A DNA stretch of 64,000 nt, taken from NCBI GenBank assembly GCA_964016885.1, contig OZ024745.1, positions 12,958,001 through 13,022,000 of the forward strand. The letters run 5' to 3'. This document shows, one piece after another, positions 1 to 64,000 of the stretch. A program made the translations under genes and the position numbers. A model generated the notes under the pieces. It ran no database searches, was not told the DNA's origin, and saw nothing but the letters and a program-made list of their open reading frames with translations. The stretch comes from Eledone cirrhosa (taxonomy: Eukaryota). Numbering within the stretch: position 1 is the first letter of the stretch; each line of letters starts with the position of its first letter.

Positions 1-644
1 ACATTACTGTTTTATTTATTATATTCTGTTTCGTTTATCATATTAGCCATGAGGTAGAAACTTGTTGAGATTCAATGTGTCATTATTATTTGAACATCAA
101 CTATGCTTTAACCTTTACTTGAAACAGTAAACTAAATATAAACAATCTAGTTTTAGAACTACTGGGCTGGTAGGATGTTTTTAATTTTCACGTTAACTTA
201 AAGTTAGAAGCATAAACGTACGTATTTGGCTGTGAAAAAATAGTTTAAATTAGATACAAAAGTCCCTTGGACGGGCGATGTTCTACAATTTTTCTTGTCA
301 TCTTCAGGAGCTTATATGTCTAAATTATTAAACTGAGTATGTTTTATTACAAATCTCTGGTTAACTGTTTCTTGTTCTTTTTTGAAAATATATAAAGAGC
401 TCTTATATATCATCTATTATATATTTCTTAATGTTTGTCTCTGTGTGCACCCCATCCTTTTACCCCTGATCCCTTAAGTATTTTTTCACATTCCTCATCA
501 CACTTTTTCGCATCCCTTTTTTCATTTGTATGTAGCCGTGATCTTCATCCTTTTGCTGTAGTTATCATCTACTTCTCCGTTACCACTACGGTATTGAATC
601 AATGTTTTACTAACCTACATCTTAATGCCACTCCCTTTCTCTAA

Positions 645-838
645 CAATTGTTTCTATTTTTGGCACAAGGCCAGCAATTATCCTAGTGTATTACTGGTAC
701 TTTATTTTATCGACCCCGTAAGGATGAAAGGCAAAGTTAACCTCGCCGGGATTTGAACTCAGAATGGCAAGGGCCGTAACTCTTTACTGCAAAGTATGGC
801 GTCCGACCCTCTACCGATACTGCCAATCCACCGCCCTT
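645..838 (-). mobile_element. tRNA-derived SINE with Nin/Deu-like core (family A)
   Basis: Minus strand reads GGGCGGTGGATTGGCAGTATCGGTAGAG (A-box-like) ... GAGTTCAAATCCC (B-box), then TTTGCCTTTCATCCTTACGGGGTCGATAAAATAAAGTACCAG; near-identical copies recur in the window. Confidence 0.85.
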
Positions 839-1669
839 TCTCTAATAATGTTACTACCTCTTATTTCCACTTTCCCATCTCTTTGTCTTTCCACTCACTT
901 TTGCTTTCTATCCACCCCATTCTCTCTCATATTCCTTCCAGTCTTCCCTAACCGCTAGGTTATCTGCCTTCTTTCTTTTTAACTTTAAATTACATTTGTT
1001 TTTTTTTCTCTTGTTTTTTTTTACAAAGGTCCAAGCTAAAAAATTTGGTAGGAAAGACTAGTCGATTACATCGAGCAATTCTTGACTAGTACTTATTTTA
1101 TTGGCCCCAGAAGGAGGAACTGCCTCAATAAAGCCACAGAAAAGCCATCTGTCAATTACGATATCCCCTCCACCGTTGTCACCTTCACTTTAGCTTTCTT
1201 TTAACTTTTCTTACTGACACTCTCTACTTCATACTATTACATTTTATTTACACTCCTCCACTTCTGCTTTTCTCTTTCATTCTTCGGATTGCCTTTCTCT
1301 CCCACTTTCTAACCCCCCTCACTACTATATATATATCTCATATTCTTCCAATCTGAACTAATGAATGTATACTTTGCGATCCCCAGAGAAATGGAAGGTA
1401 GGACTGCTTCTGTTTATATTTTGAACTCATAACCTGGAAGGACGAAACTATATGATTCGATTCTATGTGGCAACCACTGTACTCTCCATGCGCAACATAT
1501 TCAATACCCTTAGGTATGGCTGAAACACCACAATATCCCAATATTCGTCTCTTATCCATTTGAGACGACAATTAGTATTTAATAATTAAAACATATAGAC
1601 ACGAACACAAACAGTCAGGGTACTTTTGTATTTCAAACTGTTCAGAGCTGTACACTCACTCGTAAATTC

Positions 1670-2290
1670 ACATTGGTCATAATTTCAGATTGGTCATAGT
1701 TCCATACTGATCCTAGGCATACACTGATCATAGGGTCATACTAATCATAGTTGCAGACTAGTTATAGATCTACACAGATCATAGCTCCACAACAGTCATA
1801 GGTGTACACTTCTTCTGTCCCTAACTTCAGATTAGTCATATTTTCACTCTGATCAACACTAGTCTTAAGTCAACATTGGTTATAGGTCCATAATTCTCCT
1901 AGATTTATACTGGTACTAGTTATAGGTCCACATCTATCACAGTTTCACAATGATTAATACTTGTCATAAATTCACACTGGTCATAAGACAACACTGGTTC
2001 TAGGTCTACGCTGATCCTAGTCACAGGTTGACATTGATCATAGCTTACAATGATTAGCACTATTCATAAGTCCACAATAGTCATAAGTCAACACTGATCA
2101 TAGGCCTGTATATGCTGGTTCAAGACATAAGTTAACATTGATCATAAGTTCACACTGATTATCATAAATCATAAGCTGATACTGGTCATAAACCCACTTT
2201 GACAATAAATTTGTTTACACCGGTCCTGATCTCACACTGATAATCGATTAATACTAATTATATGTCGATACTGATCAAAGATCCATTAGA
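1670..2290. repeat. Degenerate ~20-bp tandem repeat (CACACTGATCATAG-like)
   Basis: Recurring ACTGATCATAG/ACTGGTCATAA motifs at roughly 20-bp spacing. Confidence 0.6.
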
Positions 2291-2469
2291 TCCACGTAAT
2301 GATTCCTTGTTTGGCACAATAATTCATTGAAAAGTCACTGGAGATGCATGCTGGTTCTATATTCTGGCAGTTTCCACGGTTAGCACGGGACCCAAGCCAT
2401 CACAATTTTGTTGTAAGTCACAAATACACCTTTGTTGGGTTTACTGAAAATATATAAACATAAATAATA

Positions 2470-2661
2470 TAATTGTTTCTACTTTTGGCACAAGGCCAGC
2501 AATTACCCAGTGCATTACTGGTACTTTATTTTATCGACCCCGTAAGGATGAAAGGCAAAGTTAACCTCGGCGGGATTTGAACTCAGAATGGCAAGGGCCG
2601 TAACTCTATGCGTCAAAGCATGGCGCCCGACCCTCTACCGGTACTGCCAATCCACCGCCCT
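2470..2661 (-). mobile_element. SINE family A copy
   Basis: Near-identical to 645-838. Confidence 0.85.
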
Positions 2662-2699
2662 TTTTCGACTTACAGTAATACGCCAGCTTCAGCATTCAC

Positions 2700-3150
2700 T
2701 AATCAAAAGAAGGTAGTTTGGCATAAAAGTCAAACTCGCTATCTTCAATTTGGTATTCGTTCCAATTCTTACCTATGGTCATGAATATTGAGTAATGACC
2801 AAAAGAATACGATCGCGAATACAAGCGGCCGAAATGGGGTTCATCCAAAAGGTCTTTGGAGTAATGTTACTCGATAGAGTGCGTAGCTCTGAGATCAGAG
2901 TCACTCCAGGTAGAGTTGCTACTTCTCCCAATTGAGAGATCACAGCTCCGATACTATGGGCATGTGCTTAGAATGTCTCAGGAAAGAATTTCTGGACATA
3001 TTTTACCGGTAAAGTCCACCGGTAGGAGGCCCAGGGATAGACCCCGAGCAAGGACTGTTGGATATCATCCATGAGCTTGGCTGGTCTCACTTGGGGATCC
3101 AGTCGGATTAGTTGGAGATGGTTGCTTCTGACAGGAAATTTGTGGCCGTA
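2700..3150 (+). mobile_element. RTE-clade (Rex3-like) LINE 3' fragment, degenerate
   Basis: Translates KVKLAIFNLVFVPILTYGHEY*VMTKRIRSRIQAAEMGF...DRVRSSEIR / LLLLPIERSQLRYYGHVLRM...GRRP, the C-terminal motifs of RTE ORFs, with a stop and a frameshift. Confidence 0.85.
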
Positions 3151-3483
3151 CATTACAATTTCCCCAAATGTTTGGGGATGCCTGTGTATATATATATATA
3201 TATATACACACACATGTATGTGTGTGTATATATATATATATATTCACACACATACATGTGTGTGTGTGTGTGTGTGTGTGTGAATATAGCCTATATCATT
3301 CGTTTTGATACAGGCTGTATATGAAGTCTAAAAATGTTTAGATAGAATGGAAGAATGGTCTTACCACTTGAAATACCTGCATCCTTCAAACACCCCGTCA
3401 TGTTTACCATCTGTAAATAAAGAATAGATTATTAACAATCCTTCCGTCAATATGTTTCTTATTACTATTATACACAGGAGGGA

Positions 3484-3700
3484 GGGCGGTGGGTTGGCAG
3501 TATCGGTAGAGGGTCGGACGTCATGCTTTGCAGCATAGAATTACGGCTCTTTATGATCTAAGCTCAAATCCCGCCGAGGTTAACTTTGCCTTTCATCCTT
3601 ATGGAGTCGATAAAATAAAGTACCAGTCACGCACTGGGGTCGATTTAATCGACTTTCCCCTCCCCCCAAATTACTGGCCTTGTGCCTATATAAGAAACCA
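3484..3700 (+). mobile_element. SINE family A copy
   Basis: GGGCGGTGGGTTGGCAGTATCGGTAGAG head and TTTGCCTTTCATCC...GTCGATAAAATAAAGTACCAG core. Confidence 0.85.
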
Positions 3701-3944
3701 TTATATACAGGAGGATCAGTTGACTATGATTTTATTCAACATATTCCCCTCTCAGATTCACACACTTATTGCAGATGTCCTACCTCCTTTGTAAAGGTAA
3801 CAGCTCTACCATTTCGGGATACCATTAAGCCAGAAACTTTTCAGCACCCGGTATACTTAAGCTCCCTCTCCCCAATCCCCAAAACTGTAACGGAAGTGCT
3901 CTTAATAAATTAATAACTGTTAATAAATTAATAAGGCATGACTC

Positions 3945-4120
3945 CAACAATTTTGGTGAAAGGGAAAGTCAATTACAACGACCCCAGAACTTCACTGGTA
4001 CTTTATTGGATCGATCCTGGAAGGATGAAGGGCAAAGTTGACCTCATCCGAATTTGCTCTGGAAGCATAAACAAATAACGCAGGACATATTTTCCAACGT
4101 CAAACGATTCTGCCAGCCCA
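3945..4120 (-). mobile_element. Diverged SINE family A copy
   Basis: ACTGGTACTTTATTGGATCGATCCTGGAAGGATGAAGGGCAAAGTTGACC. Confidence 0.7.
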
Positions 4121-4659
4121 CAGCTCACTTTAAGCTAATAATAGTGATTATATAAGAAAGAACTTTGATAAATTATAATTATAAACATTGATTGCCAGCT
4201 AAATTATTTATAAAAATAAACTGAAGCAAAATCCCAACCAAACAGTGAATGTGTTTTACTACTTTTGCCAATATTAGGACAACATGACCCTCCCCAAATA
4301 TAAAATTGGGATGATATTATACAATTTTTTACATACCGTCTTGGTGAAGTTCAACTCCTATATAAGTATCGGAGCGACCAGAGAGTGGGCCAACAAACTT
4401 CACAATCCCTTGTGATATTTTACCACCATGTTTCGAGAATTTCACAATATCTCCCAAATGAATGTCGTCTGGTGACTGAGGAACATAAGGTCTTTTGCCC
4501 TTGGTCAATGCCCATTGCCTGTCAAGAAGAGATCATATCATCATCATCATTTTACGTCCGCTTTTCCCTGCTTGCATGGGTAGGACGGGAATTGATTCTG
4601 GCTTGATTTCTACAGCTGGATCCCTATTGATTTATACAGCTGGATCCCTGGTGATTTAA

Positions 4660-4828
4660 TGATAGGGACCCCAGTCCTATCATCTCATTTTTACAGCTGA
4701 GTAAACTGGAGCAATGTGAAATAAAGTGTCTTGCTCAAGGAAACAACACATCACCTGGTCTGAGAATTGAACTCACAACATTTCGATTGCAAGGCCAATG
4801 CTCTAACCATTAAGCCATGTACCTCCAT
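4660..4828 (-). mobile_element. tRNA-derived SINE family B (Meta-domain-like core)
   Basis: Minus strand TGGCTTAATGGTTAGAGC...GTTCAATTC...CCTTGAGCAAGACACTTTATTTCACATTGCTCCAGTTTACTCAGCTG; related copies at 14340-14600 and 27278-27440. Confidence 0.75.
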
Positions 4829-5181
4829 ATATAAGTAATAAGTCAGTGATAAGATGTTTAATGGAGAGGGACATTCAAAAATTAGCTACAGATAACTACG
4901 TGATGATACGAGGTTCAATTAAATCTCCCAGATACCGGCTAGGCGCTTTGAAACAATATATATATATATTTATATCCTAGCATGGCCTTAGCCTGTTGGC
5001 TGGAACAGGTAAAAGAGTATATATATATATATATATAAAGTGAAATAAAATGTTATTTTATTTCACTATAATATACTCTGTCTAGCTCTACACCTCGACA
5101 CTGAAGTGAACCTAAACATCGAGTGCTCAGCCGGATGAACCTACAGTTACTCCAAGTTACACTCCCTGGATACATATATAT

Positions 5182-5212
<31 letters not shown>

Positions 5213-5456
5213 TATATATATGTATATGTATATATATGTAAAAGGTAAACAGAAATAACAACACAATTGGTACAGTATATGGAAGGAATATATTAGGTTA
5301 ACGCTTGAAATAGCAGGAAGAGGGTTTTAACGTTTCGGACGCTAGTACTTCACCAGAAGAAAGAATGAGAAATAAGATAGATTGAGAGGACGGGCGGGTT
5401 GGAATTGGAAAAAAAGTCTTTACATAAAAATAACAGGTCCATTCATGCTGACATCT

Positions 5457-5577
<121 letters not shown>

Positions 5578-5719
5578 GATATTAATAAATGGAAACTATG
5601 TTTATAAAACCATATTTATTTCATTATACATATTTCAAGGACACCAAGTTAAATTATGGTGTGCTTTCATCAGATAAAATATAATATAGAACAGTTTTAT
5701 AAATAAATATTGACATACC

Positions 5720-6270
5720 CTTAAAGCTCTTGACAAATGCTTCCCTAGAACACATAGGTATTACTCAATTTTTAATAGACATACTATAAAATTAACTTAT
5801 TCTTCCACCAAAAATTTAGCGCAAAATATTAATAGAATTAATAATAGAAATTTAAAACCTAACCAAAATACCAATAATAATCCAGGCAATATCCAATTTG
5901 ATAAATGTAACTGTAGAAATAAATCTAACTGTCCGTTAAATAACAATTGCTTAGCTAAAAATATAGTATATAATTGTAATGTAAAAACTAATTTAAATTC
6001 ATTTAACTATGTGGGATACACTTCCACAGAGTTTAAATCCCGCTTCAATAATCATAAAAATTCTTTTACAGATCTAAACAAAAAATCTTCAACTTCTCTA
6101 TCTAGCCTATTATGGGACCTAAAACTAGAGAACGTTGAATATTCGTTGATTTGGAATATTATTTCAAAAGCTACACCTTTTAACTCCTCTTCAGAAAACT
6201 TAAGGAATAATTTATTCAGTTGCTGTAGACATAGATTAAACTCAACGTTTAAATATAAATTTAAAATGTA
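5720..6270 (+). mobile_element. Penelope-like element C-terminal linker and GIY-YIG endonuclease remnant
   Basis: Translates LKALDKCFPRTHRYYSIFNRHTIKLTYSSTKNL...CNCRNKSNCPLNNNCLAKNIVYNCNV...YVGYTSTEFKSRFNNHKNSF; Cys-rich linker plus IVY...YVG..T..F..R...H GIY-YIG signature. Confidence 0.85.
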
Positions 6271-7077
6271 ATATATAAATAATTAATTAATTCTATTAAT
6301 ATATTGGACCTGTCGATAAATCATTATATTCCTTCATCTTTTTTGACTGATTATACACTCAAGTAAAAATAACTTTTCTTCCTAAATATAAATAAATATA
6401 ATAAACTATTCTAGAGAAATATACTGAGGGCTCTTGAAATGAGAAAATATTTCTTATATTTTTTATTATTTATTATTTGATAGTTTCTCCTATTTTCGAA
6501 AGTTTATCCTTTCAAAGTTTGTTTATTTCTCTTATGAATATAAAATTAAGGTAAATGTACGTAGAAAATTTCTATACTAAATCTATTAAACATACTATTA
6601 TTTTGAAATTATAACTTGAAAATATTCTATAATATTTTAAAGTTATATTGTTTTTAAAGTTATATTGCTTATAATTATATTTCCAAATCGTAATATAATT
6701 CTTTTGTATTTTATGTACTTCAATTATACTTCTCTCTCTATATGTGTGTATATATGTATATGTGTGTATTGACATACATGTACATATGTTTTATGCGTGT
6801 ATATCTATCTGTATGTATATATATACGTGATGCGTATCTACCTATTTGTGTGGGTACATATATGTATGTAGATGTGGGAATTGTGTATGTACATGTGCGT
6901 GTATATCCATACAGTTAGATTGCACTTATGTATAGTGATTATCCCAAGATTCGTGACAAATAGACATATAATAACAGCCATAAATACATAACAGGTAATC
7001 TTATAAAACTTATATTAAAAAAATGTTGTTTAATAACATAAAGTATGTATAACATAAAATTTCCTTTAATATCTTAA

Positions 7078-7312
7078 CCGTTTCGACGGCTATTTCTGGA
7101 CTCGAGAAATAGCTGTCGAAACGGCTTGAGCTCTGCCGTCGGAGTCCTGAACCTTTTCCTATTACTCATTCTACTACCCTAAGTATCGAGTACTCTGGTG
7201 CGTTATGGTCCATCTGGTTCCTTACCACATTTCCTTCGTTATATATATATAGAGAGTCCAGAAATAGCCGTCGAGACGGCTTGAGCTCTGCCGTCGGGTT
7301 CCTCAACATTTT

Positions 7313-7395
<83 letters not shown>

Positions 7396-7728
7396 CCTTC
7401 AGTCGACCACGTATAAAGCCTGAGAAAATAATGTTTTTAGTGAATGACAAATACAATTAATTTCAATAAACTGTTTGTCTTAATGTTTAATCCATGGCTG
7501 ATTGTTAAAACTGTATTTGAATGACAACGTGTGTTGGTCGTGTGGGGACATCTGTATCTCTATACACAAGTTTATCTTGATTAATGTTTTATGTGTTTGT
7601 TTACATGCTACAATTTCTATGTCTTCTGTTTATATGACAGTGTGTCTATGTGTGTATGTTTGTATGTGTGTGTTTATGTTTGTGTCCATATCTGCGTGTG
7701 TGTATATGCATATATGTATATATATATA

Positions 7729-7795
<67 letters not shown>

Positions 7796-8003
7796 CGAAT
7801 GAAATGTGGTAAGGAACCAGATGGACCATAACGCACCAAAGTACTCAATACTTAGGGTAGTAGAGTGGGTAATAGGAACAAGAATGACCCCGACGGCACA
7901 GCTCAAGCCGTTTCGACGGCTAATTCTGGACATACACATACACTAGGTCCAGAATTAGCCGTCGAAACGGCTTGAACTCTGCCGTCGGGGTCATACTTGT
8001 TCC

Positions 8004-8054
<51 letters not shown>

Positions 8055-8265
8055 CTTTCTCCCGAATGAAACAGTTCTAGTCCTGTAGAAGCCATTTCTA
8101 TATATATATATATATATACATGTGGAAGCTTAGTAAAATCGAAGCTTTGGCTGTGAGCAAGCAAAGTCGACCTACAATATGAATGAGTTACCAAGCACTC
8201 AATAAGGGTAGGTCCTCAGAGTAATAACATACGTTTAAATAGCTTGGCAAATTGAACATTGTGGT

Positions 8266-8339
<74 letters not shown>

Positions 8340-8594
8340 AACAATTTAAATACCTTATGTTTGGAATTCCATATATATGTATATATATATAGGAACCAGT
8401 AAGACCCCGACGGCTGAGCTCAAGCCGTTTCGACGGCTAATTCTGGACGCTAATTCAGTCCAGAATTAGCCGTCGAAACGGCTTGAACTCAGCCGTCGGG
8501 GTCTTAATGGTTCCTATTACCCACTCTACTACCCCAAGTATTGAGTACTTTGGTGCGTTATGGTCCACCTGGTTCCTTACCACATTTCCTTCGT

Positions 8595-8595
<1 letters not shown>
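7078..8595. repeat. Cluster of ~140-bp dispersed elements in head-to-head pairs embedded in (TA)n
   Basis: Copies of GTCCAGAATTAGCCGTCGAAACGGCTTGA(A/G)CTC(T/A)GCCGTCGGGG...GGTTCCTTACCACATTTCCTTCGTT at ~7105(+), 7257(+, partial), 7795(-), 7947(+, partial), 8392(-, partial) and 8458(+). Confidence 0.85.
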
Positions 8596-8656
<61 letters not shown>

Positions 8657-8818
8657 TGTATGTATATATTTGTGTGTGTGAGTGTGTGTGTATATGTATG
8701 TGTGCGTATATGTATGTTTGCGAGCACTTGTGTATGTGTATGTCCCAAGTTTTCATCTAAGTGTGCATATGAATGTAAATATATGTGTATGCATGTATAT
8801 TTATATATATGCGCGCAT

Positions 8819-8850
<32 letters not shown>

Positions 8851-8897
8851 CCATATTTTTTTTTTGATGTACACGAGTAGTTGATTTGTAATCTCAC

Positions 8898-9072
8898 CGT
8901 TTGCTTGATTCGCTTCCGGTCACAAACTTCCGGTTCGCTAGTTTTTCTTGTACATTTTTCAGTTTGTTCATGTGAGTGAACTGCGTGGGGTGAGAAGAGT
9001 GCAGGCTAGCGGTTCTGTTCTCTGGCACAATGGAATCGACTTGAAGTGAATCGGAAACAACAGGGCTCTTCA
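8898..9072 (-). CDS. Candidate internal exon of an unidentified gene
   Basis: TTTTCAG acceptor and CG|GTGAGA donor on the minus strand bracket 175 nt with a single open frame (KSPVVSDSLQVDSIVPEN...KLANRKFVTGSESSK); no recognisable domain. Confidence 0.4.
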
Positions 9073-9097
9073 CTGAAAACATATTAAAACTGATTTC

Positions 9098-10590
9098 AAT
9101 TCTGTTTATTCTACCAATACTGCCTAGTCTGTTTATACTGACAATTCTGTTTATTCTACCAATACTGCCTAGTCTGTTTATACTGACAATTCTGTTTATT
9201 CTACCAATACTGCCTAGTCTGTTTATACTGACAATTCTGTTTATTCTACCAATACTGCCTAGCCTGCCTATACTGACAATTCTGTTTATTCTACCAATAC
9301 TGCCTAGTCTGCCTATACTGCCAATTCTGTTTATTCTACCAATACTGACTAGTCTACCTATACTGACAATTCTGTTTATTCTACCAATACTGCCTAGCCT
9401 GCCTATACTGACAATTCTGTTTATTCTACCAATACTGCCTAGTCCGTTTATACTGACAATTATGTTTATTCTACCAATACTGCCTAGTCTGTTTATACTG
9501 GCAATTCTGTTTATTCTACCAATACTGCCTAGCCTGCCTATACTGACAATTCTGTTTATTCTACCAATACTGCCTAGTCTGCCTATACTGACAATTCTGT
9601 TTATTCTACCAATACTGCCTAGCCTGCCTATACTGACAATTCTGTTTATTCTACCAATACTGCCTAGTCTGCCTATACTGACAATTCTGTTTATTCTACC
9701 AATACTGCCTAGCCTGCCTATACTGACTATTCTGTTTATTCTACCTCTACAGCTTAGTCTACCTATACTGACAATTCTGTTTATTCTACCTATACAGCTT
9801 AGTCTACCTATACTGCCAATTCTGTTTATTCTACCTAATACTGCCTTGTCTACCTATACTGATAATTCTGTTTATTCTACCAATACTGCCTAGCCTGCCT
9901 ATAATGACTATTCTGTTTATTCTACCTATACAGCTTAGTCTACCTATACTGACAATTCTGTTTATTCTACCTATACAGCTTAGTCTACCTATACTGACAA
10001 TTCTGTTTATTCTACCTATACAGCTTAGTCTACCTATACTGCCAATTCTGTTTATTCTAGCAATAATGCCTTGTCTACCTATACTGATAATTCTGTTTAT
10101 TCTACCAATACTGCCTAGCCTGCCTATACTGACAATTGTGTTTATTCTACCAATACTGCCTAGTCTACCTATACTGACAATTCTGTTTATTCTACCTATA
10201 CTGCCTAGTCTGCCTACACTGACAATTCTGTTTATTCTACCAATACTGCCTAGCCTGCCTATACTGACAATTCTGTTTATTCTACCAATACTGCCTAGTC
10301 TACCTATACTGACAATTCTGTTTATTCTACCAATACTGCCTAGTCTGCCAATACTGACAATTCTGTTTATTCTACCTATACTGCCTAGCCTGCCTATACT
10401 GATAATTCTGTTTATTCTACCAATACTGGCTAGCCTGCCTATACTGCCAATTCTGTTTATTCTACCAATACTGCCTAGCCTGCCTATACTGACAATTCTG
10501 TTTATTCTACCAATACTGCCTAGTCTGCCTATACTGACAATTCTGTTTATTCTACCAATACTGCCTAGTCTGTTTATACTGACAATACTA
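9098..10590. repeat. 45-bp minisatellite (~33 copies)
   Basis: Unit CAATTCTGTTTATTCTACCAATACTGCCTAGTCTGCCTATACTGA. Confidence 0.95.
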
Positions 10591-10858
10591 CCTATTCTTC
10601 TTATCTATCTGTTAACTAAATCCCAGTAGTATAAAGTGGTTTTGTATCAATAAATTATGTTCCTCTTCTACAAATGGCGGTGTGTGGGAGGAACGAAAGT
10701 GGTTTCTCATATTTCACTGTAGTAATATTGTAAGAGATGAATGATCACCAGTTCTCTCTAACAAACCTCCATACAGATACACGATGATCGAATCGTAGAA
10801 AACTGATCAAGTAATCGATATTCGTTATTTCACTGATGTCACTAACATATTTCAAACA

Positions 10859-10926
<68 letters not shown>

Positions 10927-11849
10927 GTCTCCTCTGATCTCGCAATCTTCCCTGACAAAGGTCACCACCTTTAAACTCTCTATTTCACTATGCTTGTTGA
11001 CACCATTAACATCGTTATCAGATTCTACCAACATATTAAGTGATGTCACACCAGTAGACATCCTAACAAGCTAACATAACATACTTGAATCAGAGTTTGA
11101 AACGCGGCAGTTGTTGAGGTTCAAGGAAGATCAATGAAGGCTCAAGCAGAACATTTCTCTCATTAGAATTTAGACAACTTCATACAGTTGAGTGTTGGAA
11201 AAGATTTTTTTAAATTGATATTCATTTGTCGACAGAGAATAATTGATTGTACACACTACAGGCTCAAACATTGGTGATTGTGAAGTTCGATTTGCAGTCA
11301 CTTCTGAATCCGATCCCACTGCGCAGGACTTACTACGAGGGTCCAGTGAAAAGTTCATAAGTTGACTATGAAGGAGTGATGCTAGAGCTGTGAAATCTTG
11401 CATGCATTGATTTCAACTCTTCTTATCAATAACTGCATTGTTTCTTTCCAAGGTCTGTGTTGCAAAAAATAAACCTCATTTGGTCATTCCATGAGAGTAT
11501 CTTGGTCAACCTATGAAATGTTCAGTCGATCCTCGTATTATAAGCTCGAGTTAACCGTCATTACAACTTGGGTAGAATTAAGTAGATGAGACCCATGTAG
11601 AAATCTGCTCGAGCTATATGCAGTTATTTTCAAACATATTGGGAAACACGTTGCTTGTGTTTCTGGACCCGTAACTCCTGATAGAGTGACATGGGTGCCG
11701 TTGGGGGCCTTTTCTAAACTTTGCTAAGCCCATCTCTTCTCCAAGTCTGAACACAGCTGAGAAAGATTGAGAGTGAGAGAATGAAAGTGAGAAAGAAATA
11801 TATAGAGAATGATAGAGAGGGGTGAGAAAGAAAAGTGATATAGAAGAAT

Positions 11850-11960
11850 TGACTCCAGTACTGGGCTGATACTTTTTTATCGACCTCAAATGGAAGAAAG
11901 GCAAAGTTGATTTCGGCAGGTTTTGAACTGACGGAGCTGAGGGCTGGAACGATTGCCACA
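11850..11960 (-). mobile_element. Diverged SINE family A fragment
   Basis: TACTTTTTTATCGACCTCAAATGGAAGAAAGGCAAAGTTGA. Confidence 0.6.
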
Positions 11961-12142
11961 AAGTATTCTATCCAACGTCACAAATTATACAAATGAGGTT
12001 TCTAAACATTCAATACTTAACTCCAAGAGGAAGAAAAACAATAAGTACTATTCATAAAACAGAAGGATTGTTGATAAACAACAGAGAAACTATAACATAG
12101 ACGAGGGCACTCTCTCTCACACACACACGCGCGCGCGCATGT

Positions 12143-12225
<83 letters not shown>

Positions 12226-12759
12226 CTTAAGAAAATTAATAGACAGTGGACAAGACAACGAACCGAAAAAAGGCAAAACGAAAAGCAATATTTTAAGGGG
12301 AAACCTTAAAAAAGAATAGAATCAAGAATGTCACCAATTGATAGCCGCAACTTGACAGAAACCAGATATTAAAGAGGTTTTGTTTTTTGTTTTTTGTCTA
12401 CTGTTTTCAGTTATTGCTGCACTGGAAGCATGTTATAAAGGTACAAAATATACATAAAAGATATTGTTATAAAGATATTGTTATAAAGCTACCAACTAAA
12501 CCAGTTTATATTATCTTTTGTACTTCAGTATCCTGTCATAAGCAAGCAGTTGCTGAAAAGAGGCGTAAATACTGAAATACGTATGAAGCGCTCTTACAGT
12601 CATAGTATGGTAGTTGTGATATGATACATAGTATGTGATATGATCACAGCTTAAAATACTCATAGCGAGACTATATATATGATTATTATACATAAACATA
12701 TTGTATATGGGTCTATATACGCCTTTATTCTGAACCACACCATGTTAGTGCTATCACTA

Positions 12760-12845
<86 letters not shown>

Positions 12846-13371
12846 AGTGCTTAAACATAAATCGATTTATATCTATGTACTCATAAACTTCTAAATCTAT
12901 AAATTACGGTTTAAACTTTCCTGTCGGTCAAAATACGTGCGCGCGCGTGTGTGTGTGTGTGAGTATGTACATACATGCATACATGCAACATACATACATA
13001 CACACACACATACATACATACATACATACACACATACATAGAAGACAGTGTGAATAATGAGTCCCATAAAACCTCTTCTAAATGATGTTCCTACTATTTG
13101 AAGTTATTACAGCATATAAAATATGCTAATTGCTGCCAAAACATTGAAAATATGCCATCAAATTTTTCAAAAGCGATTTTCAACTTTTTAAATTTAATTA
13201 AATACCGAGAAACAATGAAACGTATTTATTGTAATAAATTATTTTATATGAGATGCACATATTTTAATTTTCATGCAGCAAAAAAGAAAACACACGCAAT
13301 CCTATTTAGTGAGAAAAAAAGGCGACGAATTGGTGAGTACAGACGTTGTAAGTTTGGGGGGTGGAAGATGG

Positions 13372-14225
13372 CGACGTTGGAACGTCGGGTGGAAGATTGA
13401 GACGTTAGAAGGTCGGGTGAAAGATAGAGACGTTAGAACGTCGGGTGAAAGATAGAGACGTTAGAACGTCAGGTAGAAGATAGAGATGTTAGAACGTCGG
13501 GTGGAAGATAGAGATGTTAGAACGTCAGGTGGAAGATAGACGTTAGAACGTCGGGTGGAAGATAGAGACGTTAGAATTCGGGTAGAACATAGACGTTAGA
13601 ATGTCGGGTGGAATATAGATAGTTAGAACGTCGGGTGGAAGATAGATACGTTAGAATGTCGCGTAGAAGATAGAGACGTTAGATCGTCGGGTGGAAGATA
13701 GAGACGTTAGAATGTCGCGTAGAAGATAGAGACGTTAGATCGTCGGGTGGAAGATAGACGTTAGAACTTCTTGTGGAAGATTGACGTTAGAACGTCGGGT
13801 GGAAGATAGAGACGTCTGAACGTCGGGTAGACGATAGAGACGTTAGATTGTCGGGTAGAAGATAGAGACGTTACAACGTCGGGTAGAATATAGACGTTAG
13901 AACGTCGGGTGGAAGATAGAGACGTTAGAACGTCGGGTAGAAGATTGAGACGTTACAATGTCGCGTAGAAGATAGAGACGTTAGATCGTCGGGTGGAAGA
14001 TAGAGACGTTAGAATGTCGGGTAGAAGATAGAGACGTTAGATCGTCGGATGGAAGATGGAGACGTTAGAACGTCGGGTGGAAGATAGAGACGTTAGAACG
14101 TCGGGTAGAAGATAAACGTTAGAATGTCGGGTAGAAGATAGAGACGTTAGATCGTCGGGTGGAAGATAGAGACGTTAGAACGTCGGGTGGAAGATAAACG
14201 TTAGAACGTCGGGTGGAAGATAGAG
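13372..14225. repeat. 28-bp minisatellite (26-bp variants)
   Basis: Unit GACGTTAGAACGTCGGGTGGAAGATAGA. Confidence 0.95.
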
Positions 14226-14339
14226 TCAACGAAATCAAAATTCGTCTAAATGACTAGTAATAGTTGAATACTATGAATAAGAGTTGAGAAAATCGGGTAA
14301 AGTATCCCTGAGACGCAGGAAAGAAAGAGAGTTTGTCTG

Positions 14340-14600
14340 GTGGACAAAAGCTCATCAGGCTTTCCCCGGTTTTCGTGGCGTGAAGTGACTGAGAGTACAA
14401 GACTTCCTCCTGGACAGGACACCAGTTCATCGCAGGGTCAAACTCAGTGCTATTGTTGGTACTCATTTTCAGCTTAGTGGACTGGAGCAATGTGAAATGA
14501 AGTGTTTTGCTTAAGAACACAACACGCAACCCAGTAATCGAACCGACGACATTATGATCATAGGTCCAACACCCTTACCAATAGGCCACACACCTCCACA
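14340..14600 (-). mobile_element. SINE family B copy
   Basis: Minus strand TGGCCTATTGGTAAGG...GGTTCGATTAC...CACATTGCTCCAGTCCACTAAGCTGAAAATGAGTACC...GCGATGAACTGGTGTCCTGTCCAGG. Confidence 0.8.
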
Positions 14601-14692
14601 GATGCACAAGAGAACAACAAACGTTAATAAGTCATGTTTTCTTTTGGTTTTTTTTCCAAAAGTGATTCCACGAGAAAACTACAGTATAGGTT

Positions 14693-15177
14693 ATTGTAAT
14701 GACAGCAGTTCTCACTCAATATTGTAATGACAGCAGTTCTCACTCAATGCTGTAATGACAACAGTTCTCACTCAATGTTGTAATGACAGCAGTTCTCACT
14801 TAATACTGTAATGACAGCAGTTCTCACTCAATATTGTAATGACAGCAGTTCTCACTCAATACTGTAATGACAACAGTTCTCACTCAATGTTGTCATGACA
14901 GCAGTTCTCACTTAATGCTGTAATGACAGCAGTTCTCACTCAATATTGTAATGACAGCAGTTCTCACTCAATATTGTAATGACAGCAGTTCTCACTCAAT
15001 GCTGTAATGACAACAGTGCTCACTCAATGTTGTAATGACAGCAGTTCTCACTCAATGCTGTAATGACAGCAGTTCTCACTCAATGCTGTAATGACAGCAG
15101 TTCTCACTCAATATTGTAATGACAGCAGTTCTCACTCAATGTTGTAATGACAGTAGTTCTCACTCAATGTTGTAATG
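14693..15177. repeat. 28-bp minisatellite (~17 copies)
   Basis: Unit TGTAATGACAGCAGTTCTCACTCAAT(GC/AT/GT). Confidence 0.95.
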
Positions 15178-16118
15178 TGGCACCTCTACGAGTCCACAGG
15201 GAGCTACAGAGCAATAATACATGTAAGAGTTTCACGGTATCTCTGATATTCCCACGGTCAACAAAAGTTGACATTCCTGGCCTACAAAAAGCAACAAGGT
15301 TCTTGCTTACCCTGAATCTAACTCCAGTACCCGCATGTGCGAACCACGCGTTGTGGAATGGTTTCTCTAGGGTGTCTCCCTCACCATCCCCCGGTGCAAT
15401 GTTTTCTCTACCCTGTCTACCAGACCACGAGGCCGACTTAAACATTATTTTATATTATACAATCTCCCCATTGCCATAGGTGAGGTCACCCTAGCTCCAT
15501 ATTTTCATGCTGTGTAACTGAGGCTCCCCTGTCCCATAATGTGCCACCCTCGCTTCAAAGTACCATACCTTCTTACACTATCTCCCCATTACCATAGGGG
15601 TGTTGCCCTAGCTCCATATTTCCATTCTGTGTCACTGAGGCTCCCAACACTAAGTCACAACAGTGTGGCACCCTAGCTCCACAGTGTCATAGTGCGGCAC
15701 CCTAGCTCCACAGTGCCATAGTGCGGCATCCTAGCTTCAAAGTGCCATATTTTACCACCCTATGTTCCCAGTGCCATACTGTCCCTAAACAGGTTGTTAA
15801 GGTGATGACGATGCTGTTGATGGTGATGATGATGTTGATGGTGATGATGATGATTATGATGATGAGATTGACGAAGATGATGACAATTATTTACTCACCA
15901 GTTCATTCTCTTTTGGAGACACATACACTGACAGAGACATAGGTTTTTACACCAGCCCCTTCCTTCTTTTTACACTCATACATTCACACATACACACACT
16001 TACATTCATACATTCGCACACACACGTGCACACACTTACACACATATTTACACACACACACACACATTTAGACACATTTACACACACAGACACACTTACA
16101 CACACACGGACTAACCCA

Positions 16119-19100
16119 GAGACAGACACAGGGACTGACACAGGGACAGACACAGGGACAGACACAGGGACAGACACAGGGACAGACACAGGGACAGACA
16201 CAGGGACAGACACAGAGACTGACACAGGGACAGACACAGGGACAGACACAGGGACAGACACAGGGACTGACACAGGGACAGACACTGGGACTGACACAGG
16301 GACAGACACAGGGACTGACACAGGGACTGACACAGGGACAGACACAGCGACAGACACACGGACTGACACAGAGTCTGACACAGGGACAGACGCAGGGACA
16401 GACACAGGGTCTGACACAGGGACTGACACAGGGACAGACACAGGGACAGACACAGGGTCTGAAACAGGGACAGACACAGGGACTGACACAGGGACAGACA
16501 CAGGGACAGACACAGGGACTGACACAGGGACAGACACAAGGACAGCCACAGGGACAGACACAGGGACTGACACAGGGACAGACACAGGGACAGCCACAGG
16601 GACAGACACAGGGTCTGACACAGGGACAGACACAGGGACTGACACAGGGACAGACACAGCGACAGACACAGGGACTGACACAGGGACAGACACAGGGACA
16701 GACACAGGGACTGACACAGGGACAGACACAGCGACAGACACAGGGACTGACACAGGGTCTGACACAGGGTTAAAAACAGGTACAGACACAGGGACTGACA
16801 CAGGGACAGACACAGGGACTGACACAGGGACAGACACAGGGAACAGACATAGGGACTGACACAGGGACTGACACAGGGTCTGACACAGGGACAGACACAG
16901 GGACTGACACAGGGACAGACACAGGGACTGACACAGGAACTGACACAGGGAGAGACACAGGGACTGACACAGGGTCTGACACAGGGACAGACACAGGGAG
17001 AGACACAGGGACTGACACAGGGTCTGACACAGGGACAGACACAGGGACAGACACAGGGACAGACACAGGGACAGACACAGGGACTGACACAGGGACTGAC
17101 ACAGGGAGAGACACAGGGACTGACACAGGGTCTGACACAGGGACAGACACAGGGAGAGACACAGGGACTGACACAGGGTCTGACACAGGGACAGACACAG
17201 GGACAGACACAGGGACAGACACAGGGTCTGACACAGACACAGACACAGGGACTGACACAGGGTCTGACACAGGGACAGACACAGGGAGAGACACAGGGAC
17301 TGACACAGGGTCTGACACAGGGACAGCCACAGGGACAGATACAGGGACAGACACAGAGACAGACACAGGGACAGACACAGGGACTGACACAGGGACAGAC
17401 ACAGGGACTGACACAGGGTCTGACACAGGGACAGACACAGGGAGAGACACAGGGACTGACACAGGGTCTGACACAGGGACAGACGCAGGGACAGACACAG
17501 GGACAGACACAGGGTCTGACACAGGGACAGACACAGGGACTGACACAGGGACAGACACAGGGACTGACACAGGGTCTGACACAGGGATAGACACAGGGAG
17601 AGATACAGGGACTGACACAGGGTCTGACACAGGGACAGCCACAGGGACAGACACAGGGACAGACACAGAGACAGACACAGGGACAGACACAGGGACTGAC
17701 ACAGGGACAGACACAGCGACAGACACAGGGACTAACACAGGGACAGACACAGGGACAGACACAGGGACTGACACAGGGACTGACACAGGGACTGACACAG
17801 GGAGAGACACAGGGACTGACACAGGGACTGACACAGGGAGAGACACAGGGACTGACACAGGGACAGACACAGGGACAGACACAGGGACAGACACAGGGTC
17901 TGACACAGGGTCTGACACAGGGACAGACACAGGGAGAGACACAGGGACTGACACAGGGACAGACACAGGGACAGACACAGGGTTTGACACAGGGTCAGAC
18001 ACAGGGAGAGACACAGGGACAGACACAGGGACTGACACAGGGACTGACACAGGGAACAGACACAGGGTCTGACACAGGGAGAGACACAGGGACAGACACA
18101 GGGACAGACACAGGGTCTGACACAGGGACTGACACAGGGAACAGACATAGGCACTGACACAGGGACTGACACAGGGAGAGACACAGGGACTGACACAGGG
18201 ACAGACACAGGGACAGACACAGGGAATGACACAGGGACAGACACAGCGACAGACACAGGGACTGACACAGGGTCTGACACAGGGTCTGACACAGGGACAG
18301 ACACAGGGAGAGACACAGGGACTGACACAGGGACAGACACAGGGACAGACACAGGGTTTGACACAGGGTCAGACACAGGGAGAGACACAGGGACAGACAC
18401 AGGGACTGACACAGGGACTGACACAGGGAACAGACACAGGGTCTGACACAAGGAGAGACACAGGGACAGACACAGGGACAGACACAGGGTCTGACACAGG
18501 GACTGACACAGGGAACAGACATAGGCACTGACACAGGGACTGACACAGGGAGAGACACAGGGACTGACACAGGGACAGACACAGGGACAGACACAGGGAA
18601 TGACACAGGGACAGACACAGCGACAGACACAGGGACTGACACAGGGACTGACACAGGGTTAGAAACAGGGACTGACACAGGGACTGACACAGGGAGAGAC
18701 ACAGGGAGAGACACAGGGACTGACACAGGGAGAGACACAGAGTCTGACACAGGGACTGACACAGGGAGAGACACAGGGACTGACACAGGGTCTGACACAG
18801 GGACAGACACAGGGACAGACACAGGGTCTGACACAGGGTCTGACACAGGAACTGACACAGGGACAGACACAGACACAGACACAGGGAGAGACACAGGGAC
18901 TGACACAGGGAACAGACACAGGGACAGACACAGGTAGAGACACAGGGACAGACATAGGGACAGACAGAGGGACAGACACAGGGTCTGACACAGGGAGAGT
19001 CACAGGGACAGACACAGGTAGAGACACAGGGACTGACAGAGGGACAGACACAGGGACAGACACAGGGTCTGACACAGGGAGAGTCACAGGGACAAACACA

Positions 19101-19725
19101 GGGACTGACACAGGGACTGACACAGGGAACAGACATAGGGACTGACACAGGGACTGACACAGGGAGAGACACAGGGTCTGACACAGGGACTGACACAGGG
19201 ACAGACACAGGGACAGACACAGGGTCTGACACAGGGAGAGACACAGGGACAGACACAGGTAGAGACACAGGGACAGACAGAGGGACAGACACAGGGACAG
19301 ACACAGGGTCTGACACAGGGAGAGTCACAGGGACAAACACAGGGACTGACACAGGGACTGACACAGGGACGGACACAGGGAACAGACATAGGGACTGACA
19401 CAGGGACTGACACTGGGAGAGACACAGGGTCTGACACAGGGACTGACACAGGGACAGACACAGGGTCTGACACAGGGACAGACACAGGGACAGACACAGG
19501 GACAGACACAGGGTCTGACACAGGGACTGACACAGGGACAGACACAGGGACAGACACAGGGACAGACACAGGGACTGACACAGGGACAGACACAGGGACT
19601 GACACAGGGACAGACACAGGGACTGACACAGGGACTGACACAGGGACAGACACAGGGACAGACACAGGGACAGACACAGGGACTGACACAGGGACAGACA
19701 CAGGGACTGACACAGGGTCAGACAC
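16119..19725. repeat. 12-bp minisatellite, ~3.6 kb, with higher-order block duplications
   Basis: Unit GACACAGGGA(CA/CT) with variants GGTCT and GGAGA; source of the SVPV/DTGT ORFs. Confidence 0.97.
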
Positions 19726-19754
19726 CCGGTCGATTCCACTTTTATTTATATAGA
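19726..19754 (-). mobile_element. Helitron-like 5' terminus abutting the 12-bp array
   Basis: Minus strand A|TCTATATAAATAAAAGTGGAATCGACC followed directly by TGTC-rich repeats, the same layout as the terminus at 22823. Confidence 0.6.
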
Positions 19755-20794
19755 TTGAAAAATAAACTTGTCCCTGACCTACTTTAATGTCCCTGACATA
19801 CTTTAATAGATCTTACGCAAAAAAGACTCTAAACTTATTTGAATGTCTTTGAGAGCATTATTATGCCATTAATTTGAAGCAAAGTTTTAACATCAATTAC
19901 TGCCATAGTATTTGAAGCGAGGCTACAAATGATGTCAATCGGTATAATTGGACAATTCTTTACGTCAAAAATGAAACAGTTTTCTTAGTGAAACTAAAGT
20001 TCTTGCTCGAAATATTGGAAACTCAAATGTATTTTCTAACAAGAGATAAAAGAAGATGGAACACGTGATAGAGAAGTGTATTCTACCAGCGAAGATTTAA
20101 TGTACCAGTATTGGACGCCATATTGTCATTTCAAATGTTTCAAGGTAATTCAATGCTGCAATGTTTGGAGTCATTTGGAAATATTCCGAAATAGGAATTG
20201 ATCAGATTCACCTCAATGTTAATCAATTGTGTGAAATATATAATATCGATATATCAATTGATATGAAAGATGAAATATTTTATTTTAAATCGATACACGA
20301 ATCAAATATTTTACCAACCTCAATTCCACCAATTGAATTATTAAATAAACTTACTGAGCTGTATCTTACTATTCCCAAATGTAATTCCAGCACTTGGAAT
20401 ATTCTTTACTGTCTAGAATTTACAGTTAAACAGACTGAAAGATATTGTAGTGCTTTAGCAGAATGGCCCGGCGTTGCTCGGGATTTGCTCTAGGGTTCTT
20501 ATATATTTGATATATATTTATCCTTCTCGAGTCTCGTGAAGTAAATACGTTTGTTTATATTTTGTTATTGTCTATGCAAAAATATCTGTACACGAATATA
20601 TAAATAACAGTACAGAGAAGTACGGAATACCTCGGCCTCGGGTTGGTGTCTACATTTTGTGCTTATAAAAAAAATTCGTCGTAGATTACCAGGGTTTTTT
20701 CCCGTTCGAAGAAAATCAATACTTTATCGCGAAATAAATACTTTTATTTATGTGTATGCAAAAATATCTGTAAACGAATATATAATTATATATA

Positions 20795-20862
<68 letters not shown>

Positions 20863-20883
20863 TATTTTTATAAATATATGTTA

Positions 20884-20919
<36 letters not shown>

Positions 20920-20985
20920 GAAGAGAGAAGAAACATTTAGATATAATTAGTAATAAAATGTATCATACCTAAACTGCTCCTAGAT

Positions 20986-21075
20986 TCCTCGACTACGTAG
21001 TTTCGTGGCATAAACAAAAACAATACATCATAAAGATATAGAGTCCTTGCGAGGTCTGCCGACTTATCAAGAGGA
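20986..21075 (-). ncRNA. Type I hammerhead ribozyme (U3-A8 variant), copy 1
   Basis: Exact reverse complement of 21850-21939. Confidence 0.75.
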
Positions 21076-21849
21076 TACCTCATTTTACTAGTCTCAAGAA
21101 CGCGTCTACACGACGTGAGAAAGAATCCCAAAAGGTGGAGGGGGAGATAGTCACGCGATATAACGGTCGAGAAACAGAGCTAAGCCTCTTATAACCCCGA
21201 AGAAAATACCACGGAGGCGGAGGGGGTATTTATATCGAAGCCGTAGAAGAGGTGGTGAAGGGGGCGAGAAGTATGAGTAATGGAAGCTTTCCAGCAGTCC
21301 CCACACTTCAAAGATTGCTCGACCAGAGGGAGTTATTAACAATATATTTAGAAACACACAGATACATGCGGACACACACATATACATGAATGCATCCGCA
21401 CCCAACCGTGAGTTAAGGGTGCCAACTTCACCGATGTTGCTCAATGAATGACTGGGACAGACCAATCCGGTTGAACTAGACTGAACCAGTATCAGAGTTA
21501 AAAATACATTATGAAGAGAGAAGAAACATTTAGATATAATTAGTATGTGTGTGTCCGCATGTATCTGTGTGTTTCTAAATATATTGTTAATAACTCCCTC
21601 TGGTCGAGCAATCTTTGAAGTGTGGGGACTGCTGGAAAGCTTCCATTACTCATACTTCTCCCTCCTTCACCACCTCTTCTACGGCTTCGATATAAATACC
21701 CCCTCCGCCTCCGTGGTATTTTCTTCGGGGTTATAAGAGGCTTAGCTCTGTTTCTCGACCGTTATATCGCGTGACTATCTCCCCCTCCGCCTTTTGGGAT
21801 TCTTTCTCACGTCGTGTAGACGCGTTCTTGAGACTAGTAAAATGAGGTA

Positions 21850-21939
21850 TCCTCTTGATAAGTCGGCAGACCTCGCAAGGACTCTATATCTTTATGATGT
21901 ATTGTTTTTGTTTATGCCACGAAACTACGTAGTCGAGGA
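21850..21939 (+). ncRNA. Type I hammerhead ribozyme (U3-A8 variant), copy 2
   Basis: Stem I TCCTC/GAGGA; core TTGATAA (21855-21861); stem II GT(C)GGCA/TGCCAC; GAAA (21921-21924); palindromic stem III CTACGTAG; GTC triplet with predicted cut after 21934. Confidence 0.75.
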
Positions 21940-22167
21940 ATCTAGGAGCAGTTTAGGTATGATACATTTTATTACTAATTATATCTAAATGTTTCTTCTC
22001 TCTTCATAATGTATTTTTAACTCTGATACTGGTTCAGTCTAGTTCAACCGGATTGGTCTGTCCCAGTCATTCATTGAGCAACATCGGTGAAATTGGCACC
22101 CTTAACTCACGGTTGGGTGCGGATGCATTCATGTATATGTGTGTGTCCGCATGTATCTGTGTGTTTC

Positions 22168-22221
<54 letters not shown>

Positions 22222-22378
22222 TAACAGATTAAAGTTTAAGCAAAGAATCGCTGCTTTCACCCTTAACGGGATCTTCTGAAACTAAAGTAGTAAATCTGTG
22301 AACGCAGAAGTAAATATTTCGAAAAACGTTACACACTATATATATATATACACACGCTATATATACATACAGACACAC

Positions 22379-22500
<122 letters not shown>

Positions 22501-23273
22501 TCACTCACTCACTCACTCACACACACACACAGCGTCATAATGACGTAGTGCAGACAGCCAGTCATATAGACAACTATTATAAGGGCGCAACGTAATATCT
22601 ATCTAAAAAGAGAAAGACTAAGAGAGAGAGAAAGAGATCGCTAAATCGCCTCGTGCGGTCCCTAGGGCATTGAAAATTTGAAAAAGATTTTGCTCAGAAC
22701 ACGCAACAGGACCATAAGTAGTACATGTGTAAAATTTGAATACAATCGGTTGGGTGGTTCTCGAGTTTTAGGGATTGTACAGACAGACAGACAAACAGAC
22801 ATTCTCTGTTTTAGTAATATAGATTAAAAGATGTCATGAGAGCCACGATGTCCCAACCAATCTGGCGATCATAACGGTCGAATCATCTGTTGCAGGTCAG
22901 CTTCATTATCTCCCTGAAATGAATGTCTTTGTTAAAAAGTATTGAGAAAATTTAACATTTGAAATGTAGTCGTCCCAATGGAAGTGACCAGAGAATAGTC
23001 AATCACTATAAATGCTATTTGATAAAACGTTTCCTAAATTAAACGTTTTGTTTATAGTTCTAGTTACAGGCTTAAAATCTTAAAACAAGACAGAATTGCT
23101 GACCAAACTGGTTCGTTGACAGTTTATAACTCAATTTTGAAAAGACATAAAACAAAGTTCAAATAGAAAATAACAAATTCCCTGAAAAAGAAACAACATA
23201 TTTGCCTGAAGTGTTGACGGTCTATTACAGCAGACTATACATGTGGTTAAATACACGACTACCCATTTACAGC

Positions 23274-23349
<76 letters not shown>

Positions 23350-24444
23350 CGTGTATGTGTGTGTTATATACCCAATTTTCTTGAACTGTATTATAATTAT
23401 TATATTTTATAATATCCAGTGCATTACTAATAAAGTACCAGTGCATTACTAATAAAGTGCATTACTAATAAAGTACCAGTAATGCACTGGGTAATTGCTG
23501 GCTTTGTGCCTAAAGTAGAAACAATTATATTTTATAATATCCTTTGCAAAAAGCACGCCCTTTATATATATATATATTTAACGAAGGGTAAAAGCGAGAA
23601 GTAGAGAAAGTAAAAGGAAGTATTTGTTAGATGAGAAAACACGGTTATTAGATGAAATAACAAGAATAATAAGAATAAATGATTTGGTTTATATATGGTT
23701 TACTTCACGTGAATCAATTAAGAAGTACAATAAAACAGTTACCAAAAGTTGAGAAGTTTGACGTTGTCGTCGTGAGTCTGAGACCATAGTGAGTGAGAAA
23801 GAGTAATGGTTTGTATATGGTTGTAGACCACTGTGGCTTGTAGATAGCGGAATATCTTTCACATAGCGGGTCTGTAGTAGTAGGGCTCTGATCTCTCTGT
23901 ATCTCTGTAGACCACTGGGGTCTGTTGATAGTGGTGAATCTTTACATAGCTTGTTCTGTAGAGTAATAACATACGTTTAAATAGCTTGACAAATCGAACA
24001 TTGTGGTAGGCGAAACTAACACAATATATACCAAAGTAACGATAGAACTAATCAGGTTGAGAAAAGTACACCTGGACAAATCAAACGAATATATATATAT
24101 ACCTGTATAGTATCCGTAAAAATATTTAATTACATAATTCCTTGATTACAATATATGTGAAGACGCTTGAATCTGCACGTGTTCCTTTTTCTGTCAGTGT
24201 CACTGTCAACCTTGACTTTTATCTGTGTCCTTGTATTACTGTGTATATATCTAAAAATAGTTATTTCAAAGAATCCTTGTTCTTTAAAATCCTTTGGCCA
24301 ATGACCTCCCCTCATCCCCCAAATCACCACCTTCCCCTCCCACCAGAGAACATACAACAGTTTTACAAGTAGAGTCAGCTTTACAGATGATTTCTTTTGA
24401 ATGAAACAGGTTTAATCCTGTAAAAGCCTATTAAACATTATATA

Positions 24445-25605
24445 TACAGGCTGTCCATAATTTACAATTTACAATTTTAAAAAATTATTACAAAAGCAAA
24501 TGAAAATAAAATATGTGAAAATTGTTATAAAATGAGGAGAAAGTTTTTTATAACTAATTTAATTGTTTCTACTTTTGGCACAAGGCCAGCAATTAACCCA
24601 GTGTATTACTGGTACTTTATTTTATCGACCCCGAAAGGATGAAAGGCAAAGTTAACCTCGGCGGGATTTGAACTCAGAATGGCAAGGACCGTAACTCTAT
24701 GCGTCAAAGCATGGCGTCCGACCCTCTACTGGTACTGCCAATTTTATAACTAATTTAATACACCTCTTTATGGGCAGCATTAGTTGCACGAAGCACATCA
24801 AGATGGTACTAGATTTCTTGCCATGTTTACTGTAGCATGGCCTCATCAATGGAGGCAATAGCACCAGTGATCTTTTGCTTTAGATCAGTGATGTCTCATA
24901 TCTTTGATACACGATATCTTTTACATAACTCCATAGAAAGAAGTCCAGCGGTGTGATATCTGGTGAACGAGGTGGCCAAGGAATTGGGCCATCCCTTCCA
25001 ATCCACCGGTCTGTAAATGTTTGATTTAGGAACCCACGAACGTACAGTCCCCAATGTGGTGGTGCAGCATCTTGCTGGCAAATGATGGTTGGTTGAAGGT
25101 CATCTAGTTGTGCCACATATTCAGTCAAAAGGTCAAGGTAAACATTTGCAGTAATTGATGTCTCTTGACGAAATAGGGACCAACTTTTCGATTGCACATA
25201 ATCCCAGACCACACATTCACCTTTGGACTCGGTGAAGTTCCCTAGTCACGTGGAGGTGTTCTGATCCCCAGATTCTCACATTGTGTGTGTTCAGTTTTCC
25301 TGAAACATGAAAGCTTGCCTCATCACTAAAACATCTTCAGAAATTCGTTCCAGCCTGTCAACTGCAAACTCTTTTCGTCTTGGTTTATCATTTGGCTCGA
25401 GTGCCTGTAAGGGTTGCACTTTGTAAGTATCGCAAGGTGTAGGAGTTTTTGTATTGTTGAACGTGGCATCTGTAACTGTCTGGCAGCAGTACGGATGGAT
25501 TTTGTAGGAGAACGCTGAAAGGCTTGTCTTACACGATAGATATTTTCCTCAGATGTTCTTGGTCGTCAACTCCTCTCTTTATCTGGCACTGTCCCTGTTG
25601 TAATC
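24445..25605 (-). mobile_element. Tc1/mariner-superfamily transposon remnant
   Basis: ORF 24880-25212 has QQDAAPPHW...RWIGRDGPIPWPPRSPDITPLDFFLWSYVKDIVY; FSDEA-like motif near 25320; TA-CAGGCTGTCCATA TIR-like end at 24445. Confidence 0.9.
24562..24741 (-). mobile_element. SINE family A inserted in the transposon, with target-site duplication
   Basis: TTTTATAACTAATTTAAT at 24546-24563 and 24742-24759 flanks the SINE. Confidence 0.9.
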
Positions 25606-26109
25606 GTCACATAAATATGTATGTTTATGTATATATGGATGGTTGTATGTAGCCGTGTATATATATATATGTGTTTGTATGTAGGTATGTGTATGTATAC
25701 ATGTATGTATGTATGTGTATGTATATATGTATGTGTATGTATCTATGTATGTGTTTGTATGTAGGTGTATGTATATATACGTATGTATATGTATGTATAT
25801 ATGTGTGTATGTATGTGTATATATGTATGCGTATGTATGTATGTGTATATATGTATGTATGTGTATATATGTATGTGTGTATGCATGTACGTGTATGTAT
25901 GTATGTGTATATATGTATGTATGTATGTGTATATATATGTATGTGTGTATGTATGTATTGGTATGAAGTAAGTATGGTCCCTTAATTTCTGATGGAGTCG
26001 TACGGTGAGTCTTAACACTTTAAACCTGATGGAGTCCATTTCCTCTCCAGTTCTAAACACAGTCGATTTCTGGGAAGGATAGAGAGAGTGAGAGAGATAG
26101 AGAGAGTAA

Positions 26110-26270
26110 GAATTGACCCCAGTACTAAACTTTTTAGTACATTTTTATCGCCCCCGAATGGATGAAAGGCAAAGTTAACCTCAGCGAGATTTGAACTCAG
26201 AGAGAAGAGAGTTGAAACAAATACGACAAGGTAGCCGACGTTCTAACAACTCCACCAATTCCCACCTTCA
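26110..26270 (-). mobile_element. Diverged SINE family A copy
   Basis: TTTATCGCCCCCGAATGGATGAAAGGCAAAGTTAACCTCAGCGAGATTTGAACTCAG. Confidence 0.7.
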
Positions 26271-26792
26271 GATATAATAAATTGAAACAAGAAAAAATTT
26301 CAACAGCCAAAAAGTTTAAACCTCAATCTAACGAGAACATCCTTCCCTTCTCATGGTATATCTGATTATGTGATCTAAGGACTCTTCTGTGTGTTACACT
26401 GACTGGCTGGGGCCATGCTGGGGCACTGCCATTAATATGTTTATGTTAAAAGAAAAAATGTTCAAGTGTAATTTTAGTGAAGTTTGGTTGTTATTTCTAG
26501 CAGGTAGGGTCAACTCCTTCGTTGACGCCTGAAGAAAAAAAAGTAAAATGTAGATGTGGCTCAGCCCCATGTTGGTTTTTATCAAAGGTCGTCTAACAAT
26601 GTCTCCGACTACAATATCCAATATGGCTGTTCTTTCTTTTTAAATAGATATTAAGTATATCAATGAAATACATAAATGATTAAATTTCTATTTAATCATT
26701 TTTTTAGCTTTATTTTTTAAGAAAGGATGTAATTTGATGTAGATTTGACTGCTATTTCTAATAGGTCGGGCTCCCTTGTGGTTTAAAACAAT

Positions 26793-26916
26793 TAATTGTT
26801 TCTACTTTTGGCACAAGGCCAGCAATTACCTAGTACATTACTGGTACTTTATTTTATCGACCTCGTAAGGATGAAAGGCAAAAAACAATTAATGAAAGTA
26901 AAATAGCTGTGAAATG
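26793..26916. repeat. Truncated SINE A plus unique ~35-bp flank, duplicated at 34853-34978 and in each tandem unit
   Basis: Shared diagnostic GTACATTAC and GACCTCGTAAGG variants followed by AAAAACAATTAATGAAAGTAAAATAGCTGTGAAATG. Confidence 0.9.
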
Positions 26917-26930
26917 GCTGGACCAACTCG

Positions 26931-27053
26931 AGTGAGGAGACGACATTTGTCTGGTGCAGCTCCAGTGCGGAGACGACATTTATCTGGTGCAGCTCCAGTG
27001 AGGAGACGACACTGGTGCAGCTCCAGTGAGGAGACGACATTTGTCTGGTGCAG
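26931..27053. repeat. 33-bp tandem repeat (~4 copies)
   Basis: GTGAGGAGACGACATTTGTCTGGTGCAGCTCCA; one copy shortened to 27 bp. Confidence 0.9.
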
Positions 27054-27131
27054 TTCAGGAAGTGAACGAAAATATCAACCCGAGAAAAACGTCACAGAAA
27101 AAAGCGATACTTTGTGTGGCTAGAAAACAAA

Positions 27132-27144
27132 ATGGTTTACCCCA
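27132..27144 (+). CDS. Possible start-codon exon of the PLP-enzyme gene (MVYP-)
   Basis: AAAATGG context, A|GTATTT donor in phase 1, matching the phase-1 acceptor at 29381; speculative. Confidence 0.25.
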
Positions 27145-27277
27145 GTATTTAAGTTTTTCTGTAATTTTTCTATCGTATATCTGTCTGTGTGTATCAATGT
27201 TATTGTTTTAAAATATACACTGATATATATTGTGCGGGTTGCTAACATCTCGTACAGACCTCTATGCGTAGAGTAGA

Positions 27278-27440
27278 AGCTCATCAGACCAGTGCTTATC
27301 TTGGTTTCATTGGCGTTAGGTAACTGAGAGTTAAAGATATCCTCCTGGTCAGGACACCAATCCATCGCAGGCTTAACCTCCAAGCTACTGCTGTTACTCA
27401 TTTTCAGCTGAGTGGACTGAAGCTATATGAAATGAAGTGA
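27278..27440 (-). mobile_element. SINE family B 3' fragment
   Basis: Aligns with 14348-14505 (AAGCTCATCAG...GGACACCA...TACTCATTTTCAGCTGAGTGGACTG). Confidence 0.7.
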
Positions 27441-27744
27441 AAACTCCAGTGTAAATATATTTACACGAAGGTTTCAACTGAGTTGCTTCCCTTGCATAAG
27501 CTGCACAGTTTGTGGTTTTTAACGTATCTATTGATATGTGAGACACAAGCCATTTACAATTGTTGATACTGTTACTGTTGGCAATTTATTGTGTATTGTC
27601 AACTGATTGTCATGGAATTTCTCTACATAGCAGTATGGTGACTAATAGGAAAAGTTCAATACCTAAAATCTGAGTTGCTATGGATAAAACCAGTGGTACA
27701 GTGGCCAAGATCGGATTACTTGGTATATTTACTGGGATCAGAAG

Positions 27745-29290
27745 CATGATGATCGAGATCAGTGGTGCAGAAGCTTAGATCAGTGGTGCAGAAGCTGAGA
27801 TCAAATGTGTGATGGCTGAGATCAGTGGTACAGAAACTGAGATCAAATATGTGATGGTTGAGATCAGTGGTATAGAAATTAAGATCAAATGTGTGATGGT
27901 TGAGATCAGTGGTACAGAAACTAAGATCAGATGTGTGATGGTTGAGATCAGTGGTACAGAAACTGAGATCAGATGTGTGATGGCTGAGATCAGTGGTACA
28001 GAAACTGAGATCAAATGTGTGATGGCTGAGATCAGTGGTACAGAAACTAAGATCAGATGTGTGATCGCTGAGATCAGTGGTGCAGAAACTGAGATCAAAT
28101 GTGTGATGGCTGAGATCAGTGGTACAGAAACTAAGATCAGATGTGTGATGGCTGAGATCAGTGGTACAGAAACTAAGATCAGATGTGTGATGGTTGAGAT
28201 CAGTGGTACAGAAACTGAGATCAGATGTGTGATGGCTGAGATCAGTGGTACAGAAACTGAGATCAGATGTGTGATGGCTGAGATCAGTGGTACAGAAACT
28301 GAGATCAGATGTGTGATGGCTGAGATCAGTGGTACAGAAACTAAGATCAGATGTGTGATGGTTGAGATCAGTGGTACAAAAACTGAGATCAGATGTGTGA
28401 TGGCTGAGATCAGTGGTACAGAAACTAAGATCAAATGTGTGATGGTTGAGATCAGTGGTACAGAAACTGAGATCAGATGTGTGATGGCTGAGATCAGTGG
28501 TACAGAAACTGAGATCAAATGTGTGATGGCTGAGATCAGTGGTACAGAAACTAAGATCAGATGTGTGATCGCTGAGATCAGTGGTGCAGAAACTGAGATC
28601 AAATGTGTGATGGCTGAGATCATTGGTACAGAAACTAAGATCAGATGTGTGATCGCTGAGATCAGTGGTGCAGAAACTGAGATCAAATGTGTGATGGCTG
28701 AGATCAGTAGTACAGAAACTAAGATCAGATGTGTGATGGTTGAGATCAGTGGTACAAAAACTGAGATTAGATGTGTGATGGCTGAGATCAGTGGTACAGA
28801 AACTAAGATCAGATGTGTGATGGCTGAGATCAGTGGTACAAAAACTGAGATCAAATGTGTGATGGCTGAGATCAGTGGTACAAAAACTGAGATCAAATGT
28901 GTGATGGCTGAGATCAGTGGTACAAAAACTGAGATCAAATGTGTGATGGCTGAGATCAGTGGTACAGAAACTGAGATCAAATGTGTGATGGCTGAGATCA
29001 GTGGTACAGAAACTAAGATCAAATGTGTGATGGTTGAGATCAGTGGTACAGAAACTGAGATCAAATGTGCGATGGCTGAGATCAGTGGTACAGAAACTGA
29101 GATCAAATGTGTGATGGCTGAGATCAGTGGTACAGAAACTTAGATCAAATGTGTGATCGCTGAGATCAGTGGTACAGAAACTGAGATCAAATGTGTGATC
29201 ACTGAGATCAGTGGTACAGAAACTGAGATCAAATGTGTGATGGTTGAGATCAGTGGTACAGAAGCTGAGATCAGATCTGTGATGGTTGAA
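27745..29290. repeat. 42-bp minisatellite (~36 copies, two 21-bp GAGATCA sub-repeats)
   Basis: Unit GAGATCAGTGGTACAGAAACTGAGATCAAATGTGTGATGGCT. Confidence 0.97.
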
Positions 29291-29380
29291 ATAAGATATG
29301 TAGAGCCTAAAGAGGAATTACAAGGGTTGCAAATTTACTAATAATTTATACTATTTCTATCAATAAATATTACCTTTCAG

Positions 29381-29533
29381 AAAATTCCGGTTTAAAGAAA
29401 GTGCGACTGCTTTCATTAAAACAAATTCATGAAGCGAAGAAAAAAATAAAGAACTATATTAGAGTGACACCTCTGGAATACTCTCCATTCTTGTCTAAAA
29501 TGGCAGAAGGTTCTCATGTATATATAAAATGTG
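29381..29533 (+). CDS. Ser/Thr dehydratase-serine racemase family (fold-type II PLP) exon A
   Basis: TTTCAG acceptor, G|GTAAGT donor; NSGLKKVRLLSLKQIHEAKKKIKNYIRVTPLEYSPFLSKMAEGSHVYIKC. Confidence 0.9.
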
Positions 29534-30531
29534 GTAAGTATTTTAGGAGTTGACCTGCTACTATATTTCTTAATCTAATTTAATTTTTATTGCTTCATGT
29601 ATCAAGGAAAGAGTGGCACCATTTTATTCAAAACAAATGTACCAGTTATTATACAAAAATTGTTTTTGGCAAATTTTATATATTAGGAGATGAGGGAGAG
29701 GGGTACCATAATCTTTTAAGTGCTAAGGGCCGCAAAAAAACATAACCCAGCCCTGGTAAACCCCTTTACTCCACACAATTGGCAAGTAAATTGACCATTG
29801 ATACAGAGAACTCTCACTTCATATTAACAATTTACTAGCATTATCTTACTGCATACCTTGATTCCAAGCCTTAAACATTATCACCTGACCAGACCAATAA
29901 GAAAGAATCATTTGATGTCTGCTGTATTCCACCTAATCAAATAAATCCATTTATCTTTTTGTTGCCTGAAGGATCACACAGAAATAATAAAATGAATCAA
30001 CAGTTTTTGAATGAATAGAGAGATATTGAAAGAAGTCTTATTTCAATAGGATCTTTGAAAATTTAAACTATTAAACTAATTATCAGTTATTGCTGTGTGT
30101 AATTCAGTTTTTAGAATAAATACACCACATCTCTGCTGTGTGGGGTAAGAGGCAACTAAAAGGGTTGGTGTCGTCTGGCTGTAAAACATTGTCTCAAAAC
30201 ATTCTGTCCAACCCATACCAACTTCTTGTCCTCCTCCTTCTTCTCCTTCTTTTTGGCTTTTCCTGTAAAATCAGTCCAGAAATATTCTAACCACATGTTC
30301 GTAGTACCAGAGCTGTGATCTTTCAATAAAAATAAAGTAGTGACTCTCTGATCTGCGAGTTACGTACTCTGTTGAGTAACATTACTCCAAAGACCCTTCA
30401 AAGGAACCCCATTCCAGCCACTTGTATTCTTTCAGTCATTACAATTAACATTCAGTAATCAACATATTGTTTAAACATTTCTTCAGTTGATCAAATCATA
30501 TATAAATACTTGACTTTGATTTCTCTTTTAG

Positions 30532-30665
30532 AAAATTTGCAGTGTACAGGGTCTTTCAAAGTACGCGGTGCCTTTAACAAACTATACTTGCCTAAAGAAT
30601 CCATTCCAGATATTTACAGTAAAGGAGTTGTGACAGCATCTACTGGTAATCATGCTTTGGCCTGT
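30532..30665 (+). CDS. PLP enzyme exon B (PLP-lysine motif)
   Basis: TTTTAG acceptor, |GTAAGT donor, in phase with exon A; (E)[17 protein letters not shown]...[14 protein letters not shown]. Confidence 0.92.
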
Positions 30666-31038
30666 GTAAGTAGTTTAAATATCAAAACTTGCTTTCTTAG
30701 TCACATTAGATCCAACAAGAACTGCATGTATTATGATATATATTAACATGGAATCACACTAGATATATCTAGATTGAGAGAATTAAAAGCATATCTATCA
30801 TCATCATCTTCATCGTTTTTACATCTGCTTCTCCATGCTAGCATGGGTTGGACGGGTCCTTCTCAGCATGGCATCTCTCCACTTGTTTGTGACACAAGTG
30901 ACTGTGTCTTACTTATAGAGAACAGTTTCTGGCTTGGTTTTTACAGCTGGATGTCCTTACTAACAACAACCACATTTACAGTGTGGGCTGAGTGCTTTTG
31001 GTTGGGACACCTACTCGACAGCTTTACAGTGTTTTACA

Positions 31039-31134
<96 letters not shown>

Positions 31135-31310
31135 GGAAGCAGAAAATTGCTTTTTGTGATCCAGTTCGGGGTTAAGAAACCCAGTTTCATGGATGGTTTC
31201 AACGTACGGTTAGAGGTAACTCCACAAGTTTGTAAGAATTCTGTTCAATCTTGGAGTATAAAGTATAAAAGAGAAAACACAGGTAAGCATTAAGAGAAAG
31301 GTGTGGACTG

Positions 31311-31485
31311 GGTGGACTGGGTGCTTTTCATCATGGCAGCAACACTACCACCTTACCGGGTGGACTGGGTGCTTTTCATCATGGCAGCAACACTACCACC
31401 TTACTGGGTGGAGTTGGTGCTTTTCATCATAGCACCATTTCTACCACCTTACCGGGTGGACTGGGTACTTTTCATCATGGCACCA
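31311..31485. repeat. 48-bp tandem repeat (copy number varies among units)
   Basis: GGTGGACTGGGTGCTTTTCATCATGGCAGCAACACTACCACCTTAC(T/C)G; one extra copy in unit 3. Confidence 0.9.
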
Positions 31486-31693
31486 TAGATGAAACAGGAT
31501 TCCCAGAATGATGATGTAATTCTAAAGAAGGGGTATGTTTGGTAAAGGTGATGGAAGATGAGACAAGAATCATAAAAGCAGAAGAGGTGAGTATATTGTG
31601 TAAGTTTAGATGGAATTTCAGGTGTAAACGCATTAAGTTTTGTAGCGTAAAGGATGTTGAGATGGTGTATTATTTCTTGGTTATTTATTCAAG

Positions 31694-31808
31694 GCTTGAA
31701 ATATTTGAAGAACTACCTGACGTTGATAATGTTTTTGTACCTGTCGGTGGAGGTGGCCTTATTGCTGGCATCGCTGCATATCTAAAGCAAGTAAACCCAG
31801 ATATAAAA
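31694..31808 (+). CDS. PLP enzyme exon C (glycine-rich phosphate loop), unit 1
   Basis: AAG acceptor, |GTAAGG donor; [38 protein letters not shown]. Confidence 0.88.
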
Positions 31809-31894
31809 GTAAGGATATATCTTCTTCTTCTTTGCTCACTTGTTCTTGGGAGGGTTATAGGGGCAAAATCTTAAATCAATCCTTCCAGTGGTTC

Positions 31895-32038
31895 CAGGCA
31901 CATGTGGACAGATTTTACAAGCAAAACAAACCAGCAGGAGACCCAGAGGTAGACCCCGTTCAAGGTGGTTGGATAATATCAATAAGCTCAGCTGGTCTCA
32001 CATGGGGATCCAGTCAGATCTATTGGAGGTGGTTGAAA
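31895..32038 (+). mobile_element. RTE LINE 3' fragment (also in units 2-4)
   Basis: GGAGACCCAGAGGTAGACCCCG...GCTGGTCTCACATGGGGATCCAGTC aligns with 3020-3125. Confidence 0.7.
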
Positions 32039-32301
32039 TATAAATCTACTTGTAAAATGAAAAATTAATTTTCTCTACTCACCACAGGTTCTCATACCTC
32101 TAACACTAAAAAGGTCCCCCCACCCCTAGATTAGAAGCTTCCTCTTTAACCCATTTTTACAATCCAAGTCAGCATATTGGCAGAATATTAGAGTAGGAGC
32201 AATATTTCTACTTAAAACTATAAGTGACCAAACAAGATACAAGATATCAAATACATTTGTTATCATGCTTGCTATTTACTATCTTCTATTTTGAAATGTA
32301 G

Positions 32302-32427
32302 GTGATTGGTTGTCAGCCACGGTCTTCTAAAGTGACGTATGAGAGTATCAAGGCTGGAACTATAATATTTGAAGAAAGTCAGGAAACACTCTCAGATGCC
32401 ACCTCTGGTGGAATTGAAGAAAACTCA
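32302..32427 (+). CDS. PLP enzyme exon D, unit 1
   Basis: TAG acceptor, |GTATGT donor, phase 0-0; VIGCQPRSSKVTYESIKAGTIIFEESQETLSDATSGGIEENS. Confidence 0.88.
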
Positions 32428-33740
32428 GTATGTACAGTTTATACTCCATTTTTACTATTATAACTCTACTACTGTGCTGCTAATGTTTGATTTGAACACT
32501 TTTTAGTGATGTAGCAGTTATATGGAGCTGCTAATATATAGAGTTACCATCATCATCATCACAATTTGACGTTCATTTTCCACGCTAGATGGGTTAGACA
32601 AGTTATCTTATTTGAGGCAAGTTGAGGTCAGATTACCATTTCTTGCTCAAACAGAACCGATTTTTGCTTGGTTTCTATGGTTGGATGCCCTTCCTAATGC
32701 CAACCACCTTTACAGTGAGTACCGGGTGCTTTTTGTTGTGGCACCTACATGACCACATGTATAAAGAGTAATATAGAGAGAGAGCTGCTAATATATATAG
32801 AGTAATATAGAGAGCTGCTAATATATATATAGAGTAATATATAGAGAGCTGCTAATATATATAGAGAGCTGCTAATATATATAGAGGTATATATACAGAG
32901 GTATATATAGAGAGCTGCTAATATATATAGAGGTATATATAGAGAGAGCTGCTAATATATATAGAGTAATATAGAGAGGAATATATAGAGTTATGTATGG
33001 AGAGTTATATACAGAGCTGCTTAGCAGAAAGTTTAAAAAAACAAAAACGAAATGCATGTTTGTTGATTCAAATGTTTATAGTGTGTTTACATTTTGAAAA
33101 CGTGCAGTGTCAGAGTAAAGACTTTAATGTTTAATGTGGTTCAGACATCGTGTTATTTCCTACTTTACAAGAATAGTTTACCAATTGTATTCTACATGTA
33201 TACTGAAATCAATATTATCGCTAAAATTAATGTTTAATAGTCAAATAACTTTTCGTTCAAAATTCAAGGGAGATAACTTTGATCAAGGGAGGCAATTCTT
33301 TAAAATATCAATTATCAATATTCACTCTTCTTGAATTGACCATATTTCTTAAGGAGAACTGGCTTGAGTAGTAGATTTCTTCAAATCAAGGATATTACTA
33401 ATTCACCAACATGAAGGGCTGATGGGTAGATAGCCTTTCACGGTTATACCAGAATTACTAGTACAAAGTATTCATGGTGACTCAGTATTATAATAATTCC
33501 TTCTAACTTTAGCATAAGGACAGCAATTTGGGAGAATGGGAAAGATGATTATACTGACCGCAGTACATAACTGGTACTTTATTTTATTGACCCCGGAAGA
33601 ATGAAAGGCATAGTTGACTGTGGCAGGATTTGAACTGAGATACTAAAGAGCCAGAACCAACATTGATATGCTTCTGTCCAAGCCTCTCACAACTCCATCG
33701 CATTACTCCTTGATTTCTAACTTAAGCGGAAATCCGTAAA

Positions 33741-34835
33741 TATGAGGTCTGTCGATAAAGTATCCAACTTTACTGTGGGAAGTAATGACGTTAGGGATAG
33801 AAAATAGTGCAGACTGAAGTCACATACATTCATGTGCCTGTCTAGTTTGGGGCAAGTTCTCTGGATGTGGCAGTCACTGTCAGACAGCCAGTGTGTGGAG
33901 TACTGTTCTATGTATATACACGTTACATTTTCATTTCACCTTATACTGCCCAAAAGGATTCTGAGATCCTGGATACCATGGCAACTAGAGTTGAGGTGTA
34001 TGGTAGGAGCCATAAACTGAAGCTCAAGTATTACAGTGGAAACATCCAACATTGCAAAGTTCAGGTGGAAACATCCATTGCCAAGGCCAGGAAGAAACAT
34101 ACAACACTGCCAAGGTCAGGTGGAAACATCCAACATTGCCAAGGTCAGGTGGAAACATCCATTGCCAAGTTCAGGTGGAAACATCCATTGCCAAGGCCAG
34201 GAAGAAACATACAACACTGCCAAGGTCAGGTGGAAACATCCAACATTGCCAAGGTCAGGTGGAAACATCCAACATTGTCAAGGTCAGGTGGAAATATCCA
34301 ACATTGCCAAGGTCAGGTGGAAACATCCATTGCCAAGTTCAAATGGAAACATCCAACATTGCCAAGGTCAGGTGGAAACATCCAACATTGCCAAGGTCAG
34401 GTGGAAATATCCAACATTGCCAAGGTCAGGTGGAAACATCCAACATTGCCAAGGTCAGGTGGAAACATCCATCATTGCCAAGGTCAGGTGGAAACATCCA
34501 ACATTGCCAAGACCAGGTGGAAATATCCAACATTGCCAAGGTCAGGTGGAAACATCCATTGCCAAGGTCAGGTGGAAATATCCAACACTGCCAAGGCCAG
34601 GCACAGCAAGTACAGAGCAAAATCAACATGTTGCTGTCTTCTTCAATTACTGAGACTTTGTACATCCTGAATATTCACCATAAAAACAATTAGAAAGGAT
34701 TAGTGACGCCAGATGTGTGAACCTGGCAACTACACCATGACATCAACCCATACATCGCAACTGATCCAAAGAAAGACATTTTAATCACTTACCAGACACC
34801 CTACTCTCCAGACATGGCTTCAACTGACTTACTTG
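33741..34835 (+). mobile_element. Degenerate mariner element (also at ~42567-43661, 51330-52424, 59600-60694)
   Basis: TA-TGAGGTCTGTCGATAAAGTATCCAAC TIR-like start; residual motifs ILDTMATRVE.VYG, TEAQVLQWKHPT, AQQVQSKINM, VFFNY*DFVHPEY, WQLHHD, PYSPDMASTD. Confidence 0.8.
34035..34600. repeat. 29/26-bp minisatellite inside the mariner remnant
   Basis: Unit CCAAGGTCAGGTGGAAACATCC(AAC)ATTG. Confidence 0.95.
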
Positions 34836-34976
34836 AGGACTAACAAGATATAATAATTGTTTCTACTTTAGGCACAAGGCCAGCAATTACCCAGTACATT
34901 ACTGGTACTTTATTTTATCGACCTCGTAAGGATGAAAGGCAAAAAAACAATTAATGAAAGTAAAATAGCTGTGAAA

Positions 34977-37900
34977 TGCCTCCATACACTTAGCCCAATA
35001 ATCCTTTATCAAGTTACGCCCCTTGTGCCTCCATACATTTAGCCGAGTGATCCTTCATCTAGTTACGCCCCTTGTACCTCCATACACTTAGCCCAATAAG
35101 CCTTCTTCAAGTTACGCCCCTTGTGCCTCCATACACGTAGCCCAGTGATCCTTCAGGAAGTTACGCCCCTTGTGCCGCCATACACTTAGCCCAGTGATCC
35201 TTCTTCAAGTTACGCCCATTGTGCCTCCATACACTTAGCCCAGTGATCCGTCTTCAAATTACGCCCCTTTTGCCTCCATACACTTATCCCAGTGATCCTT
35301 CATCAAGTTACGCCCCTTGTGCATCCATACACTTAGCCCAGTGATCCTTCTTCAAGTTACGCCCCTTGTGCCTCCATACACTTAGCCCAGTGACCCTTTA
35401 TCAAGTTACGCCCCTTGTGCCTCCGTACACTTAGCCCAGTGATCCTTCTTCAAGTTACACCCCTTGTGCCTCCATACACTTATCCCAGTGATCCTTCATC
35501 AAGTTACGCCCCTTGTGCTTCCATACACTTAGCCCAGTGATCCTTCTTCAAGTTACGCCCCTTTTCCCTCCATACACTTAGCCCAATAATTCTTCTTCAA
35601 GTTACGCACTTTGTGCCTCCATACACTTAGCCGAGTGATCCTTCTTCAAGTTACGCCCCTTGTGCCTCCATACACTTAGCCCAGTGATCCTTCTTTAAGT
35701 TACGCCCCTTCTGCCTCCATACACTTAGCCCAGTGATCCTTCTTCAAGTTACGCCCCTTGTGCATCCATACACTTAGCCCAGTGATCCTTCTTTAAGTTA
35801 CGCCCCTTCTGCCTCCATACACTTAGCCCAGTGATCCTTCTTCAAGTTACGCCCCTTATGCCTCCATACACTTAGCCCAGTGATCATTCATCAAGTTACG
35901 CCCCTTGTGCCTCCATACACTTAGCCCAATAATCCTTCTTCAAGTTACGAACCTTGTGCCTCAATACACTTAGCCCAGTGATCCTTCATCAAGTTACGCC
36001 CAGTGTGCCTCCATGCACTTAGCCCAGTGATCCTTCTTCAAGTTACGCCCCTTCTGCCTCCATACACTTAGCCCAGTGATCCTTCATCAAGTTACGCCCA
36101 GTGTGCCTCCATGCACTTAGCCCAGTGATCCTTCTTCAAGTTACGCCCCTTGTGCCTCCATACACTTAGCCCAGTGATCCTTCTTCAAGTTACGCCCCTT
36201 GTGCCTCCATACACTTAGCCCAGTGATCCTTCTTCAAGTTACGCCCCTTGTGCCTCCATACACTTAGCCCAGTGATCCTTCATCAAGTTACGCCCCTTGT
36301 GCCTCCACATACACTTATTCCAGTGATCCTTCTTTAAGTTACGCCCCTTCTGCCTCCATACACTTAGCCCAGTGATTCTTCTCCAAGTTACGCCCCTTGT
36401 GCCTCCATACACTTAGCCCAGTAATCCTTCTTCAAGTTACGCCCCTTGTGCCTCCATACACTTCGCCTAGTGATCCTTCATCAAGTTACGCCCCTTGTGC
36501 CTCCATACACTAAGCCCAATAATCCTTCTTCAAGTTACGCCCCTTGTGCCTCCATACAATTAGCTCAGTGATCCTTCTTCAAGTTACGCCCCTTGTGCCT
36601 CCATACACTTAGCCCAATAATCCTTCTTCAAGTTACGCCCCTTGTGCCTCCATACACTTAGCCCAATGATCCTTCATCAAGTTACGCCCCTTGTGCCTCC
36701 ATACACTTAGCCCAATAATCCTTCTTCAAGTTACGCCCCTTGTGCCTCCATACACTTAGCCCAGTGATCCTTTATCAAGTTACGCCCCTTGTGCCTCCAT
36801 CCTTTTAGCACAGTGATCCTTCATAAAGTTACGCCCATTGTGCCTCCATACACTTAGCCCAGTGATCCTTCTTCAAGTTACGCCCCTTGTGCCTCCATAC
36901 ACTTAGCCCAGTGATCCTTCTTCAAGTTACGCGCCTTGTGCCTCCATACACTTAGCCCAATAATCCTTCTTCAAGTTAGGCTCGTTGTGCCTTCATACAC
37001 TTAGCCCAATAATCCTTTTTCAAGTTACGCCCCTTATGCCTCCATACATTTAGCCCAGTGATCCTGCTTCAAGTTACGCCCCTTGTGCCTCCATAGACTT
37101 AGCCCAGTGATCCTTCTTCAAGTTACGCCCCTTGTGCCTCCATACACTTAGCCCAGTGATCCTTCTTCAAGTTACGCCCCTTGTGCTTTCATACACTTAG
37201 CCCAATAATCCTTCTTCAAGTTAGGCTCGTTGTGCCTTCATACACTTAGCCCAATAATCCTTTTTCAAGTTACGCCCCTTGTGCCTCCATACATTTAGCC
37301 CAGTGATCCTGCTTCAAGTTACGCCCCTTGTGCCTCCATACATTTAGCCCAGTGATCCTGCTTCAAGTTACGCCCCTTGTGCCTCCATACACTTAGCCCA
37401 GTGATCCTTCATCAAGTTACGCCCCTTGTGCCTCCATACACTTAGCCCAGTGATCCTTCATCAAGTTACGCCCCTTGTGCCTCCATACACTTATCCCAGT
37501 GATCCTTCATCAAGTTACGCCCCTTGTGCCTCCATACACTGAGGCACAAAAGTCGTAACTTGAAGAAGGATCACTGGGCTAGGTGTATGGAGGCACAAGG
37601 GGCGTAACTTGAAGAAGGATCACTGGGCTAAGTGTATAGAGGCACAAGGGGCGTAACATGATGAAGGATCACTGGGCTAAGTGTATGGAGGCACAAGGGG
37701 CGTAACATGAAGAAAGATCACTGGGCCAAGTGTATGGAGGCACATGGTGCGTAACTTGATGAAGGATCACTGGGCTAAGTGTATGGAGGCACAAGGGGCG
37801 TAACTTGATGAAGGATCACTGGGCTAAGTGTATGGGGGCACAAGGGGCGTAACTTGAAGAAGGATCACTGGGATAAGTGTATGGAGGCACAAGGGGCGTA

Positions 37901-39506
37901 ACTTGATGAAGGATCACTCGGCTAAGTGTATGGAAGCACAAGGGGCGTAACTTGAAGAAGGATCACTGGGCTAAGTGTATGGAGGCACAAGGTGCGTAAC
38001 TTGAAGAAGAATTATTGGGCTAAGTGTATGGAGGCAAAAGGGGCGTAACTTGATAAAGGATCACTGGGCTAAGTGTATGGAGGCACAAGGTTCGTAACTT
38101 GAAGAAGAATTATTGGGCTAAGTGTATGGAGGCACAAAGGGCGTAACTTGAAGAAGGATTATTGGGCTAAGTGTATGGAAGCACAAGGGGCGTAACTTGA
38201 TGAAGGATCACTGGGATAAGTGTATGGAGGCACAAGGGGCGTAACTTGAAGAAGGATCACTGGGCTAAATGTATGGAGGCACAAGGGGCGTAACTTGATA
38301 AAGGGTTATTGGGCTAAGTGTATGGAGGCACACTGGGCGTAACTTGATGAAGGATCACTGGGCTAAGTGTATGGAGGCACAAGGGGCGTAACTTGAAGAA
38401 GGATCACTGGGCTAATTGTATGGAGGCACAAGGGGCGTAACTTGATAAAGGGTTATTGTACTAAGTGTATGGAGGCACAAGGGGCGTAACTTGATGAAGG
38501 ATCACTGGGCTAAGTGTATGGAGGCACAAGGGGCGTAACTTGAAGAAGGATCACTGGGCTAAGTGTATGGACCCACAAGGGGCATAACTTGAAGGAGGAT
38601 CACTCGGCTAAGTGTATGAGGCACAAGGGGCGTAACTTGAAGAAGGATCACTGGGCTAAGTGTATGGAGGCACAAGGGGCGTAACTTGATTAAGGGTAAT
38701 TGGGCTAAGTGTATGGAGGCACAAAGGGCGTAACTTGATAAAGGGTTATTGGGCTAAGTGTATGGAGGCACAAGGAGCTTAACTTGAAAAGGATCACTGG
38801 GCTAAGTGTATGGAGGCACAAGGGGCGTAACTTGAAGAAGGATCACTGGGCTATGTGCATGGAGGCACAAGGGGCGTAACTTGAAGAAGGATCACTGGGC
38901 TAAGTGTATGGAGGCACACTGGGCGTAACTTGATGAAGGATCACTGGGCTAAGTGTATGGACCCACAAGGGGCTTAACTTGAAGAAGGATCACTGGGCTA
39001 AGTGTATGGAGGCACAAGGGCCGTAACTTGAAGAAGGATCACTGGGCTAAGTGTATGGAGCACAAGGGGCGTAACTTGAAGAAGGATCACTGGGCTAAGT
39101 GTATGGAGGCACAAGGGGCGTAACTTGAAGAAGGATTATTGGGCTAAGTGTATGGAGGTACAAGGGGCGTAACTTGAAGAAGGATCACTGGGCTAAATGT
39201 ATGGAGGCACAAGGGGCGTAACTTGAAGAAGGATCACTGGGCTAAGTGTATGGAGGCACAAGGGGCGTAACTTGATAAAGGATTATTGTGCTGAGTGTAT
39301 AGAGGCACAAGGGGCGTAACTTGAATAAGGATTATTGGGCTGAGTGTATGGAGGTACGAGGGGCGTAACTTGAAGAAGGATTATTGGGCTGAGTGTATGG
39401 AGGCACAAGGGGCGTAACTTGATAAATGATCACTGGGCTAAGTGTATGGAGTCACAAGGGGCGTAACTTGATAAAGGATCACTGGGCTAAGTGTATGGAG
39501 GCACAA
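34977..39506. repeat. Foldback array of 49-bp satellite, unit 1 (inversion point 37540/37541)
   Basis: Unit GCCTCCATACACTTAGCCCAGTGATCCTTCTTCAAGTTACGCCCCTTGT, ~52 copies forward then ~40 reverse-complement. Confidence 0.97.
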
Positions 39507-39868
39507 AACTTGCTTTCTTAGTCACATTAGATCCAACAAGAACTGCATGTATTATGATATATATTAACATGGAATCACACTAGATATATCTAGATTAAGA
39601 GAATTAAAAGCATATCTATCATCATCATCTTCATCGTTTTTACATCTGCTTCTCCATGCTAGCATGGGTTGGACGGGTCCTTCTCAGCATGGCATCTCTC
39701 CACTTGTTTGTGACACAAGTGACTGTGTCTTACTTATAGAGAACAGTTTCTGGCTTGGTTTTTACAGCTGGATGTCCTTACTAACAACAACCACATTTAC
39801 AGTGTGGGCTGAGTGCTTTTGGTTGGGACACCTACTCGACAACTTTACAGTGTTTTACATTAAAAAAA

Positions 39869-39960
<92 letters not shown>

Positions 39961-42900
39961 GGAAGCAGAAAATTGCTTTTTGTGATCCAGTTCGGGGTTA
40001 AGAAACCCAGTTTCATGGATGGTTTCAACGTACGGTTAGAGGTAACTCCACAAGTTTGTAAGAATTCTGTTCAATCTTGGAGTATAAAGTATAAAAGAGA
40101 AAACACAGGTAAGCATTAAGAGAAAGGTGTGGACTGGGTGGACTGGGTGCTTTTCATCATGGCAGCAACACTACCACCTTACTGGGTGGACTGGGTGCTT
40201 TTCATCATGGCAGCAACACTACCACCTTACTGGGTGGAGTTGGTGCTTTTCATCATAGCACCATTTCTACCACCTTACCGGGTGGACTGGGTACTTTTCA
40301 TCATGGCACCATAGATGAAACAGGATTCCCAGAATGATGATGTAATTCTAAAGAAGGGGTATGTTTGGTAAAGGTGATGGAAGATGAGACAAGAATCATA
40401 AAAGCAGAAGAGGTGAGTATATTGTGTAAGTTTAGATGGAATTTCAGGTGTAAACGCATTAAGTTTTGTAGCGTAAAGGATGTTGAGATGGTGTATTATT
40501 TCTTGGTTATTTATTCAAGGCTTGAAATATTTGAAGAACTACCTGACGTTGATAATGTTTTTGTACCTGTCGGTGGAGGTGGCCTTATTGCTGGCATCGC
40601 TGCATATCTAAAGCAAGTAAACCCAGATATAAAAGTAAGGATATATCTTCTTCTTCTTTGCTCACTTGTTCTTGGGAGGGTTATAGGGGCAAAATCTTAA
40701 ATCAATCCTTCCAGTGGTTCCAGGCACATGTGGACAGATTTTACAAGCAAAACAAACCAGCAGGAGACCCAGAGGTAGACCCCGTTCAAGGTGGTTGGAT
40801 AATATCAATAAGCTCAGCTGGTCTCACATGGGGATCCAGTCAGATCTATTGGAGGTGGTTGAAATATAAATCTACTTGTAAAATGAAAAATTAATTTTCT
40901 CTACTCACCACAGGTTCTCATACCTCTAACACTAAAAAGGTCCCCCCACCCCTAGATTAGAAGCTTCCTCTTTAACCCATTTTTACAATCCAAGTCAGCA
41001 TATTGGCAGAATATTAGAGTAGGAGCAATATTTCTACTTAAAACTATAAGTGACCAAACAAGATACAAGATATCAAATACATTTGTTATCATGCTTGCTA
41101 TTTACTATCTTCTATTTTGAAATGTAGGTGATTGGTTGTCAGCCACGGTCTTCTAAAGTGACGTATGAGAGTATCAAGGCTGGAACTATAATATTTGAAG
41201 AAAGTCAGGAAACACTCTCAGATGCCACCTCTGGTGGAATTGAAGAAAACTCAGTATGTACAGTTTATACTCCATTTTTACTATTATAACTCTACTACTG
41301 TGCTGCTAATGTTTGATTTGAACACTTTTTAGTGATGTAGCAGTTATATGGAGCTGCTAATATATAGAGTTACCATCATCATCATCACAATTTGACGTTC
41401 ATTTTCCACGCTAGATGGGTTAGACAAGTTATCTTATTTGAGGCAAGTTGAGGTCAGATTACCATTTCTTGCTCAAACAGAACCGATTTTTGCTTGGTTT
41501 CTATGGTTGGATGCCCTTCCTAATGCCAACCACCTTTACAGTGAGTACCGGGTGCTTTTTGTTGTGGCACCTACATGACCACATGTATAAAGAGTAATAT
41601 AGAGAGAGAGCTGCTAATATATATAGAGTAATATAGAGAGCTGCTAATATATATATAGAGTAATATATAGAGAGCTGCTAATATATATAGAGAGCTGCTA
41701 ATATATATAGAGGTATATATACAGAGGTATATATAGAGAGCTGCTAATATATATAGAGGTATATATAGAGAGAGCTGCTAATATATATAGAGTAATATAG
41801 AGAGGAATATATAGAGTTATGTATGGAGAGTTATATACAGAGCTGCTTAGCAGAAAGTTTAAAAAAACAAAAACGAAATGCATGTTTGTTGATTCAAATG
41901 TTTATAGTGTGTTTACATTTTGAAAACGTGCAGTGTCAGAGTAAAGACTTTAATGTTTAATGTGGTTCAGACATCGTGTTATTTCCTACTTTACAAGAAT
42001 AGTTTACCAATTGTATTCTACATGTATACTGAAATCAATATTATCGCTAAAATTAATGTTTAATAGTCAAATAACTTTTCGTTCAAAATTCAAGGGAGAT
42101 AACTTTGATCAAGGGAGGCAATTCTTTAAAATATCAATTATCAATATTCACTCTTCTTGAATTGACCATATTTCTTAAGGAGAACTGGCTTGAGTAGTAG
42201 ATTTCTTCAAATCAAGGATATTACTAATTCACCAACATGAAGGGCTGATGGGTAGATAGCCTTTCACGGTTATACCAGAATTACTAGTACAAAGTATTCA
42301 TGGTGACTCAGTATTATAATAATTCCTTCTAACTTTAGCATAAGGACAGCAATTTGGGAAAATGGGAAAGATGATTATACTGACCGCAGTACATAACTGG
42401 TACTTTATTTTATTGACCCCGGAAGAATGAAAGGCATAGTTGACTGTGGCAGGATTTGAACTGAGATACTAAAGAGCCAGAACCAACATTGATATGCTTC
42501 TGTCCAAGCCTCTCACAACTCCATCGCATTACTCCTTGATTTCTAACTTAAGCGGAAATCCGTAAATATGAGGTCTGTCGATAAAGTATCCAACTTTACT
42601 GTGGGAAGTAATGACGTTAGGGATAGAAAATAGTGCAGACTGAAGTCACATACATTCATGTGCCTGTGTAGTTTGGGGCAAGTTCTCTGGATGTGGCAGT
42701 CACTGTCAGACAGCCAGTGTGTGGAGTACTGTTCTATGTATATACACGTTACATTTTCATTTCACCTTATACTGCCCAAAAGGATTCTGAGATCCTGGAT
42801 ACCATGGCAACTAGAGTTGAGGTGTATGGTAGGAGCCATAAACTGAAGCTCAAGTATTACAGTGGAAACATCCAACACTGCAAAGTTCAGGTGGAAACAT

Positions 42901-45900
42901 CCATTGCCAAGGCCAGGAAGAAACATACAACACTGCCAAGGTCAGGTGGAAACATCCAACATTGCCAAGGTCAGGTGGAAACATCCATTGCCAAGTTCAG
43001 GTGGAAACATCCATTGCCAAGGCCAGGAAGAAACATACAACACTGCCAAGGTCAGGTGGAAACATCCAACATTACCAAGGTCAGGTGGAAACATCCAACA
43101 TTGTCAAGGTTAGGTGGAAATATCCAACATTGCCAAGGTCAGGTGGAAACATCCATTGCCAAGTTCAAATGGAAACATCCAACATTGCCAAGGTCAGGTG
43201 GAAACATCCAACATTGCCAAGGTCAGGTGGAAATATCCAACATTGCCAAGGTCAGGTGGAAACATCCAACATTGCCAAGGTCAGGTGGAAACATCCAACA
43301 TTGCCAAGGTCAGGTGGAAACATCCAACATTGCCAAGACCAGGTGGAAATATCCAACATTGCCAAGGTCAGGTGGAAACATCCATTGCCAAGGTCAGGTG
43401 GAAATATCCAACACTGCCAAGGCCAGGCACAGCAAGTACAGAGCAAAATCAACATGATGCTGTCTTCTTCAATTACTGAGACTTTGTACATCCTGAATAT
43501 TCACCATAAAAACAATTAGAAAGGATTAGTGACGCCAGATGTGTGAACCTGGCAACTACACCTTGACATCAACCCATACATCGCAACTGATCCAAAGAAA
43601 GACATTTTAATCACTTACCAGACACCCTACTCTCCAGACATGGCTTCAACTGACTTACTTGAGGACTAACAAGATATAATAATTGTTTCTACTTTAGGCA
43701 CAAGGCCAGCAATTACCCAGTACATTACTGGTACTTTATTTTATCGACCTCGTAAGGATGAAAGGCAAAAAAACAATTAATGAAAGTAAAATAGCTGTGA
43801 AATGCCTCCATACACTTAGCCCAATAATCCTTTATCAAGTTACGCCCCTTGTGCCTCCATACATTTAGCCGAGTGATCCTTCATCTAGTTACGCCCCTTG
43901 TACCTCCATACACTTAGCCCAATAAGCCTTCTTCAAGTTACGCCCCTTGTGCCTCCATACACATAGCCCAGTGATCCTTCAGGAAGTTACGCCCCTTGTG
44001 CCGCCATACACTTAGCCCAGTGATCCTTCTTCAAGTTACGCCCATTGTGCCTCCATACACTTAGCCCAGTGATCCGTCTTCAAATTACGCCCCTTTTGCC
44101 TCCATACACTTATCCCAGTGATCCTTCATCAAGTTACGCCCCTTGTGCATCCATACACTTAGCCCAGTGATCCTTCTTCAAGTTACGCCCCTTGTGCCTC
44201 CATACACTTAGCCCAGTGACCCTTTATCAAGTTACGCCCCTTGTGCCTCCATACACTTAGCCCAGTGATCCTTCTTCAAGTTACGCCCCTTGTGCATCCA
44301 TACACTTAGCCCAGTGATCCTTCTTTAAGTTACGCCCCTTCTGCCTCCATACACTTAGCCCAGTGATCCTTCTTCAAGTTACGCCCCTTATGCCTCCATA
44401 CACTTAGCCCAGTGATCATTCATCAAGTTACGCCCCTTGTGCCTCCATACACTTAGCCCAATAATCCTTCTTCAAGTTACGAACCTTGTGCCTCAATACA
44501 CTTAGCCCAGTGATCCTTCATCAAGTTACGCCCAGTGTGCCTCCATGCACTTAGCCCAGTGATCCTTCTTCAAGTTACGCCCCTTCTGCCTCCATACACT
44601 TAGCCCAGTGATCCTTCATCAAGTTACGCCCAGTGTGCCTCCATGCACTTAGCCCAGTGATGCTTCTTCAAGTTACGCCCCTTGTGCCTCCATACACTTA
44701 GCCCAGTGATCCTTCTTCAAGTTACGCCCCTTGTGCCTCCATACACTTAGCCCAGTGATCCTTCTTCAAGTTACGCCCCTTATGCCTCCATACACTTAGC
44801 CCAGTGATCATTCATCAAGTTACGCCCCTTGTGCCTCCATACACTTAGCCCAATAATCCTTCTTCAAGTTACGAACCTTGTGCCTCAATACACTTAGCCC
44901 AGTGATCCTTCATCAAGTTACGCCCAGTGTGCCTCCATGCACTTAGCCCAGTGATCCTTCTTCAAGTTACGCCCCTTCTGCCTCCATACACTTAGCACAG
45001 TGATCCTTCATCAAGTTACGCCCAGTGTGCCTCCATGCACTTAGCCCAGTGATCCTTCTTCAAGTTACGCCCCTTGTGCCTCCATACACTTAGCCCAGTG
45101 ATCCTTCTTCAAGTTACGCCCCTTGTGCCTCCATACACTTAGCCCAGTGATCCTTCTTCAAGTTACGCCCCTTGTGCCTCCACACACTTAGCCCAGTGAT
45201 CCTTCTTCAAGTTACGCCCCTTGTGCCTCCATACACTTAGCCCAGTGATCCTTCTTCAAGTTACGCCCCTTCTGCCTCCATACACTTAGCCCAGTGATTC
45301 TTCTTCAAGTTACGCCCCTTGTGCCTCCATACACTTAGCCCAGTGATCCTTCTTCAAGTTACGCCCCTTGTGCCTCCATACACTTCGCCTAGTGATCCTT
45401 CATCAAGTTACGCCCCTTGTGCCTCCATACACTAAGCCCAATAATCCTTCTTCAAGTTACGCCCCTTGTGCCTCCATACAATTAGCCCAGTGATCCTTCT
45501 TCAAGTTACGCCCCTTGTGCCTCCATACACTTAGCCCAATAATCCTTCTTCAAGTTACGCCCCTTGTGCCTCCATACACTTAGCCCAATGATCCTTCATC
45601 AAGTTACGCCCCTTGTGCCTCCATACACTTAGCCCAATAATCCTTCTTCAAGTTACGCCCCTTGTGCCTCCATACACTTAGCCCAGTGATCCTTTATCAA
45701 GTTACGCCCCTTGTGCCTCCATCCATTTAGCACAGTGATCCTTCATAAAGTTACGCCCATTGTGCCTCCATACACTTAGCCCAGTGATCCTTCTTCAAGT
45801 TACGCCCCTTGTGCCTCCATACACTTAGCCCAGTGATCCTTCTTCAAGTTACGCGCCTTGTGCCTCCATACACTTAGCCCAATAATCCTTCTTCAAGTTA

Positions 45901-48229
45901 GGCTCGTTGTGCCTTCATACACTTAGCCCAATAATCCTTTTTCAAGTTACGCCCCTTGTGCCTCCATACATTTAGCCCAGTGATCCTGCTTCAAGTTACG
46001 CCCCTTGTGCCTCCATAGACTTAGCCCAGTGATCCTTCTTCAAGTTACGCCCCTTGTGCCTCCATACACTTAGCCCAGTGATCCTTCTTCAAGTTACGCC
46101 CCTTGTGCTTTCATACACTTAGCCCAATAATCCTTCTTCAAGTTAGGCTCGTTGTGCCTTCATACACTTAGCCCAATAATCCTTTTTCAAGTTACGCCCC
46201 TTGTGCCTCCATACATTTAGCCCAGTGATCCTGCTTCAAGTTACGCCCCTTGTGCCTCCATACATTTAGCCTAGTCATCCTGCTTCAAGTTACGCCCCTT
46301 GTGCCTCCATACACTTAGCCCAGTGATCCTTCATCAAGTTACGCCCCTTGTGCCTCCATACACTTATCCCAGTGATCCTTCATCAAGTTACGCCCCTTGT
46401 GCCTCCATACACTGAGGCACAAAAGTCGTAACTTGAAGAAGGATCACTGGGCTAGGTGTATGGAGGCACAAGTGGCGTAACTTGAAGAAGGATCACTGGG
46501 CTAAGTGTATGGAGGCACAAGGGGCGTAACATGATGAAGGATCACTGGGCTAAGTGTATGGAGGCACAAGGGGCGTAACATGAAGAAAGATCACTGGGCC
46601 AAGTGTATGGAGGCACATGGTGCGTAACTTGATGAAGGATCACTGGGCTAAGTGTATGGAGGCACAAGGGGCGTAACTTGATGAAGGATCACTGGGCTAA
46701 GTGTATGGGGGCACAAGGGGCGTAACTTGAAGAAGGATCACTGGGATAAGTGTATGGAGGCACAAGGGGCGTAACTTGATGAAGGATCACTCGGCTAAGT
46801 GTATGGAAGCACAAGGGGCGTAACTTGAAGAAGGATCACTGGGCTAAGTGTATGGAGGCACAAGGTGCGTAACTTGAAGAAGAATTATTGGGCTAAGTGT
46901 ATGGAGGCAAAAGGGGCGTAACTTGATAAAGGATCACTGGGCTAAGTGTATGGAGGCACAAGGTTCGTAACTTGAAGAAGAATTATTGGGCTAAGTGTAT
47001 GGAGGCACAAAGGGCGTAACTTGAAGAAGGATTATTGGGCTAAGTGTATGGAAGCACAAGGGGCGTAACTTGATGAAGGATCACTGGGATAAGTGTATGG
47101 AGGCACAAGGGGCGTAACTTGAAGAAGGATCACTGGGCTAATTGTATGGAGGCACAAGGGGCGTAACTTGATAAAGGGTTATTGTACTAAGTGTATGGAG
47201 GCACAAGGGGCGTAACTTGATGAAGGATCACTGGGCTAAGTGTATGGAGGCACAAGGGGCGTAACTTGAAGAAGGATCACTGGGCTAAGTGTATGGACCC
47301 ACAAGGGGCATAACTTGAAGGAGGATCACTCGGCTAAGTGTATGAGGCACAAGGGGCGTAACTTGAAGAAGGATCACTGGGCTAAGTGTATGGAGGCACA
47401 AGGGCCGTAACTTGATTAAGGGTAATTGGGCTAAGTGTATGGAGGCACAAAGGGCGTAACTTGATAAAGGGTTATTGGGCTAAGTGTATGGAGGCACAAG
47501 GAGCTTAACTTGAAAAGGATCACTGGGCTAAGTGTATGGAGGCACAAGGGGCGTAACTTGAAGAAGGATCACTGGGCTATGTGCATGGAGGCACAAGGGG
47601 CGTAACTTGAAGAAGGATCACTGGGCTAAGTGTATGGAGGCACACTGGGCGTAACTTGATGAAGGATCACTGGGCTAAGTGTATGGACCCACAAGGGGCT
47701 TAACTTGAAGAAGGATCACTGGGCTAAGTGTATGGAGGCACAAGGGCCGTAACTTGAAGAAGGATCACTGGGCTAAGTGTATGGAGCACAAGGGGCGTAA
47801 CTTGAAGAAGGATCACTGGGCTAAGTGTATGGAGGCACAAGGGGCGTAACTTGAAGAAGGATTATTGGGCTAAGTGTATGGAGGTACAAGGGGCGTAACT
47901 TGAAGAAGGATCACTGGGCTAAATGTATGGAGGCACAAGGGGCGTAACTTGAAGAAGGATCACTGGGCTAAGTGTATGGAGGCACAAGGGGCGTAACTTG
48001 ATAAAGGATTATTGTGCTGAGTGTATAGAGGCACAAGGGGCGTAACTTGATTAAGGATTATTGGTCTGAGTGTATGGAGGTACGAGGGGCGTAACTTGAA
48101 GAAGGATTATTGGGCTGAGTGTATGGAGGCACAAGGGGCGTAACTTGATAAATGATCACTGGGCTAAGTGTATGGAGTCACAAGGGGCGTAACTTGATAA
48201 AGGATCACTGGGCTAAGTGTATGGAGGCA
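39504..48229 (+). repeat. Tandem segmental unit 2 (8726 bp)
   Basis: Near-identical to unit 1. Confidence 0.95.
40520..41253 (+). pseudogene. Duplicated exons C (40520-40634) and D (41128-41253)
   Basis: Same exons and splice sites as unit 1, no upstream exons in the unit. Confidence 0.8.
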
Positions 48230-48232
48230 CAA
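43803..48232. repeat. Foldback 49-bp array, unit 2 (inversion point 46413/46414)
   Basis: Same unit and junction; arms 2611 and 1819 bp. Confidence 0.97.
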
Positions 48233-48595
48233 AACTTGCTTTCTTAGTCACATTAGATCCAACAAGAACTGCATGTATTATGATATATATTAACATGGAA
48301 TCACACTAGATATATCTAGATTGAGAGAATTAAAAGCATATCTATCATCATCATCTTCATCGTTTTTACATCTGCTTCTCCATGCTAGCATGGGTTGGAC
48401 GGGTCCTTCTCAGCATGGCATCTCTCCACTTGTTTGTGACACAAGTGACTGTGTCTTACTTATAGAGAACAGTTTCTGGCTTGGTTTTTACAGCTGGATG
48501 TCCTTACTAACAACAACCACATTTACAGTGTGGGCTGAGTGCTTTTGGTTGGGACACCTACTCGACAACTTTACAGTGTTTTACATTAACAAAAA

Positions 48596-48675
<80 letters not shown>

Positions 48676-51600
48676 GGAAGCAGAAAATTGCTTTTTGTGA
48701 TCCAGTTCGGGGTTAAGAAACCCAGTTTCATGGATGGTTTCAACGTACGGTTAGAGGTAACTCCACAAGTTTGTAAGAATTCTGTTCAATCTTGGAGTAT
48801 AAAGTATAAAAGAGAAAACACAGGTAAGCATTAAGAGAAAGGTGTGGACTGGGTGGACTGGGTGCTTTTCATCATGGCAGCAACACTACCACCTTACTGG
48901 GTGGACTGGGTGCTTTTCATCATGGCAGCAACACTACCACCTTACTGGGTGGACTGGGTGCTTTTCATCATGGCAGCAACACTACCACCTTACTGGGTGG
49001 AGTTGGTGCTTTTCATCATAGCACCATTTCTACCACCTTACCGGGTGGACTGGGTACTTTTCATCATGGCACCATAGATGAAACAGGATTCCCAGAATGA
49101 TGATGTAATTCTAAAGAAGGGGTATGTTTGGTAAAGGTGATGGAAGATGAGACAAGAATCATAAAAGCAGAAGAGGTGAGTATATTGTGTAAGTTTAGAT
49201 GGAATTTCAGGTGTAAACGCATTAAGTTTTGTAGCGTAAAGGATGTTGAGATGGTGTATTATTTCTTGGTTATTTATTCAAGGCTTGAAATATTTGAAGA
49301 ACTACCTGACGTTGATAATGTTTTTGTACCTGTCGGTGGAGGTGGCCTTATTGCTGGCATCGCTGCATATCTAAAGCAAGTAAACCCAGATATAAAAGTA
49401 AGGATATATCTTCTTCTTCTTTGCTCACTTGTTCTTGGGAGGGTTATAGGGGCAAAATCTTAAATCAATCCTTCCAGTGGTTCCAGGCACATGTGGACAG
49501 ATTTTACAAGCAAAACAAACCAGCAGGAGACCCAGAGGTAGACCCCGTTCAAGGTGGTTGGATAATATCAATAAGCTCAGCTGGTCTCACATGGGGATCC
49601 AGTCAGATCTATTGGAGGTGGTTGAAATATAAATCTACTTGTAAAATGAAAAATTAATTTTCTCTACTCACCACAGGTTCTCATACCTCTAACACTAAAA
49701 AGGTCCCCCCACCCCTAGATTAGAAGCTTCCTCTTTAACCCATTTTTACAATCCAAGTCAGCATATTGGCAGAATATTAGAGTAGGAGCAATATTTCTAC
49801 TTAAAACTATAAGTGACCAAACAAGATACAAGATATCAAATACATTTGTTATCATGCTTGCTATTTACTATCTTCTATTTTGAAATGTAGGTGATTGGTT
49901 GTCAGCCACGGTCTTCTAAAGTGACGTATGAGAGTATCAAGGCTGGAACTATAATATTTGAAGAAAGTCAGGAAACACTCTCAGATGCCACCTCTGGTGG
50001 AATTGAAGAAAACTCAGTATGTACAGTTTATACTCCATTTTTACTATTATAACTCTACTACTGTGCTGCTAATGTTTGATTTGAACACTTTTTAGTGATG
50101 TAGCAGTTATATGGAGCTGCTAATATATAGAGTTACCATCATCATCATCACAATTTGACGTTCATTTTCCACGCTAGATGGGTTAGACAAGTTATCTTAT
50201 TTGAGGCAAGTTGAGGTCAGATTACCATTTCTTGCTCAAACAGAACCGATTTTTGCTTGGTTTCTATGGTTGGATGCCCTTCCTAATGCCAACCACCTTT
50301 ACAGTGAGTACCGGGTGCTTTTTGTTGTGGCACCTACATGACCACATGTATAAAGAGTAATATAGAGAGAGAGCTGCTAATATATATAGAGTAATATAGA
50401 GAGCTGCTAATATATATATAGAGTAATATATAGAGAGCTGCTAATATATATAGAGAGCTGCTAATATATATAGAGGTATATATACAGAGGTATATATAGA
50501 GAGCTGCTAATATATATAGAGGTATATATAGAGAGAGCTGCTAATATATATAGAGTAATATAGAGAGGAATATATAGAGTTATGTATGGAGAGTTATATA
50601 CAGAGCTGCTTAGCAGAAAGTTTAAAAAAACAAAAACGAAATGCATGTTTGTTGATTCAAATGTTTATAGTGTGTTTACATTTTGAAAACGTGCAGTGTC
50701 AGAGTAAAGACTTCAATGTTTAATGTGGTTCAGACATCGTGTTATTTCCTACTTTACAAGAATAGTTTACCAATTGTATTCTACATGTATACTGAAATCA
50801 ATATTATCGCTAAAATTAATGTTTAATAGTCAAATAACTTTTCGTTCAAAATTCAAGGGAGATAACTTTGATCAAGGGAGGCAATTCTTTAAAATATCAA
50901 TTATCAATATTCACTCTTCTTGAATTGACCATATTTCTTAAGGAGAACTGGCTTGAGTAGTAGATTTCTTCAAATCAAGGATATTACTAATTCACCAACA
51001 TGAAGGGCTGATGGGTAGATAGCCTTTCACGGTTATACCAGAATTACTAGTACAAAGTATTCATGGTGACTCAGTATTATAATAATTCCTTCTAACTTTA
51101 GCATAAGGACAGCAATTTGGGAAAATGGGAAAGATGATTATACTGACCGCAGTACATAACTGGTACTTTATTTTATTGACCCCGGAAGAATGAAAGGCAT
51201 AGTTGACTGTGGCAGGATTTGAACTGAGATACTAAAGAGCCAGAACCAACATTGATATGCTTCTGTCCAAGCCTCTCACAACTCCATCGCATTACTCCTT
51301 GATTTCTAACTTAAGCGGAAATCCGTAAATATGAGGTCTGTCGATAAAGTATCCAACTTTACTGTGGGAAGTAATAACGTTAGGGATAGAAAATAGTGCA
51401 GACTGAAGTCACATACATTCATGTGCCTGTGTAGTTTGGGGCAAGTTCTCTGGATGTGGCAGTCACTGTCAGACAGCCAGTGTGTGGAGTACTGTTCTAT
51501 GTATATACACGTTACATTTTCATTTCACCTTATACTGCCCAAAAGGATTCTGAGATCCTGGATACCATGGCAACTAGAGTTGAGGTGTATGGTAGGAGCC

Positions 51601-54600
51601 ATAAACTGAAGCTCAAGTATTACAGTGGAAACATCCAACATTGCAAAGTTCAGGTGGAAACATCCATTGCCAAGGCCAGGAAGAAACATACAACACTGCC
51701 AAGGTCAGGTGGAAACATCCAACATTGCCAAGGTCAGGTGGAAACATCCATTGCCAAGTTCAGGTGGAAACATCCATTGCCAAGGCCAGGAAGAAACATA
51801 CAACACTGCCAAGGTCAGGTGGAAACATCCAACATTGCCAAGGTCAGGTGGAAACATCCAACATTGTCAAGGTCAGGTGGAAATATCCAACATTGCCAAG
51901 GTCAGGTGGAAACATCCATTGCCAAGTTCAAATGGAAACATCCAACATTGCCAAGGTCAGGTGGAAACATCCAACATTGCCAAGGTCAGGTGGAAATATC
52001 CAACATTGCCAAGGTCAGGTGGAAACATCCAACATTGCCAAGGTCAGGTGGAAACATCCAACATTGCCAAGGTCAGGTGGAAACATCCAACATTGCCAAG
52101 ACCAGGTGGAAATATCCAACATTGCCAAGGTCAGGTGGAAACATCCATTGCCAAGGTCAGGTGGAAATATCCAACACTGCCAAGGCCAGGCACAGCAAGT
52201 ACAGAGCAAAATCAACATGATGCTGTCTTCTTCAATTACTGAGACTTTGTACATCCTGAATATTCACCATAAAAACAATTAGAAAGGATTAGTGACGCCA
52301 GATGTGTGAACCTGGCAACTACACCTTGACATCAACCCATACATCGCAACTGATCCAAAGAAAGACATTTTAATCACTTACCAGACACCCTACTCTCCAG
52401 ACATGGCTTCAACTGACTTACTTGAGGACTAACAAGATATAATAATTGTTTCTACTTTAGGCACAAGGCCAGCAATTACCCAGTACATTACTGGTACTTT
52501 ATTTTATCGACCTCGTAAGGATGAAAGGCAAAAAAACAATTAATGAAAGTAAAATAGCTGTGAAATGCCTCCATACACTTAGCCCAATAATCCTTTATCA
52601 AGTTACGCCCCTTGTGCCTCCATACATTTAGCCGAGTGATCCTTCATCTAGTTACGCCCCTTGTACCTCCACACACTTAGCCCAATAAGCCTTCTTCAAG
52701 TTACGCCCCTTGTGCCTCCATACACGTAGGCCAGTGATCCTTCAGGAAGTTACGCCCCTTGTGCCTCCATACACTTAGCCCAGTGATCCTTCTTCAAGTT
52801 ACGCCCATTGTGCCTCCATACACTTAGCCCAGTGATCCTTCTTCAAATTACGCCCCTTTTGCCTCCATACACTTATCCCAGTGATCCTTCATCAAGTTAC
52901 GCCCCTTGTGCATCCATACACTTAGCCCAGTGATCCTTCTTCAAGTTACGCCCCTTGTGCCTCCATACACTTAGCCCAGTGACCCTTTATCAAGTTACGC
53001 CCCTTGTGCCTCCATACACTTAGCCCAGTGATCCTTCTTCAAGTTACACCCCTTGTGCCTCCATACACTTATCCCAGTGATCCTTGATCAAGTTACGCCC
53101 CTTGTGCTTCCATACACTTAGCCCAGTGATCCTTCTTCAAGTTACGCCCCTTTTCCCTCCATACACTTAGCCCAATAATTCTTCTTCAAGTTACGCACTT
53201 TGTGCCTCCATACACTTAGCCGAGTGATCCTTCTTCAAGTTACGCCCCTTGTGCCTCCATACACTTAGCCCAGTGATCCTTCTTTAAGTTACGCCCCTTC
53301 TGCCTCCATACACTTAGCCCAGTGATCCTTCTTCAAGTTACGCCCCTTGTGCATCCATACACTTAGCCCAGTGATCCTTCTTTAAGTTACGCCCCTTCTG
53401 CCTCCATACACTTAGCCCAGTGATCCTTCTTCAAGTTACGCCCCTTATGCCTCCATACACTTAGCCCAGTGATCATTCATCAAGTTACGCCCCTTGTGCC
53501 TCCATACACTTAACCCAATAATCCTTCTTCAAGTTACGAACCTTGTGCCTCAATACACTTAGCCCAGTGATCCTTCATCAAGTTACGCCCAGTGTGCCTC
53601 CATGCACTTAGCCCAGTGATCCTTCTTCAAGTTACGCCCCTTCTGCCTCCATACACTTAGCCCAGTGATCCTCCATCAAGTTACGCCCAGTGTGCCTCCA
53701 TGCACTTAGCCCAGTGATCCTTCTTCAAGTTACGCCCCTTGTGCCTCCATACACTTAGCCCAGTGATCCTTCTTCAAGTTACGCCCCTTGTGCCTCCATA
53801 CACTTAGCCCAGTGATCCTTCTTCAAGTTACGCCCCTTGTGCCTCCATACACTTAGCCCAGTGATTCTTCTTCAAGTTACGCCCCTTGTGCCTCCATACA
53901 CTTAGCCCAATGATCCTTCATCAAGTTACGCCCCTTGTGCCTCCATACACTTAGCCCAATAATCCTTCTTCAAGTTACGCCCCTTGTGCCTCCATACACT
54001 TAGCCCAGTGATCCTTTATCAAGTTACGCCCCTTGTGCCTCCATCCATTTAGCACAGTGATTCTTCATAAAGTTACGCCCATTGTGCCTCCATACACTTA
54101 GCCCAATAATCCTTTTTCAAGTTACGCCCCTTGTGCCTCCATACATTTAGCCCAGTGATCCTGCTTCAAGTTACGCCCCTTGTGCCTCCATAGACTTAGC
54201 CCAGTGATCCTTCTTCAAGTTACGCCCCTTGTGCCTCCATACACTTAGCCCAGTGATCCTTCTTCAAGTTACGCCCCTTGTGCTTTCATACACTTAGCCC
54301 AATAATCCTTCTTCAAGTTAGGCTCGTTGTGCCTTCATACACTTAGCCCAATAAACCTTTTTCAAGTTACGCCCCTTGTGCCTCCATACATTTAGCCCAG
54401 TGATCCTGCTTCAAGTTACGCCCCTTGTGCCTCCATACATTTAGCCCAGTGATCCTGCTTCAAGTTACGCCCCTTGTGCCTCCATACACTTAGCCCAGTG
54501 ATCCTTCATCAAGTTACGCCCCTTGTGCCTCCATACACTTAGCCCAGTGATCCTTCATCAAGTTACGCCCCTTGTGCCTCCATACACTTATCCCAGTGAT

Positions 54601-56600
54601 CCTTCATCAAGTTACGCCCCTTGTGCCTCCATACACTGAGGCACAAAAGTCGTAACTTGAAGAAGGATCACTGGGCTAGGTGTATGGAGGCACAAGGGGC
54701 GTAACTTGAAGAAGGATCACTGGGCTAAGTGTATGGAGGCACAAGGGGCGTAACATGATGAAGGATCACTGGGCTAAGTGTATGGAGGCACAAGGGGCGT
54801 AACATGAAGAAAGATCACTGGGCCAAGTGTATGGAGGCACATGGTGCGTAACTTGATGAAGGATCACTGGGCTAAGTGTATGGAGGCACAAGGGGCGTAA
54901 CTTGATGAAGGATCACTGGGCTAAGTGTATGGGGGCACAAGGGGCGTAACTTGAAGAAGGATCACTGGGATAAGTGTATGGAGGCACAAGGGGCGTAACT
55001 TGATGAAGGATCACTCGGCTAAGTGTATGGAAGCACAAGGGGCGTAACTTGAAGAAGGATCACTGGGCTAAGTGTATGGAGGCACAAGGTGCGTAACTTG
55101 AAGAAGAATTATTGGGCTAAGTGTATGGAGGCAAAAGGGGCGTAACTTGATAAAGGATCACTGGGCTAAGTGTATGGAGGCACAAGGTTCGTAACTTGAA
55201 GAAGAATTATTGGGCTAAGTGTATGGAGGCACAAAGGGCGTAACTTGAAGAAGGATTATTGGGCTAAGTGTATGGAAGCACAAGGGGCGTAACTTGATGA
55301 AGGATCACTGGGATAAGTGTATGGAGGCACAAGGGGCGTAACTTGAAGAAGGATCACTGGGCTAAATGTATGGAGGCACAAGGGGCGTAACTTGATAAAG
55401 GGTTATTGGGCTAAGTGTATGGAGGCACACTGGGCGTAACTTGATGAAGGATCACTGGGCTAAGTGTATGGAGGCACAAGGGGCGTAACTTGAAGAAGGA
55501 TCACTGGGCTAATTGTATGGAGGCACAAGGGGCGTAACTTGATAAAGGGTTATTGTACTAAGTGTATGGAGGCACAAGGGGCGTAACTTGATGAAGGATC
55601 ACTGGGCTAAGTGTATGGAGGCACAAGGGGCGTAACTTGAAGAAGGATCACTGGGCTAAGTGTATGGACCCACAAGGGGCATAACTTGAAGGAGGATCAC
55701 TCGGCTAAGTGTATGAGGCACAAGGGGCGTAACTTGAAGAAGGATCACTGGGCTAAGTGTATGGAGGCACAAGGGACGTAACTTGATTAAGGGTAATTGG
55801 GCTAAGTGTATGGAGGCACAAAGGGCGTAACTTGATAAAGGGTTATTGGGCTAAGTGTATGGAGGCACAAGGAGCTTAACTTGAAAAGGATCACTGGGCT
55901 AAGTGTATGGAGGCACAAGGGGCGTAACTTGAAGAAGGATCACTGGGCTATGTGCATGGAGGCACAAGGGGCGTAACTTGAAGAAGGATCACTGGGCTAA
56001 GTGTATGGAGGCACACTGGGCGTAACTTGATGAAGGATCACTGGGCTAAGTGTATGGACCCACAAGGGGCTTAACTTGAAGAAGGATCACTGGGCTAAGT
56101 GTATGGAGGCACAAGGGCCGTAACTTGAAGAAGGATCACTGGGCTAAGTGTATGGAGCACAAGGGGCGTAACTTGAAGAAGGATCACTGGGCTAAGTGTA
56201 TGGAGGCACAAGGGGCGTAACTTGAAGAAGGATTATTGGGCTAAGTGTATGGAGGTACAAGGGGCGTAACTTGAAGAAGGATCACTGGGCTAAATGTATG
56301 GAGGCACAAGGGGCGTAACTTGAAGAAGGATCACTGGGCTAAGTGTATGGAGGCACAAGGGGCGTAACTTGATAAAGGATTATTGTGCTGAGTGTATAGA
56401 GGCACAAGGGGCGTAACTTGATTAAGGATTATTGGGCTGAGTGTATGGAGGTACGAGGGGCGTAACTTGAAGAAGGATTATTGGGCTGAGTGTATGGAGG
56501 CACAAGGGGCGTAACTTGATAAATGATCACTGGGCTAAGTGTATGGAGTCACAAGGGGCGTAACTTGATAAAGGATCACTGGGCTAAGTGTATGGAGGCA
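48230..56600 (+). repeat. Tandem segmental unit 3 (8371 bp)
   Basis: Near-identical to unit 1, shorter left satellite arm. Confidence 0.95.
49283..50016 (+). pseudogene. Duplicated exons C (49283-49397) and D (49891-50016)
   Basis: Same exons and splice sites as unit 1. Confidence 0.8.
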
Positions 56601-56603
56601 CAA
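52566..56603. repeat. Foldback 49-bp array, unit 3 (inversion point 54637/54638)
   Basis: Arms 2072 and 1966 bp. Confidence 0.97.
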
Positions 56604-57552
56604 AACTTGCTTTCTTAGTCACATTAGATCCAACAAGAACTGCATGTATTATGATATATATTAACATGGAATCACACTAGATATATCTAGATTGAGAGAA
56701 TTAAAAGCATATCTATCATCATCATCTTCATCGTTTTTACATCTGCTTCTCCATGCTAGCATGGGTTGGACGGGTCCTTCTCAGCATGGCATCTCTCCAC
56801 TTGTTTGTGACACAAGTGACTGTGTCTTACTTATAGAGAACAGTTTCTGGCTTGGTTTTTACAGCTGGATGTCCTTACTAACAACAACCACATTTACAGT
56901 GTGGGCTGAGTGCTTTTGGTTGGGACACCTACTCGACAGCTTTACAGTGTTTTACATTAACAAAAAAAAAAATATATATATATATATAGTTAGGGAAGCA
57001 GAAAATTGCTTTTTGTGATCCAGTTCGGGGTTAAGAAACCCAGTTTCATGGATGGTTTCAACGTACGGTTAGAGGTAACTCCACAAGTTTGTAAGAATTC
57101 TGTTCAATCTTGGAGTATAAAGTATAAAAGAGAAAACACAGGTAAGCATTAAGAGAAAGGTGTGGACTGGGTGGACTGGGTGCTTTTCATCATGGCAGCA
57201 ACACTACCACCTTACCGGGTGGACTGGGTGCTTTTCATCATGGCAGCAACACTACCACCTTACTGGGTGGAGTTAGTGCTTTTCATCATAGCACCATTTC
57301 TACCACCTTACCGGGTGGACTGGGTACTTTTCATCATGGCACCATAGATGAAACAGGATTCCCAGAATGATGATGTAATTCTAAAGAAGGGGTATGTTTG
57401 GTAAAGGTGATGGAAGATGAGACAAGAATCATAAAAGCAGAAGAGGTGAGTATATTGTGTAAGTTTAGATGGAATTTCAGGTGTAAACGCATTAAGTTTT
57501 GTAGCGTAAAGGATGTTGAGATGGTGTATTATTTCTTGGTTATTTATTCAAG

Positions 57553-58286
57553 GCTTGAAATATTTGAAGAACTACCTGACGTTGATAATGTTTTTGTACC
57601 TGTCGGTGGAGGTGGCCTTATTGCTGGCATCACTGCATATCTAAAGCAAGTAAACCCAGATATAAAAGTAAGGATATATCTTCTTCTTCTTTGCTCACTT
57701 GTTCTTGGGAGGGTTATAGGGGCAAAATCTTAAATCAATCCTTCCAGTGGTTCCAGGCACATGTGGACAGATTTTACAAGCAAAACAAACCAGCAGGAGA
57801 CCCAGAGGTAGACCCCGTTCAAGGTGGTTGGATAATATCAATAAGCTCAGCTGGTCTCACATGGGGATCCAGTCAGATCTATTGGAGGTGGTTGAAATAT
57901 AAATCTACTTGTAAAATGAAAAATTAATTTTCTCTACTCACCACAGGTTCTCATACCTCTAACACTAAAAAGGTCCCCCCACCCCTAGATTAGAAGCTTC
58001 CTCTTTAACCCATTTTTACAATCCAAGTCAGCATATTGGCAGAATATTAGAGTAGGAGCAATATTTCTACTTAAAACTATAAGTGACCAAACAAGATACA
58101 AGATATCAAATACATTTGTTATCATGCTTGCTATTTACTATCTTCTATTTTGAAATGTAGGTGATTGGTTGTCAGCCACGGTCTTCTAAAGTGACGTATG
58201 AGAGTATCAAGGCTGGAACTATAATATTTGAAGAAAGTCAGGAAACACTCTCAGATGCCACCTCTGGTGGAATTGAAGAAAACTCA
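57553..58286 (+). pseudogene. Duplicated exons C (57553-57667) and D (58161-58286)
   Basis: Same exons; one GCT>ACT change (IAGIAAY to IAGITAY). Confidence 0.8.
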
Positions 58287-60835
58287 GTATGTACAGTTTA
58301 TACTCCATTTTTACTATTATAACTCTACTACTGTGCTGCTAATGTTTGATTTGAACACTTTTTAGTGATGTAGCAGTTATATGGAGCTGCTAATATATAG
58401 AGTTACCATCATCATCATCACAATTTGACGTTCATTTTCCACGCTAGATGGGTTAGACAAGTTATCTTATTTGAGGCAAGTTGAGGTCAGATTACCATTT
58501 CTTGCTCAAACAGAACCGATTTTTGCTTGGTTTCTATGGTTGGATGCCCTTCCTAATGCCAACCACCTTTACAGTGAGTACCGGGTGCTTTTTGTTGTGG
58601 CACCTACATGACCACATGTATAAAGAGTAATATAGAGAGAGAGCTGCTAATATATATAGAGTAATATAGAGAGCTGCTAATATATATATAGAGTAATATA
58701 TAGAGAGCTGCTAATATATATAGAGAGCTGCTAATATATATAGAGGTATATATACAGAGGTATATATAGAGAGCTGCTAATATATATAGAGGTATATATA
58801 GAGAGAGCTGCTAATATATATAGAGTAATATAGAGAGGAATATATAGAGTTATGTATGGAGAGTTATATACAGAGCTGCTTAGCAGAAAGTTTAAAAAAA
58901 CAAAAAAGAAATGCATGTTTGTTGATTCAAATGTTTATAGTGTGTTTACATTTTGAAAACGTGCAGTGTCAGAGTAAAGACTTTAATGTTTAATGTGGTT
59001 CAGACATCGTGTTATTTCCTACTTTACAAGAATAGTTTACCAATTGTATTCTACATGTATACTGAAATCAATATTATCGCTAAAATTAATGTTTAATAGT
59101 CAAATAACTTTTCGTTCAAAATTCAAGGGAGATAACTTTGATCAAGGGAGGCAATTCTTTAAAATATCAATTATCAATATTCACTCTTCTTGAATTGACC
59201 ATATTTCTTAAGGAGAACTGGCTTGAGTAGTAGATTTCTTCAAATCAAGGATATTACTAATTCACCAACATGAAGGGCTGATGGGTAGATAGCCTTTCAC
59301 GGTTATACCAGAATTACTAGTACAAAGTATTCATGGTGACTCAGTATTATAATAATTCCTTCTAACTTTAGCATAAGGACAGCAATTTGGGAGAATGGGA
59401 AAGATGATTATACTGACCGCAGTACATAACTGGTACTTTATTTTATTGACCCCGGAAGAATGAAAGGCATAGTTGACTGTGGCAGGATTTGAACTGAGAT
59501 ACTAAAGAGCCAGAACCAACATTGATATGCTTCTGTCCAAGCCTCTCACAACTCCATCGCATTACTCCTTGATTTCTAACTTAAGCGGAAATCCGTAAAT
59601 ATGAGGTCTGTCGATAAAGTATCCAACTTTACTGTGGGAAGTAATGACGTTAGGGATAGAAAATAGTGCAGACTGAAGTCACATACATTCATGTGCCTGT
59701 CTAGTTTGGGGCAAGTTCTCTGGATGTGGCAGTCACTGTCAGACAGCCAGTGTGTGGAGTACTGTTCTATGTATATACACGTTACATTTTCATTTCACCT
59801 TATACTGCCCAAAAGGATTCTGAGATCCTGGATACCATGGCAACTAGAGTTGAGGTGTATGGTAGGAGCCATAAACTGAAGCTCAAGTATTACAGTGGAA
59901 ACATCCAACATTGCAAAGTTCAGGTGGAAACATCCATTGCCAAGGCCAGGAAGAAACATACAACACTGCCAAGGTCAGGTGGAAACATCCAACATTGCCA
60001 AGGTCAGGTGGAAACATCCATTGCCAAGTTCAGGTGGAAACATCCATTGCCAAGGCCAGGAAGAAACATACAACACTGCCAAGGTCAGGTGGAAACATCC
60101 AACATTGCCAAGGTCAGGTGGAAACATCCAACATTGTCAAGGTCAGGTGGAAATATCCAACATTGCCAAGGTCAGGTGGAAACATCCATTGCCAAGTTCA
60201 AATGGAAACATCCAACATTGCCAAGGTCAGGTGGAAACATCCAACATTGCCAAGGTCAGGTGGAAATATCCAACATTGCCAAGGTCAGGTGGAAACATCC
60301 AACATTGCCAAGGTCAGGTGGAAACATCCAACATTGCCAAGGTCAGGTGGAAACATCCAACATTGCCAAGACCAGGTGGAAATATCCAACATTGCCAAGG
60401 TCAGGTGGAAACATCCATTGCCAAGGTCAGGTGGAAATATCCAACACTGCCAAGGCCAGGCACAGCAAGTACAGAGCAAAATCAACATGATGCTGTCTTC
60501 TTCAATTACTGAGACTTTGTACATCCTGAATATTCACCATAAAAACAATTAGAAAGGATTAGTGACGCCAGATGTGTGAACCTGGCAACTACACCATGAC
60601 ATCAACCCATACATCGCAACTGATCCAAAGAAAGACATTTTAATCACTTACCAGACACCCTACTCTCCAGACATGGCTTCAACTGACTTACTTGAGGACT
60701 AACAAGATATAATAATTGTTTCTACTTTAGGCACAAGGCCAGCAATTACCCAGTACATTACTGGTACTTTATTTTATCGACCTCGTAAGGATGAAAGGCA
60801 AAAAAACAATTAATGAAAGTAAAATAGCTGTGAAA

Positions 60836-63800
60836 TGCCTCCATACACTTAGCCCAATAATCCTTTATCAAGTTACGCCCCTTGTGCCTCCATACATTTA
60901 GCCGAGTGATCCTTCATCTAGTTACGCCCCTTGTACCTCCATACACTTAGCCCAATAAGCCTTCTTCAAGTTACGCCCCTTGTGCCTCCATACACGTAGC
61001 CCAGTGATCCTTCAGGAAGTTACGCCCCTTGTGCCGCCATACACTTAGCCCAGTGATCCTTCTTCAAGTTACGCCCATTGTGCCTCCATACACTTAGCCC
61101 AGTGATCCTTCTTCAAATTACGCCCCTTTTGCCTCCATACACTTATCCCAGTGATCCTTCTTCAAGTTACGCCCCTTGTGCATCCATACACTTAGCCCAG
61201 TGATCCTTCTTCAAGTTACGCCCCTTGTGCCTCCATACACTTAGCCCAGTGACCCTTTATCAAGTTACGCCCCTTGTGCCTCCATACACTTAGCCCAGTG
61301 ATCCTTCTTCAAGTTACACCCCTTGTGCCTCCATACACTTATCCCAGTGATCCTTCATCAAGTTACGCCCCTTGTGCTTCCATACACTTAGCCCAGTGAT
61401 CCTTCTTCAAGTTACGCCCCTTTTCCCTCCATACACTTAGCCCAATAATTCTTCTTCAAGTTACGCACTTTGTGCCTCCATACACTTAGCCGAGTGATCC
61501 TTCTTCAAGTTACGCCCCTTGTGCCTCCATACACTTAGCCCAGTGATCCTTCTTTAAGTTACGCCCCTTCTGCCTCCATACACTTAGCCCAGTGATCCTT
61601 CTTCAAGTTACGCCCCTTGTGCATCCATACACTTAGCCCAGTGATCCTTCTTTAAGTTACGCCCCTTCTGCCTCCATACACTTAGCCCAGTGATCCTTCT
61701 TCAAGTTACGCCCCTTATGCCTCCATACACTTAGCCCAGTGATCATTCATCAAGTTACGCCCCTTGTGCCTCCATACACTTAGCCCAATAATCCTTCTTC
61801 AAGTTACGAACCTTGTGCCTCAATACACTTAGCCCAGTGATCCTTCATCAAGTTACGCCCAGTGTGCCTCCATGCACTTAGCCCAGTGATCCTTCTTCAA
61901 GTTACGCCCCTTCTGCCTCCATACACTTAGCCCAGTGATCCTCCATCAAGTTACGCCCAGTGTGCCTCCATGCACTTAGCCCAGTGATCCTTCTTCAAGT
62001 TACGCCCCTTGTGCCTCCATACACTTAGCCCAGTGATCCTTCTTCAAGTTACGCCCCTTGTGCCTCCATACACTTAGCCCAGTGATCCTTCTTCAAGTTA
62101 CGCCCCTTGTGCCTCCATACACTTAGCCCAGTGATCCTTCATCAAGTTACGCCCCTTGTGCCTCCACATACACTTATTCCAGTGATCCTTCTTTAAGTTA
62201 CGCCCCTTCTGCCTCCATACACTTAGCCCAGTGATTCTTCTTCAAGTTACGCCCCTTGTGCCTCCATACACTTAGCCCAGTGATCCTTCTTCAAGTTACG
62301 CCCCTTGTGCCTCCATACACTTCGCCTAGTGATCCTTCATCAAGTTACGCCCCTTGTGCCTCCATACACTAAGCCCAATAATCCTTCTTCAAGTTACGCC
62401 CCTTGTGCCTCCATACAATTAGCCCAGTGATCCTTCTTCAAGTTACGCCCCTTGTGCCTCCATACACTTAGCCCAATAATCCTTCTTCAAGTTACGCCCC
62501 TTGTGCCTCCATACACTTAGCCCAATGATCCTTCATCAAGTTACGCCCCTTGTGCCTCCATACACTTAGCCCAATAATCCTTCTTCAAGTTACGCCCCTT
62601 GTGCCTCCATACACTTAGCCCAGTGATCCTTTATCAAGTTACGCCCCTTGTGCCTCCATCCATTTAGCACAGTGATCCTTCATAAAGTTACGCCCATTGT
62701 GCCTCCATACACTTAGCCCAGTGATCCTTCTTCAAGTTACGCCCCTTGTGCCTCCATACACTTAGCCCAGTGATCCTTCTTCAAGTTACGCGCCTTGTGC
62801 CTCCATACACTTAGCCCAATAATCCTTCTTCAAGTTAGGCTCGTTGTGCCTTCATACACTTAGCCCAATAATCCTTTTTCAAGTTACGCCCCTTGTGCCT
62901 CCATACATTTAGCCCAGTGATCCTGCTTCAAGTTACGCCCCTTGTGCCTCCATAGACTTAGCCCAGTGATCCTTCTTCAAGTTACGCCCCTTGTGCCTCC
63001 ATACACTTAGCCCAGTGATCCTTCTTCAAGTTACGCCCCTTGTGCTTTCATACACTTAGCCCAATAATCCTTCTTCAAGTTAGGCTCGTTGTGCCTTCAT
63101 ACACTTAGCCCAATAATCCTTTTTCAAGTTACGCCCCTTGTGCCTCCATACATTTAGCCCAGTGATCCTGCTTCAAGTTACGCCCCTTGTGCCTCCATAC
63201 ATTTAGCCCAGTGATCCTGCTTCAAGTTACGCCCCTTGTGCCTCCATACACTTAGCCCAGTGATCCTTCATCAAGTTACGCCCCTTGTGCCTCCATACAC
63301 TTAGCCCAGTGATCCTTCATCAAGTTACGCCCCTTGTGCCTCCATACACTTATCCCAGTGATCCTTCATCAAGTTACGCCCCTTGTGCCTCCATACACTG
63401 AGGCACAAAAGTCGTAACTTGAAGAAGGATCACTGGGCTAGGTGTATGGAGGCACAAGGGGCGTAACTTGAAGAAGGATCACTGGGCTAAGTGTATGGAG
63501 GCACAAGGGGCGTAACATGATGAAGGATCACTGGGCTAAGTGTATGGAGGCACAAGGGGCGTAACATGAAGAAAGATCACTGGGCCAAGTGTATGGAGGC
63601 ACATGGTGCGTAACTTGATGAAGGATCACTGGGCTAAGTGTATGGAGGCACAAGGGGCGTAACTTGATGAAGGATCACTGGGCTAAGTGTATGGGGGCAC
63701 AAGGGGCGTAACTTGAAGAAGGATCACTGGGATAAGTGTATGGAGGCACAAGGGGCGTAACTTGATGAAGGATCACTCGGCTAAGTGTATGGAAGCACAA

Positions 63801-64000
63801 GGGGCGTAACTTGAAGAAGGATCACTGGGCTAAGTGTATGGAGGCACAAGGTGCGTAACTTGAAGAAGAATTATTGGGCTAAGTGTATGGAGGCAAAAGG
63901 GGCGTAACTTGATAAAGGATCACTGGGCTAAGTGTATGGAGGCACAAGGTTCGTAACTTGAAGAAGAATTATTGGGCTAAGTGTATGGAGGCACAAAGGG
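60836..64000. repeat. Foldback 49-bp array, unit 4 (inversion point 63399/63400)
   Basis: Left arm 2564 bp; right arm runs off the window. Confidence 0.97.

Follow-up and report, generated by a model that had tools for sequence, protein, structure and literature searches.

How did two copies of the same non-coding sequence, opposite in orientation and each slightly longer than one unit, come to stand head to head between (TA)n tracts? The question is raised by an insertion in a 64,000-nt stretch of Eledone cirrhosa DNA (contig OZ024745.1, positions 12,958,001 to 13,022,000), hereafter the window, whose positions are counted from 1. The repeated 593-nt unit is very probably a non-autonomous hammerhead element mobilised by Penelope-like elements (PLEs). 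The insertion itself is read here, with a probability of roughly 0.7, as a two-armed product for which a Neptune-type RT-endonuclease would have nicked both (TA)n strands and copied a monomer, predicted to be circular, from two fixed sites, each of them used for one strand.

Anatomy of the insertion

The features of the insertion are as follows, monomer numbering starting at the predicted cut.

20778..20914, no strand: left (TA)n target tract, interrupted
20911..21545, minus strand: arm A, monomer 39-593 then 1-80; 3' end at priming site A, (TA)n beyond
20986..21075, minus strand: arm A's type I hammerhead, with the cut predicted between 20991 and 20990
21544..21545, no strand: head-to-head junction, overlap of 2 nt (TA)
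21544..22176, plus strand: arm B, monomer 202-593 then 1-242; 3' end at priming site B, (TA)n beyond
21691-21698, plus strand: TATA-like motif
21699-21709 and 21781-21791, plus strand: two identical 11-nt C-rich boxes
21850..21939, plus strand: type I hammerhead of arm B, predicted cut after 21934
22171..22216, no strand: right (TA)n target tract

Self-comparison of the window confirmed the arrangement described in the original prediction. Copy 1 (20915-21545) has a 38-nt terminal repeat and copy 2 (21545-22176) a 40-nt one (41 nt when counted from 21544), copy 2 being the reverse complement of a circularly permuted 593-nt unit. Each arm consists of the unit plus about 40 nt and carries one type I hammerhead. 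The few differences, the lack of coding capacity and the (TA)n flanks noted earlier were likewise borne out: the copies differ by 3 substitutions and 1 indel, (TA)n lies on both sides, and a Pfam search of the frames of the element gave zero matches. The longest stop-to-stop frame has 134 aa within the unit and 164 aa at 21151-21645. A tblastn search of the window with a PLE protein found nothing, and the ORF with RT and GIY-YIG that marks an autonomous PLE was not found there.

The insertion is present four times on the contig at a spacing of 174-189 kb, in surroundings that are 97.5-99.3% identical; the region around it is thus itself repeated fourfold (L001-L004, G000:C5, 12.44-12.98 Mb). 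This points to one insertion event amplified by segmental duplication, and the four copies were counted as one. Since each arm has a single hammerhead, the window locus would be unable to serve as a monomer source. The TATA-like motif and the C-rich boxes (21691..21791, plus strand), the latter retained in a sister family described below, may form an internal promoter, as far as can be judged from the motifs.

Several other repeats were observed in the window. A tandem macro-repeat of about 8.8 kb, in roughly four copies of 95-99.8% identity, occupies 30683-64000, each copy containing two opposed arrays of 49-bp units together with 29-, 34- and 48-bp arrays. A 12-bp minisatellite of about 303 copies lies at 16086-19725, and there are further long minisatellites, of 45 bp at 9097-10586 and of 42 bp at 27773-29289. 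Just to the left of the target tract, a 47-nt repeat pair (20560-20606 and 20742-20788, 87% identical) probably belongs to another repeat.

The family and its arm ends

In the genome searched (3.0 Gb, chromosome-size contigs), an exact 18-mer spanning the predicted cut occurs 7,696 times, and its control 0 times. The large dispersed hammerhead retrozyme family with a variant core that had been anticipated is supported, and the case named as refuting it, a unit confined to a single locus, fails on this dispersal. The first 100 of the 7,696 matches represent 49 insertion sites; if that density holds, the family comprises roughly 3,800 insertions, related subfamilies included.

Two samples were read. 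The first consisted of the 30 best full-unit loci, reduced to 26 by dropping 3 duplicates and 1 shared locus, and is biased towards long arms. The second, consecutive sample consisted of 48 regions with all of the first 100 18-mer matches, on one chromosome, and its only bias is towards arms with an intact ribozyme junction. The insertions are built of non-coding units in head-to-tail tandem with a hammerhead motif in every unit. The 3' ends of 107 of the 115 arms lie at site A (80) or site B (~243; 242-248) and are followed by (TA)n, while the 5' ends are scattered across the unit. Tabulation of start and end points in these samples, which had been proposed genome-wide, yielded the expected multimers, which reach 4.9 units. 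The random permutations that had been expected were not obtained: the 3' ends sit at two fixed positions, and it is the 5' ends alone that vary. Because arm lengths at other loci range from 49 to 2907 nt, the 38- and 40-nt repeats of the window are not fixed features and are the overlap of arms slightly longer than one unit. The combination of 5' truncation, inverted 5' copy, optional tail and microsatellite target is that of Penelope-like insertions.

From arm length and start, two complete hammerheads lie within one arm in 19 of the 48 regions, which could be source loci. In five of 109 arms (L010, L011, L037, L157 and L163) the start falls at monomer 578-581, directly 5' of the palindromic stem III; these starts, singled out post hoc, possibly mark an RT pause or a joining hot spot.

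A sister family has a 580-590-nt unit, is older and 76% identical, and shares the hammerhead core and the two end sites. It was sampled from 1,829 first-look candidates as 30 loci (L112-L141), picked for an arm reaching site B and representing 26 insertions. Internal jumps were seen in several of its arms.

One site per arm

Head-to-head pairs combine site A with site B in 33 of 38 cases; A+A and B+B were each found 0 times, and the remaining 5 have an odd end. Single arms of the consecutive sample end at A (11), at B (12) or elsewhere (2). Under independent choice of site, the probability of 33 A+B pairs with no same-site pair would be 0.5^33 = 1e-10. Among 21 two-armed insertions of the sister family there were 17 A+B, 1 B+B, 1 ambiguous B+B and 2 odd combinations.

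At the junction, the two arms overlap by 0-7 nt in 30 of the 38 pairs. Fold-back on the first cDNA was rejected as a general source of inverted arms, being incompatible with 14 of the 33 A+B pairs, including that of the window (635/635). All pairs would be compatible with two cDNAs that were primed separately and then joined end to end. The consecutive sample shows a positive correlation between the lengths of paired arms (rho 0.50, n 22, permutation p 0.011), the length-selected one a negative correlation (rho -0.63, n 11); this is a hint only, as subfamily could confound it. Equal 5' positions in both arms (7/33, p 0.09) were not significant.

Hammerhead and RNA folding

The motif is composed of stem I (5 bp), the core UUGAUAA, stem II (57 nt, with a closing G-C), GAAA, stem III (a palindrome of 10 nt) and the GUC triplet, with U3-A8 in place of C3-G8 in the core. 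A hammerhead was not called in an Rfam search at E up to 10. The fold constrained to the hammerhead has -25.7 kcal/mol against a minimum of -26.8 (within 1.1 kcal/mol), and pairing of two ribozyme copies through stem III is predicted to gain 13.7 kcal/mol. The core is identical to that of the sister family at 42 of 43 positions, compared with 76.6% for the monomer overall (one monomer pair); the comparison of the hammerhead was also made over 12 copies of the sister family. The ribozyme is predicted to cleave itself, probably as dimers formed through the palindromic stem III. A hammerhead on the opposite strand near 20916-20967 was considered and ruled out, its stem I being unpaired.

Between six bases 5' of stem I (21843-21848, plus strand) and the internal loop of stem II (21870-21875) base pairs could form, a possible pseudoknot according to the model; the putative pairing is kept in the sister family, with no two-sided changes. 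The folded circular monomer is stable (z -5.5, 40 shuffles). Covariation did not support the whole-circle fold in comparison with the sister family, 34 of 65 changed pairs being kept against a null of 34.9 +/- 3.1, and a conserved whole-circle structure was dropped since pair retention is no better than the null. The unit is covered, together with its tandem joint, by contigs from four sequencing runs of unrecorded type; the joint also exists in DNA and is thus non-discriminating. A low-depth 621-nt contig (run X6) closes on itself, as a tandem array would also make it do.

A candidate Penelope-like partner

Autonomous PLEs co-occur with the 593-nt element in the genome, where 10,596 GIY-YIG candidates were found, 150 scored and 50 loci read. 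Frames of 938 aa (RT and GIY-YIG both recognised by Pfam) and 1,096 aa (RT recognised by Pfam) show RT, a Cys-rich linker and, at the C terminus, GIY-YIG, a domain order and linker that would fit the Neptune or Nematis type. At L091:1-9901 (G000:C1:145867500-145877400), the 938-aa RT-GIY-YIG frame is flanked by two U3-A8 hammerheads 4,979 nt apart, apparently a full-length PLE.

The core UUGANAA occurs together with a palindromic stem III in PLE families A, C, F and G, whose copies run out in (TA)n. The youngest of the four is family A (median 98.5%, 9 copies). Its arms end at +150 in 29 of 30 loci, which were picked for a long tail, and adjacent inverted arms end at +82 in 7 of 7 loci, an eighth inverted arm lying 950 nt off; longer second arms extend beyond the flank examined. 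The end motifs of family A resemble sites A and B and are of low complexity. In family F, both arms end at about one site in 2 loci; the one-site-per-arm rule is therefore not universal. Family A is only a candidate for the partner of the 593-nt element.

Nucleotide homology of the 593-nt unit to the 50 PLE loci, out of 10,596 candidates, was sought by blastn and nhmmer and found in none except one nested insertion. A first ribozyme-pattern search for a homologous PLE gave 1 match (control, 1), and a second gave 5, all deletion variants of the 593-nt family and no homologous PLE. At L086:2285-3264, a retrozyme copy was observed in a TA-rich tract directly downstream of a PLE endonuclease frame.

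The template and the alternative explanations

In the length set (arms of the consecutive sample at >=88% identity), 31 of 69 arms are longer than one unit and 9 of 69 are longer than two, up to a maximum of 2,907 nt. Beyond 300 nt, arm length fits an exponential, memoryless distribution (n 52, KS p 0.68). Copying round a circle or a multimer, as put forward in the original prediction, holds in so far as the template exceeded one unit; the two ~40-nt overlaps of the window are weak on their own, and it is other loci that argue for a circle.

Divergence and alleles were compared in arms of at least 93% identity and 90 nt. Divergence amounts to 0.40% for passes of the same arm, 0.26% for the two arms of an insertion and 2.23% for different insertions (nearest neighbour 0.6%). 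Of the private substitutions, i.e., those seen in one of about 70 sampled insertions, 95 are limited to one pass, 26 fill every pass that covers the site and 2 are partial; in L175, four private alleles are found in 7/7 or 8/8 passes across both arms. As private alleles fill all passes, new alleles would go through a monomer that is then re-multimerised, which rolling reverse transcription on a circle predicts. DNA-level expansion or conversion could mimic part of this pattern. At sites with shared alleles, 47 of 314 are discordant within an insertion, the arms of the window differ at a polymorphic site, and in L006:1401-2728 there is a change from one family haplotype to another inside a single arm, which points to a template switch or to a circle of two monomers. 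From these sequences, a single circular monomer copied by rolling reverse transcription is the likely template.

An alternative keeps the element and PLE twin priming and takes as template an uncleaved, linear, multimeric read-through RNA, the hammerhead being incidental and the arrays homogenised or extended as DNA. Tandem source arrays are indeed present, seamless junctions are equally compatible with uncleaved RNA, and passages in the literature report that hammerhead cleavage is dispensable for PLE insertion in vitro (PMC11167929) and that 1 of 9 Xenopus retrozyme dimers cleaves (bioRxiv 10.64898/2026.07.22.740005). However, linear copying only shortens arrays, and the lengths observed show no cap at unit boundaries; a monomer bottleneck is needed to place insertion-private alleles in all passes, as in L175, with almost no partial ones; and the core of the ribozyme is conserved far above the background. 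We therefore hold this alternative to be unlikely. A second possibility, that RT copied cleaved linear monomers by jumping from the 5' end of one to the 3' end of the next, would accommodate the haplotype switch within the L006 arm and the internal jumps in some arms of the sister family. Nevertheless, the cut site was crossed 152 times out of 152 without an indel, and only 2 of 109 5' ends lie at the cut, about 1 being expected by chance. These scar-free junctions largely refute jumping between monomers, which we consider highly improbable.

The unit could also be the pseudo-LTR of an unsampled coding PLE, with the arms as truncated ends of the autonomous element, the arrangement that had been envisaged as fixed-end LTRs on a coding body. 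The PLE survey covered a fraction of the GIY-YIG candidates, and retrozymes are described as related to pLTRs in a passage of bioRxiv 10.64898/2026.07.22.740005. Against this, unit runs into unit for up to 4.9 rounds in arms that abut (TA)n or their opposite arm, neither an RT or endonuclease frame nor any other attached coding body was seen in line with an arm at the loci examined, and the two ribozyme-pattern searches gave no other hammerhead with the same stem III; the chance of a pseudo-LTR is accordingly put as slight. A local template-switch duplication of DNA, or a satellite with no RNA stage, might be thought of because the window locus was amplified fourfold by segmental duplication. 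It is refuted by dispersal over many chromosomes with unrelated flanks and by the polarity of the ends, which are tied to the ribozyme strand in a pattern shared by coding PLEs, and retains next to no probability.

Proposed mechanism

For circle-templated copying from two sites, the following course is proposed. Loci with two complete hammerheads in tandem would be transcribed, the transcript would be cut, probably by ribozyme dimers through the palindromic stem III, and the monomer would be ligated into a circle. The PLE RT-endonuclease would nick both strands of (TA)n, and two RT molecules, likely a dimer, would begin at sites A and B. They would travel round the template by strand displacement with random drop-off, after which the two cDNA ends would be joined by microhomology; failure of one RT would give a single-arm insertion. 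More tentatively, and with somewhat less than even confidence, it may be that the dimeric RT-endonuclease of PLEs and retrozymes loads on one ribozyme-made circle, each subunit being fixed to its start site, and rolls off both cDNAs together. If this were true, it would account in a single step for tandem pseudo-LTRs, for an inverted arm and for a tail confined to one end.

Comparison with known systems

In L1 twin priming, two nicks prime two cDNAs and give an inversion with microhomology, the second site being variable and the arms non-overlapping. In the 593-nt element, by contrast, the second site is fixed and both arms may span the whole unit several times. Plant LTR retrozymes have a type III hammerhead in fixed LTRs, and assignment to them was ruled out by the type I topology and the absence of a fixed 5' end.

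The layout of PLEs, their one-sided tail and the (TA)n target were described by Craig et al. 2021 (PMC8557442) and Arkhipova et al. 2013 (PMC3846280). As in the EN+ PLEs of Neptune/Nematis type treated there, the element shows 5' truncation, partial tandems, an inverted 5' copy, an optional tail at one end, a hammerhead upstream of the 3' end and the (TA)n target; it differs from them in having no ORF, a tail of about 163 nt versus 30-40 and a repeat unit of 0.6 kb versus about 5 kb. In the corresponding passages of PMC8557442 and PMC11167929, two questions are treated as open: how PLEs come to form tandem and inverted copies that have a tail on one side, and what part the hammerheads play.

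For the Anolis Poseidon PLE in vitro, Frangieh et al. 2024 (PMC11167929) reported that RT starts at two internal sites and that both strands are extended, and predicted a dimer; mutation of the hammerhead left insertion in vitro unaffected, the main substrate being unprocessed RNA. In Poseidon, as here, the tail is defined by start sites that lie downstream of the hammerhead. In the passages concerned, however, the Poseidon start sites show no difference between strands and cleavage is unneeded, whereas in the present family the two arms of an insertion exclude a shared site and the template seems to have no end. The thousands of short insertions in this young family form a countable record of the start site of each arm, of scar-free passage through the cut site and of one haplotype per insertion, so that circle-templated twin priming could be put to the test in the PLE assay published for use in vitro.

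U3-A8 hammerheads were described in the Schistosoma Cercyon PLEs, for which circle-templated copying beyond one unit was proposed (Cervera and de la Pena 2014, PMC4209133). The covariation in the core and a palindromic stem III suited to dimers are shared with Cercyon; the longer stem III (10-nt palindrome), the long stem II and the non-coding multimeric unit are not.

In a literature search restricted to main texts, the 593-nt family and the strict one-site-per-arm rule were not found, and the family may have been named earlier; the class of the element, its size range and the U3-A8 core are already described. Animal non-LTR retrozymes are tandem hammerhead repeats that form circRNA and are probably moved by PLEs (Cervera and de la Pena 2020, PMC7229834), and published retrozymes measure 51-972 bp, show kinship to pLTRs and cleave as dimers in 1 of 9 Xenopus cases (Li, Clavereau and Pollet 2026, bioRxiv 10.64898/2026.07.22.740005). 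Fixed paired 3' ends and inverted arms are unreported in the passages of these two texts drawn on here. The present family departs from the animal retrozymes described in its U3-A8 core and its 57-nt stem II; pLTR homology was not found in the 50 PLE loci read, and its circle is a predicted one; its 593 nt lie within the range of 51-972 bp given by the bioRxiv paper and above the 150-450 bp of PMC7229834. In common with the retrozymes of both papers it has tandem units that are non-coding and each bear a single type I hammerhead, a copy number in the thousands and PLEs alongside, and it is from these papers that the model of circle-templated reverse transcription originates.
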